A DNA stretch of 46,221 nt, taken from UHGV virus genome UHGV-0126501, one strand, 5' to 3'. The stretch is from a virus. Under the pieces are notes generated by a model that ran no database searches, was not told the origin of the DNA, and saw only the letters and a list, made by a program, of their open reading frames with translations. Position 1 is the first letter of the stretch. Each line of letters opens with the position of its first letter. The position numbers and the translations under genes were made by a program. This document shows, in pieces, positions 1-46,221 of this stretch.

Positions 1-10
1 TTAATTTTCT

Positions 11-43
11 CTGCAAAACCTCTGCAAAACTCTTCTGCAAAAC
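11..43. repeat. Three direct repeats of CTGCAAAAC (11-19, 22-30, 35-43) next to the int 3' end; candidate arm-type Int-binding sites of the attL P' arm
   Basis: Repeats read directly; position at the int-proximal prophage end matches the lambda P' arm layout. The core crossover site probably lies left of the window. Confidence 0.45.
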
Positions 44-49
44 TGGTCG

Positions 50-1180
50 TCAAATGACCAGTTTTTTCCACTCCTTACCACGTGCATCGTTGTAAATATC
101 GGTCATTTTTTGATTCGAATGGCCCAGCAAAATTTGGGTGTCGATCCCTTGCTCCCTGAATAAACGCTCCGACAATGATCGCTGTTCATGGAAAGAGGGT
201 GGGGTACCATTAGCGCACCAGTTGTAATCTACAGAATCCCGCGCTTTTTTAAATGCAACTGTTAACGTTGCTGGCTTAACCATCCCGCCGCGCTTGGCTG
301 TCCCTTTCGCATGATGGTGGTGCAATAGCCACGGACTAAGAACGCAATCGCGACAGGATGACACCACATCATCCAGGGTGAGATTTAATTTATTGCAACG
401 CAGAGCAAGAGGGATGGCAATCCGGGTTCCTGTTTTTTGCTGTTCGACATGAAGATAACCATCCCGGATATCCGAAAATTGCATTTTGCAAATATCTGAA
501 AGGCGCTGGCCTGTCATCAGTGCCAGCAGCATGCCGCGCTGTAAAAAGTAACCATCCTTTTCCGCTGCGTTATAAATCATCATCCACTCATCAAAAGTCA
601 GTCGCTGTCTTGATATCCGCACCTGCGGTTTTTTTGCCGATTCTGCAGGGTTAAAGCCTGGCGGAACATCGCCTGTTTGCTGAGCTTCCCGGAAAACATC
701 GATCAGTACCTTCCTGAAAATTTGTCCCATTCTGTTATGTCCTCTGGCCTTGTACTCTTCCAGCACCGATACCACATCTTTTACGGTTATGGCATCTAAC
801 GGTCTGGTGCCAAAACGTTCATCAAATACCCTGAGAGGGGCCGCTTTTTGTTTCAGCGTGTTGAGTTTGATCTCTCCGTTTTCATATCTTTCCTGTTGAA
901 TTTTTCTGTAATTATTCAGAAAAATGGAAACGGTTGATGAACCGCCGGTATCATTAATAATTTTCTCCTGCAGACTGAGCATTTGTTCCATTTGCTGCCT
1001 GGCAAGACGGCTGTTCGCTTCTGCTGCAATAGTTTCTGCCAGTTTCTGGTCAATACTGCCGAGACCGTGATTTTTGCCTGTTATGGGATGCCTGTAACGC
1101 CAGTAAACTTTGTTATTTCTTTTGTCAAAATACGGAGATAATCCCGGAACATCAGTTTTATATTTTCGCGGGCGCGCCAT
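50..1180 (-). CDS. int: Phage integrase, tyrosine recombinase
   Basis: 376-aa ORF at the prophage end, transcribed toward the att arm; C-terminal region has the R..H..R..Y catalytic-domain look of lambda-family integrases; overlaps xis. Confidence 0.85.
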   Translation of the reverse strand: MARPRKYKTDVPGLSPYFDKRNNKVYWRYRHPITGKNHGLGSIDQKLAETIAAEANSRLARQQMEQMLSLQEKIINDTGGSSTVSIFLNNYRKIQQERYENGEIKLNTLKQKAAPLRVFDERFGTRPLDAITVKDVVSVLEEYKARGHNRMGQIFRKVLIDVFREAQQTGDVPPGFNPAESAKKPQVRISRQRLTFDEWMMIYNAAEKDGYFLQRGMLLALMTGQRLSDICKMQFSDIRDGYLHVEQQKTGTRIAIPLALRCNKLNLTLDDVVSSCRDCVLSPWLLHHHHAKGTAKRGGMVKPATLTVAFKKARDSVDYNWCANGTPPSFHEQRSLSERLFREQGIDTQILLGHSNQKMTDIYNDARGKEWKKLVI

Positions 1181-1406
1181 CTTCCAGTATCCTCTTCAAG
1201 GCTGGGTGATCTGTAGCGATCACCTCCGGCTTGTTTACCATTCCGACAAAGCGAGCTCGCGGATCCACTCGCCAGTGTCTTCCAACTTTTTTGGGAAGAG
1301 GAAATATCATTCCGGCTTTAGCGTATTTACTTAACGTGCCCGGAGTAGGGACCGGATCGCTGAATTCCTCTTTTGCCCACTCAGTGAGCAGAATAAGTCT
1401 TGCCAT
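1158..1406 (-). CDS. xis: Excisionase (Xis-like)
   Basis: 82-aa ORF immediately upstream of and overlapping int; motif ...MIFPLPKKVGRHWRV... resembles the lambda Xis winged-helix region. Confidence 0.7.
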   Translation of the reverse strand: MARLILLTEWAKEEFSDPVPTPGTLSKYAKAGMIFPLPKKVGRHWRVDPRARFVGMVNKPEVIATDHPALKRILEDGAPAKI

Positions 1407-1470
1407 GAGCGTCGTTCGCTAATCATGGTCGTCGCCACTATAGCTGGTGGGCGACGACCGGGGTTGAACA

Positions 1471-3927
1471 TTAAAAATCAGCCTGACTCGGGATCAGTTT
1501 TTGCCAGATAGCTGAAACGTATTTTGCCTGGTAACGGGCGTCATCAAGTGCATTATGGCGCTCACCTTCGAATGGAATAGCCGTTCTGGCATCGAAGTCT
1601 ATGGCTTTCCCCAGCTCAACGATTGTGCGTACATCGCGATCGTTGTAGTAACGCCACGGGCAGGGGATCCCCTGCCGTTCGTATGAACGGCGCAAAATCG
1701 TGTTGTCGAAGTTGGCTCCATTTCCCCAGACCTGAACAAAAAATTCACCGGAGTTTTCGTCGATAAATTCTCGTAATTGTAACAGTGCATCATCTAACGG
1801 GATTTCATCGGTCATAATGGCAGATTGCGCTTCGCGTGATTGCTTCAGCCACCATTTAATAGTGTCCCGATCAATGACTCCGCCAGCAGTTTCCAGATCG
1901 ATAGTCTTACTAAATTCCGGTCCCATATCTCCGGTTTGCGGATCGAAAAATATTGCACCTATTGAGATAATCGGGGCATCAGGATTTTTTCCCATGGTTT
2001 CGAGGTCAATCATTAGATGGTCACACGTCCTGCTGGTGGATGTGATTTCGTGATGACCGTTCACCTTAATTGAGTGATCTGCCGCCTCGCCAGTTTTATT
2101 ATCGCTGGCGTGGTCCTGAGCGCTGCCAGCGTTCTCCTTGTGTGGATGTTCAGCGCCTTCCATTTCCTCCGGATCGTTTTCCTGAACTTCAACCTGATTC
2201 TCTTCATCGAATGTTTCCTGGTATGTTGCGTCGCACATCACCGCGCCACAATCAGGGCAGTTGCCGCCACCGCTCTGACCGCAGGCGGTGCAGACTTTTT
2301 CCGGTTCCTGTTGCGCTACTGGCTCAGGTTGTTTCGTTTCTGGCTCGTTTTGTAACTCATTTGGGCTGTTTTGTTCCGCTTTCTGGTCGTTCTGTTCCGT
2401 TTCTTGCTGGTTCTGATTCACTGAATCGCGGGTTTCAATCCCCTTCACCCATTTCGGATCATTCGGGTCGCTAATCCCTGCAACAAATTCACCGCGAGAG
2501 GCCGCAAGCAACTTATCGGCGTCAGGCTGGCTGGTATTGGCTGCCTGCATAATTTTGTTTACTTCGTCAGCGGTAACTTTTACCTGATTAACCGGATCTA
2601 TCTGTGCCTGAGTATCCAGCGATTGCGTGTCCTGGCGATGTTCAGTTGTATCCGGCTCCATTGCTTCAGTCGTTGCCTGTTCATCTGCCATTGCGTCAGA
2701 CGGTTGTGATTTTTCCTCATTATTTTTTTCTTCTTCTGTTTCGCATTCAGCAGCCAGTTCGCGGTTAACTTCTTCCAGGATATCTTTTTCCGGTGTATGT
2801 CGTGCAGCAGCGAGAGTTTCCTCGGTAGGGTTCTCGTGATCAGTCTCCGTTAAATAGGCGTTGATATACCCCTGAAGGCGTCCCGGGTAATGATAAAACT
2901 CAGGGTGTGCGCTCCGGATAAGTGCAAAAATAGCGGCGCGGGAATAATCCAGGATACCCGGGATTGCGCGAAGTGCTGCGGACCATTCTTTGAACGGACT
3001 TTCTTTCTTCCGGACGACTTCTTTTGCGCGACGATAAACGCTGCCCGGAATTTCATAAATATTAAAATCCATCGGAAGTGTGGCCGCTGCAATCTCCACA
3101 TCCAGCGTATCGAAGGTGTGTACTAAATTCGGATTGCGATCGGTTTTGTTCCCTCCACCGGCATTAGCACCGGAAGCCGTGCGGGTGATGCGTGAAACAC
3201 GATTTCCTTTCATCCACTCTTTTGTCAGCAGACCGCGATCGGTGTAGTCAGCGCCCAGGTATGCTTCGAAAAAAGCAGTCATTAGCCCCAGGCCTGAATT
3301 GCCAGGATTAGGGAAAACTTTGTCAGTATCACGCACCAGTTTGTGGAGATCGCGAATTTCCAGTGGATCGAGCAGACTGGTTTTATGCGAAATAGCGAGG
3401 GCAGTAACAGCTGGTAGTTCTTCAGCCCGTGCAATGTGTAATGCCTGGAGTTCGTCGCGTGAAACGTGCGTTACCGGTTTTTCGCTGCCGCGTTGAGCAA
3501 GCCAGCGAATGGGCAGTTCCTGACCGGAAACCGGCAGAAGCATGTTCTCCTCAATCTCAGCCATGTCTTCGCCGTTGACGTTGGTATTGTCAGTGCTGGC
3601 TGGTTTATCCTGAACAGAGGGCGAGGGCGCGATAAGTACCATTGTGATACCATCTTCCCCGCCTTTTTCGTATCGGTTGCAGAATTCGGTATCAAACACG
3701 CCTTCCGGAGGAAGGTCATTCACAACGGGTAAATGGACGCGAACAGGTTTTTTAAAATCCTCTTCGTCAAATCCGGCATCGTCCATTGCGACAACACCGC
3801 GTGATATTGCAACCGATAATTTTTTTGCTGTGCGCCAGTAAAAACCGCCTTTAATCCCAAGACGTTTTCTGACTTTGTCATTTTTGGCTTCGTAATATAG
3901 TGCAATTTCTTCTTTATCAGTGCTCAT
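1471..3927 (-). CDS. Large exonuclease with C-terminal DEDDh (DnaQ-like) 3'-5' exonuclease domain, annotated in prophages as exodeoxyribonuclease VIII-like
   Basis: 818-aa ORF; C-terminus has IDLETMG (Exo I), ...WGNGANFD... and [11 protein letters not shown] (Exo III, H-x4-D) motifs; acidic central linker with a Cys4 cluster ([20 protein letters not shown]). Confidence 0.75.
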
Positions 3928-4004
3928 TGATAAACCTCATAACCATTTTTAGGGTGAACAAGTCCCTGCCATTGCAGGCATATAAAAATGAAACCGGATA
4001 TTAA

Positions 4005-4208
4005 TTACGGTGCTATTTTAAGTCCTGCCGGGACTTCGTTATTATCCATGCGAATAACTTTATCGACCGGATAACAGTTACCGGGAATTTTCTGTTCATC
4101 TGCGGCAGCCATGCATTCTTTCATTGAACTGTATACGCCAGTAACCATGTCAACTGGTTCACCGGAAACAAGAAAAACCGTCAGAACAAGTGCAAATGTG
4201 GTATTCAT
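4005..4208 (-). CDS. Small hypothetical protein with N-terminal hydrophobic signal/TM segment
   Basis: In-frame ATG at 4208 preceded by AGGA; hydrophobic N-terminus MNTTFALVLTVFLVSG; start overlaps the stop of the upstream gene (ATGA). Confidence 0.45.
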   Translation of the reverse strand: MNTTFALVLTVFLVSGEPVDMVTGVYSSMKECMAAADEQKIPGNCYPVDKVIRMDNNEVPAGLKIAP

Positions 4209-4393
4209 TGCCAGTATCCTTTTTGCATCAGACGTAAACGGGCCAGCATTGAAACAATGCATATTTGATTTAATAACTCCCGTTCGTGTTTTCTCTTATT
4301 AATGGCATCTTCAGTAAATGCAGGGTCACTGATACTGACACCAATTTCAAAACAACCTTCAGACGTATTAACGTTTGGTAATAACGTTTCCAT
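4205..4393 (-). CDS. Small hypothetical protein
   Basis: ATG at 4393 with GAGGA 7 nt upstream; stop overlaps the next start. Confidence 0.4.
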   Translation of the reverse strand: METLLPNVNTSEGCFEIGVSISDPAFTEDAINKRKHERELLNQICIVSMLARLRLMQKGYWQ

Positions 4394-4961
4394 TATCGCG
4401 TCCTCAACAATGAATTTTGTGATGCGGTGCCTGGTGCCTCCAGGTGACGTTAACCAGTTAACAATTAACGCCGGAATACAGGGAAACCGACCCATGAAAC
4501 AAATACAGAGTACCGATCATTTTTTTTAACTGTTCCGCGTGCGCTCAGCCGCATTCACCGCATCACAAAATTCACTTTAAAAAGGGCGGACATCAGCCAG
4601 CAATGAAACTGATGCCGCCAAAGGTACAAATCAACATGGAGTGTTGTAGCGGGGTTGTCACTTAAGCGTATGGTCAACCTGACAACCCGGTGCCACTAAT
4701 GGGGTAAGGATAACCCCGCCATACTTACCGCTGCGCCATTTCGCGGATTGCCACAACCGGAAGCGCACGGTCGAATTAAATTTAACGACACCGTACAGTG
4801 AGGCGAACTTCGCCGTGCGCTTTCGCGTTATGCCCTGACTTTTCAGGGATATATCCTTTCAGTAAACTGTCAGTGCCGGATTCTTATCCGTGTCCGGCGC
4901 ACGACAACACGCTGTCACGTGTGGTCTCCATTCTCAACCAGTAACCTCAATGGAGGATAAA

Positions 4962-5171
4962 ATGCCAAACAAGCCAATACATCCGCTTATTGAAAAACAG
5001 ATTGAATGCCTGGTTAATCAACTCAGGCAATCAGGGTTATTAAAAACTCATTCAGAGCTAGGACTCACAGAATCGGCATTCGACGATAAATTAAATAATG
5101 CGCTTTATAATGGCGTCATTGATTACAATCGTGGTGCTGGTCGTCGTGGCCCTGCTGGTACAGCTTTGTAA
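4962..5171 (+). CDS. Small hypothetical protein
   Basis: ATG at 4962 preceded by GGAGGA; 69 aa; convergent with the leftward early operon. Confidence 0.4.
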   Translation: MPNKPIHPLIEKQIECLVNQLRQSGLLKTHSELGLTESAFDDKLNNALYNGVIDYNRGAGRRGPAGTAL

Positions 5172-5810
5172 TTACCAGTTAATCCATAGCGGATAGTGTT
5201 CAGCATAAATATAGCTATACACATCCAGGTTGTATTTGCGGTCTGTCCTTAGCAGGTCGCAAATACACGCCGCAGCTTCCAGGGCGGAAGCTTTGTTGCT
5301 GAATAACCATGTAGCAACATTCCAGCGATTATCTTTATCCCACTCTTTTGCGAGAGCTGACACCACGAAGGAGCCGTTGGTGTTGCCATCAAATACTTCC
5401 GTTTCCAGATTTTTAAGTAATGCCTGGTGAATTTTTGCCAGGTATTCAGTCGGAATTTCGCCACGGATTCGGATAAGGTTGTCATAAACAAACATGTTTC
5501 CCGCATATGGCGATTTTTCTTCCTTGTTTTTTAAACCAGCATCATGAGCAAACTGATCAATTTCTTCTTCCGTTGGTTTCGTGTTGATGTTTTGCGCTGT
5601 CGTTTCTGCAATGAGTTTTGCTTTATTTTCTACACAATGATTGTTTGTGAACGAATATGAATACAGTCCGGTAAAAGAATTGCGGACATGATTTGATAAA
5701 TTTCTGATGAACAGTTTATCTACTAATATCATTGGGTTCCGCGCCAGTTGCGAGCGAATCACATCAGCGGCCATTTCCTGTATTGAAATTGGTAAATCTT
5801 TAAATTCCAT
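5172..5810 (-). CDS. Hypothetical protein in the leftward early (pL-type) operon
   Basis: Long ORF; ATG at 5810 has GAGGT 5 nt upstream (the ORF-track start at 5822 has no SD). No recognisable motifs. Confidence 0.55.
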   Translation of the reverse strand: MEFKDLPISIQEMAADVIRSQLARNPMILVDKLFIRNLSNHVRNSFTGLYSYSFTNNHCVENKAKLIAETTAQNINTKPTEEEIDQFAHDAGLKNKEEKSPYAGNMFVYDNLIRIRGEIPTEYLAKIHQALLKNLETEVFDGNTNGSFVVSALAKEWDKDNRWNVATWLFSNKASALEAAACICDLLRTDRKYNLDVYSYIYAEHYPLWINW

Positions 5811-5821
5811 CGTCAACCTCA

Positions 5822-5974
5822 TCAGTCAGTGTTTCTGGCTAACCAGCGACGCGCGCCAGCTTCGGTTTTAAACGTTTTGCTTTTGGTATATGTCATCGCC
5901 GTGAACGTGCCGTTCTGGTTGGGAAACACGCCGTACACCAGAGATTCGTTGTTGCCAAGATCGATAGTATCCAT
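5822..5974 (-). CDS. Small hypothetical protein, first gene downstream of the leftward operator
   Basis: ATG at 5974 preceded by GAGGT 6 nt upstream; 50 aa. Confidence 0.4.
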   Translation of the reverse strand: MDTIDLGNNESLVYGVFPNQNGTFTAMTYTKSKTFKTEAGARRWLARNTD

Positions 5975-6144
5975 GCTGACCTCATTTCCCCTTAACGCCG
6001 GGGTGGCGGAACAAAAACCTGCTGCATAGTTAAAGTTGAACCCTGCCGTCATGTTCTTACGCCTCGGGCTGGCTACTTAACCCCTGACCACTGCCTGGTA
6101 ACTCGAAGTATTGCCCTGCGTTCTGTGGGACGGGGTGGGTTGGT

Positions 6145-6195
6145 ATTTTTAGTTTAATAAACATTAAACTTAAGTCAAGTAAAAACTAAACCGTG
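6145..6195. promoter_or_regulatory. Left operator/promoter region (OL/pL-like): inverted copy of the right operator motifs; candidate leftward promoter -35 TTGACT (6178..6173) and -10 TAAACT (6156..6151)
   Basis: TTAAGTCAAGT here is the reverse complement of ACTTGACTTAA at 7163-7173, and GTTTAATAAAC mirrors GTTTATTAAAC at 7176-7186; AAACTAAACCG recurs as ACACTAAACCG at 7204-7214. Confidence 0.5.
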
Positions 6196-6261
6196 GGCGT
6201 AACAAACACAACGCTTTTGATAAAGTCGTTGCGGTTGTTATGTTTCTATTGGTAGTGAAAG

Positions 6262-6540
6262 TTAGGGAAACTGGCGTCTTGCGTGGATCACGTTTACTAC
6301 TTCAACGCTTGATGTTGTTACGCGGTATAGAATTATATAGTTAGGGTGGGCTACAATCTCACGCAAGCCAGGTACTCTGTCGCTTGGTGGGTATAAATAC
6401 GGATGTTCGGATAACGGCAGCACACAACCCCTTAATCGCTGCCATAAGCGTTCAGCCGCATCTATGTCGAAACGAGCAATATAACTAGTTATATCATCTA
6501 GGTCGGTATCTGCGTTTTCAAGCCATAACACGGGTAACAT
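6262..6540 (-). CDS. Type II toxin, RelE/ParE superfamily
   Basis: About 92 aa from Met at 6540; C-terminal ...IVAHPNYIILYRVTTSSVEVVNVIHARRQFP matches the RelE/ParE C-terminal pattern; start overlaps the upstream antitoxin stop. Confidence 0.7.
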   Translation of the reverse strand: MLPVLWLENADTDLDDITSYIARFDIDAAERLWQRLRGCVLPLSEHPYLYPPSDRVPGLREIVAHPNYIILYRVTTSSVEVVNVIHARRQFP

Positions 6541-6541
6541 T

Positions 6542-6733
6542 TTACTGCTTGCTCCGTTCCTTGCGCATTTTAGCAAAGCGTTCTGCCATTCTGCGCTCAA
6601 CTTCGTCATGGGGAATTGCTGGGCGCGGATCTGCAAGGCTCGTTGCTACTTTCGCACGCAGCCATTCGTTGTAACTGTTTTCTTGTTCAATGGTTTCAAA
6701 TTCAGAAACCATTGGTGAAAGGGCTCTATTCAT
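6542..6733 (-). CDS. Cognate antitoxin (ParD/RelB-like small protein)
   Basis: 63-aa ORF with strong SD (GGAGG) before the ATG at 6733; immediately upstream of and overlapping the toxin. Confidence 0.6.
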   Translation of the reverse strand: MNRALSPMVSEFETIEQENSYNEWLRAKVATSLADPRPAIPHDEVERRMAERFAKMRKERSKQ

Positions 6734-6753
6734 GTTTCCTCCGGTTTTATAAC

Positions 6754-7125
6754 TCAGGCGCGGCGGCATTTTTGCGCCGCAATCCATCTCGCTATGAGAT
6801 CTTCCATTGATTCTTTTTTCTGCTTTAACTCGCTGATTATCTGGCGTTGCTCATCCTCAGGGAAGGCTGAAAAAATCTGCAATAATTCCAGTTGATTAGA
6901 CGTTAACCCTGCATGTGGTGGAGAAACTTCCGGTTGTTCTGCGTATTCCGCATCCAGATACCCTTCCGGCATCCCGTATGTTTGCTCTATTCTTCTGGCA
7001 GCCTTTTCTCCAAACGAGGCTCTCCCACTCATTAGTTGAGATAGGTAGCTCTTCTCTTTGGGTGGCAGAGTTTTATCTTTAAACCACTCCTTGAGACGTA
7101 AACGGCGAATTTCTTTTTTTTGCAT
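6754..7125 (-). CDS. CI-like prophage repressor (HTH, no S24 peptidase domain; RacR-like)
   Basis: Divergent from the cro-like gene across an operator-rich spacer; HTH-like N-terminal segment (LSQLMSGRASFGEKAARRIEQTYGMPEGYL); ATG at 7125 sits just after a candidate -10, suggesting a leaderless mRNA. Confidence 0.65.
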   Translation of the reverse strand: MQKKEIRRLRLKEWFKDKTLPPKEKSYLSQLMSGRASFGEKAARRIEQTYGMPEGYLDAEYAEQPEVSPPHAGLTSNQLELLQIFSAFPEDEQRQIISELKQKKESMEDLIARWIAAQKCRRA

Positions 7126-7222
7126 GTGGTAATTATCTTTAGTAATCACTAAACAAGCAAATACTTGACTTAATGGTTTATTAAACACTAAACTCGCAAA
7201 AAAACACTAAACCGAGGAAGGT
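7126..7222. promoter_or_regulatory. Right operator/promoter region (OR): candidate pR -35 TTGACT (7165-7170) and -10 TAAACT (7189-7194); candidate leftward pRM-like -35 TTGCTT (7160..7155) and -10 GATAAT (7137..7132)
   Basis: Repeated CACTAAAC motifs; canonical hexamers with 17-18 bp spacers on both strands; mirrored copy at 6150-6195. Confidence 0.5.
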
Positions 7223-7525
7223 ATGACATTAAAAGAGTTTATTAAATCATTGAGGGTTGGTGATGCTAAGAAATTCGCGGCCAGACTTGGCGTATCGCCA
7301 TCTTACTTATCGCAAATGGCGTCTGGACGAGCAGCTATATCTCCAACCCGCGCCCTTATGATCGAATCTGCGACGGAAGGCCAAGTAAGTAGGGCGGAGC
7401 TACGACCCCATGATTGGGAACTTATTTGGCCTGAGTATGCGAGCGGCATTCGTTTGGGGCAAACACATGTAGTTCATGCTGAAGGTGATTGTAGTGCATG
7501 CTTATCTGATGGAGTTGATTCATGA
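7223..7525 (+). CDS. Cro/CI-family HTH regulator (Cro-like, YdaS-type)
   Basis: 100-aa ORF divergent from the repressor; SD GAGGAAGG; HTH segment AKKFAARLGVSPSYLSQMASGRAAIS. Confidence 0.75.
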   Translation: MTLKEFIKSLRVGDAKKFAARLGVSPSYLSQMASGRAAISPTRALMIESATEGQVSRAELRPHDWELIWPEYASGIRLGQTHVVHAEGDCSACLSDGVDS

Positions 7526-7947
7526 AAATCAAGCATGAACACATCCGCATGGCGATGAATGCCTGGGCGCATCCGGACGGCGAGAAAGTACCGGCTGCGA
7601 AAATTACCAAAGCGTATTTCGAACTGGGTATGACGTTCCCGGAATTGTACGACGACAGCCATCCGGAAGCCCTGGGCCGTAACACCCAGAAAATTTTCCG
7701 CTGGGTGGAGAAAGACACTCCTGATGCGGTTAAAAAAATTCAGGCGTTGTTACCAGCGATCGAAAAAGCGATGCCGCCTCCGCTGGTGGCCCGAATGCGC
7801 AGCCACAGTTCCGCTTATTTTCGGGAGTTGGTAGAGACGAAGGAACGGCTGGTGAAAGATATTGATGATTTCGTTGCATCAGCGATCGTTCTGTTCGATC
7901 AGATGAATCGTGGTGGCCCGGCAGGAAACACTCTGGCTGTGCATTAA
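7522..7947 (+). CDS. YdaT-like / CII-like regulatory protein
   Basis: 141-aa ORF overlapping the cro-like stop (ATGA); position equivalent to cII / Rac ydaT. Confidence 0.55.
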   Translation: MKIKHEHIRMAMNAWAHPDGEKVPAAKITKAYFELGMTFPELYDDSHPEALGRNTQKIFRWVEKDTPDAVKKIQALLPAIEKAMPPPLVARMRSHSSAYFRELVETKERLVKDIDDFVASAIVLFDQMNRGGPAGNTLAVH

Positions 7948-7960
7948 TTGGGTAATAAAT

Positions 7961-8470
7961 ATGAGTAATGACAAAAAATTGACACTGAGCGTTTACGAAA
8001 ACAGTCCGCACATCTGGCGTGGCGGTTTATCTGATGTGGAGCTGGCAGAGTGGTTGATACATAAAGCTAATGCGCTGCTCTGGCGTTTGTCAGCCAGAGA
8101 ACAGCGCAAGGAAACCAGAATAAAGCTGGCTGATGCAGAAGCGTGTGCCGGGCTTATTGAGGATTATACAAATCTTGGTATTTCTTCAGCAGAGAGTGAT
8201 CCCATTCAGCCTCTGAGCAGGGAGTCAATCCAGCACGCTGGTTGTATGGCACATCTTGTAACTGCTCGTCAACATGAGGTGGGTATTGGATCACTTCCGG
8301 TGGGATATTCGCTGATTCCAGAGCTGGTTGAAGCAAGAAAATCAGTTCAGAAAAAGAGAGATGACGCACTTCAATTATTGAGAGAGCACTATGGCGCGAT
8401 ACCAGAATGCGAACAGCGTCGATACCCTGAAGGTTATGAATGGATGCAGTCTCTTTTTGAAGTTCGCTAA
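7961..8470 (+). CDS. Hypothetical early protein
   Basis: ATG at 7961 just after the previous stop; same strand as the early right operon. Confidence 0.45.
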   Translation: MSNDKKLTLSVYENSPHIWRGGLSDVELAEWLIHKANALLWRLSAREQRKETRIKLADAEACAGLIEDYTNLGISSAESDPIQPLSRESIQHAGCMAHLVTARQHEVGIGSLPVGYSLIPELVEARKSVQKKRDDALQLLREHYGAIPECEQRRYPEGYEWMQSLFEVR

Positions 8471-8687
8471 TCAATATGTCGAGACGAAGGTATGTTTCGG
8501 CGCGCAGCCAGGCTCTGTAATCCGGGAGCATTTCGGGGCTGTTACACCAGCGGTTTGTTGCTGCAACATTTAATACATGAGCCTGATAAAGGCTTTTCAA
8601 AAAATACATGTCGAACCTCCTCTGGTTCTGTTGATTGGGAACCACAGATTATATCCGGAGGAAGGTTCGGCACCAGATGAGGTAGCC

Positions 8688-9797
8688 ATGCGTGATTACG
8701 CAAAAGTTTCTCCGCGATTCTGGCTGGGAGAAACGGGGAGAGAACTTAGAAAGGCGGGTGCAGAAGCGCAAGTTGTTGCTTTTTACCTGATGACATCCCC
8801 TCACGCAAATATGCTGGGTTTGTATTACCTGCCAGTTTTATACCTTGCTCATGAAACCGGGCTTGGTCTGGAAGGGGCTTCAAAGGGGCTTAAAAGGGCT
8901 GTTGAAGCTGGTTTTTGTAGCTATGACCATGATGCCGAGATGGTCTGGGTCCATGAAATGGCAGCCTGGCAGGTTGGGGAAACGTTGAAGCCTGGCGATA
9001 ACCGTTGTGCAGGTGTCAGGAATGAGTATGCATCATTACCTGAAAACGCTTTTCTGTCAGCGTTTTACGACAGATATAAAACGGATTTCCATCTGGATGT
9101 GAGGCGGAATAATAGCCGAAATTCGGTAAGGGGCTTCGAAGGGGCTTTTAAGGGGCTTCGAAGCCAAGAACAGGAGCAGGAGAAAGAACAGGAACAGGAC
9201 AAAAACACTATGGTTCATGGCGAAAAAAACACCATGAACCAGGCAGGGGATGTTCAGACCGTAAATTCTGGTCAGCCAGCAGGCACGACACCGGAAGCCG
9301 ATTCGGCGTATGCGCTGAAAGCCGATTCGGGCGCTGTGCAGCAGGCGATGACCGCAGGGTCGGAGCAATCACACCAACTGCAGCAGCCTGAAGCCGATTC
9401 CGCCATTCAGCGGGAAGCCGATCGGGTAGTCCCGGAAAACACCGGGCGGCCTGTGGGACGAGTGGATTATCCGGATGCGTTCGAACAGGTCTGGCGGGAA
9501 TACCCGTTGCGTGCCGGGGCAAACCCGAAGAAATCCGCATTCAGTGCCTGGAAGGCCAGATTGCGCGAGGGGGTGCCACCAGAGGCCATGCTGGATGGTG
9601 TGATGCGTTACGCGAGATACCTAGCGGCGACCGGGAAAGCGGGAACGGAATTTGTTCAGCGAGCGACGACGTTTTTTGGACCGGACCGGAATTTTGAAAA
9701 CCCCTGGTTGCTCCCGGTAAGCGGCACGAACAACCAGCGTTGTGTGAATCATATTTCTGAACCGGACACCGAAATTCCGCCTGGGTTCAGGGGGTGA
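8688..9797 (+). CDS. Putative replication initiation protein (O-like / DUF1376-type N-terminus, DnaT-like C-terminus)
   Basis: ATG at 8688 with GAGGT SD; position of a replication gene in a lambdoid early right operon; contains two clusters of 11-bp-spaced direct repeats and a QE-rich linker. Confidence 0.55.
   Translation: MRDYAKVSPRFWLGETGRELRKAGAEAQVVAFYLMTSPHANMLGLYYLPVLYLAHETGLGLEGASKGLKRAVEAGFCSYDHDAEMVWVHEMAAWQVGETLKPGDNRCAGVRNEYASLPENAFLSAFYDRYKTDFHLDVRRNNSRNSVRGFEGAFKGLRSQEQEQEKEQEQDKNTMVHGEKNTMNQAGDVQTVNSGQPAGTTPEADSAYALKADSGAVQQAMTAGSEQSHQLQQPEADSAIQREADRVVPENTGRPVGRVDYPDAFEQVWREYPLRAGANPKKSAFSAWKARLREGVPPEAMLDGVMRYARYLAATGKAGTEFVQRATTFFGPDRNFENPWLLPVSGTNNQRCVNHISEPDTEIPPGFRG
8870..8900. 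repeat. Iteron-like direct repeats, cluster 1 (AAGGGGCTT x3 at 11-bp spacing)
   Basis: AAGGGGCTT at 8872 and 8883, AAGGGCT at 8894. Confidence 0.5.
9128..9165. repeat. Iteron-like direct repeats, cluster 2 (AAGGGGCTT x3 at 11-bp spacing), followed by an A-rich stretch; candidate ori
   Basis: AAGGGGCTT at 9128, 9139 and 9150, inside the replication gene as for lambda ori within O. Confidence 0.5.
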
Positions 9798-9837
9798 GTG
9801 TTTATTTCAGGTCATGAGATAATTTTCAGGAGGAGTT

Positions 9838-10260
9838 GTGGCAAAAGTATTTACACAGGAAGAGCGAGAAAAAATTAAAGGGCAGATTGTTGATCTCGTA
9901 CGCCAGAGCGGGCGAGAGACGTTACGACAACTGGAAGCTAAAACTGGGGCAACAAGATATCTGATGAGCGTTCTGGCCAGAGAACTGGTAGCCAGTGGCG
10001 ATGTATACAACTCCGGCTACGGGTTATTCCCGTCTGAACAGGCCCGTAAGGACTGGCAAAACGCCCGCAAAAAACTCTCAAGGGCAAAGGTGAAGAAAAC
10101 GGCTGTGGTTGATCCGGACCTTATCAGGTCATTACCTGACGGAGAAATACGCCGCTACGACAGGCGTCAGAACATAATCTGTCGCGAGTGCCGGAAGAGT
10201 GAGGTTATGCAGCGAGTGCTGGCGTTCTATCGGGGTAATTTTCAGGAGGTGATGGCGTGA
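9838..10260 (+). CDS. Hypothetical protein
   Basis: GTG start with AGGAGG SD; 140 aa. Confidence 0.45.
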   Translation: MAKVFTQEEREKIKGQIVDLVRQSGRETLRQLEAKTGATRYLMSVLARELVASGDVYNSGYGLFPSEQARKDWQNARKKLSRAKVKKTAVVDPDLIRSLPDGEIRRYDRRQNIICRECRKSEVMQRVLAFYRGNFQEVMA

Positions 10261-10562
10261 GGGTGAGAGTTTATATTGCCGGTCCAATGACCGGATATAA
10301 AAATTTCAACCGTGAGGCGTTCCACAAGGCGGAAGAGGAACTGAAACGGGAAGGGCATACAGTCTTAAACCCGGCAGTACTTCCGGACGGGCTGACACAG
10401 CCGCACTACATGGATATTTGCATGGCAATGATACGCTGCGTGGATGCGATTTACATGCTGAAAGGCTGGCAGCGGTCGGCAGGCGCTAAGGCAGAACTGG
10501 CACTGGCGGAGAAGCTGGGGCATGCAGTTATTTTCCAGGAGGCAACCAGTGAGCAAGATTGA
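10257..10562 (+). CDS. DUF4406-like protein (nucleoside 2-deoxyribosyltransferase-like fold)
   Basis: 101 aa; motif RVYIAGPMTGYKNFNREAFHKAEEELKREGHTVLNP typical of this phage-associated family; overlaps the previous stop (GTGA). Confidence 0.6.
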   Translation: MRVRVYIAGPMTGYKNFNREAFHKAEEELKREGHTVLNPAVLPDGLTQPHYMDICMAMIRCVDAIYMLKGWQRSAGAKAELALAEKLGHAVIFQEATSEQD

Positions 10563-10746
10563 CTACCAGGAATTGATGGCGACACTGTGACGATTAAGGA
10601 AGCGACTGATGCGCTGCTGCACTGTGCGGAACAGCTTCGTGCTCCAGAATAATTAAATTTAGCACTGTAAATAAAATTTAATCCTTAACCGGAGGGATTT
10701 CTGCACCCTCAGAACATCAGGAGGCCGCCCGAAAGGGCGGTAATGA

Positions 10747-10965
10747 ATGGTCACATTATTCAGAAAAAAATATCCACGAAAGAGTAGAACAACAGAATTT
10801 TTGTTTCTCATTCTGTTTATCGTGTTGATGATACCGATATCCCCGCTAATTTTTGTCTGGGCAATCGGGAAAATAATTGAGCCAGTTATTGAATTGTATA
10901 ACGACGTGGTATGGGCGTCGTTCAATACACTGCACAATAAAATTAATCCATATAAGGAAAACTGA
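10747..10965 (+). CDS. Small AT-rich membrane protein (moron-like)
   Basis: 72 aa with a strongly hydrophobic core (FLFLILFIVLMIPISPLIFVWAIG); low GC; stop 1 nt before the HNH start. Confidence 0.35.
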   Translation: MVTLFRKKYPRKSRTTEFLFLILFIVLMIPISPLIFVWAIGKIIEPVIELYNDVVWASFNTLHNKINPYKEN

Positions 10966-10966
10966 A

Positions 10967-11332
10967 ATGGCACTGACGAAAAAACAACGTGCAGAACTGC
11001 GCATGAAGTTCGGTGGTCGCTGCGCTTATTGCGGCTGCGAACTTGGCGAAAAGTGGCATGCAGATCATGTAAAACCGGTCATTCGTTTTGATGGAAATAT
11101 GCTTCACCAGGATCGTGACGATATATCCAACATGGTTCCGGCATGCCACCCATGCAATCTGCACAAGCATTGCAGTAGCCTGGAAGATTATCGGCGAATT
11201 ATCAGTGATGGTCGTCGTGAATTCCTTGCGTCCGGGAAAGGCAAAGCGCTGGTTCGTATGGGATTGGTTGAAATGAAATCTGACCCGGTTGTGTTCTGGT
11301 TTGAAAAATATCAAGAAGGGGCTACGGCATGA
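10967..11332 (+). CDS. HNH endonuclease
   Basis: C-x2-C ... HADH ... C-x2-C-NLHKH pattern (CAYCGCELGEKWHADHVKP...PACHPCNLHKH); ATG preceded by AAGGA. Confidence 0.8.
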   Translation: MALTKKQRAELRMKFGGRCAYCGCELGEKWHADHVKPVIRFDGNMLHQDRDDISNMVPACHPCNLHKHCSSLEDYRRIISDGRREFLASGKGKALVRMGLVEMKSDPVVFWFEKYQEGATA

Positions 11333-12333
11333 CCACTTTTACCAATAGCAAACTAACAGACGAATACGTTTCAAATGCAACGTTGATTCGGCTCATTCTG
11401 TGGGCTGACCAGCACAATAGTCATTATGTTGCAGCGGCTCTGCGCGAGCTACAGGAGCGCCGCAAGGCTGATAGTGTGTCTGTAGAAATCAACGACGACA
11501 TGGCTTACGCATTCCATCACGCATTGTCAGATTCATCGCCAGGCGCTGATGAAGTAGAGGAAATTAAGGCCGGTTTGCGTGCTGCCTTTGCCAACGTCAC
11601 CACCCAACCAGCACCAGTAGTGCCGGAATTTGAAACATGGTTTAACAGCCAGGAGTCAGGGAGGAGTATATGCAGCACACAGATTCGTCGTTCCCTTCAG
11701 GAAATTTCATGGAACGCCTGCTGCGCCGCCATGCTTCAGTGTGTCGAACCTGCAAGTAATCATGAAGAGTTGTCAGAGGAGAACGGATCATCGCTTCAAT
11801 TGCGCAATTTAATCCGGCAGCGCCATGCTGAATGGTCAGATAAGACGTTTGGCTGTGTTGGTCCAGTTGGCCCGCTGAAACATCTCTCAAAAGAGGCACT
11901 GGAAGCCGCAGCCGAACCAGACGATCTTAGCGAGTGGGCTGATATGCAGTTTCTGTTGTGGGATGCACAGCGCCGTGCTGGCATCAGCGATGCTGAAATT
12001 ACCGCTGCTATGGAAGATAAATTGAAGATCAACATGGAGTGCCAGTGGCCTGAGCCAAAAGATGGTGAACCTCGCTTGCACATTAAAGAACACTGCAACT
12101 CTCCGGTAACTCCGGATGGTTGGATAAGCTGTAGTGATGCAGTTCCTGCTGAATATTGCGATGTGATTCTTCTCGATGATCTCGGGAATGTATTCCCCGG
12201 TTCCTGGGATAAGGTTTTTTGCCCCACTCGTGGCGGGAATAAGATGGCTTTTGTGGACAAAGACGGCGTCGAAGTAGAGAGCTCAACTCACTGGATGCCG
12301 CTACCGGAACCACCGCAGGAGGTGAATCAATGA
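11329..12333 (+). CDS. DUF550/DUF551-type protein (MazG-like dNTP pyrophosphohydrolase-like N-terminal part, DUF551 C-terminal part)
   Basis: Recalled family signatures: ...RQRHAEWSDKTFG... and C-terminal ...DGWISCSDAVPAEYCDVILLDDLGNVF...; common in lambdoid nin/ea regions. Confidence 0.5.
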   Translation: MTTFTNSKLTDEYVSNATLIRLILWADQHNSHYVAAALRELQERRKADSVSVEINDDMAYAFHHALSDSSPGADEVEEIKAGLRAAFANVTTQPAPVVPEFETWFNSQESGRSICSTQIRRSLQEISWNACCAAMLQCVEPASNHEELSEENGSSLQLRNLIRQRHAEWSDKTFGCVGPVGPLKHLSKEALEAAAEPDDLSEWADMQFLLWDAQRRAGISDAEITAAMEDKLKINMECQWPEPKDGEPRLHIKEHCNSPVTPDGWISCSDAVPAEYCDVILLDDLGNVFPGSWDKVFCPTRGGNKMAFVDKDGVEVESSTHWMPLPEPPQEVNQ

Positions 12334-12413
12334 CCTGGCCTGAAGCATTCACCACGGTAGGAATTGCGATGGCGGTGGCGCTGGTGGTGTATTCGATTTG
12401 CCGCTGGGGATAA
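12330..12413 (+). CDS. 27-aa hydrophobic peptide (MTWPEAFTTVGIAMAVALVVYSICRWG)
   Basis: ATG overlaps the upstream stop (ATGA); single TM-like segment; followed by an intrinsic terminator. Below the ORF-track length cutoff. Confidence 0.3.
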   Translation: MTWPEAFTTVGIAMAVALVVYSICRWG

Positions 12414-12421
12414 CAAACAAA

Positions 12422-12450
12422 AACCCCGGATTGATGGTCCGGGGTTTTTG
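12422..12450 (+). terminator. Rho-independent terminator
   Basis: CCCCGGA...TCCGGGG stem followed by TTTTT. Confidence 0.75.
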
Positions 12451-12730
12451 AAGGAAACAAAACAGAAACAACAATTGCCGTTATCTGTTGTTACCATGGC
12501 AAGTAAACGTATCTCAGGCGAGCGCATTGCGCCGTTCTGACGCAGATAAACTAGCCTGGATAGATGGTGCTGGCAATAAAAAATAGCGTTTTCTTATCGG
12601 TGTCGGTAAGATTGCTGCGGGTGCTTGAGGCTGTCTGCCTCGGGCATGCCACTGTAAGGCAGACAGAGAAAAGCCCCAGTTAACATTACGCGTCTTGCAG
12701 GACGCTTAACATTAATCTGAGGCCCAATCT

Positions 12731-12943
12731 ATGCCATACAAACATAGGTTAGCCTCTTACGTGCCGAAAGGCAAGGAGAAGCAGGCTATGAAGCAGCAAA
12801 AGGCGATGTTAATCGCCCTGATCGTCATCTGTTTAACCGTCATAGTGACGGCACTGGTAACGAGGAAAGATCTCTGCGAGGTACGAATCCGAACCGGCCA
12901 GACGGAGGTTGCTGTTTTCGTGGACTACGAATCTGAGAAGTAA
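12731..12943 (+). CDS. Mok-like in-frame N-terminal extension of Hok (modulator of killing)
   Basis: Upstream in-frame ATG gives a 70-aa product, analogous to chromosomal MokC/HokC where Mok is an N-terminally extended Hok. Confidence 0.45.
   Translation: MPYKHRLASYVPKGKEKQAMKQQKAMLIALIVICLTVIVTALVTRKDLCEVRIRTGQTEVAVFVDYESEK
12788..12943 (+). CDS. hok: Hok/Gef-family type I toxin (small membrane peptide)
   Basis: MKQQKAMLIALIVICLTVIVTALVTRKDLCEVRIRTGQTEVAVF... matches the Hok/Gef signature (TM helix, LTRKxLCE, periplasmic tail); SD AAGGAGAAG. Confidence 0.9.
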   Translation: MKQQKAMLIALIVICLTVIVTALVTRKDLCEVRIRTGQTEVAVFVDYESEK

Positions 12944-13011
12944 GAGTGACCAGGCGGGAGAGTAATCTCCCGCCACCTCTGATGTGTCGGCATCCTCAAC
13001 GCACCCGCACT

Positions 13012-13036
13012 TAACCCGCTTCGGCGGGTTTTTTCA
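13012..13036 (+). terminator. Rho-independent terminator (ACCCGC-TTCG-GCGGGT + T6)
   Basis: GC stem with UUCG tetraloop and T-run; 3' end of the hok transcript; identical element repeated at 13853-13876. Confidence 0.8.
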
Positions 13037-13154
13037 CGTACTGTGGTTGTGAATACGATTGGTATTAGGCTATGCTAACAACATTAGCCTGACTAATTTT
13101 GTATTGACTTGATTTTTTGTTAAAGAACAGGACGGAGAAGTAAGGGTACACCCA

Positions 13155-13334
13155 ATGAGCTACGCACTAAAAAAACACCCGCGATTGACTATTCCCCCTC
13201 GCGATAAAAGCGTTGTGGCAGCTCCGCGCCCGGCTATTGATGAAAATTGCACACATCGTGAGCAGGTGAAAAATGCTTTCGATTTCGGTTTTTCTCGTTA
13301 CGAGAAGGCAATGGAAGAACTTTCAAAAGTGTAA
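13155..13334 (+). CDS. Small ORF upstream of doc; candidate antitoxin
   Basis: 59-aa ORF (MSYALKKHPRLTIPPRDKSV...EELSKV) ending 18 nt before the Doc start; by position only. Below the ORF-track length cutoff. Confidence 0.35.
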   Translation: MSYALKKHPRLTIPPRDKSVVAAPRPAIDENCTHREQVKNAFDFGFSRYEKAMEELSKV

Positions 13335-13352
13335 TAATGGGTATTGTGCTCT

Positions 13353-13838
13353 ATGGCTGAGATTGTTGAAGGAGTGCACTATCTTTCGGTTGATGATCTT
13401 ACTGAAATCAATCGCCTTTTAATTGAGCTTCAAACACCAGATGAACCTGTAGGTGTGCTGAGTGTTGATAATTTAAGTTCTTCTCAGGCCCGTCCCAGCA
13501 TGGTTCGATGGTATGAACAGACTAATGACATGTTTGTACTGGCATCGGTATTGATTGAAAGTCTGATTCAGAATCATCCGTTTGCTAATGCGAACAAACG
13601 AACAGCTATGATGGCTGGTTACGTCTTCTTGTTGTTGAATGGCTATGAGTTAACAGCACCAGGCGATGAAATCGTGGAAATGGCAGAGGGACTGGCCTGC
13701 AAAACCTATACTCGAGAAGATCTCGAGAACTGGTTGTGTTATTGGTCTCGTGCGTATGACAGTCGGGAATTATGTAAAACAGGCGCAACTATTGTTTTGT
13801 ATGAAACTATCAAGCTTAAAATAGAACAGCAAAACTAA
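13353..13838 (+). CDS. Doc (death-on-curing) / Fic-family toxin
   Basis: Doc-type Fic motif HPFANANKRTA (H-x-F-x-[DN]-[AG]-N-K-R). Confidence 0.8.
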   Translation: MAEIVEGVHYLSVDDLTEINRLLIELQTPDEPVGVLSVDNLSSSQARPSMVRWYEQTNDMFVLASVLIESLIQNHPFANANKRTAMMAGYVFLLLNGYELTAPGDEIVEMAEGLACKTYTREDLENWLCYWSRAYDSRELCKTGATIVLYETIKLKIEQQN

Positions 13839-13852
13839 AGGTGCTTCCAATG

Positions 13853-13876
13853 AAAACCCGCTTCGGCGGGTTTTTT
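13853..13876 (+). terminator. Rho-independent terminator, identical copy of the one at 13012-13036
   Basis: AAAACCCGCTTCGGCGGGTTTTTT. Confidence 0.8.
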
Positions 13877-13951
13877 GTTTTACGTATTCTGGTTTACAAT
13901 CCACAGGCCAGCCTGAACAACTGGCACCTGCTGCGCCAGCAGAGAAAACCG

Positions 13952-14224
13952 ATGGCGCACAATACCAAACATCACAATTCTGATACCGACCTTGCCAGCA
14001 GGCACGGGCGGCGTTCTCATACATTCAAATATGACTGGTACCAGCATGACCCATGCACTGAAGAACAGGCCGAATGGCTGATTCAGAACTACCGCAGACG
14101 TGGCTACGAGTTTCAGAAAGATCTCAGCTTCGATCGTCGTCACTGGATAATCTCCGTCAGGCTCCCTTATTCCGAACGTCCGCCGCGTCCGTCCCGCACA
14201 TTCCAGCAACGGATCTGGAGGTAA
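13952..14224 (+). CDS. Hypothetical small basic protein
   Basis: ORF after the terminator; its last codons contain the GGAGG SD of the next gene, implying translational coupling. Confidence 0.4.
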   Translation: MAHNTKHHNSDTDLASRHGRRSHTFKYDWYQHDPCTEEQAEWLIQNYRRRGYEFQKDLSFDRRHWIISVRLPYSERPPRPSRTFQQRIWR

Positions 14225-14225
14225 C

Positions 14226-15275
14226 GTGCGGGTATTGCTTAGACCTGTTCTGGTACCGGAACTCGGGCTGGTGGTCCTTAAGCCGGGCCGTGAATCCATG
14301 CGGGTATTTCATAATCCCCGGGTGCTGGTGGAGCCGGAACCGAAAAGCATGCGCGGTCTGCCGTCCGGCATTGTCCCTGCCGTTCGCCAGCCGCTGGCGG
14401 AGGATAAATCATTACAGCCATTTTTCAGTGATGAGCGGGTGATTCGTGCTGCCGGCGGCGCTGGTGCACTGTCTGACTGGCTCCTGCGTCATGTTAAATC
14501 CTGCCAGTGGCCTCATGGTGACTATCACCACAGCGAAACCGTCATACATCGTTACGGTACCGGCGCGATGGTGTTGTGCTGGCACTGCGACAACCAGCTG
14601 CGTGACCAGACCTCCGAATCACTCGGGCAGCTTGCTCAACAAAATCTGGCAACCTGGATAATTGACGCCATCCGTCACGCAATAAATGGCGCGCAGGAGC
14701 GGGAGTTATCGCTGGCTGAATTGTACTGCTGGGCTGCTTTAAATAATGTGGTGGATGCCATAACCGAAAATATGGCGCGTCGAATCCTGAAACGTTCGGG
14801 TGAAAAAATCCTTTCCGTATACCGCGAAAGCGACATCATACCGGGAGAGCAGACAGCCACCAGCATACTGAAGCAGCGCACAAAAAATATTGTGCTATCG
14901 CTTCACGTCCACCAGCAACAGAACTCACCGCAGGAAAAGGCGGTGGTCAGCATTGCTGTTGATCCGGAGTCTCCGGAATCTTTCATGAGGCGACCTAAAC
15001 GTCGCCGTTGGATAAATGAGAAATACACTCGCTGGGTAAAGACACAGCCGTGTGCGTGTTGTGGTAAGCCAGCCGACGATCCCCATCACCTGATTGGTCA
15101 TGGTCAGGGCGGAATGGGAACAAAATCCCACGATATTTTCACGCTACCGCTGTGTCGGGAGCATCACAACGAGCTTCATGCGGATCCGCTGGCGTTCGAA
15201 GAAAAGCATGGTTCCCAGGTTGATTTAATTTTTCGTTTTCTTGATCACGCCTTTGCAACTGGCGTGCTTGGGTAA
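14226..15275 (+). CDS. DUF968-type protein with C-terminal HNH-like Cys/His motif (YdfU-like)
   Basis: GTG start 4 nt after GGAGG; C-terminal CACCGKPADDPHHLIGHGQGG...CREHHNELH. Confidence 0.6.
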   Translation: MRVLLRPVLVPELGLVVLKPGRESMRVFHNPRVLVEPEPKSMRGLPSGIVPAVRQPLAEDKSLQPFFSDERVIRAAGGAGALSDWLLRHVKSCQWPHGDYHHSETVIHRYGTGAMVLCWHCDNQLRDQTSESLGQLAQQNLATWIIDAIRHAINGAQERELSLAELYCWAALNNVVDAITENMARRILKRSGEKILSVYRESDIIPGEQTATSILKQRTKNIVLSLHVHQQQNSPQEKAVVSIAVDPESPESFMRRPKRRRWINEKYTRWVKTQPCACCGKPADDPHHLIGHGQGGMGTKSHDIFTLPLCREHHNELHADPLAFEEKHGSQVDLIFRFLDHAFATGVLG

Positions 15276-15287
15276 AAGAGGTGACTG

Positions 15288-15659
15288 ATGCTCATAGATT
15301 TGGTTTTGCCTTACCCGCCGACGGTGAACACCTACTGGCGACGTCGTGGCAGCACATATTTTGTATCAAAAGCCGGTGAGCGTTATCGCCGGGATGTGGC
15401 ACTTATTGTTCGCCAGCAGCGGTTGAAATTAAACCTGTCCGGAAGGCTGGCGATAAAGATCATTGCAGAGCCGCCGGATAAGCGCCGTCGTGACATGGAC
15501 AATATTCTGAAAGCACCACTGGATGCACTGACACATGCGGGGTTGCTTATCGACGACGAGCAGTTTGATGAAATCAATATAGTGCGCGGTAAGGTCGTTC
15601 CTGGTGGTCGGTTGGGCGTGAAGATTTGCGAAATTAGAGGTGATAGTAATGGGGCGTGA
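15288..15659 (+). CDS. rusA: RusA-family Holliday junction resolvase
   Basis: 123 aa; LPYPPTVNTYW...RRRDMDNILKAPLDALTHAGLLIDDEQF matches RusA conserved regions including the catalytic Asp cluster. Confidence 0.85.
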   Translation: MLIDLVLPYPPTVNTYWRRRGSTYFVSKAGERYRRDVALIVRQQRLKLNLSGRLAIKIIAEPPDKRRRDMDNILKAPLDALTHAGLLIDDEQFDEINIVRGKVVPGGRLGVKICEIRGDSNGA

Positions 15660-16005
15660 TATGTATGAGGTTTTAGACCGCTGGGGGGCATGGGCTGCAG
15701 CAGAAAATAGTGGTGTCGATTGGCAGTCGATAGCGGCAGGCTTCAAGGGGCTTCTACCACACGGTAAAAAGTCACGCCTCCAGTGTGATGATGATGAAGG
15801 TATTATGATAGACGGTTGTGTGGCCCGCCTGCGGAAATATAAACCAGAAGAATATGAGCTGATCATTGCCCACTTTGTTATCGGGATTTCACTGAGGACG
15901 ATTGCAAAAAGAAGAAAATGTTGTGATGGAACTATTCGCAAAGAACTTCAAACAGCTATGGGGTTCATATCAGGTGTTTTGTCGCTGTTAAGCGAAGCCC
16001 AATAG
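15649..16005 (+). CDS. Late-gene antiterminator Q-like protein (short Q family)
   Basis: Position after rusA as in DLP12/lambdoid phages; ATG at 15649 with AGAGG SD, overlapping the rusA stop; Cys-containing C-terminal half. Confidence 0.55.
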   Translation: MGRDMYEVLDRWGAWAAAENSGVDWQSIAAGFKGLLPHGKKSRLQCDDDEGIMIDGCVARLRKYKPEEYELIIAHFVIGISLRTIAKRRKCCDGTIRKELQTAMGFISGVLSLLSEAQ

Positions 16006-16017
16006 GGCTTCGCTTAA
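15988..16017. other. 13-bp perfect stem hairpin spanning the convergent stop codons of Q (+) and the C5-methyltransferase (-)
   Basis: TTAAGCGAAGCCC-AATA-GGGCTTCGCTTAA; no U-tract on either side. Confidence 0.6.
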
Positions 16018-17054
16018 ATCGACGAAATTATAGCTCTCCCAAGTGCTTCAGCCATCTTGGGAGGAACCGCATTCCCAATTTGTTTTGCTTTTGATACTAA
16101 CGACCCCGTGAAGGAATAGTCTAATGGGAATGTCTGTAATAACGCAGCCTCTCTAACTGAAATTGCTCGGTCTTGTTCAGGATGCCCGAAACGTCCATTC
16201 GAATAGCTTATACACCTAGTCGTTAAGCCACTTGCAGGTTTGTCCCATGAAAGACGTCCATAAACATCCGTATGCCCTTTATATTTCTTATGGCATTCTA
16301 AGATCAAATTCTCAGGCCAAGACTCCCTTCCTTTTCCCTCTGGGGTAGCTTTTATGCGTTTAATATTCAGTTCGGACAGCCTGGCTGCTGTGTGATCAAT
16401 TATCTCTTTATGAGTTTCACCTGCAGCTATAGGTGGTAAATTACCGATCCAATCTCTTACCGTTGCAAACGGAGTTTCTACTCCGTCATGAGTTTTGGGT
16501 GGGAGCTTAATATGTGTGTGTCTTGACGCCAGCAAAACAAAACGTTCACGGGTCTGAGGAACTCCGAACCACAAAGCAGGAACAACACCAAAATCAACGT
16601 TGTAGTTATGATGAGTTAAAACTTCAAGAAATTTCTGGAAGTTTCCGTTATTGATATCGACGTTTTGGATTCCAGGCACATTTTCTATCAGTACGAAATC
16701 AGGAACATAATAAGATACAAAACGTGCAAATTCAGTCAGGAGATCTTTCCTGGGATCGTCGTTGTTCCGTGTTTTGTTCTGTTTTGAGAATGGTTGACAT
16801 GGGGCACATCCGCAAAACAAAGTCAGGGCTTTACATTTTTTTGAGTCAGAAATTAGATGATTAATATCTTCAACATGTGTATCTTTGATATCACCATTGA
16901 TGAAATGTGCTAATGGATTGTTTTTCTTGAAGGTATTAGACGAGTCTAGATCAATATCTAAACCAAATATAATTTCCATACCCACTGCTTTTAGGCCTGC
17001 ACTAGTGCCTCCGCAGCCGGAAAAAAAATCGTATACATGTATCTTTTTAGTCAT
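16014..17054 (-). CDS. DNA (cytosine-5)-methyltransferase
   Basis: Motif I FSGCGG, motif IV PCQPFS, motif VI ENV, motif VIII QTRERF, motif X GNAVPP. Confidence 0.9.
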   Translation of the reverse strand: MTKKIHVYDFFSGCGGTSAGLKAVGMEIIFGLDIDLDSSNTFKKNNPLAHFINGDIKDTHVEDINHLISDSKKCKALTLFCGCAPCQPFSKQNKTRNNDDPRKDLLTEFARFVSYYVPDFVLIENVPGIQNVDINNGNFQKFLEVLTHHNYNVDFGVVPALWFGVPQTRERFVLLASRHTHIKLPPKTHDGVETPFATVRDWIGNLPPIAAGETHKEIIDHTAARLSELNIKRIKATPEGKGRESWPENLILECHKKYKGHTDVYGRLSWDKPASGLTTRCISYSNGRFGHPEQDRAISVREAALLQTFPLDYSFTGSLVSKAKQIGNAVPPKMAEALGRAIISSI

Positions 17055-17057
17055 TAT

Positions 17058-18848
17058 CTACCTCACTCTTGGTCTGATAGTATCATTATCTAAAAAGATT
17101 TGCAGCAACTCTCGAGTTTTCGTTAACATTTCATGATCATTCGGTATTTTATTTAGCATTCTAATTTGAGTTTCAAAGATATCATCACTAGTAACATTAT
17201 CCAGCCCAGTATCGAGTTTACAAATTTCCTTAGTAATTTGTTTAGCATCTTGAACGTCTTTCGAAATTAATTCTTTATATTCCTTGTAGTCTCCATAGAC
17301 ATTTTCAATAAGAAATATTTCAGGCGTGTAAACAGGAAGGAAACCGATGCTATCGTGAATGAAATCGATGAAATCTCTTTGCATTTTATATTTTTGGCTA
17401 TGATTAGCTACACCTTTAGAGCCATCGCAGTTAAATTTGATGTCTTGGTTTGTTATTGATTTTATAATATCCTGAAGATTAGGGTTCTCGTTTTCTGGTA
17501 TTGAGTCAGAGGTTGGGTAGTTATCAACAATAGATTGATCACCATCTAGCAAAAAAATAACGTTTTTAACGTTAGCAACACATAATGGGGCTGCTAAAGT
17601 TTGAAAAATACTTCCGGCCCCTCCAGGAAAGTGCTTGACTTCAAAGGAGTTTAATAATGCTTCACCACCTGCTTTAAGAGCTTTCTCTACAAACCTCTTA
17701 GCCAAGCGATCTTCTACAATAACTGTTCTCTTCTCGATTCGCTCACCAAGGATGAAGAAAGATTCTTCTGGGCTGACATTTTGCAGAACATCAACTTTTC
17801 CTAATTTATCATTCAGGCAAAATAATTTTATAGCATTTTTCGGTAAGTCTTTTACTATTGTTGATGAATGAGTGGATATCACAATTTGATGTTTCTTTTT
17901 AATTGCTTGTTCAGATAAAAATTCCATTAATTGGCATTGTGCTGAAGGGTGAAGCGATACTTCAGGTTCGTCTAAAAGAATTAGTGATGCGTTTGGACTG
18001 TCTATTAGTTTATGTACTAAAATAGATACGGCGAATTCTCCACTACCAGCGAATGCTTCAGAATATTTTAAGTTTTCTGACTGAAGTATAATTGTTGGAG
18101 CTTTGTCATTCGTAAATAAGCAATGCTCGATAAGTCTAATACTAGTGTATTTTCGCCCTAAAATTTTGCTGATTGCCTCAACTTTATTTTTGCCTAATAA
18201 AGTATTGACAAAGAGTTTATCTTTTTTACCTTTGTGGGGTTGATATTTTTTTAGATCGTTATCGATGATTTCTCTTAGCATTTGACTGCGTTTTCTAAGA
18301 TAATCCTTCTTGGGATATGTATGAAAGTCAGAATGATAAAAGAATTTATCGAATGCACTTATCGTTGCTCTGAAATCTAAATAGATTACATTTTTATCAA
18401 TGGCTTTCCATCGTGTTTTTAATTGGTTATCCGAAAGTATTGTATCAGGCATAGTAGCCATATTATCTGATTTTAGAGGCCTAGAAGGTTCCCAGTAGTC
18501 AGGATCATTTTCTTTAGAAATTCGGGTTTTGATTACTTCAACAATAGAATCAGTAGCTTTATCATAATATCCATAAATGAATCTTGAGCGACCACCGTCT
18601 TTAATTTCATCCACATCTGTAGAAAACCATAGGCTACCTAATGAATAGTTGTTTGGTGAGCCGAAAAGGGCTCTTAAAACTGAGCTTTTATTCGTTCCAT
18701 TTTGACCGACCAACGCCGTGACTGGATAATCAAAATCGATTTTGCTTCCTTCGGCGAGGTTTTTGAAAAATGGGAAACGAATATGTCTAATAAATGGCTC
18801 AATCTGAGCGGATGCCATAATTTGTTTTAGTTTTAAATGGTTGTTCAT
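17058..18848 (-). CDS. OLD-family-like ABC ATPase with C-terminal TOPRIM-like acidic motifs (putative ATP-dependent nuclease)
   Basis: P-loop GQNGTNKSS, Walker B/D-loop LILLDEPEVSLHP, C-terminal VIVEDR and LLDGDQS motifs; 3 nt upstream of the C5-MTase on the same strand; AT-rich. Confidence 0.65.
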   Translation of the reverse strand: MNNHLKLKQIMASAQIEPFIRHIRFPFFKNLAEGSKIDFDYPVTALVGQNGTNKSSVLRALFGSPNNYSLGSLWFSTDVDEIKDGGRSRFIYGYYDKATDSIVEVIKTRISKENDPDYWEPSRPLKSDNMATMPDTILSDNQLKTRWKAIDKNVIYLDFRATISAFDKFFYHSDFHTYPKKDYLRKRSQMLREIIDNDLKKYQPHKGKKDKLFVNTLLGKNKVEAISKILGRKYTSIRLIEHCLFTNDKAPTIILQSENLKYSEAFAGSGEFAVSILVHKLIDSPNASLILLDEPEVSLHPSAQCQLMEFLSEQAIKKKHQIVISTHSSTIVKDLPKNAIKLFCLNDKLGKVDVLQNVSPEESFFILGERIEKRTVIVEDRLAKRFVEKALKAGGEALLNSFEVKHFPGGAGSIFQTLAAPLCVANVKNVIFLLDGDQSIVDNYPTSDSIPENENPNLQDIIKSITNQDIKFNCDGSKGVANHSQKYKMQRDFIDFIHDSIGFLPVYTPEIFLIENVYGDYKEYKELISKDVQDAKQITKEICKLDTGLDNVTSDDIFETQIRMLNKIPNDHEMLTKTRELLQIFLDNDTIRPRVR

Positions 18849-19102
18849 TTTTTCGACTAAAGTGATGTGAAGGTAAGGTATTTTACAAAAATGCTAACGC
18901 GTACGCAAAAGCTACAGTATCGTGTTAAGAGTGGTTACTTCGCCACACAGCTTAAACCCGCCGCCGTGCGGTTTTTTTTTGCCCTGGACGTGGGGGCAGT
19001 ACGGTAAACGTTTCGGTGGTTGTGGATACCAACTTTTCACCTTGCTGGCTTTTTCGACAAGAGTTATTGGTATGTCACGTTAACCAGAAAAGGGAAAAAG
19101 AC

Positions 19103-19300
19103 ATGCTAAAACAGCAGGATATGACCGAAACCGCCAGAGTGGTGTTTAATGAATTAAGCGTCACCGAACCGGCGACCGTCGGGGAAATTGCGCAGAATAC
19201 GTACCTTTCACGCGAACGCTGTCAGTTAATACTGACCCAGCTTGTTATGGCGGGTCTGGCAGATTATCAGTTCGGTTGTTACAGACGCCTTCCTCAGTGA
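19103..19300 (+). CDS. Small putative winged-helix DNA-binding protein
   Basis: 65-aa ORF from ATG at 19103; ...VGEIAQNTYLSRERCQLILTQLVMAGL... looks like a recognition helix/wing; upstream of the adenine MTase. Confidence 0.35.
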   Translation: MLKQQDMTETARVVFNELSVTEPATVGEIAQNTYLSRERCQLILTQLVMAGLADYQFGCYRRLPQ

Positions 19301-19450
19301 AGGCTTTTTTATTTGTGGTAATGGGCGGCTGGTGGGTGTTAGCGGCACCTGCCAGCCATCTGCTCATGCGTTGGGGTCACAAGCAAACCTCAGGCCCATC
19401 TGCTTTGCGCAAAAGCGGAATGAGCCTATCAGAGAAGTGCTTATTGATCT

Positions 19451-20497
19451 ATGGCCAATACTGTAAAAATATCCAGTTGTGAGTTAATCAACGCTGATTG
19501 CCTGGAATTTATCCAGACCTTACCGGAAAACTCTGTCGATCTGATAGTCACAGACCCGCCATACTTTAAAGTGAAGCCTGAGGGCTGGGATAACCAGTGG
19601 AAGGGCGACGATGATTACCTGAAATGGCTGGATCAGTGTCTGGCGCAATTCTGGCGGGTACTGAAACCTGCCGGAAGTCTCTACCTGTTCTGTGGTCATC
19701 GCCTGGCATCTGATATCGAAATCATGATGCGTGAGCGCTTTAATGTGCTGAACCACATTATCTGGGCGAAGCCGTCCGGACGCTGGAACGGATGCAACAA
19801 GGAAAGCCTGCGGGCGTATTTCCCGGCAACAGAACGCATTCTGTTTGCAGAACATTATCAGGGGCCATACCAGCCCAAAAATGACGGCTATGCGGCAAAG
19901 GGGCGCGAGCTTAAGCAGCACGTGATGGCTCCGCTGATTTCTTACTTTCGTGATGCGCGTGAATCACTGGGGATAACGTCAAAACAGATAGCTGAAGCCA
20001 CCGGAAAGAAAAACATGGCTTCGCACTGGTTTGGTACCAGTCAGTGGCAGTTACCGAATGAGGCCGATTACAGTAAACTACAGGCGCTGTTTGCACGTGT
20101 GGCGGCAGAAAAACACCAGCGCGGTGAACTGGAGCAGCCACACCACCAGCTGGTCAGCACATACAGCGAACTGAACCGGCAATATGCCAGCCTGCTGGAG
20201 GAATACAAATCACTGCGGCGTTATTTTTCCGTATCGGCTGTCGTTCCTTATACGGATGTCTGGACGCACAAGCCCGTGCAGTATTATCCGGGCAAACATC
20301 CCTGTGAAAAACCGGCGGATATGTTGCGTCAGATAATTACTGCCAGCAGTCGTCCTGGCGATTTGGTCGCAGATTTTTTTATGGGGTCGGGGTCGACAAT
20401 AAAAGCGGCACTGTCGCTGGGACGCAGGGCGATTGGCGTGGAACTGGAAGAGGAACGTTTTAATCAGACGGTCAGAGAAATAACGAAAGATTTTTAA
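19451..20497 (+). CDS. DNA methyltransferase, beta-class amino-MTase (N6-adenine or N4-cytosine)
   Basis: Motif IV DPPY (LIVTDPPYF) precedes C-terminal motif I FxGxG (DFFMGSGST). Confidence 0.85.
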   Translation: MANTVKISSCELINADCLEFIQTLPENSVDLIVTDPPYFKVKPEGWDNQWKGDDDYLKWLDQCLAQFWRVLKPAGSLYLFCGHRLASDIEIMMRERFNVLNHIIWAKPSGRWNGCNKESLRAYFPATERILFAEHYQGPYQPKNDGYAAKGRELKQHVMAPLISYFRDARESLGITSKQIAEATGKKNMASHWFGTSQWQLPNEADYSKLQALFARVAAEKHQRGELEQPHHQLVSTYSELNRQYASLLEEYKSLRRYFSVSAVVPYTDVWTHKPVQYYPGKHPCEKPADMLRQIITASSRPGDLVADFFMGSGSTIKAALSLGRRAIGVELEEERFNQTVREITKDF

Positions 20498-20715
20498 TTC
20501 AGTGATGATATAAGTTGTATATTTCTGATACAAATGTATACACATATTTAAAACTGAACACCAAATATATTTTTGATGTCTGAAAAACTGTCGTTAGTAT
20601 TCTGACTGGTCCGGAAGGTGGTTGTCTTTATGTTCACAGGGGTGTTGCTTGCCACCGGAAAGACCAGTGCTGGCTTTCCTGGTAATTCGTGTGATTCCGG
20701 AAGCCAGTACAGTAT

Positions 20716-20792
20716 GCGGGTATCGTATAATGGCTATTACCTCAGCTTTCCAGGCTGATGATGTGGGTTCGATTCCCGTCACCCGCTCTCCA
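20716..20792 (+). tRNA. tRNA-Gly(UCC)-like element, probably degenerate
   Basis: Cloverleaf can be drawn: acceptor GCGGGTA, D-arm with GG, anticodon stem TCAGC/GCTGA with loop TTTCCAG (anticodon TCC), T-loop GGTTCGATTCC. But A7-C66 mismatch, two G-U pairs in the T-stem, and a TCTCCA 3' end instead of CCA. Confidence 0.45.
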
Positions 20793-21072
20793 GTAAAACT
20801 GATGAGTTATAGCTTTATTATCAGCACTGGCGAATTTTCGTGAAGAACAGACCTGGCAGGTGGATTTGTTGTTCTTCATTCTGTAGACCTGACCGCCTAC
20901 AGTTTCAGTGCTTTTTTTGTAGCCATCCCTGCATGTTGCAGGGATGAGGTGATACCAGAATGCGTCGTTGTCTGTTTCCGGGCCTACGATTTGCCAGTTT
21001 GCACAGCAGGCTGACGGCGCATTCTTATAACATCTATACAAGTAAACTCTGTTTCATCATTACATTGCGTTA

Positions 21073-21100
21073 GCCCGCCTTATGTGTGGGCATTTTTTTT
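21073..21100 (+). terminator. Terminator-like hairpin with T8 run
   Basis: GCCCGCC...GGGC stem then TTTTTTTT. Confidence 0.5.
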
Positions 21101-21221
21101 ACCTATGCATATGGCTCGCTGCGGCGGGCCTTTTTCATATCCGCGCCACGCCTGGCGCACATCACATCAGATAGCGCCACACAAAAGGTATCTGCGGGTG
21201 CCTTTGACGGGGTGTTTTTTT

Positions 21222-21246
21222 ACGGGCCGACAGAGGCCCTTTTTTA
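21222..21246 (+). terminator. Rho-independent terminator just upstream of the holin gene (tR'-like position)
   Basis: GGGCC-GACAGA-GGCCC + T6, followed by the SD/ATG of the first lysis gene. Confidence 0.65.
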
Positions 21247-21264
21247 TTTACAGGAGAAAAACGT

Positions 21265-21654
21265 ATGTCTGAACCCTTGTCCGGTTCCGGCACGGCTGCG
21301 GCGCTCGGCGGGGCGACGGTATTCGGGCTGTTTACCGGAACGGATTTCGGGATTGTGTTTGGTGCATTCGCAGGGGCGCTGTTTGTGGCCACGATACCAC
21401 AGCAGATTTCTGTCTGGCGTGTGGCAGCGCATTTTCTGGTGTCGTTCATTGTTGGCGTGCTGGGGGCGGATGTGATGGCGTCTTACCTGGTTGAAAAACT
21501 GAATCTCCACAGCACATCTCTCGACGCGCTTTGCGCGGTACTGGTATCGGTGGTGTCGGTGAAGATTCTCTCATTCATCCACCAGCAGGATATCGCATCG
21601 CTGGTATCCGGGCTGTTCTCCCGTCTGCGGGGTGGAGGCGGTAATGTTAAGTAA
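21265..21654 (+). CDS. Putative holin
   Basis: First gene of the lysis cassette; Gly/Ala-rich TM segments (TVFGLFTGTDFGIVFGAFAGALFVATI); SD AGGAG. Confidence 0.6.
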   Translation: MSEPLSGSGTAAALGGATVFGLFTGTDFGIVFGAFAGALFVATIPQQISVWRVAAHFLVSFIVGVLGADVMASYLVEKLNLHSTSLDALCAVLVSVVSVKILSFIHQQDIASLVSGLFSRLRGGGGNVK

Positions 21655-21922
21655 CCTTCCCGGATTACTGAATGTGGTGTTAAGCACGGTTATCGTGCTG
21701 ACGCTCTTTTTTTATCGTCGTGGTGAGTCGAGACATAAACCGCTGATGTCGTGGCTGGCCTGGCTGCTGATGCTGCTTTATGCCTTTGCGCCGCTTTGTT
21801 ATCTGTGTGGTCGCTTTCCACCCGGTAACTGGCTGGTCGTCCTGATTAACCTGGTGTTCTGCGTGCTGGTGATACGAGCACGCGGGAACGTATCAAAAAT
21901 CCTTGTATTACGAAGGCGCTGA
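21644..21922 (+). CDS. Small membrane protein of the lysis cassette (second holin/antiholin-like)
   Basis: ATG at 21644 with GGAGG SD; multiple hydrophobic segments; overlaps the holin 3' end. Confidence 0.5.
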   Translation: MLSNLPGLLNVVLSTVIVLTLFFYRRGESRHKPLMSWLAWLLMLLYAFAPLCYLCGRFPPGNWLVVLINLVFCVLVIRARGNVSKILVLRRR

Positions 21923-21923
21923 T

Positions 21924-22469
21924 ATGAAGTCGAAAGATGAAATTTTTGACGAAATTCTGGGAAAAGAGGGCGGTTACGTCAATCACCCGGATGATAAAGG
22001 TGGTCCGACTAAATGGGGCATCACTGAAAAAGTTGCCCGTGCACACGGTTATCAGGGCGATATGCGTGACCTGACGCGTGGGCAGGCGCTGGAAATACTC
22101 GAGGCGGACTACTGGTACGGACCACGATTCGACCAGGTTGAGGACCTGTCTCCTGATATTGCCGCAGAGTTGTGCGATACGGGCGTGAACATGGGGCCAA
22201 CTGTGGCGTCCAGAATGCTTCAGCGCTGGCTGAACGTTTTCAACCTGCGCGGGAAACTCTATCCGGATATGGATGCAGATGGACGCATCGGGCCGCGTAC
22301 TCTTAATGCATTACGGGCATATCTGAAAAATCGCAGCAGGGATGGTGAACTGGTACTGGTGAAAGCCCTGAACTGTACGCAGGGCGAGCGTTATCTGGAG
22401 CTGGCAGAGAAACGCGAGGCCAATGAGTCGTTTGTCTATGGCTGGATGAAAGAGCGCGTGGTGGTTTAA
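21924..22469 (+). CDS. Endolysin, glycoside hydrolase family 108-like with peptidoglycan-binding domain
   Basis: N-terminal ...EGGYVNHPDDKGGPTKWGIT... is the GH108 signature; lysis-cassette position. Confidence 0.8.
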   Translation: MKSKDEIFDEILGKEGGYVNHPDDKGGPTKWGITEKVARAHGYQGDMRDLTRGQALEILEADYWYGPRFDQVEDLSPDIAAELCDTGVNMGPTVASRMLQRWLNVFNLRGKLYPDMDADGRIGPRTLNALRAYLKNRSRDGELVLVKALNCTQGERYLELAEKREANESFVYGWMKERVVV

Positions 22470-22563
22470 AAACTGACACTGAAGTGCTGAACACCCTCAA
22501 CTCATGCAGGCTCTTTTCTGGGGCTACGATGAGCGAAAGTAAGGGGCATAGCATCAGATAGCA

Positions 22564-22602
22564 AAAACCCCGGCTGCGGTAACAGTCCGGGGTTTTCTGT
22601 TT
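22564..22602. terminator. Hairpin terminator flanked by an A-run and a T-run (potentially bidirectional)
   Basis: AAAAACCCCGG ... CCGGGGTTTTCTGTTT. Confidence 0.6.
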
Positions 22603-22968
22603 CTGGCCCTGGGTAAGGCAAAGGAGAACATGAGGAAGTATAAACTAATTCTGTTGAGGTTGACTATGAAAAACGGCCTTGAATTGAAAGCGCCTGTAAC
22701 TGATGACATCAGCAGAGCGGTGGCTTTTGCCATTAAGTGGGTGGCGGTCGGTATCGCTGTGTCTCCGATGCTGTATGGGATGGCAAAATTGATCATTGCT
22801 GTGAAATCGTAAGTGGGGCAGGGGTAAATATGTCAGATAGCATTATAAAACTGGCGCGAATTCTCTGTGTGGTTGTTGGCCTTTCATTTTCAGCAATGTT
22901 GGTTGCCATTTTCATTTCCACCGCCTGGCGAGTATTGAGCTTATCCGGATTGATTGGTGGATAGTGAG

Positions 22969-23151
22969 ATGAAGCGAAAACACTGGACACACAGAATGCC
23001 GCGAACGGCGGCGAAATGGGCACTGGTAGCGATACTGGTGCCTTTTTTCCTGGTGGGATGCGTCAGCCTGGATAAGGCGCGCCAGCTTTTCGATACAGCT
23101 TCTCAGATCTGTGAAATTGTCGACGGTGTTCGGCAGTGTATGCAGAACTGA
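22969..23151 (+). CDS. Small putative lipoprotein (o-spanin-like position)
   Basis: Signal peptide with lipobox ...FFLVGC after Met at 22969; located after the endolysin. Confidence 0.35.
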   Translation: MKRKHWTHRMPRTAAKWALVAILVPFFLVGCVSLDKARQLFDTASQICEIVDGVRQCMQN

Positions 23152-23313
23152 TCGCCTGTAAGAGCAGAATATTTTGCTGAAAAATGAAGGATGTGCCAGC
23201 GTCCGGAAAGCATGAAATTCTGCTGCGTGTGCCAATTTTATCTTATTCATTCTAAATCTTGCCGAATCAAGCAACTGCCCGGGCGGCAAGGGGCATTTTT
23301 ATCCGGAGGGGAT

Positions 23314-23538
23314 ATGAAGAGATTACTGGTAACCGTAAAGCCCTTTAACGGAACGATTCCATTCAGGGTTTTGCAGCATGGACGTGTTCTGGTTAAGGAT
23401 ATCTTCAGTGGTAAATGCACGGAATGTTATTCCCGGACATATGAAGTGGATGCCACGGATGAAGAAATTTCTGTTGAATGTGATCTTAACGCGAATATGG
23501 CGGAGATTGTAACCGCCACGTTGTTACCTGTTTCATGA
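23314..23538 (+). CDS. Hypothetical protein
   Basis: ATG with GGAGG SD; 74 aa. Confidence 0.4.
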   Translation: MKRLLVTVKPFNGTIPFRVLQHGRVLVKDIFSGKCTECYSRTYEVDATDEEISVECDLNANMAEIVTATLLPVS

Positions 23539-23578
23539 ATGACATAGAATGTCTCCGGGTACCCAAAAGGAGAAAACT

Positions 23579-23794
23579 ATGTTTGTAGAAAATAACCTGA
23601 AGGTCGATCCTGATAATCAGGGATGGGTTCTGGGTTGGGCTGTAGTACGTGACAAACCCTGGCATCTGGTCGGTATTTATGCAACGGAGGATGGCGCAAA
23701 GTCTAAACGCTCTGAATTGAATGGGGAGTATGAAGTTCGTTATGGTTCCCATCGTTTAGGTAGTGATGATTTTATGTCTGTCGGACTTAGCTAA
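23579..23794 (+). CDS. Hypothetical protein
   Basis: ATG with AAAGGAGAAAA SD; 71 aa; followed by a terminator at about 23817-23840. Confidence 0.45.
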   Translation: MFVENNLKVDPDNQGWVLGWAVVRDKPWHLVGIYATEDGAKSKRSELNGEYEVRYGSHRLGSDDFMSVGLS

Positions 23795-23850
23795 CTGGCT
23801 GTGATGCCTGTTTGTAGCCCCGCAAATGCGGGGCTTTTTTATATCTGGAG

Positions 23851-24249
23851 ATGATGATGGAAAAAACAGAAAACAAACCTGTTGCAATTGGTGCTGATGC
23901 TGCTCCGTTTAAGTTTGAGTTGTCTCAACTGGTGGAGATGCGCATCAGTGATGAATGGGGTGAGGTTAAAGCTCGCGCGCAGTATGCGGATGGCGAAAAC
24001 CAGTACTTGATCCACTACAAGGCTGCTGATGGTCGCGCCACAACGGCGTGGTTTGGTGAGTCAATGCTGGAAGCAACAGAAGATGATCGCCATCCGGGCT
24101 GTCCGGTATTTGCCGGTATGAAATTACCGGAAGGTGCAGTTGAACTGCAGCCGGGTGAGGTGTTCGTAATGACAGACATCATTGATGGTAAACCGCAGTA
24201 TTCGCGTATTGAAACTAACGGCAAGGACGTTTGTCTGGTTCGCAAGTAA
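23851..24249 (+). CDS. Hypothetical protein
   Basis: ORF after terminator GCCCCGCAAATGCGGGGCTTTTTT; triple ATG start region. Confidence 0.5.
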   Translation: MMMEKTENKPVAIGADAAPFKFELSQLVEMRISDEWGEVKARAQYADGENQYLIHYKAADGRATTAWFGESMLEATEDDRHPGCPVFAGMKLPEGAVELQPGEVFVMTDIIDGKPQYSRIETNGKDVCLVRK

Positions 24250-24643
24250 CTTGCATTACAGCAGCACTTCAGTGAGGGGCTGCGATAATGTGAGAAATAA
24301 AAAACCGGTCACAGGGAGCAGCTACACAGAACCGGCCGGCGAAGACCGCCAATACCACCCATGCTTCAGTAAAACATACATATGACATTAGCTGGTATTG
24401 ATGTAAATGCAATGTTACGCATCGACAAAAATAAAAAACCGGCAGGGGAAATCCATTGAAGATTTGCCGGTGGCAAAAGAGGGCCATGTTTTTAACCTTA
24501 GTCGCAGAGTTACGGAGTGCAACTACGAATGCTGCCGGTATATGGCTGAATGGCGTTTCAATGATGTACGTCATCTTATCTGTAAATGTTAATGATAAAC
24601 GCTCTCATTTGTGTGGGTCCTTCCGGTGGGGAGACCTGCCACG

Positions 24644-24655
24644 GGGCGGGAGCGG
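24644..24655. other. cosN-like cohesive-end site (GGGCGGGAGCGG) within a lambda-type cos region (about 24600-24830)
   Basis: Flanking sequence ACG|GGGCGG......CGCGGATTTTCGCTATTTATGAAAATTTT closely parallels the recalled phage lambda left end (GGGCGGCGACCTCGCGGGTTTTCGCTATTTATGAAAATTTTCCGG). Confidence 0.75.
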
Positions 24656-24748
24656 CGCGGATTTTCGCTATTTATGAAAATTTTTCGGGAAAAAGCGTGT
24701 CGGTACTTCTCGTGTATAACTCATTGTTTTTTCATCAATCACATCCGT

Positions 24749-24803
24749 AAAAGGTCCGACATGAAAGTGCCCGAAAAAGACGTTTTTGAGCACTTCCATG
24801 TCG
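24749..24803. promoter_or_regulatory. Long inverted repeat (18-bp arms, one mismatch) between cosN and Nu1; cosB-region element
   Basis: GGTCCGACATGAAAGTGC ... GCACTTCCATGTCGGACC; lambda has an analogous inverted repeat upstream of Nu1. Confidence 0.6.
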
Positions 24804-24831
24804 GACCCTGCATTTGATATGGAAATGTTTT

Positions 24832-25380
24832 ATGAAGGTTAATAAAAAGAAGCTCGCGGAAATTTTCAACGTGGATCCACGAACGATTGAACGCTGGCAG
24901 TCTCAGGGGCTCTCTTGTGTCTCTGGTGGTAGTAAGGGGGTTGAATCTGTATTTGATACCGCCATGGCAATTCAGTGGTATGCGCAGCGCGAAGCCGATA
25001 TTGAAAACGAAAAACTCCGCAAAGAGACCGAGGATTTGCGTGCGGCTGCGGAATCAGATTTACAACCCGGCACCATTGACTATGAGCGCTACCGACTCAC
25101 AAAAGCACAGGCTGATGCACAGGAACTGAAAAATGCCCGCGAAGAAGGGCTGGTACTGGAAACGGAATTGTTTACCTTCATTCTGCAACGTGTGGCACAG
25201 GAGATTTCGGGGATACTTGTACGTGTGCCGCTGACATTACAGCGTAAATATCCGGATATTTCACCGTCACACCTTGATGTGGTGAAAACTGAAATCGCAA
25301 AAGCCTCCAACGTTGCAGCTAAAGCTGGTGAGAACGTAGGCGGGTGGATTGATGATTTCAGACGCACAGAAGGCAGCTAA
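24832..25380 (+). CDS. nu1: Terminase small subunit (lambda Nu1-like)
   Basis: [27 protein letters not shown]... and ...[46 protein letters not shown] align closely with recalled lambda Nu1. Confidence 0.92.
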
Positions 25381-27268
25381 TGCAGCCGGTGCGATAGCAA
25401 CAGGGCTTGTATCTCTCAATATTCCGGTACCACTGACGACAGTTCAGTGGGCTGATCAGCATTATTATCTGCCAAAAGAGTCTTCATATACTCCCGGGCA
25501 ATGGGAAACACTGCCGTTTCAGGTTGCCATCATGAACAGCATGGGGAATGACCGGATCCGCACCGTTAATCTGATTAAATCGGCGCGTGTTGGTTACACC
25601 AAAATGCTGTTGGGGGTGGAGGCTTATTTTATTGAACACAAATCCCGTAACAGCCTGCTTTTTCAGCCGACAGATTCTGCGGCAGAAGATTTTATGAAAT
25701 CCCATGTCGAACCAACGATAAGAGACGTTCCTGTATTACTGGAGCTGGCTCCGTGGTTTGGCAGAAAACATCGGGACAACACGCTTACCCTGAAACGTTT
25801 CTCCTCCGGTGTGGGATTCTGGTGTCTGGGCGGAGCTGCTGCCAAAAACTACCGTGAAAAATCTGTGGATGTGGTCTGCTATGACGAACTCTCCTCGTTT
25901 GAACCGGATGTGGAAAAAGAAGGTTCACCAACTCTGCTTGGCGATAAGCGTATCGAAGGTTCGGTATGGCCTAAATCCATACGCGGCTCAACGCCCAAAA
26001 TTAAAGGTTTTTGCCAGATTGAAAAAGCCGCGAACGAATCTGCACATTTTATGCGGTTTTATGTGTCATGCCCTCATTGTGGTGAAGCCCAGTATCTGAA
26101 GTTTGGCGATGATGCGACAACCTTTGGCCTGAAATGGGAGAAGGGCAAGCCGGAGACGGTGTATTACCTGTGTGAACATAATGGCTGCGTGATCCGTCAG
26201 TCGGAACTTGACCAGACCGACGGGCGGTGGATTTGTGACAATACCGGGATGTGGACGCGTGACGGTCTGACATTTTACAGCGCCGGTGATGAGGAAATCC
26301 CGCCACCGCGCTCAATCTCGTATCACATCTGGACGGCATACAGCCCGTTCACCACCTGGGTACAGATTGTTTATGACTGGCTTGATGCACTGAAGGATCC
26401 GAATGGCGTCAAGACGTTCATTAACACCACGCTGGGGGAGCCTTATGAAGAGGCTGTGGCAGAAAAACTGAGCTTTGAGTTGTTGCTGGAAAAAGTCTGC
26501 CACTATGATGCGCAGGTTCCCCTGCGGGTGGTTTACCTGACCGCAGGGATCGACTCTCAGAAAAACCGTTATGAGATTTATGTCTGGGGCTGGGCTCCTG
26601 GCGAAGAAGCTTTTCTGATTGACAAGCAGATCATCATGGGGAGACCGGAAGATGAGGACACCCTTAAACGCGTTGATGCCGTGATCCGGAAAAAATACCG
26701 TCATGCAGATGGCACTGAAATTTCCATTTCCCGCGTCTGCTGGGATACCGGTGGTATTGACCAGGACATTGTGTATCAGCGATCCAGAAAACACGGCACT
26801 TTTTTTGTGCTCCCCATCAAAGGGGCGTCGGTGTACGGCAAGCCGGTGATCACCATGCCAAAAAAGCGAAACCAGCGTGGGGTGTTTTTGTGTGAGGTGG
26901 GTTCCGATACCGTCAAGGAAATGCTGTATGCGCGTTTTGCCCTGCCGGTGGTATCTGCCAGTGAAGTCGCACCGTATACCTTCCGTTTTCCGGATAACCC
27001 GGACATTTTTTCTGATGTTGAAGCTAAACAACTCGTGGCAGAAGAGCTGGTTGAAAAAGTTGTGAACGGGCGGGTGAAACTCCAGTGGGATGCCAGAAAA
27101 CGGCGTAATGAAGCTCTGGACTGTCTGGTGTATGCCTATGCAGCGCTGCGCATTTCCGTTCAGCGGTGGCAACTGGATCTGGATGCACTGGCCCGCGCCA
27201 GAAGAGATGAACAGGACGACGATGAAATGACTATTGAAGAAATCGCGGCTGCTCTGAGTGGAGGATAA
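25349..27268 (+). CDS. A: Terminase large subunit (lambda gpA-like)
   Basis: 639 aa; long colinear similarity to recalled lambda gpA (YYLPKES...WETLPFQ...KSARVGY[ST]KMLLGV.AYFIEHK...ICWDTGGID...). Confidence 0.95.
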
Positions 27269-27481
27269 GTGATGATTTATACGCATGAAATGCTATGCGA
27301 TGCCCGCCGGGCGTTACATGAACTGATGATCGGACGTGCTGTGGTTTCCGTCAGCAAGGACGGGCGTCAGGTTCAGTATTCGCGGGCGACAATTGGTGAA
27401 CTGCGTCAATATATTGAAGAGCTGGAAAGTGCGCTGGGTGTATCCGGACGGCGTCGTGGCCCGGCAGGAGTGGGGCTGTGA
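27269..27481 (+). CDS. W: Head-tail joining protein W
   Basis: 70 aa; C-terminal ...RRRGPAG... and overall similarity to recalled lambda gpW. Confidence 0.85.
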   Translation: MMIYTHEMLCDARRALHELMIGRAVVSVSKDGRQVQYSRATIGELRQYIEELESALGVSGRRRGPAGVGL

Positions 27482-29049
27482 ACGGGGAACTGGTGGATAT
27501 TCATGGGCAGCCTTTACGGCAAAGCATGGGATATTCTGGTGGTGGTTCCGGGTTCGGTGGGCAAATGGCAGAATGGCTGCCTGCACCGGAAAGTGCCGAC
27601 GTGGCGCTCTTACCTTCCATTCAGCTGGGTAACGCCCGTGCGGATGATCTGGTCCGTAACAACGGTATTGCCGCAAATGCTGTGGAAATTCATAAAGACC
27701 ATATCGTCGGCCACATGTTTCGCCTGAGCTACCGACCCAACTGGCGCTGGCTGGGGATGTCGGAAGCTGATTCGCATGCCTTTATTGAAGATGTGGAGGC
27801 GGCGTGGATGGAATATTGCGATCCTGTGTTTGGTTCGATGGATGTGGAGGGACGTCGTTCGTTTACCGAATTTATTCGTGAAGGGGTGGGCGTTCATACG
27901 TTTAACGGTGAAATTTTTGTCCAGCCCGTATGGGATACGGAATCCACGTCATTATTCAGAACAAAATTCAAGACCATCAGTCCGAAGCGCGTCAGCACGC
28001 CCGGTTATGGCATCGGCGATCGTTTTATGCGTGCCGGAGTGGAAATCAACCGTTACGGAAAGGCGATGGCTTATCATGTTCAGAACGATGACTGGCCTGG
28101 CTACGGTGTCAGTAACTGGACACGGATTGCGGCGACGCTGCCCTCCGGGCGGCCGGGAATGATCCATGTGTTTCAGCCACAGGAGGACGGACAGACGCGC
28201 GGGGCCAACCAGTTTTATTCCGTGATGGAGCGCCTCAAGATGCTCGACACACTGCAGGCCACGCAACTGCAGTCGGCGGTGGTGCGGGCGATGTATGCCG
28301 CGACGATTGAATCCACACTGGATTCGGAAAAAGCATTTGAATATATCGCCGGGGTGGGAAATGGCGGTAAAAATCCCCTGAACACCATCATGAAAGGCTA
28401 TGCGCGCTATTACGCCACCAATACGGTAAAGATGGGTGGGGTTCGTATTCCGCATCTTTATCCGGGGGATTCACTGAATCTGCAGACAGCACAGAATGCG
28501 GATAATGGTTTCTCTGAACTGGAAAAGGCGCTGTTACGTTACATTGCTGCCGGACTGGGCATGTCCTATGAGCAGCTTTCCCGTGATTATTCACAGGTCA
28601 GTTATTCCAGTGCCAGGGCATCCGCCAATGAGTCGTGGCGGTATTTTATGGGGAAACGAAAATTTGTGGCCAGCCGACTGGCGTCACAGATGTTTGCCTG
28701 CTGGCTGGAGGAAGCCCTTATTCGCGGTGTGATCCGCCCGCCGAAATCCCGTTTCTCATTCTGGGAGGCCCGTTCCGGGTGGTGTCGTGCCGAGTGGATT
28801 GGTGCCGGCCGCATGGCGATTGATGGCCTTAAGGAGGTGCAGGAGGCGGTGATGCGTATTGAAGGTGGCCTGAGTACATACGAGAAGGAGCTGGCCCTGA
28901 TGGGAGATGACTATCAGGAGATTTTCCGCCAGCAACTGCGTGAAAGCCAGGAGCGACAGGCTGCCGGTCTTCCCCGCCCCATCTGGATAAAGGATACGTT
29001 TCAGCAGCAGATCCGACAGACAACGGGAGGAAAAGGCGATGCGTCGTAA
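27478..29049 (+). CDS. B: Portal protein (lambda gpB-like)
   Basis: Colinear similarity to recalled lambda gpB (GGGxGFGGQMAEWLP..., ...RMAIDGLKEVQEAVM.IE.GLSTYEKE...). Confidence 0.95.
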   Translation: MNGELVDIHGQPLRQSMGYSGGGSGFGGQMAEWLPAPESADVALLPSIQLGNARADDLVRNNGIAANAVEIHKDHIVGHMFRLSYRPNWRWLGMSEADSHAFIEDVEAAWMEYCDPVFGSMDVEGRRSFTEFIREGVGVHTFNGEIFVQPVWDTESTSLFRTKFKTISPKRVSTPGYGIGDRFMRAGVEINRYGKAMAYHVQNDDWPGYGVSNWTRIAATLPSGRPGMIHVFQPQEDGQTRGANQFYSVMERLKMLDTLQATQLQSAVVRAMYAATIESTLDSEKAFEYIAGVGNGGKNPLNTIMKGYARYYATNTVKMGGVRIPHLYPGDSLNLQTAQNADNGFSELEKALLRYIAAGLGMSYEQLSRDYSQVSYSSARASANESWRYFMGKRKFVASRLASQMFACWLEEALIRGVIRPPKSRFSFWEARSGWCRAEWIGAGRMAIDGLKEVQEAVMRIEGGLSTYEKELALMGDDYQEIFRQQLRESQERQAAGLPRPIWIKDTFQQQIRQTTGGKGDAS

Positions 29050-30655
29050 TTTATCGCATATTGCCGCCATGGCATTTAATGAGCCGCTTTTACTGGAACC
29101 CGCCTATGCGCGGGTTTTCTTTTGCGCGCTGGGTAAGGAGATAGGGGCCGGCAGCCTTGCTGTTCCTCAGCAGGCTGTTCAGCTTGATGCTGATGGTATG
29201 CAACTGGCTGTGACTGACTATATGGCGGGTGGTCAGCGTCCGGCAAAGAGTTACCAGGTGAAGAATGGCATCGCCATTCTGCCGGTGAGCGGCACGCTGG
29301 TGCATAAACTGGGTACCCTGCGCCCTTACTCCGGCATGACAGGTTATGACGGCCTGACAGCCCGTCTTCAGATGGCGGTGAATGATCCGGATGTGCGCGG
29401 CATTTTGCTGGATATCGACAGCCCGGGCGGTCAGGCTGCCGGGGCGTTTGACTGTGCTGACATGATTTACCGCCTGCGGGAACAGAAGCCCGTGTGGGCG
29501 CTGTGCAATGACATGGCCTGTTCAGCCGCCATGTTGCTGGCGGCAGCCTGTACGCGTCGGCTGGTCACGCAGACGGCAAAAATTGGTTCGATTGGTGTGA
29601 TGATGGCGCACACCAGTTACGAGAAACAACTGGCACAGGAAGGGGTGGACATCACGCTGATTTACTCCGGGCGGCACAAGGTTGACGGCAACAGTATTCA
29701 GGCATTGCCGGCAGGTGTGCGTGCAGATTTTCAGCGCCGTATTGATGAGGCCCGCCGGATGTTTGTCGACAAGGTGGCGCTTTATACGGGGCTGAGTTCA
29801 GAGGCGGTGATGAATACCGAGGCTGCCGTTTATGACGGTCAGGCAGGCATTGATGCAGGTCTGGCTGATCAACTGATTAATGCTGCAGATGCCGTTGAAG
29901 TGATGGTTTCTGCACTGAATGACTCTGTTACGAAGGAGAATGCAATGACTGTTAAAAATCTCACCGTTGCTGAAGCGGTGGCCCAGGAAAATCAGCGCGT
30001 GATGGGGATCCTGAATTGTCAGGAGGCGAAAGGGCGCGAGCAACTGGCGCAAATGCTGGCAGGTCAGCCTGGAATGACGGTTGAGCAGGCGAAAACGTTG
30101 CTTGCAGCTGCGCCGGTTGCCGGTACTGACAGCACGGGTGATCAGATTATGGCGCTGCCGGAAGCAAAGGGGCGTGAGCAACTGGCACAGATGCTGGCAG
30201 GTCAACCTGGGATGACGGTGGAGCAGGCGAAAGCGTTTCTGGCGGCAGCCCCTGCTGCCAGTGCTGCAGGCACAGGCGATCAGATTATGGCGTTGCCGGA
30301 AGCTAAAGGGCGTGAACAACTCGCGCAGGCGCTGGCTGAACAGCCGGGAATGACCGTTGACCAGGCAAAAACGTTACTGGCGGCGGCACCGGTTGCCGGT
30401 TCTGCAAGTGTCGGCGATCAGATTATGGCGCTGCCGGAGGCGAAAGGGCGCAAGCAACTTGCACAGGCACTGGCAGAACAACCGGGAATGACGGTGGCGC
30501 AGGCGAAAACGTTGCTGGCAGCCGCACCGGCGGCATCGCAACCGTCACAGGAAACACTTTTTGATCGCTTTATGGCACAGCATGCTGCCAGTGCGGTTTC
30601 CGGAGGCGGAACTGCCGGACACGGAGAAGAAGATCTGCTGATGAGTATGCCGTAA
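29039..30655 (+). CDS. C: Head maturation protease / scaffold (lambda gpC/Nu3-like, S49/ClpP-type) with C-terminal tandem repeats
   Basis: S49-peptidase-like core (…DIDSPGGQAAGAF…SIGVMMAH…) followed by four repeats of a 46-aa unit. Confidence 0.85.
   Translation: MRRNLSHIAAMAFNEPLLLEPAYARVFFCALGKEIGAGSLAVPQQAVQLDADGMQLAVTDYMAGGQRPAKSYQVKNGIAILPVSGTLVHKLGTLRPYSGMTGYDGLTARLQMAVNDPDVRGILLDIDSPGGQAAGAFDCADMIYRLREQKPVWALCNDMACSAAMLLAAACTRRLVTQTAKIGSIGVMMAHTSYEKQLAQEGVDITLIYSGRHKVDGNSIQALPAGVRADFQRRIDEARRMFVDKVALYTGLSSEAVMNTEAAVYDGQAGIDAGLADQLINAADAVEVMVSALNDSVTKENAMTVKNLTVAEAVAQENQRVMGILNCQEAKGREQLAQMLAGQPGMTVEQAKTLLAAAPVAGTDSTGDQIMALPEAKGREQLAQMLAGQPGMTVEQAKAFLAAAPAASAAGTGDQIMALPEAKGREQLAQALAEQPGMTVDQAKTLLAAAPVAGSASVGDQIMALPEAKGRKQLAQALAEQPGMTVAQAKTLLAAAPAASQPSQETLFDRFMAQHAASAVSGGGTAGHGEEDLLMSMP
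30023..30550 (+). repeat. Intragenic tandem repeat, about four copies of a 138-bp unit in the 3' part of gene C
   Basis: Units start at 30023, 30161, 30299 and 30437 (EAKGREQLAQ.LA.QPGMTV.QAK..LAAAP......GDQIMALP). Confidence 0.85.
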
Positions 30656-30692
30656 GCGTTATCCGTGATTCAGATAAATCAGGAGACTGAAA

Positions 30693-31028
30693 ATGATTAA
30701 AACCACCACAGAAAAGCGCGCGGACAGGCGCATTTTTGCCGGAAGCGATCCGGTGTATACCGCAACAGGTACCAGTGGTATCAGTGTTGCCACGCCTTCA
30801 CTGACGCCACTGATGCTGGATGACGCCAGCGGAAAACTGGTGGCATGGGATGGTCAGAAAGCCGGAACGGCTGTGGGGGTGCTGGTACTGGCGCTGGCCG
30901 GGACCGAGCCCACACTGACGTACTACAAAAGCGGTACGTTTGCCACCGAATCGCTGGTCTGGCCGGATTCGGTGGATGCGGTGAAAAAAGCCAACGCGTT
31001 TGTGGGAAGTGCCATCAGCCACGCCTGA
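30693..31028 (+). CDS. D: Head decoration protein (lambda gpD-like)
   Basis: 111 aa; ...TPLMLD...KLVAWDG...YKSGTF...WP... matches recalled lambda gpD. Confidence 0.9.
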   Translation: MIKTTTEKRADRRIFAGSDPVYTATGTSGISVATPSLTPLMLDDASGKLVAWDGQKAGTAVGVLVLALAGTEPTLTYYKSGTFATESLVWPDSVDAVKKANAFVGSAISHA

Positions 31029-31097
31029 TGGTGAAGTGATTAACTGAAAAAACGGGTCGTGATGCGGCCCGTTTGTGTTTTTAAAGGAAAGTCAATT

Positions 31098-32126
31098 ATG
31101 GGGTTATTTACCACGCGTCAGTTGCTCGGCTACACCGAGCAGAAAGTGAAATTCCGTGCGCTGTTTCTGGAGCTGTTTTTTCGTCGTACGGTCACTTTCC
31201 ATACTCAGGAAGTGATGCTGGATAAAATCACCGGAAAAACACCGGTTGCGGCATATGTGTCTCCGGTTGTGTCAGGTAAGGTACTGCGCAGTCGTGGTGG
31301 TGAAACCCGCGTGTTACGCCCCGGCTATGTTAAACCAAAACACCGGCTGGATTATCAGCAGGCGGTGGAGCGTCTTCCGGGGGAAGATCCGGCCCGTCTT
31401 AATGACCCGGCCTACCGTCGCCTGCGTATTCTGACTGACAACCTGAAACAGGAAGAGCAGGCGATTGTGCAGGTGGAAGAAATGCAGGCGGTCAGCGCTG
31501 TTCTGCAGGGTAAGTACACCATGAGCGGTGAACAGTTTGAGACGGTGGAAGTGGATTTTGGTCGTTCTGCCGCCAATAACATTACGCAGGCAGGGGGACG
31601 CGAATGGTCAAAACAGAATGCTGACACCTTTGATCCGACGCATGATCTGGATGCGTACTGCGATTTTGCTTCCGGTACCATCAATATTGCGATTATGGAC
31701 GGTACTGTCTGGCGTATGCTGAACGGTTTTAAGCTGTTTCGTGAAAAACTGGATACCCGCCGTGGCTCAAAATCTGAACTGGAAACCGCGCTGAAAGATC
31801 TGGGTTCCGTGGTTTCTTTTAAAGGTTATTACGGTGATCTGGCCATCATGGTGGCGAAAACAACGTATGTTGATGAAAACGGGGATGAGCAGCGTTATCT
31901 GCCGGAAGGCACACTGATTCTTGGAAACACTCAGGTGGAGGGTGTCCGTTGTTATGGCGCAATCCAGGATAACCAGGCGCTGAGTGAAGGGATCACCTCT
32001 GCAATTCGTTATCCGAAACACTGGTTAGAGGTGGGGGACCCGGGGTGCGAATATACCATGACGCAGTCTGCGCCGTTGATGGTGTTGCCGGATCCGGACG
32101 CGTTTGTGGTAGTTCAGGTGAAATAA
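31098..32126 (+). CDS. E: Major capsid protein (lambda gpE-like)
   Basis: Start at ATG 31098 (AAAGGA SD); strong similarity to recalled lambda gpE (YVSP.VSG.V.RSRGG...PGYVKPKH..., QVEEMQAVSAVL.GKYTM.GE.F...). Confidence 0.95.
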   Translation: MGLFTTRQLLGYTEQKVKFRALFLELFFRRTVTFHTQEVMLDKITGKTPVAAYVSPVVSGKVLRSRGGETRVLRPGYVKPKHRLDYQQAVERLPGEDPARLNDPAYRRLRILTDNLKQEEQAIVQVEEMQAVSAVLQGKYTMSGEQFETVEVDFGRSAANNITQAGGREWSKQNADTFDPTHDLDAYCDFASGTINIAIMDGTVWRMLNGFKLFREKLDTRRGSKSELETALKDLGSVVSFKGYYGDLAIMVAKTTYVDENGDEQRYLPEGTLILGNTQVEGVRCYGAIQDNQALSEGITSAIRYPKHWLEVGDPGCEYTMTQSAPLMVLPDPDAFVVVQVK

Positions 32127-32128
32127 GG

Positions 32129-32160
32129 TCAGGCGGGATATTCCCGCCTTTTTCTTTATC
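32129..32160 (+). terminator. Terminator-like hairpin after the capsid gene
   Basis: AGGCGGGA-TAT-TCCCGCCT followed by a T-rich run. Confidence 0.6.
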
Positions 32161-32176
32161 GCACAGGAGAGATGTG

Positions 32177-32557
32177 ATGACAAAAGAAGAAATAACAGCG
32201 CGTCTTCAGGAGCTGGCGGCAGTACTCGGGCGCGATGCCGATATTTCAGGCTCTAAAGCTGATCTTGAACAACGTCTGGCGGAGTGGGAAGAAGAATTAA
32301 GTGATGGTTCAGACGGCCTGTATAAGGATGATGAAGAACCACAACAAAAAAACGAAACACGATCCGAACGTGGGGAGAGTGAGAACCGAAATTCTGTGGA
32401 TATGGTCATGGTCAAAGCTGTGGTGATGTTACATGTCAATGCACTCCACGCCACACGGGATAACCCCGTGGCATTTGTACGTCCGGGAGAAGTGTTTCGT
32501 GTATCTGCCGTGGTGGCAGCCAGCATGGCAGAAAGTGGCCTCGTGAAAATGTGTTGA
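32177..32557 (+). CDS. FI: DNA packaging protein FI
   Basis: MTKEEITARLQEL... and C-terminal ...LHVNALHATRDNPVAFVRPGEVFRVSA.VAA.M.E.GL... match recalled lambda FI. Confidence 0.9.
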   Translation: MTKEEITARLQELAAVLGRDADISGSKADLEQRLAEWEEELSDGSDGLYKDDEEPQQKNETRSERGESENRNSVDMVMVKAVVMLHVNALHATRDNPVAFVRPGEVFRVSAVVAASMAESGLVKMC

Positions 32558-32570
32558 ATGTGGGGGAAAG

Positions 32571-32945
32571 GTGGCAGATTTCGATAATCCGTTTGATGCC
32601 GCCGTCGCCATGGCTGACGAGGTCATTCTTTGTCATATGGGGATTACGGCGGTAATTACGTCCGGTCAGCTTGAAGGAAAAACACTCAGGGGTGTTTTTG
32701 ATGATCCTGAAAAAATTTCGTTCGTTGCCGGAGGAGTACGGTTTGAAGATTCTTCACCGTCTTTGTTTGTGAAAACAGCAGATATTACGGGACTGCGCCG
32801 TCTGGATACGCTGGAGGTTGGTGGGGATCTTTTTCGGGTGGATCGCATTACTCCGGACGACGGGGGATGCTGTTATATCCGCCTGCAACGGTGTGACAGT
32901 TCCCGGGGTGATATCAGTACGGGGCGATATTATGAAAGGTCTTGA
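32571..32945 (+). CDS. FII: Head completion protein FII
   Basis: MADFDNPFDAA... and ...RGVFDDPE.IS...GVR.E.SSPSLFV.T... match recalled lambda FII; GTG start. Confidence 0.9.
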   Translation: MADFDNPFDAAVAMADEVILCHMGITAVITSGQLEGKTLRGVFDDPEKISFVAGGVRFEDSSPSLFVKTADITGLRRLDTLEVGGDLFRVDRITPDDGGCCYIRLQRCDSSRGDISTGRYYERS

Positions 32946-33522
32946 AAACGCCATCCGTAATCTGGACATCCTTGATACCCGTATGGTGCCACAGGCCAGC
33001 GCCTGGGCAATAAATCGTGTGGCACAGAAAGCCATTTCTCAGGCTACCCGACAGGTTGCTCGCGATACCGTAGCCGGTGATAACCAGATGAAGGGGATCC
33101 CCCTGAAACTGGTCAGGGGGCGCGTCAGGATGCTGAGTGCCAGCCCTTCCGGAAAAATGTATGCCAGGATCCGCATTAACCGTGGCAACCTTCCCGCCAT
33201 CAAACTGAACACAACGCGACGGCGTGCCGGTGACGGGCTGAGGGTGGGGAAATATTTTTTCCGTGGCGCGTTTATCCGGCAACTGGCGAATGGTCGCTGG
33301 CATGTTCTGAGACGTCTTCCTGAAGCGCGTTTCGCAACAGGGCGCGACCATCAGGGCAGACCGAAAAAAAATCGCCTGCCTGTGGAGGTTGTGAAAATCC
33401 CGCTGGCCGGAGCGCTGACACAGGCATTTGAGGATGCCCGTAAAAGCGTCATTGATAACGAGATGCCGAAACAGCTGGGGTATGCCCTGAAACACCAACT
33501 GAGGTTATATCTGACCCGATGA
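32932..33522 (+). CDS. Z: Tail completion protein Z
   Basis: Start at ATG 32932; ...GAFI.QL.NGRWHV..R...VVKIP.A..LT.AF...LGYAL.HQLR... matches recalled lambda gpZ. Confidence 0.9.
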   Translation: MKGLENAIRNLDILDTRMVPQASAWAINRVAQKAISQATRQVARDTVAGDNQMKGIPLKLVRGRVRMLSASPSGKMYARIRINRGNLPAIKLNTTRRRAGDGLRVGKYFFRGAFIRQLANGRWHVLRRLPEARFATGRDHQGRPKKNRLPVEVVKIPLAGALTQAFEDARKSVIDNEMPKQLGYALKHQLRLYLTR

Positions 33523-33920
33523 ACCGACACACACAAATTCGTCAGGCCGTATTGTCGCGCCTGAAAACGACGTGCGGGGAGAAGACCGTCCTGTTTGACG
33601 GCCTTCCTGCCTTTATTGATGCGCAGGAGCTGCCTGCCGTGGCGGTGTGGCTGAGTGATGCACAGTACACCGGAAAAATGACGGATGAGGATGACTGGCT
33701 GGCAGTTCTGCATGTCGCCGTCTTTATCCGTGCACAGGCACCGGATTCTGATCTGGATACGTGGATGGACAACATTATTTATCCGGCACTGGAGGATATT
33801 CCGGCGCTTTACGGCCTTATCGATACCATGATCCCACGGGGATTTAACTATCAGCGTGATAACGATATGGCAACATGGGCGATGGCGGAAATCACGTATC
33901 AAATCACATATACAAATTAA
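33519..33920 (+). CDS. U: Tail terminator protein U
   Basis: 133 aa; ...FDG.PA.....PAVAV.L..A.YTG...D.D.W...LH..VF..AQ.PDS.LD.WM... matches recalled lambda gpU. Confidence 0.9.
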   Translation: MNRHTQIRQAVLSRLKTTCGEKTVLFDGLPAFIDAQELPAVAVWLSDAQYTGKMTDEDDWLAVLHVAVFIRAQAPDSDLDTWMDNIIYPALEDIPALYGLIDTMIPRGFNYQRDNDMATWAMAEITYQITYTN

Positions 33921-33930
33921 GGGGTGGGAA

Positions 33931-34671
33931 ATGACGACACCGAATCCACTTGAAAAAATGAAAGGGGCGGGGACGACGTTCTGGATGTATACCGGCAAGG
34001 GCGACGCATTTGCGAATCCTTTGTCAGATACGGACTGGCTGCGCCTCGCGATGGTGAAGGATCTGCAGCCGGGGGAAATGACTGCAGATGCGGAAGATGA
34101 CGATTATCTCGATGATGAAAATGCTGACTGGAAAACGACAACTCAGGGGCAAAAATCTGTTGGTGATACATCCGCGACGCTGGCCTGGCGTCCGGGTGAC
34201 AGCGGACAGAAAAAACTGATTCAGTTGTTTGATTCCGGTGAAGTTCGTGCATTCCGCATTAAATACCCTAACGGTACCGTTGATGTGTTCCGCGGCTGGC
34301 TGAGTTCGCTGGGTAAAACCATTACGTCAAAAGATGTGATGACCCGTACGGTTAAAATCAGCGGTGTGGGGCGTCCGTATCTGGCTGAGGAGGGGACTGA
34401 AATTGTGGGGGTGACCGGGCTGACAGTAATGCCGGTTTCCGCCAGTGTCAGAGTGGGGGCAACGACGACGCTGACATTCAGCACAGTACCGGAAGATGCA
34501 TCTGATAAAACGGTGAGTGTGGCGTCATCATCTCCTGATATCGCCACGGTTACGCTGAGTGGCATGGTGGCCACGGTGAAAGGTGTGAAAGCGGGCAGCA
34601 CCTCGATTGTGGGGATGACTGCGGGTGGTGCGCAGGTTGCTGTGGCCGGTATTACCGTTAATGGTGATTAA
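33931..34671 (+). CDS. V: Major tail protein V with C-terminal Ig-like (Big_2) domain
   Basis: Start ATG 33931 (AAGGGGTGGGAA SD); ...KGAGTT.W.Y.G.GD..ANPLSD.DW.RLA.VKDL.PGE.TA... matches recalled lambda gpV. Confidence 0.95.
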   Translation: MTTPNPLEKMKGAGTTFWMYTGKGDAFANPLSDTDWLRLAMVKDLQPGEMTADAEDDDYLDDENADWKTTTQGQKSVGDTSATLAWRPGDSGQKKLIQLFDSGEVRAFRIKYPNGTVDVFRGWLSSLGKTITSKDVMTRTVKISGVGRPYLAEEGTEIVGVTGLTVMPVSASVRVGATTTLTFSTVPEDASDKTVSVASSSPDIATVTLSGMVATVKGVKAGSTSIVGMTAGGAQVAVAGITVNGD

Positions 34672-34687
34672 TCTGGCAGTCTGTTTT

Positions 34688-34714
34688 TTACCCCGGTATG
34701 CCGGGGTTTTTTGT
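34688..34714 (+). terminator. Rho-independent terminator after V
   Basis: CCCCGG-TATG-CCGGGG + T6. Confidence 0.7.
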
Positions 34715-34727
34715 TTACGGAGGGGAC

Positions 34728-35117
34728 ATGTTTCTGAAACAGGACACATTTAACTACGGTAATCAGTCTGTGGTACTGACGGAATTATCCGGACTTCAGC
34801 GGGTGGAGTATCTGGCGTTTGTTCAGAAACGGACAGCTGAGTTTGACGCCCTGGATGATGCCATGCCGGTGGCGGATCGTCAGATTGAATTTCTGCGTAT
34901 GGGGATGGATATCAATGCCTGGCTGGTTTCCCGGTCAATGTGGAATACGGACCCGTCACAGGATGTGGATGCGCTGAATGAGGATGTAAAAAACACCTGG
35001 TCTTATGACGCGCTTGGCGACGGGGGCAGTCTGGTTTTATCCCTGAGTGGTATGCCGGTCTCCACCGGTGATGTTCAGAACGGTGAACAGGTTCCCCTGA
35101 CACCGGAAAAGTCCTGA
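34728..35117 (+). CDS. G: Tail assembly chaperone G
   Basis: MFLKQDTF...VVLTELSGLQRVEYLAF... resembles recalled lambda gpG; immediately precedes a -1-frame ORF (T). Confidence 0.85.
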   Translation: MFLKQDTFNYGNQSVVLTELSGLQRVEYLAFVQKRTAEFDALDDAMPVADRQIEFLRMGMDINAWLVSRSMWNTDPSQDVDALNEDVKNTWSYDALGDGGSLVLSLSGMPVSTGDVQNGEQVPLTPEKS

Positions 35118-35440
35118 CGCGGGAGATGCAGTTTGTGATGCAGCTTGCCCGTGAGTTCCGGCGGGCAGACTGGCGGCGGATGTTATCAGAAATGTCAGCG
35201 TCAGAACTGGGCGAATGGGGGGATTTCTTCCGGAAGCAGAGTTTCGGGGATATCTGGCTGGATGCACAGATTTCCACACTGAAGTCGCTGATGGTTCAGA
35301 TGGTGTCCGGTGAACGTATTCCGGCGGATGATTTCAGTCTGGTTACGGATGACAGGGTGATCCCTGAACGCACGGATGAAGAGCTGATGCATCTGGGGGA
35401 AGGTATATCGGGAGGAATGAGATTTGGACCAGATTGCTGA
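35087..35440 (+). CDS. T: T portion of the tail assembly chaperone G-T fusion (expressed by programmed -1 frameshift)
   Basis: -1 frame open from 35087 and overlapping the G 3' end; candidate slip region CCGGAAAAG (35103-35111); conserved G/GT arrangement before the tape measure gene. Confidence 0.6.
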   Translation, partial: TGSPDTGKVLTREMQFVMQLAREFRRADWRRMLSEMSASELGEWGDFFRKQSFGDIWLDAQISTLKSLMVQMVSGERIPADDFSLVTDDRVIPERTDEELMHLGEGISGGMRFGPDC

Positions 35441-38400
35441 CCTTGTCATTGATTTAAGCATTGATACCGCCGATTTTAAAGAGCAGCTTCCGCGTGTAAA
35501 AAATCTGCTGAATGGTACAGCAAGGGAGGCGGAGCGGGCCGAAGCCCGTATGAAACGGTTTGAGGAAAGTCAGAAACAGGCTGCCAGCGCGACGGTGATA
35601 CAGACTCAGGCCGTGGTGAAGCATGCGCAGGGGCATGTTTCGCTGGCGGAAGATGTGGAAAGGGCGCGCCTGCGGATGGAGGCCCTGAGTCGTCAGATGC
35701 GGGAGGAGCAGGTTCAGGCGGTTGCGCTGGCTGCGGCGCAGGATAAGATGGCAGCCGCATTTTATCGTCAGATCGACAGCGTAAAACAGGCCAGTGCGGG
35801 GCTGCAGGAGTTACAGCGTATTCAGCAGCAGATCCGACAGGCCAGAAACAGTGGCGGGATTGCTCAGCAGGATTATCTGGCCCTGATTTCTGAGGTGACA
35901 GCGAAAACCCGCGTTCTGACACAGGCAGAGGAAACGGCCACCCGCCAGAAAACCGCATTTATTCGTCAGCTGAAAGAACAGACAAGTCGCCAGAAAATGA
36001 CCACGACGGAACTGCTTCGGGCAAAGGCGGCACAACTTGGGTGCAGCAGTGCCGCGGAGGTGTACATCCGTAAAATGGAGAAAGCCGGAAACACCACACA
36101 TTCGCTGGGACTGAAAAGTGCGGCAGCCCGTCGGGAGCTGGGGGTCATGATTGGTGAACTGGCGCGTGGTAATTTCGGTGCGCTTCGTGGCTCCGGGATC
36201 ACCCTGGCTAACCGTGCCGGCTGGATTGATAAATTAATGACTCCGAAAGGCCTGGCGGTGGGGGGAGTTATCGGAGGGATCACTGCTGCGGTTATTGGTC
36301 TGGGTAAAGCCTGGATGGAGGGGCAGGAAGAAGGCGAAGCCTTTAACCGGCAGCTTGAGCTCACCGGACACTATGCCGGTGTGACAGCCGGGCAGTTGTG
36401 GGCGCTCAGTAAAAATCTTTCCGGTAATGGCATCACGCAACATGCCATGGCGGGGTCACTGGCGCAGGTAGTGGGGAGCGGTGCATTTCACGGTAACGAT
36501 ATTGGTATGGTGGCGAAAGCTGCCGCACAGATGGAACGCTCGGTAGGGCAGTCTGTCAGTGACACCATCAGTCAGTTTAAACGGCTGAAGGATGATTCGG
36601 TCAGTGCTGCGAAGGCGCTGGATGATGAACTGCATTTTCTGACAGCCACCCAGCTTGAACAGATCCGTGTGCTCGGAGAGCAGGGGCGCACCAGTGACGC
36701 CGCCCGGATAGCCATGTCTGCACTGGCAGAGGAAACCGGTAAACGTACGTCGGATATTGATAATAACCTCAATGCGCTGGGCAGTACGCTGCAAACCTTG
36801 TCTGACTGGTGGAAGCAGTTCTGGGATGCGGCCATGAACATTGGTCGGGAAGATTCCCTTGATGCGCAGATTGCGTCGCTGCAGGAAAAAATTCAGCGGG
36901 CGAAGAAATTTCCGTGGACTAAGGCGTCCACCACGGTGGAATACGATCAGCAACAACTGGATGCGCTGCAAGAGCGAAAGCGCCAGCAGGATTTGCAGGA
37001 TGCAAAAGAGCAGGCTGAGCGAAATTATCAGGAGCAGCAGAAACGCCGGAATGCTGAAAATGCCGCGCTGAACCGGATGAACGAAACGGAAGCAGCACGA
37101 CATCAGCGTGAAATTGCGCGTATTAATGCCATGCAGTACGCCGATCAGGCGGTCAGGGACGCAGCGATACAGCGTGAAAATGAACGTTACGAAAAAGCCA
37201 TTAAGAAAAAAACGCCTGTCACCCGTAATGATGAGGCCACCCGGTTATTACTGCAGTACAGCCAGCAACAGGCGCAGGTGGAGGGACAGATTGCCGCCGC
37301 CAGACAGTCAGCGGGCATGGCTACTGAAAGGATGACAGAAGCGCATAAACAGCTTCTGGCCCTTCAGCAGCGTATCAGCGATTTAGCCGGTAAAAAACTG
37401 ACAGCAGATGAAAAAAGTGTACTGGCTCACAAGGATGAGCTGATTCAGGCACTGACGCTGCTGGATGCAAAACAGCAGGAGCTGCAGAAGCAGACGGCGC
37501 TGAATGATTTGAAGAAAAAATCCATTCAGCTTGCCAGCCAGCTGGCGGAAGAGGAGCGGGCTCTGCGTCAGCAACATGACCTGGATATCGCCACGACAGG
37601 GATGGGGGATAAACAGCGTCAGCGATACCAGGCACAGTTCAGTCTGCAACAAAAATATCAGCAGCAGCGGGAACAGCTGGAGCGTGACAGTAAGCAGAAA
37701 GGAACATATGGCACAGATGAATACCGGAATGCTGAGCAGACGCTGACAGACAGTCTTAACCGGCAACTGAACGAAAACAGACGTTACTGGCAGGAACAGG
37801 AACTGATGCAGGCAGACTGGAAAAACGGTGCCATGCGGGCTTTTCAGAATTTCACAGAGAGTGCGGATAACGCGGCAGGTACGGCTGAGCAGATGTTTAC
37901 AGCGGCATTTAACAGCGCAGGTAATGCACTGGCGACGTTCTGTACCACCGGAAAACTGAACTTCAAATCTTTTACCGCCTCGCTCCTTTCTGATCTGGCA
38001 AAAATCATGTCGCAAATGGCCATGATGCAGGCGGTGAAGGGGATTGGTTCGGCGTTTGGCTGGGGGAGTGCAGCAGCTGCCAGCGTGACGCCAAATGCGG
38101 ATGGCGGTGTTTATCAGTCTGCTGATTTGAGTCGCTACAGTGGCACGGTGGTTAACCGTCCGACGTTTTTTGCTTTTGCAAAAGGCGCGGGTGTGATGGG
38201 AGAAGCGGGGCCTGAAGCCATTCTGCCACTGCGTCGTGGTGCTGATGGCAAGCTGGGAGTTGTGGCGGATATTGGTGGTTCAGGTATGGTGATGTTTGCC
38301 CCGCAGTACAACATCGAGATCAATAACGATGGTACGAACGGGCAGATAGGTCCGGCTGCCCTGAAGGTGGTTTATGACCTCGGGAAAAAAGCAGCAGCGG

Positions 38401-38456
38401 ACTTTATGCAACAGCAGTCCCGTGATGGTGGTCAGTTAAGCGGAGCGTATCGGTAA
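35424..38456 (+). CDS. H: Tail tape measure protein H
   Basis: 1010 aa; TTG start with GGGAGGA SD; C-terminal ...INNDGTNGQIGPAALK.VYD... and internal ...KS.LAHKDE... match recalled lambda gpH. Confidence 0.93.
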   Translation: MDQIADLVIDLSIDTADFKEQLPRVKNLLNGTAREAERAEARMKRFEESQKQAASATVIQTQAVVKHAQGHVSLAEDVERARLRMEALSRQMREEQVQAVALAAAQDKMAAAFYRQIDSVKQASAGLQELQRIQQQIRQARNSGGIAQQDYLALISEVTAKTRVLTQAEETATRQKTAFIRQLKEQTSRQKMTTTELLRAKAAQLGCSSAAEVYIRKMEKAGNTTHSLGLKSAAARRELGVMIGELARGNFGALRGSGITLANRAGWIDKLMTPKGLAVGGVIGGITAAVIGLGKAWMEGQEEGEAFNRQLELTGHYAGVTAGQLWALSKNLSGNGITQHAMAGSLAQVVGSGAFHGNDIGMVAKAAAQMERSVGQSVSDTISQFKRLKDDSVSAAKALDDELHFLTATQLEQIRVLGEQGRTSDAARIAMSALAEETGKRTSDIDNNLNALGSTLQTLSDWWKQFWDAAMNIGREDSLDAQIASLQEKIQRAKKFPWTKASTTVEYDQQQLDALQERKRQQDLQDAKEQAERNYQEQQKRRNAENAALNRMNETEAARHQREIARINAMQYADQAVRDAAIQRENERYEKAIKKKTPVTRNDEATRLLLQYSQQQAQVEGQIAAARQSAGMATERMTEAHKQLLALQQRISDLAGKKLTADEKSVLAHKDELIQALTLLDAKQQELQKQTALNDLKKKSIQLASQLAEEERALRQQHDLDIATTGMGDKQRQRYQAQFSLQQKYQQQREQLERDSKQKGTYGTDEYRNAEQTLTDSLNRQLNENRRYWQEQELMQADWKNGAMRAFQNFTESADNAAGTAEQMFTAAFNSAGNALATFCTTGKLNFKSFTASLLSDLAKIMSQMAMMQAVKGIGSAFGWGSAAAASVTPNADGGVYQSADLSRYSGTVVNRPTFFAFAKGAGVMGEAGPEAILPLRRGADGKLGVVADIGGSGMVMFAPQYNIEINNDGTNGQIGPAALKVVYDLGKKAAADFMQQQSRDGGQLSGAYR

Positions 38457-38785
38457 TGGAAACTTTTCACTGGAAAATTCGCCCTGATATGACTGTGGCA
38501 TCGGAGCCGAAGGTGGTGACAGTGAAGCTGGGCGATGGTTATGAACAGCGTCGTGCGGCGGGACTGAATAACCAGTTGTCGACTTACAGCGTGACGATAC
38601 GTGTTCGTAAATGTGAACACCCATCTTTAAAAGCCTTTCTGGAACGGCACGGTGGCGTCCGCGCATTTCAGTGGACGCCACCTTATGACTGGAAGCCGAT
38701 CAGGGTGGTTTGTCGTAAATGGTCGGCAAGCGTGGGGGCGTTGTGGGTAACCATAACGGCAGATTTTGAACAGGTCGTGGCATAG
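38456..38785 (+). CDS. M: Tail tip protein M
   Basis: 109 aa; M.TF.WK..P.M.VAS.P.V..V..GDGY.QR...GLN..L.TYSVT matches recalled lambda gpM. Confidence 0.93.
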   Translation: METFHWKIRPDMTVASEPKVVTVKLGDGYEQRRAAGLNNQLSTYSVTIRVRKCEHPSLKAFLERHGGVRAFQWTPPYDWKPIRVVCRKWSASVGALWVTITADFEQVVA

Positions 38786-38794
38786 GAGGCTCTG

Positions 38795-39493
38795 ATGCAG
38801 GATATTCCACAGGAAACACATCATGAGACGACACGCCTCACTCAGTCAGCCCAGGTGGTGCTCTGGGAAATCGACCTGACAGAGGTCGGTGGTGAACGTT
38901 ATTTTTTCTGTAATGAGCAGAACGAAAAAGGTGAGCCGGTCACCTGGCAGGGGCGACAGTATCAGGCGTATCCCATTCAGGGGAGCGGTTTTGAACTGAA
39001 CGGCAAGGGCAGTGCTGCCCGTCCGACACTGACGGTCTCTAACCTGTACGGCATGGTCACCGGGATGGCGGAAGATCTGCAGAGTCTGGTCGGCGGAACG
39101 GTGGTCCGGCGTAAGGTTTACGCCCGTTTTCTGGATGCGGTGAACTTCGTCAACGGAAACAGCGAAGCCGATCCGGAGCAGGAGATTATCAGCCGCTGGC
39201 GCATCGAGCAGTGTAGCAATTTAACAGCGGTAAGTGCCTCCTTTGTACTGTCCACGCCGACGGAAACGGATGGCGCTGTTTTTCCGGGACGTATCATGCT
39301 GGCCAACACCTGCACCTGGACCTATCGCGGTGACGAGTGCGGTTATAGCGGTCCGGCTGTCGCGGATGAATATGACCAGCCGACGTCCGATATCACGAAG
39401 GATAAATGCAGCAAATGCCTGAGTGGCTGTAAGTTTCGCAATAACGTCGGCAACTTTGGCGGCTTCCTTTCCATTAACAAACTTTCGCAGTAA
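38795..39493 (+). CDS. L: Tail tip protein L
   Basis: 232 aa, nearly identical over long stretches to recalled lambda gpL (VVLWEIDLTEVGGERYFFCNEQNEKGEPVTWQGRQYQ.YPIQGSGFELNGKG...). Confidence 0.96.
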   Translation: MQDIPQETHHETTRLTQSAQVVLWEIDLTEVGGERYFFCNEQNEKGEPVTWQGRQYQAYPIQGSGFELNGKGSAARPTLTVSNLYGMVTGMAEDLQSLVGGTVVRRKVYARFLDAVNFVNGNSEADPEQEIISRWRIEQCSNLTAVSASFVLSTPTETDGAVFPGRIMLANTCTWTYRGDECGYSGPAVADEYDQPTSDITKDKCSKCLSGCKFRNNVGNFGGFLSINKLSQ

Positions 39494-39497
39494 TCCC

Positions 39498-40241
39498 ATG
39501 ACAGAGACAGAATCAGCGATTCTGGCGCACGCCCGGCGATGTGCGCCAGCGGAGTCGTGCGGCTTCGTGGTGAGAACGCCGGAGGGGGAAAGATATTTTC
39601 CCTGCGTGAATATCTCCGGTGAGCCGGAGGCGTATTTCCGTATGTCGCCGGAAGACTGGCTGCAGGCAGAAATGCAGGGTGAGATTGTGGCGCTGGTCCA
39701 CAGCCACCCCGGTGGTCTGCCCTGGCTGAGTGAGGCCGACCGGCGGCTGCAGGTGCAGAGTGATTTGCCGTGGTGGCTGGTCTGCCGGGGTGATATTCAT
39801 AAATTCCGCTGTGTGCCGCATCTCACCGGGCGGCGCTTTGAGCACGGGGTGACGGACTGTTACACGCTGTTCCGGGATGCTTATCATCTGGCGGGGATTG
39901 AGATGCCGGATTTTCATCGCGGGGATGACTGGTGGCGTCACGGTCAGAATCTCTATCTTGACAATATGGAGGCGACTGGTTTTTACCGTGTCGCACTGAC
40001 AGAGGCGCAGCCGGGCGATGTGCTGCTGTGCTGCTTTGGTTCATCAGTGCCGAATCATGCCGCCATTTACTGTGGTGACGGCGAGCTGCTGCACCATATT
40101 CCTGAACAACTGAGCAAACGAGAGAGGTATACCGACAAATGGCAGCGACGCACACACTCCCTCTGGCGTCACCGGGCATGGCACGCATCTGCCTTTACGG
40201 GGATTTACAACGATTTGACCGCCGCATCGACCTTCGTGTGA
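39498..40241 (+). CDS. K: Tail tip assembly protein K (JAMM/MPN plus NlpC/P60-like)
   Basis: MTETESAILAHARRCAPAESCGFVV.TPEGERYFPCVNISGEPEA.FRMSPEDWLQAEMQGEIVALVHSHPGG... matches recalled lambda gpK. Confidence 0.95.
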   Translation: MTETESAILAHARRCAPAESCGFVVRTPEGERYFPCVNISGEPEAYFRMSPEDWLQAEMQGEIVALVHSHPGGLPWLSEADRRLQVQSDLPWWLVCRGDIHKFRCVPHLTGRRFEHGVTDCYTLFRDAYHLAGIEMPDFHRGDDWWRHGQNLYLDNMEATGFYRVALTEAQPGDVLLCCFGSSVPNHAAIYCGDGELLHHIPEQLSKRERYTDKWQRRTHSLWRHRAWHASAFTGIYNDLTAASTFV

Positions 40242-40786
40242 AAACGGGGGCCGAAGCCATCCGGGCGCTGGCCATGCAGATCCCGGCGTTTCGTCAGAAG
40301 CTGAGCGACGGCTGGTATCAGGTACGCATTGCCGGGCGGGATACAGGCGAAAACGAATTATCTGCCCGTCTTAATGAGCCGCTGGCAAATGGTGCCGTGA
40401 TCCACATCGTACCGCGTCTGGCGGGTGCCAAAAGTGGTGGTGTGTTTCAGGCAGTGCTGGGGGCTGCGCTGATTGCGGTGGCATGGTGGAACCCTGTGGG
40501 CTGGCTGGGTGCCGCGGCTGTATCGGGCATGTATGCGGCAGGGGCCAGTATGATCCTGGGCGGTGTGGCGCAGATGCTGGCACCGAAAGCCAGAACTCCC
40601 CGCACACAGGCAACAGATAACGGCAAACAGAACACCTATTTTTCTTCACTGGATAATATGGTTGCCCAGGGTAATGCTCTGCCTGTTCTGTACGGTGAAA
40701 TGCGCGTGGGGTCGCGGGTGGTTTCTCAGGAGATCAGCACGGCAGATGAAGGGGACGGTGGTCAGGTTGTGGTGATTGGCCGCTGA
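40139..40786 (+). CDS. I: Tail tip assembly protein I
   Basis: MAATHTLPLASPGMARICLYGDLQRF.RRIDLRVKTGAEAIRALA.Q.PAFRQKLSDGWYQVRIAGRD... matches recalled lambda gpI. Confidence 0.95.
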   Translation: MAATHTLPLASPGMARICLYGDLQRFDRRIDLRVKTGAEAIRALAMQIPAFRQKLSDGWYQVRIAGRDTGENELSARLNEPLANGAVIHIVPRLAGAKSGGVFQAVLGAALIAVAWWNPVGWLGAAAVSGMYAAGASMILGGVAQMLAPKARTPRTQATDNGKQNTYFSSLDNMVAQGNALPVLYGEMRVGSRVVSQEISTADEGDGGQVVVIGR

Positions 40787-40846
40787 TGCAAAATGTTTTA
40801 TGTGAAACCGCCTCCGGGCGGTTTTGTCGTTTATGGAGCGTGAGGA

Positions 40847-43800
40847 ATGGGTAAAGGCAGCAGTAAGGGGCATACTCCGCGCGAAGCGAAGGACAACCTG
40901 AAGTCCACGCAGTTGCTGAGTGTGATCGATGCCATCAGCGAAGGGCCGGTTGAAGGTCCGGTGGATGGATTAAAAAGCGTGCTGCTGAACAGTACGCCGG
41001 TGCTGGACACTGAGGGGAATACCAACATATCCGGTGTCACGGTGGTGTTCCGGGCCGGTGAGCAGGAGCAGACACCGCCGGAGGGATTTGAATCCTCCGG
41101 ATCCGAGACGGTGCTGGGTACGGAAGTGAAATACGACACGCCGATCACCCGGACCATCACGTCGGCAAACATTGACCGACTGCGTTTTACCTTCGGCGTG
41201 CAGGCACTGGTGGAAACCACCTCAAAGGGGGACCGGAATCCGTCGGAAGTCCGCCTGCTGGTTCAGATCCAGCGTAATGGTGGCTGGGTGACGGAAAAAG
41301 ACATCACCATTAAGGGCAAAACCACCTCGCAGTATCTGGCCTCGGTGGTGGTGGGTAACCTGCCGCCGCGCCCGTTCAATATACGGATGCGCAGGATGAC
41401 GCCGGACAGCACCACAGACCAGCTGCAGAACAAAACGCTCTGGTCGTCATACACCGAAATCATCGATGTGAAACAGTGCTACCCGAACACGGCACTGGTC
41501 GGTGTGCAGGTGGACTCGGAGCAGTTCGGCAGCCAGCAGGTGAGCCGTAATTATCATCTGCGCGGGCGTATTCTGCAGGTGCCGTCGAACTATAACCCGC
41601 AGACACGGCAATACAGCGGTATCTGGGACGGAACGTTCAGGCCAGCGTACAGCGACAACATGGCCTGGTGTCTGTGGGATATGCTGACCCATCCGCGCTA
41701 CGGCATGGGGAAACGTCTTGGTGCGGCGGATGTGGACAAATGGGCGCTGTATGTCATCGGCCAGCATTGCGATCAGTCGGTGCCGGACGGTTTTGGCGGC
41801 ACGGAGCCGCGCATCACCTGTAATGCGTACCTGACCACACAGCGCAAGGCGTGGGATGTGCTCAGTGATTTCTGCTCTGCGATGCGCTGTATGCCGGTAT
41901 GGAACGGGCAGACGCTGACGTTCGTGCAGGACCGACCGTCGGATAAGGTGTGGACCTATAACCGCAGTAATGTGGTGATGCCGGATGATGGTGCGCCGTT
42001 CCGCTACAGCTTCAGCGCCCTGAAGGACCGCCATAATGCCGTTGAGGTGAACTGGATTGACCCGAATAACGGCTGGGAGACGGCGACAGAGCTTGTGGAG
42101 GACACGCAGGCCATTGCCCGTTACGGTCGTAACGTCACGAAGATGGATGCTTTTGGCTGTACCAGCCGGGGGCAGGCACACCGCGCCGGGCTGTGGCTGA
42201 TTAAAACAGAACTGCTGGAAACGCAGACCGTGGACTTCAGCGTGGGTGCCGAAGGGCTTCGCCATGTACCGGGCGATGTCATTGAAATCTGCGATGATGA
42301 CTATGCCGGTATCCGCACCGGCGGGCGCGTGCTGGCGGTAAACAGCCAGACCCGGACGCTGACGCTCGACCGTGAAATCACGCTGCCATCTTCCGGCACC
42401 ACGCTGATAAGCCTGGTTGACGGGCAGGGGAGTCCGGTCAGCGTGGAGGTTCAGTCCGTCACCGACGGCGTGAAGGTGAAAGTGAGCCGTGTTCCTGACG
42501 GCGTTGCAGAATACAGCGTATGGGGACTGAAGCTGCCGACGTTGCGCCAGCGCCTGTTCCGCTGCGTGAGTATCCGTGAGAACGATGACGGCACGTATGC
42601 CATCACTGCCGTGCAGCATGTACCGGAAAAAGAGGCCATCGTGGATAACGGGGCGCACTTTGACGGCGATTTGAGCGGCACGGTGAATGGTGTCACGCCG
42701 CCAGCGGTACAGCACCTGACAGCCGAAGTCTCCGCAGACAGCGGGGAATATCAGGTGCTGGCGCGCTGGGACACACCGAAGGTGGTGAAGGGGGTGAGCT
42801 TTATGCTTCGCCTGACCGTGACAGCGGACGATGGCAGTGAGCGGCTGGTCAGCACAGCCCGGACGACGGAAACCACATACCGCTTCAGGCAGCTGGCGCT
42901 GGGAAACTACAGGCTGACAGTCCGGGCGGTAAATGCGTGGGGACAGCAGGGCGATCCGGCGTCGGTATTGTTCCGGATTGCCGCACCGGCGACGCCGTCG
43001 CGGATTGAGCTGACGCCGGGCTATTTTCAGATAACCGCCACGCCGCATCTTGCAGTTTACGATCCGACGGTACAGTTTGAGTTCTGGTTCTCGGAAACGC
43101 GGATTACCGATATCAGGCAGGTTGAAACCACAGCCCGCTACCTTGGCACGGGGCTGTACTGGATAGCCGCCAGTATCAATATCAAACCGGGCCATGATTA
43201 TTACTTTTATATCCGCAGTGTGAACACCGTTGGCAAATCGGCATTCGTGGAGGCCGTCGGTCGGGCGAGCGATGATGCGGAAGGTTACCTGGATTTTTTC
43301 AAAGGCAAGATAACCGAATCCCATCTCGGCAAGGAGCTGCTGGAAAAAGTCGAGCTGACGGAGGATAACGCCAGCAGACTGGAGGAGTTTTCGAAAGAGT
43401 GGAAGGACGCCAGTGATAAGTGGAATGCCATGTGGGGCGTCAAAATTGAGCAGACCAAAGACGGCAAACATTATGTCGCGGGTATTGGCCTCAGCATGGA
43501 GGACACGGAGGAAGGCAAACTGAGCCAGTTTCTGGTTGCCGCTAACCGTATCGCGTTTATTGATCCGTCTAATGGCAACACAAGACCAATGTTTGTTGGT
43601 CAGGGCGATCAGATATTCATGAACGACGTGTTCCTGAAACGCCTGACGGCTCCGACCATTACCAGCGGCGGTAATCCTCCGGCATTTTCCCTGACACCGG
43701 ACGGGCGGCTGACGGCGAAAAATGCCGATATCAGCGGTAACGTGAATGCGAACTCCGGGACGCTCAACAACGTCACGATTAACGAGAACTGTCGGGTTCT

Positions 43801-44242
43801 GGGAAAATTGTCCGCCAACCAGATTGAAGGCGATCTCGTTAAAACAGTGGGCAAAGCTTTCCCCCGGGACTCCCGTGCACCGGAACGGTGGCCATCAGGG
43901 ACCATCACCGTCAGGGTTTATGACGATCAGCCGTTTGACCGGCAGATTGTTATTCCGGCGGTGGCATTCAGTGGCGCTAAACACAGGGGAGAGAGTAATG
44001 ATTTTTACTCCTCATGCCGTCTGATAGTGCGGAAAAACGGCGTTGCAATTTATGACCTTACCGCGCAGGGTAATACGCGGATTTACAGTGGCGTTATTGA
44101 TATGCCGGCTGGTCACGGTCACATGACGCTGGAGTTTTCGGTGTCAGCATGGTACATAAATGACTACTATCCCACAGCAACTATCAGCGATTTGCTGGTT
44201 GTGGTGATGAAGAAAGCCACTGCAGGCATCACGATTAGCTGA
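40847..44242 (+). CDS. J: Host specificity / central tail fibre protein J
   Basis: 1131 aa; N-terminal about 950 aa closely colinear with recalled lambda gpJ; the C-terminal about 150 aa diverges. Confidence 0.96.
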
Positions 44243-44260
44243 ATTTTATAACCCATATAC

Positions 44261-44286
44261 GGGCGCCAGAAATGGCGCCTTTTTTA
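44261..44286 (+). terminator. Rho-independent terminator after J
   Basis: GGCGCC-AGAAAT-GGCGCC + T6-7. Confidence 0.8.
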
Positions 44287-44309
44287 TTGCAGAAAAGCGA
44301 GAGGTAATT

Positions 44310-44909
44310 ATGCGTAAATTATGTGCTGTTATTTTGTCCGCAGCAGTCTGGCAGGTCGCCGCTGCTACGCCAGCGAGTGCAGCAGAACATCAGTCCACGC
44401 TGAGCGCGGGGTATCTCCATGCCTCGACGAACGTTCCCGGCAGCGATGCTCTGAACGGGATTAACGTGAAATACCGTTATGAGTTTACGGACATGCTGGG
44501 TGTTGTGACGTCATTCAGTTATGCCAATGCCAAAGATGAGCAAAAAACGCATTACAGCGATACCCGCTGGCATGAGGATTCCGTTCGTAACCGCGGGTTC
44601 AGCGTAATGGCGGGGCCGTCTGTGCGCGTGAATGAATGGTTCAGCGCGTATGCGATGGCGGGTGTGGCTTACAGCCGTGTTTCGACTTTCTCCGGGGATT
44701 ATCTGCAGGTGACCGACAATACGGGGAAAACGCATGATGTGCTGACCGGAAGTGATGACGGTCGCCACAGCAACACGTCTCTGGCGTGGGGGGCTGGCGT
44801 GCAGTTTAACCCGACCGAATCCGTGGCCATTGATATTGCTTATGAAGGCTCCGGCAGTGGTGACTGGCGCACTGACGGTTTCATCGTGGGTGTCGGTTAT
44901 AAATTCTGA
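44310..44909 (+). CDS. lom: Lom-like outer membrane beta-barrel protein (Ail/Lom/PagC/OmpX family)
   Basis: Signal peptide (MRKLCAVILSAAVWQVAAA); alternating beta-strand pattern; C-terminal ...GVGYKF; position after J as for lambda lom. Confidence 0.85.
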   Translation: MRKLCAVILSAAVWQVAAATPASAAEHQSTLSAGYLHASTNVPGSDALNGINVKYRYEFTDMLGVVTSFSYANAKDEQKTHYSDTRWHEDSVRNRGFSVMAGPSVRVNEWFSAYAMAGVAYSRVSTFSGDYLQVTDNTGKTHDVLTGSDDGRHSNTSLAWGAGVQFNPTESVAIDIAYEGSGSGDWRTDGFIVGVGYKF

Positions 44910-44936
44910 TTAGCCAGGGAATATCGCGTTATGACA

Positions 44937-44960
44937 GCCCGCAGTTTTGCGGGCCTTTTG
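44937..44960 (+). terminator. Rho-independent terminator after lom
   Basis: GCCCGCA-GTTT-TGCGGGC + T4. Confidence 0.7.
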
Positions 44961-44971
44961 GTGGAGGACAT

Positions 44972-46171
44972 ATGTCTGTTCTGATTTCCGGTGTGCTGAA
45001 GGATGGCACAGGAAAACCTGTTCAGGGGTGTACGATCGTTCTGAAGGCAAAAAGAACGACCGATACCGTGATAGTGAATACCCTTGCCTCAGAAAATCCG
45101 GATGAAGCCGGGCGTTACAGCATGAATGTTGAGCCGGGGCGGTATGCCGTTTCGCTTTTTATTGAGGGGTATCCACCGTCATATGCCGGTGACATTACTG
45201 TGTATGCGGATTCGCCGCCGGGCACGCTGAATTATTTCCTGGGAACGGTAAGTGAAGATGATTTGCGGCCAGATGTGCTTAAGCGTTTTGAAGAAATAGC
45301 GTCTGAAATTAATCGTCTGGCGGAAGAAGTAAGAAAAAAACAGCAACAGGTCAGTGCTGATACTGAAAAAGTAAGCAATGCAGCCAGTAAAGTACAGCAG
45401 GCTGAGAGAAGCGCTTCAGAGCATGCGGAGTCCGCCAGAAACAGCGCCATATCTTCTGCGACCAGTGAAAGGGATGCGGCATTGCATGCGAAGAATGCAC
45501 AAAAATCTGCGCAAGACGCGGAAAGGAATGCGCAGCAAACCGGGCAACATCTGCAGGCTGCTAAAACTGCAAGCGAAGAGGCAAAGGAATATGCACGACA
45601 GGCCGGGGCATCAAAAGATACAGCCGGGGAGCATGCAGAGAAAGCAAAAAAATATGCAGAAGAAATCAAGTCTCAGGGCGAAAAAGCCAATATATCGGCC
45701 GATAAAAAAAACATACTGGTGCGACTGGGCGATGGTCTGTTTGTGAATGGCACCCACCCACTGATCCCCAAGATGGGGGTGCACAATTATACAACCACAC
45801 TGAATAATTTCCGGAGTCTGCCAGACGGAACCCGCGTATATTCACTTTCTGTTGGCGTCAGCAATCCGTTGAATACGGGCGTAATTGGCGGATATGGTAT
45901 AGCGATTGCTCCCATAATTACCCCTGGTTATCTTTATCTTGATGAGCAAAAGAAATGCATACCGGCGCAGTATCTGATGGACTCGGTTACAGCCACAGCC
46001 AGTGAAATAAAAATAGCGCTGAAGGTTGTGCTGACAGGAAAACCACAGTATGCAGTAGATGTGTCGGATCTGGAAACACGGGAGGAGGGGGATGGCAGCG
46101 GCAATATTGGTTGCAAACTTTCCATCCGCATACTGACCGGAACAACATTACGACAAAACGGAATAAGCTGA
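44972..46171 (+). CDS. stf: Side tail fibre-like protein (Stf N-terminal domain homolog) with central coiled-coil/Ala-Lys-rich region
   Basis: MSVLISGVLKDGTGKPVQGCTIVLKAKRTTDTVIVNTLASENPDEAGRYSMNVEPGRYAV... parallels the recalled lambda Stf N-terminus. Confidence 0.8.
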   Translation: MSVLISGVLKDGTGKPVQGCTIVLKAKRTTDTVIVNTLASENPDEAGRYSMNVEPGRYAVSLFIEGYPPSYAGDITVYADSPPGTLNYFLGTVSEDDLRPDVLKRFEEIASEINRLAEEVRKKQQQVSADTEKVSNAASKVQQAERSASEHAESARNSAISSATSERDAALHAKNAQKSAQDAERNAQQTGQHLQAAKTASEEAKEYARQAGASKDTAGEHAEKAKKYAEEIKSQGEKANISADKKNILVRLGDGLFVNGTHPLIPKMGVHNYTTTLNNFRSLPDGTRVYSLSVGVSNPLNTGVIGGYGIAIAPIITPGYLYLDEQKKCIPAQYLMDSVTATASEIKIALKVVLTGKPQYAVDVSDLETREEGDGSGNIGCKLSIRILTGTTLRQNGIS

Positions 46172-46172
46172 G

Positions 46173-46209
46173 AAAAAAGCGTGCTTCGCAAATCCAGGGC
46201 GAAGCACGT
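46173..46209 (-). terminator. Intrinsic terminator oriented for the minus strand
   Basis: A6 run, then GCGTGCTTCGC ... GCGAAGCACGT hairpin; reads as hairpin + U-run on the minus strand. Confidence 0.5.
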
Positions 46210-46221
46210 CTGAATGACACC

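Follow-up and report, generated by a model that had tools for sequence, protein, structure and literature searches.

The tip of the bacteriophage lambda gpJ protein inserts four loops into a trimeric porin (PMC11101478), and gpJ structures are available for its closed form (PDB 8xck) and its LamB-bound form (8xcj). Maddamsetti et al. 2018 (PMC6646904) described residues 960-1132 of J as a 'specificity region' that recombines as a module of its own. They reported four hotspots of variation and indels, at lambda J residues 1012, 1048-1049, 1077-1078 and 1107, of which lambda needs positions 1012 and 1107 to acquire OmpF use in the laboratory. The receptors of homologous gpJ tips differ: lambda and phage 21 (phi21) use LamB, and phage 434 and the gpJ variants A8 and 1A2 use OmpC (PMC11101478, PMC12502783, PMC11336670, PMC11338833). 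The tips of phage 434 and of the long-tailed EHEC phage phi330, which also uses OmpC, are 35-40% identical to each other and to that of lambda (PMC12502783). In phage 21, whose native receptor is LamB, a single J mutation confers the use of OmpC (PMC11336670).

The tested tips most relevant here come from Brödel et al., who fused the C-termini of J proteins from natural coliphages to lambda J; the resulting chimeras A8 and 1A2 use OmpC and not LamB (PMC11338833). When OmpC was supplied from a plasmid to MG1655 delta-lamB delta-ompC, wild-type lambda particles gave no delivery, while 1A2 particles delivered with the OmpC of EDL933 and failed with that of K-12 (PMC11338833). Across 23 OmpC variants, 1A2 yielded more than 75% GFP-positive cells on 20 and failed on G1, G2 and G40, and a later preprint used it to target O157 strains via OmpC. 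Structures of A8 gpJ have been deposited in the closed form (9wca) and in the open form bound to OmpC G17 of EDL933 (9wcb). In our comparison, the last 179 residues of A8 are those of the natural phage 2H10, and the A8/2H10 tip shares 81% identity with that of phage 21. As a LamB user and an OmpC user stand this close, percent identity does not reveal which receptor a tip uses.

The window analyzed here, a 46,221-nt stretch of viral DNA (UHGV virus genome UHGV-0126501), is a mosaic lambdoid E. coli prophage. Its J gene, encoding the tail tip or central tail fibre protein, is an intact open reading frame of 1131 aa on the + strand (40847..44242), ending at the position given in a preliminary description of the sequence. 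The encoded protein contains the complete lambda-gpJ set of Pfam domains in canonical order (FNIII-A_GpJ, Phage-tail_3, Ig_J, Ig_J_second, Phage_Tail_Tip and Ig_GpJ_C), and in BLASTP it is colinear with lambda gpJ (NC_001416, 1132 aa) at 89% identity over its full length, with a single one-residue gap. The likeness is greatest in the body (40847..43792, +), comprising the hub domains, FNIII, the helical shaft and most of the beta-prism fibre, where 947 of the first 981 residues (96.5%) are those of lambda gpJ. These values bear out the earlier statement that J is closely colinear with lambda gpJ over most of its length. Two overlapping open reading frames, at 43609..43908 (-) and 43746..44024 (+), were taken as by-products of the long J frame.

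Nucleotide similarity to lambda, which amounts to 92% over the last 791 nt of the body, ends at position 43792 (J nt ~2946, aa ~982), and megablast matches to many lambda-like phages end at J nt 2946 or ~3020. Amino-acid identity to lambda falls with a sharp onset to about 44% (43-44%) in the last ~150-154 residues. This drop is a sharp mosaic boundary, far beyond chance and without gradual decay. The exchanged allele of the specificity region (aa ~982-1131) occupies 43793..44242 (+) and belongs to the VT1-Sakai/PPompW/2G7b/1A2 class; the divergent start formerly placed at 43700 was thus some 93 nt too early, and the length of about 150 residues attributed to the divergent part was right. With a body nearest lambda, a tip nearest VT1-Sakai and a boundary at aa ~982, the J tip is an ordinary instance of the well-documented modular specificity region. 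Recombination inside J at about aa 982 (43792/43793) would have exchanged the tip module along with the region of lom and stf that follows it.

J is followed by a terminator-like hairpin with a T-run (44261..44290, +), at the same place as an annotated terminator in phages 21 and 434. The next gene, lom (44310..44909, +), encodes an Ail/Lom outer-membrane protein (PF06316, E=1.9e-120) that is 44% identical to lambda Lom. The side tail fibre gene (44972..46171, +; 399 aa; PF08400) is 62% identical to lambda orf-401 over aa 1-133 only, the remainder being unrelated to lambda. Since both lom and the fibre gene have diverged, the non-lambda segment extends past J, and the mosaic junction in J opens a longer host-interaction module. 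Just past the right end of the window, reading by eye shows an apparent ompW 3' end, as in the 'PPompW' prophages.

The preliminary description regarded the last 150 or so residues as unrelated to lambda, and this part of the claim falls. Compared with the lambda tip alone, the last 154 residues align at 44% identity with one gap (BLASTP, E=2e-42), and a sequence search of the PDB matches the tip to the solved lambda gpJ chains at E~1e-48. The Ig-like receptor-binding domain proper (aa 1001-1131; 43847..44239, +) covers all of PF12421 (Ig_GpJ_C, the gpJ C-terminal receptor-binding domain; profile positions 1-135 of 135, E=2.8e-39, 134.7 bits against a cutoff of 26.2). An AlphaFold2 monomer model of aa 952-1131, based on a 16-sequence alignment cleaned of frameshifted fragments, is a beta-sandwich with a mean pLDDT of 78.8 and values of 82-97 across most of the Ig-like domain. 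Its best PDB matches in Foldseek are the closed and OmpC-bound A8 gpJ and the closed and LamB-bound lambda gpJ, each with a probability of 1.00 and TM scores of 0.69-0.74. In the multiple alignment, the tip classes share the motifs DDxPFDRQ, KNG and DMPAG. An unrelated domain of another fold, taken from elsewhere, might be suspected from the low identity visible by eye, but the colinear BLASTP alignment, the full-length profile match, the Foldseek result and the conserved motifs already refute it. The last ~150 residues represent a homologous allele of the gpJ receptor-binding module, consisting of the beta-prism fibre end and the Ig-like domain.

To define tip classes, the last 154 residues were searched by tblastn against 50,697 phage records, followed by a multiple alignment of reference phages. 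J tips sort into discrete classes. The window tip is 84-90% identical to those of VT1-Sakai, the PPompW prophages, vB_EcoS-640R1, 2G7b, Stx2a_WGPS2, JLK-2012 and PhiR46_1, reaching 89% with VT1-Sakai and 2G7b without indels. Identity is ~61-62% with phage 21 and its relatives, 55-60% with Stx1a phages and 2H10, ~43% with lambda and ~40-42% with phage 434. The window tip thus belongs to the VT1-Sakai/1A2 class, being free of indels over aa 978-1131 and having the same L1 loop. This class is extremely common in E. coli: of 5,426 complete genomes, 3,788 contain matches to a 543-nt query segment at 80-95% identity, and there are often several copies per genome. The PhiR phages reportedly trace to Brenes & Laub 2025. 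A literature search found no receptor data for natural phages of the class (the PhiR series, 2G7b and long-tailed Stx phages).

The receptor evidence for the class comes from gpJ 1A2, whose DNA was machine-read from a supplement PDF and carries indel errors. Despite these errors, 141 of 154 VT1-Sakai tip residues, including all three patches that distinguish the window from this class, were recovered as exact matches of at least six residues in the 1A2 translation, leaving 13 of 154 unverified. The same procedure recovered 100 of 154 residues for the window, none of them inside the patches, and 6 of 154 for lambda. 1A2 thus carries a VT1-Sakai-type tip. Since the same tip class mediates OmpC-dependent delivery in 1A2, the predicted receptor of the window's phage is probably OmpC and not LamB. 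The earlier proposal of a receptor different from lambda's is supported as a prediction by this relative, 89% identical and OmpC-dependent, although the premise of an unrelated C-terminus does not hold. Alignment with the LamB-binding domain of lambda in a profile search had been put forward as the finding that would speak against a different receptor. Such an alignment exists, with PF12421 over its full length and with Foldseek at a probability of 1.00, but as a test of the receptor it was mis-specified, given that gpJ tips of common descent differ in the receptor they use.

The tip could still use LamB, as lambda and wild-type phi21 do, with its divergence reflecting drift or adaptation to LamB variants. 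Users of the two porins are interleaved among the known tips, the phi21 tip being 61% identical to that of the window and 81% identical to that of the OmpC-binding A8/2H10. We nevertheless consider LamB use improbable: 1A2, which is far closer to the window tip than any other tested tip and shares its scaffold and L1, depends on OmpC when lamB is deleted. The window tip also departs from the LamB-binding lambda-type allele, with only 43-44% identity and differences in all four loop regions.

Compared with VT1-Sakai and 1A2, the tip carries 17 amino-acid differences, all within three patches (aa 1047-1053, 1066-1078 and 1103-1112). Patch 1 (43985..44005, +) coincides with the predicted loop L2 (1047-1052 in the model, hotspot 1048-1049) and reads RGESNDF where 1A2 has EKEHTDI, through five nonsynonymous changes. 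Patch 2 (44042..44080, +) is a beta-hairpin with the predicted turn L3 at 1075-1076, beside hotspot 1077-1078; here 1A2 has AEIYNRTALDNTL, and seven codons differ nonsynonymously. Patch 3 (44153..44182, +), where 1A2 has LVNNWYPTAS, contains five nonsynonymous changes and corresponds to the predicted loop L4 (1104-1111 in the model), equivalent to lambda hotspot 1107. The remaining predicted bottom loop, L1 (aa 1004-1017; 43856..43897, +), is a loop in the model and is identical to that of 1A2 and VT1-Sakai. It corresponds to hotspot 1012, the fourth hotspot, at which the allelic classes differ by indels, and in the multiple alignment the between-class indels sit at hotspot positions. The three patches are also the most variable positions across the VT1-Sakai class, and other class members, such as P0021 and P0022, have yet other patch sequences on the same scaffold. 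By comparison, the intervening loops DDQPF, NG and PAGHG are conserved across all tip classes.

The distribution of these changes is far from random. A codon comparison with VT1-Sakai, limited to the 3' part of J because Sakai-type J is longer and an ungapped comparison upstream of J nt ~2700 is meaningless, gave 17 nonsynonymous differences in the 30 patch codons, and ~10 synonymous and no nonsynonymous differences in the other ~124. In permutation tests the 17 substitutions are clustered (mean nearest-neighbour distance 1.4 codons, p<1e-5) and lie on average 3.5 residues from the nearest published hotspot, against 10.6 expected (p<1e-5). Purely synonymous change outside the patches indicates purifying selection on the domain. 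This pattern and the intact 1131-aa frame make it very unlikely that the prophage is defective, with J in decay and a variant tip that currently serves no function. Some observations do speak for decay. Frameshifts or truncations affect many of the database relatives, and in VT1-Sakai itself the annotation shows J split by a mutation. The side tail fibre of the window has only 399 aa, and gene calling gave no fibre assembly gene in the interval up to the host DNA.

How the patches are placed with respect to the receptor was approached through the model. As neither PMC11101478 nor PMC12617516 states in its text which residues make up lambda L1-L4, the loop orientation was deduced from the published hotspots and from strand alternation, starting at the N-terminus next to the fibre. 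On that basis and by analogy with lambda, loops 1004-1017, 1047-1052, 1075-1076 and 1104-1115 probably lie at the same distal end of the domain. The tip, presumably a homotrimer as in the lambda and A8 structures, would then insert its four 'bottom' loops into a trimeric outer-membrane porin, as lambda's does, and porin binding would trigger fibre rearrangement and tail opening. The 17 substitutions specific to the window, located in three of the four loop regions of an otherwise unchanged scaffold, would most likely retune which OmpC variants, and hence which host strains, are recognized.

Differences from 1A2 that concentrate in the likely contact loops also weigh against OmpC, as specificity could have moved beyond this porin. 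The three-loop substitutions might have shifted the tip to another outer-membrane protein, such as OmpF or a different porin, given that lambda and phi21 can acquire OmpF or OmpC use through a handful of substitutions at the equivalent positions (1012, 1107 and their neighbours) and that the 17 changes fall at exactly such positions. However, the surface loops of OmpC are highly polymorphic and both 1A2 and A8 discriminate between OmpC variants, which makes variant tuning the simpler explanation; L1 and the whole scaffold are also unchanged from 1A2. We regard such a shift as unlikely. A broader possibility, still doubtful, is that the three-loop variant provides a recognition spectrum lacking in characterized tips, either on OmpC variants refractory to 1A2 (e.g. 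the K-12 type G1, G2 or G40) or on a porin that is neither OmpC nor LamB. If so, nature would offer here a case of retargeting through loops alone on a fixed scaffold, and the tip might be a useful new part for engineered lambda delivery vectors. We favor the reading, at a probability of roughly 0.62, that the tip is a functional module acquired by exchange, with OmpC as its receptor and loops tuned to particular OmpC variants.

In contrast to its class, the window's own sub-allele is rare. A single record, a 93.7-kb contig of the ENA metagenome assembly ERZ1314738, encodes the identical J protein, and two partial proteins from E. coli isolates (EFH6728693.1 and MBN6379236.1) share the identical tip sub-allele. 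The exact allele is absent among the 5,426 complete E. coli genomes, where the best full-length match of the 543-nt segment is 94.5%, and an exact 30-nt pattern from patch 2 found no match in the IMG/VR viral contigs. These results carry little weight for basic biology: earlier work has documented both the exchange of the J specificity region as a module and its diversification at hotspots (PMC6646904), and a receptor has been assigned by experiment to the allelic class, which is in use in engineered particles (PMC11338833). Their practical value is modest, in that a rare natural sub-allele with changes confined to three loop regions offers a ready-made test of how these loops determine OmpC-variant, and thus strain, range.

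Among described systems, the window tip most resembles the gpJ 1A2/VT1-Sakai type (PPompW, 2G7b, Stx2a_WGPS2), with 89% identity and no indels over the last 154 residues, and an identical scaffold and L1. In both, the tip forms the end of a lambda-type J, with lom and stf downstream. It differs from 1A2 by the 17 substitutions in the L2-L4 patches, and the variant-dependent use of OmpC established for 1A2 is predicted for the window. With lambda gpJ it shares the Pfam family, Ig-like fold, position and scaffold motifs, and presumably the four-loop porin mechanism; from the LamB-binding lambda protein, to which it is only ~44% identical, it differs in all four loop regions and by one indel near aa 1102. 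A8 gpJ (2H10-type), the tip structurally shown bound to OmpC, is the best PDB match both by sequence (217.7 bits) and by Foldseek E-value. It is, however, only 55% identical over the tip (60% over the 180-residue model), with a shorter L1 and an insertion of 5-6 residues in L2, and it recognizes K-12 OmpC, on which 1A2 fails. Phages 21 and 434 likewise carry homologous modular tips on lambda-like J proteins, from which the window tip is set apart by its sequence: phi21 (61% identical) uses LamB natively and OmpC and OmpF after mutation, and 434 (40%) uses OmpC.

The integrase end of the window (50..1180, minus strand) matches intE of the prophages designated PPompW, and just past its right end, at 8720..8835 of L008, the sequence that extends beyond this end, lies what was judged by eye to be the 3′ end of ompW, in host DNA. 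Given the intE match and this apparent ompW 3′ end, the window reads as a PPompW-type prophage, and it appears to be one residing in an E. coli chromosome and captured in a metagenome assembly. The DUF892 gene comes after the apparent ompW end, in host DNA beyond the prophage.

VT1-Sakai is the reference prophage for the tip class to which the window's tail tip protein J belongs. Its record (L003 493..3965) splits J into two overlapping CDSs with the annotation 'truncated by a mutation', indicating that the reference prophage of the class is itself J-defective; its tip sequence is intact despite this defect. Within the class, the GHGH motif of the window (J residues 1090-1093; 44114..44125) is variable, with GSGV, GRGH and GYGG among the other forms, and is the same in 1A2, the engineered lambda gpJ chimera carrying a VT1-Sakai-type tip. 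The motif falls outside the four published hotspots of lambda J (PMC6646904), and the loop bearing it has a predicted position at the domain's fibre-proximal end.

A C-5 cytosine DNA methylase (PF00145, 346 aa) and an adjoining AAA_15/AAA_21 ATPase (596 aa) occupy 16014..18848 on the minus strand, opposite to the late-region genes on either side, and are followed by an N6/N4 DNA methylase (19451..20497, plus strand). A moron is one possible reading of these methylase/ATPase genes, and a cassette for anti-phage defence is another.

The side tail fibre ORF (44972..46171, plus strand) encodes only 399 aa, comprising an N-terminus that resembles lambda's (62% identity over 133 aa), a middle part rich in Ala/Glu/Lys, and a C-terminal region of ~150 aa without a Pfam match. 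Gene calling gave nothing between this ORF and the DUF892 gene, ~570 nt downstream, and a fibre assembly gene is therefore absent there; the fibre is possibly truncated or of an unusual kind.

The tape measure protein (35424..38456, plus strand) has 1010 aa, whereas lambda gpH has 853 aa. Since dependence on the inner-membrane ManYZ channel is reported to correlate with tape-measure clades in lambda-like temperate phages (PMC13190303), the differences between the window phage and lambda may extend to the injection step.
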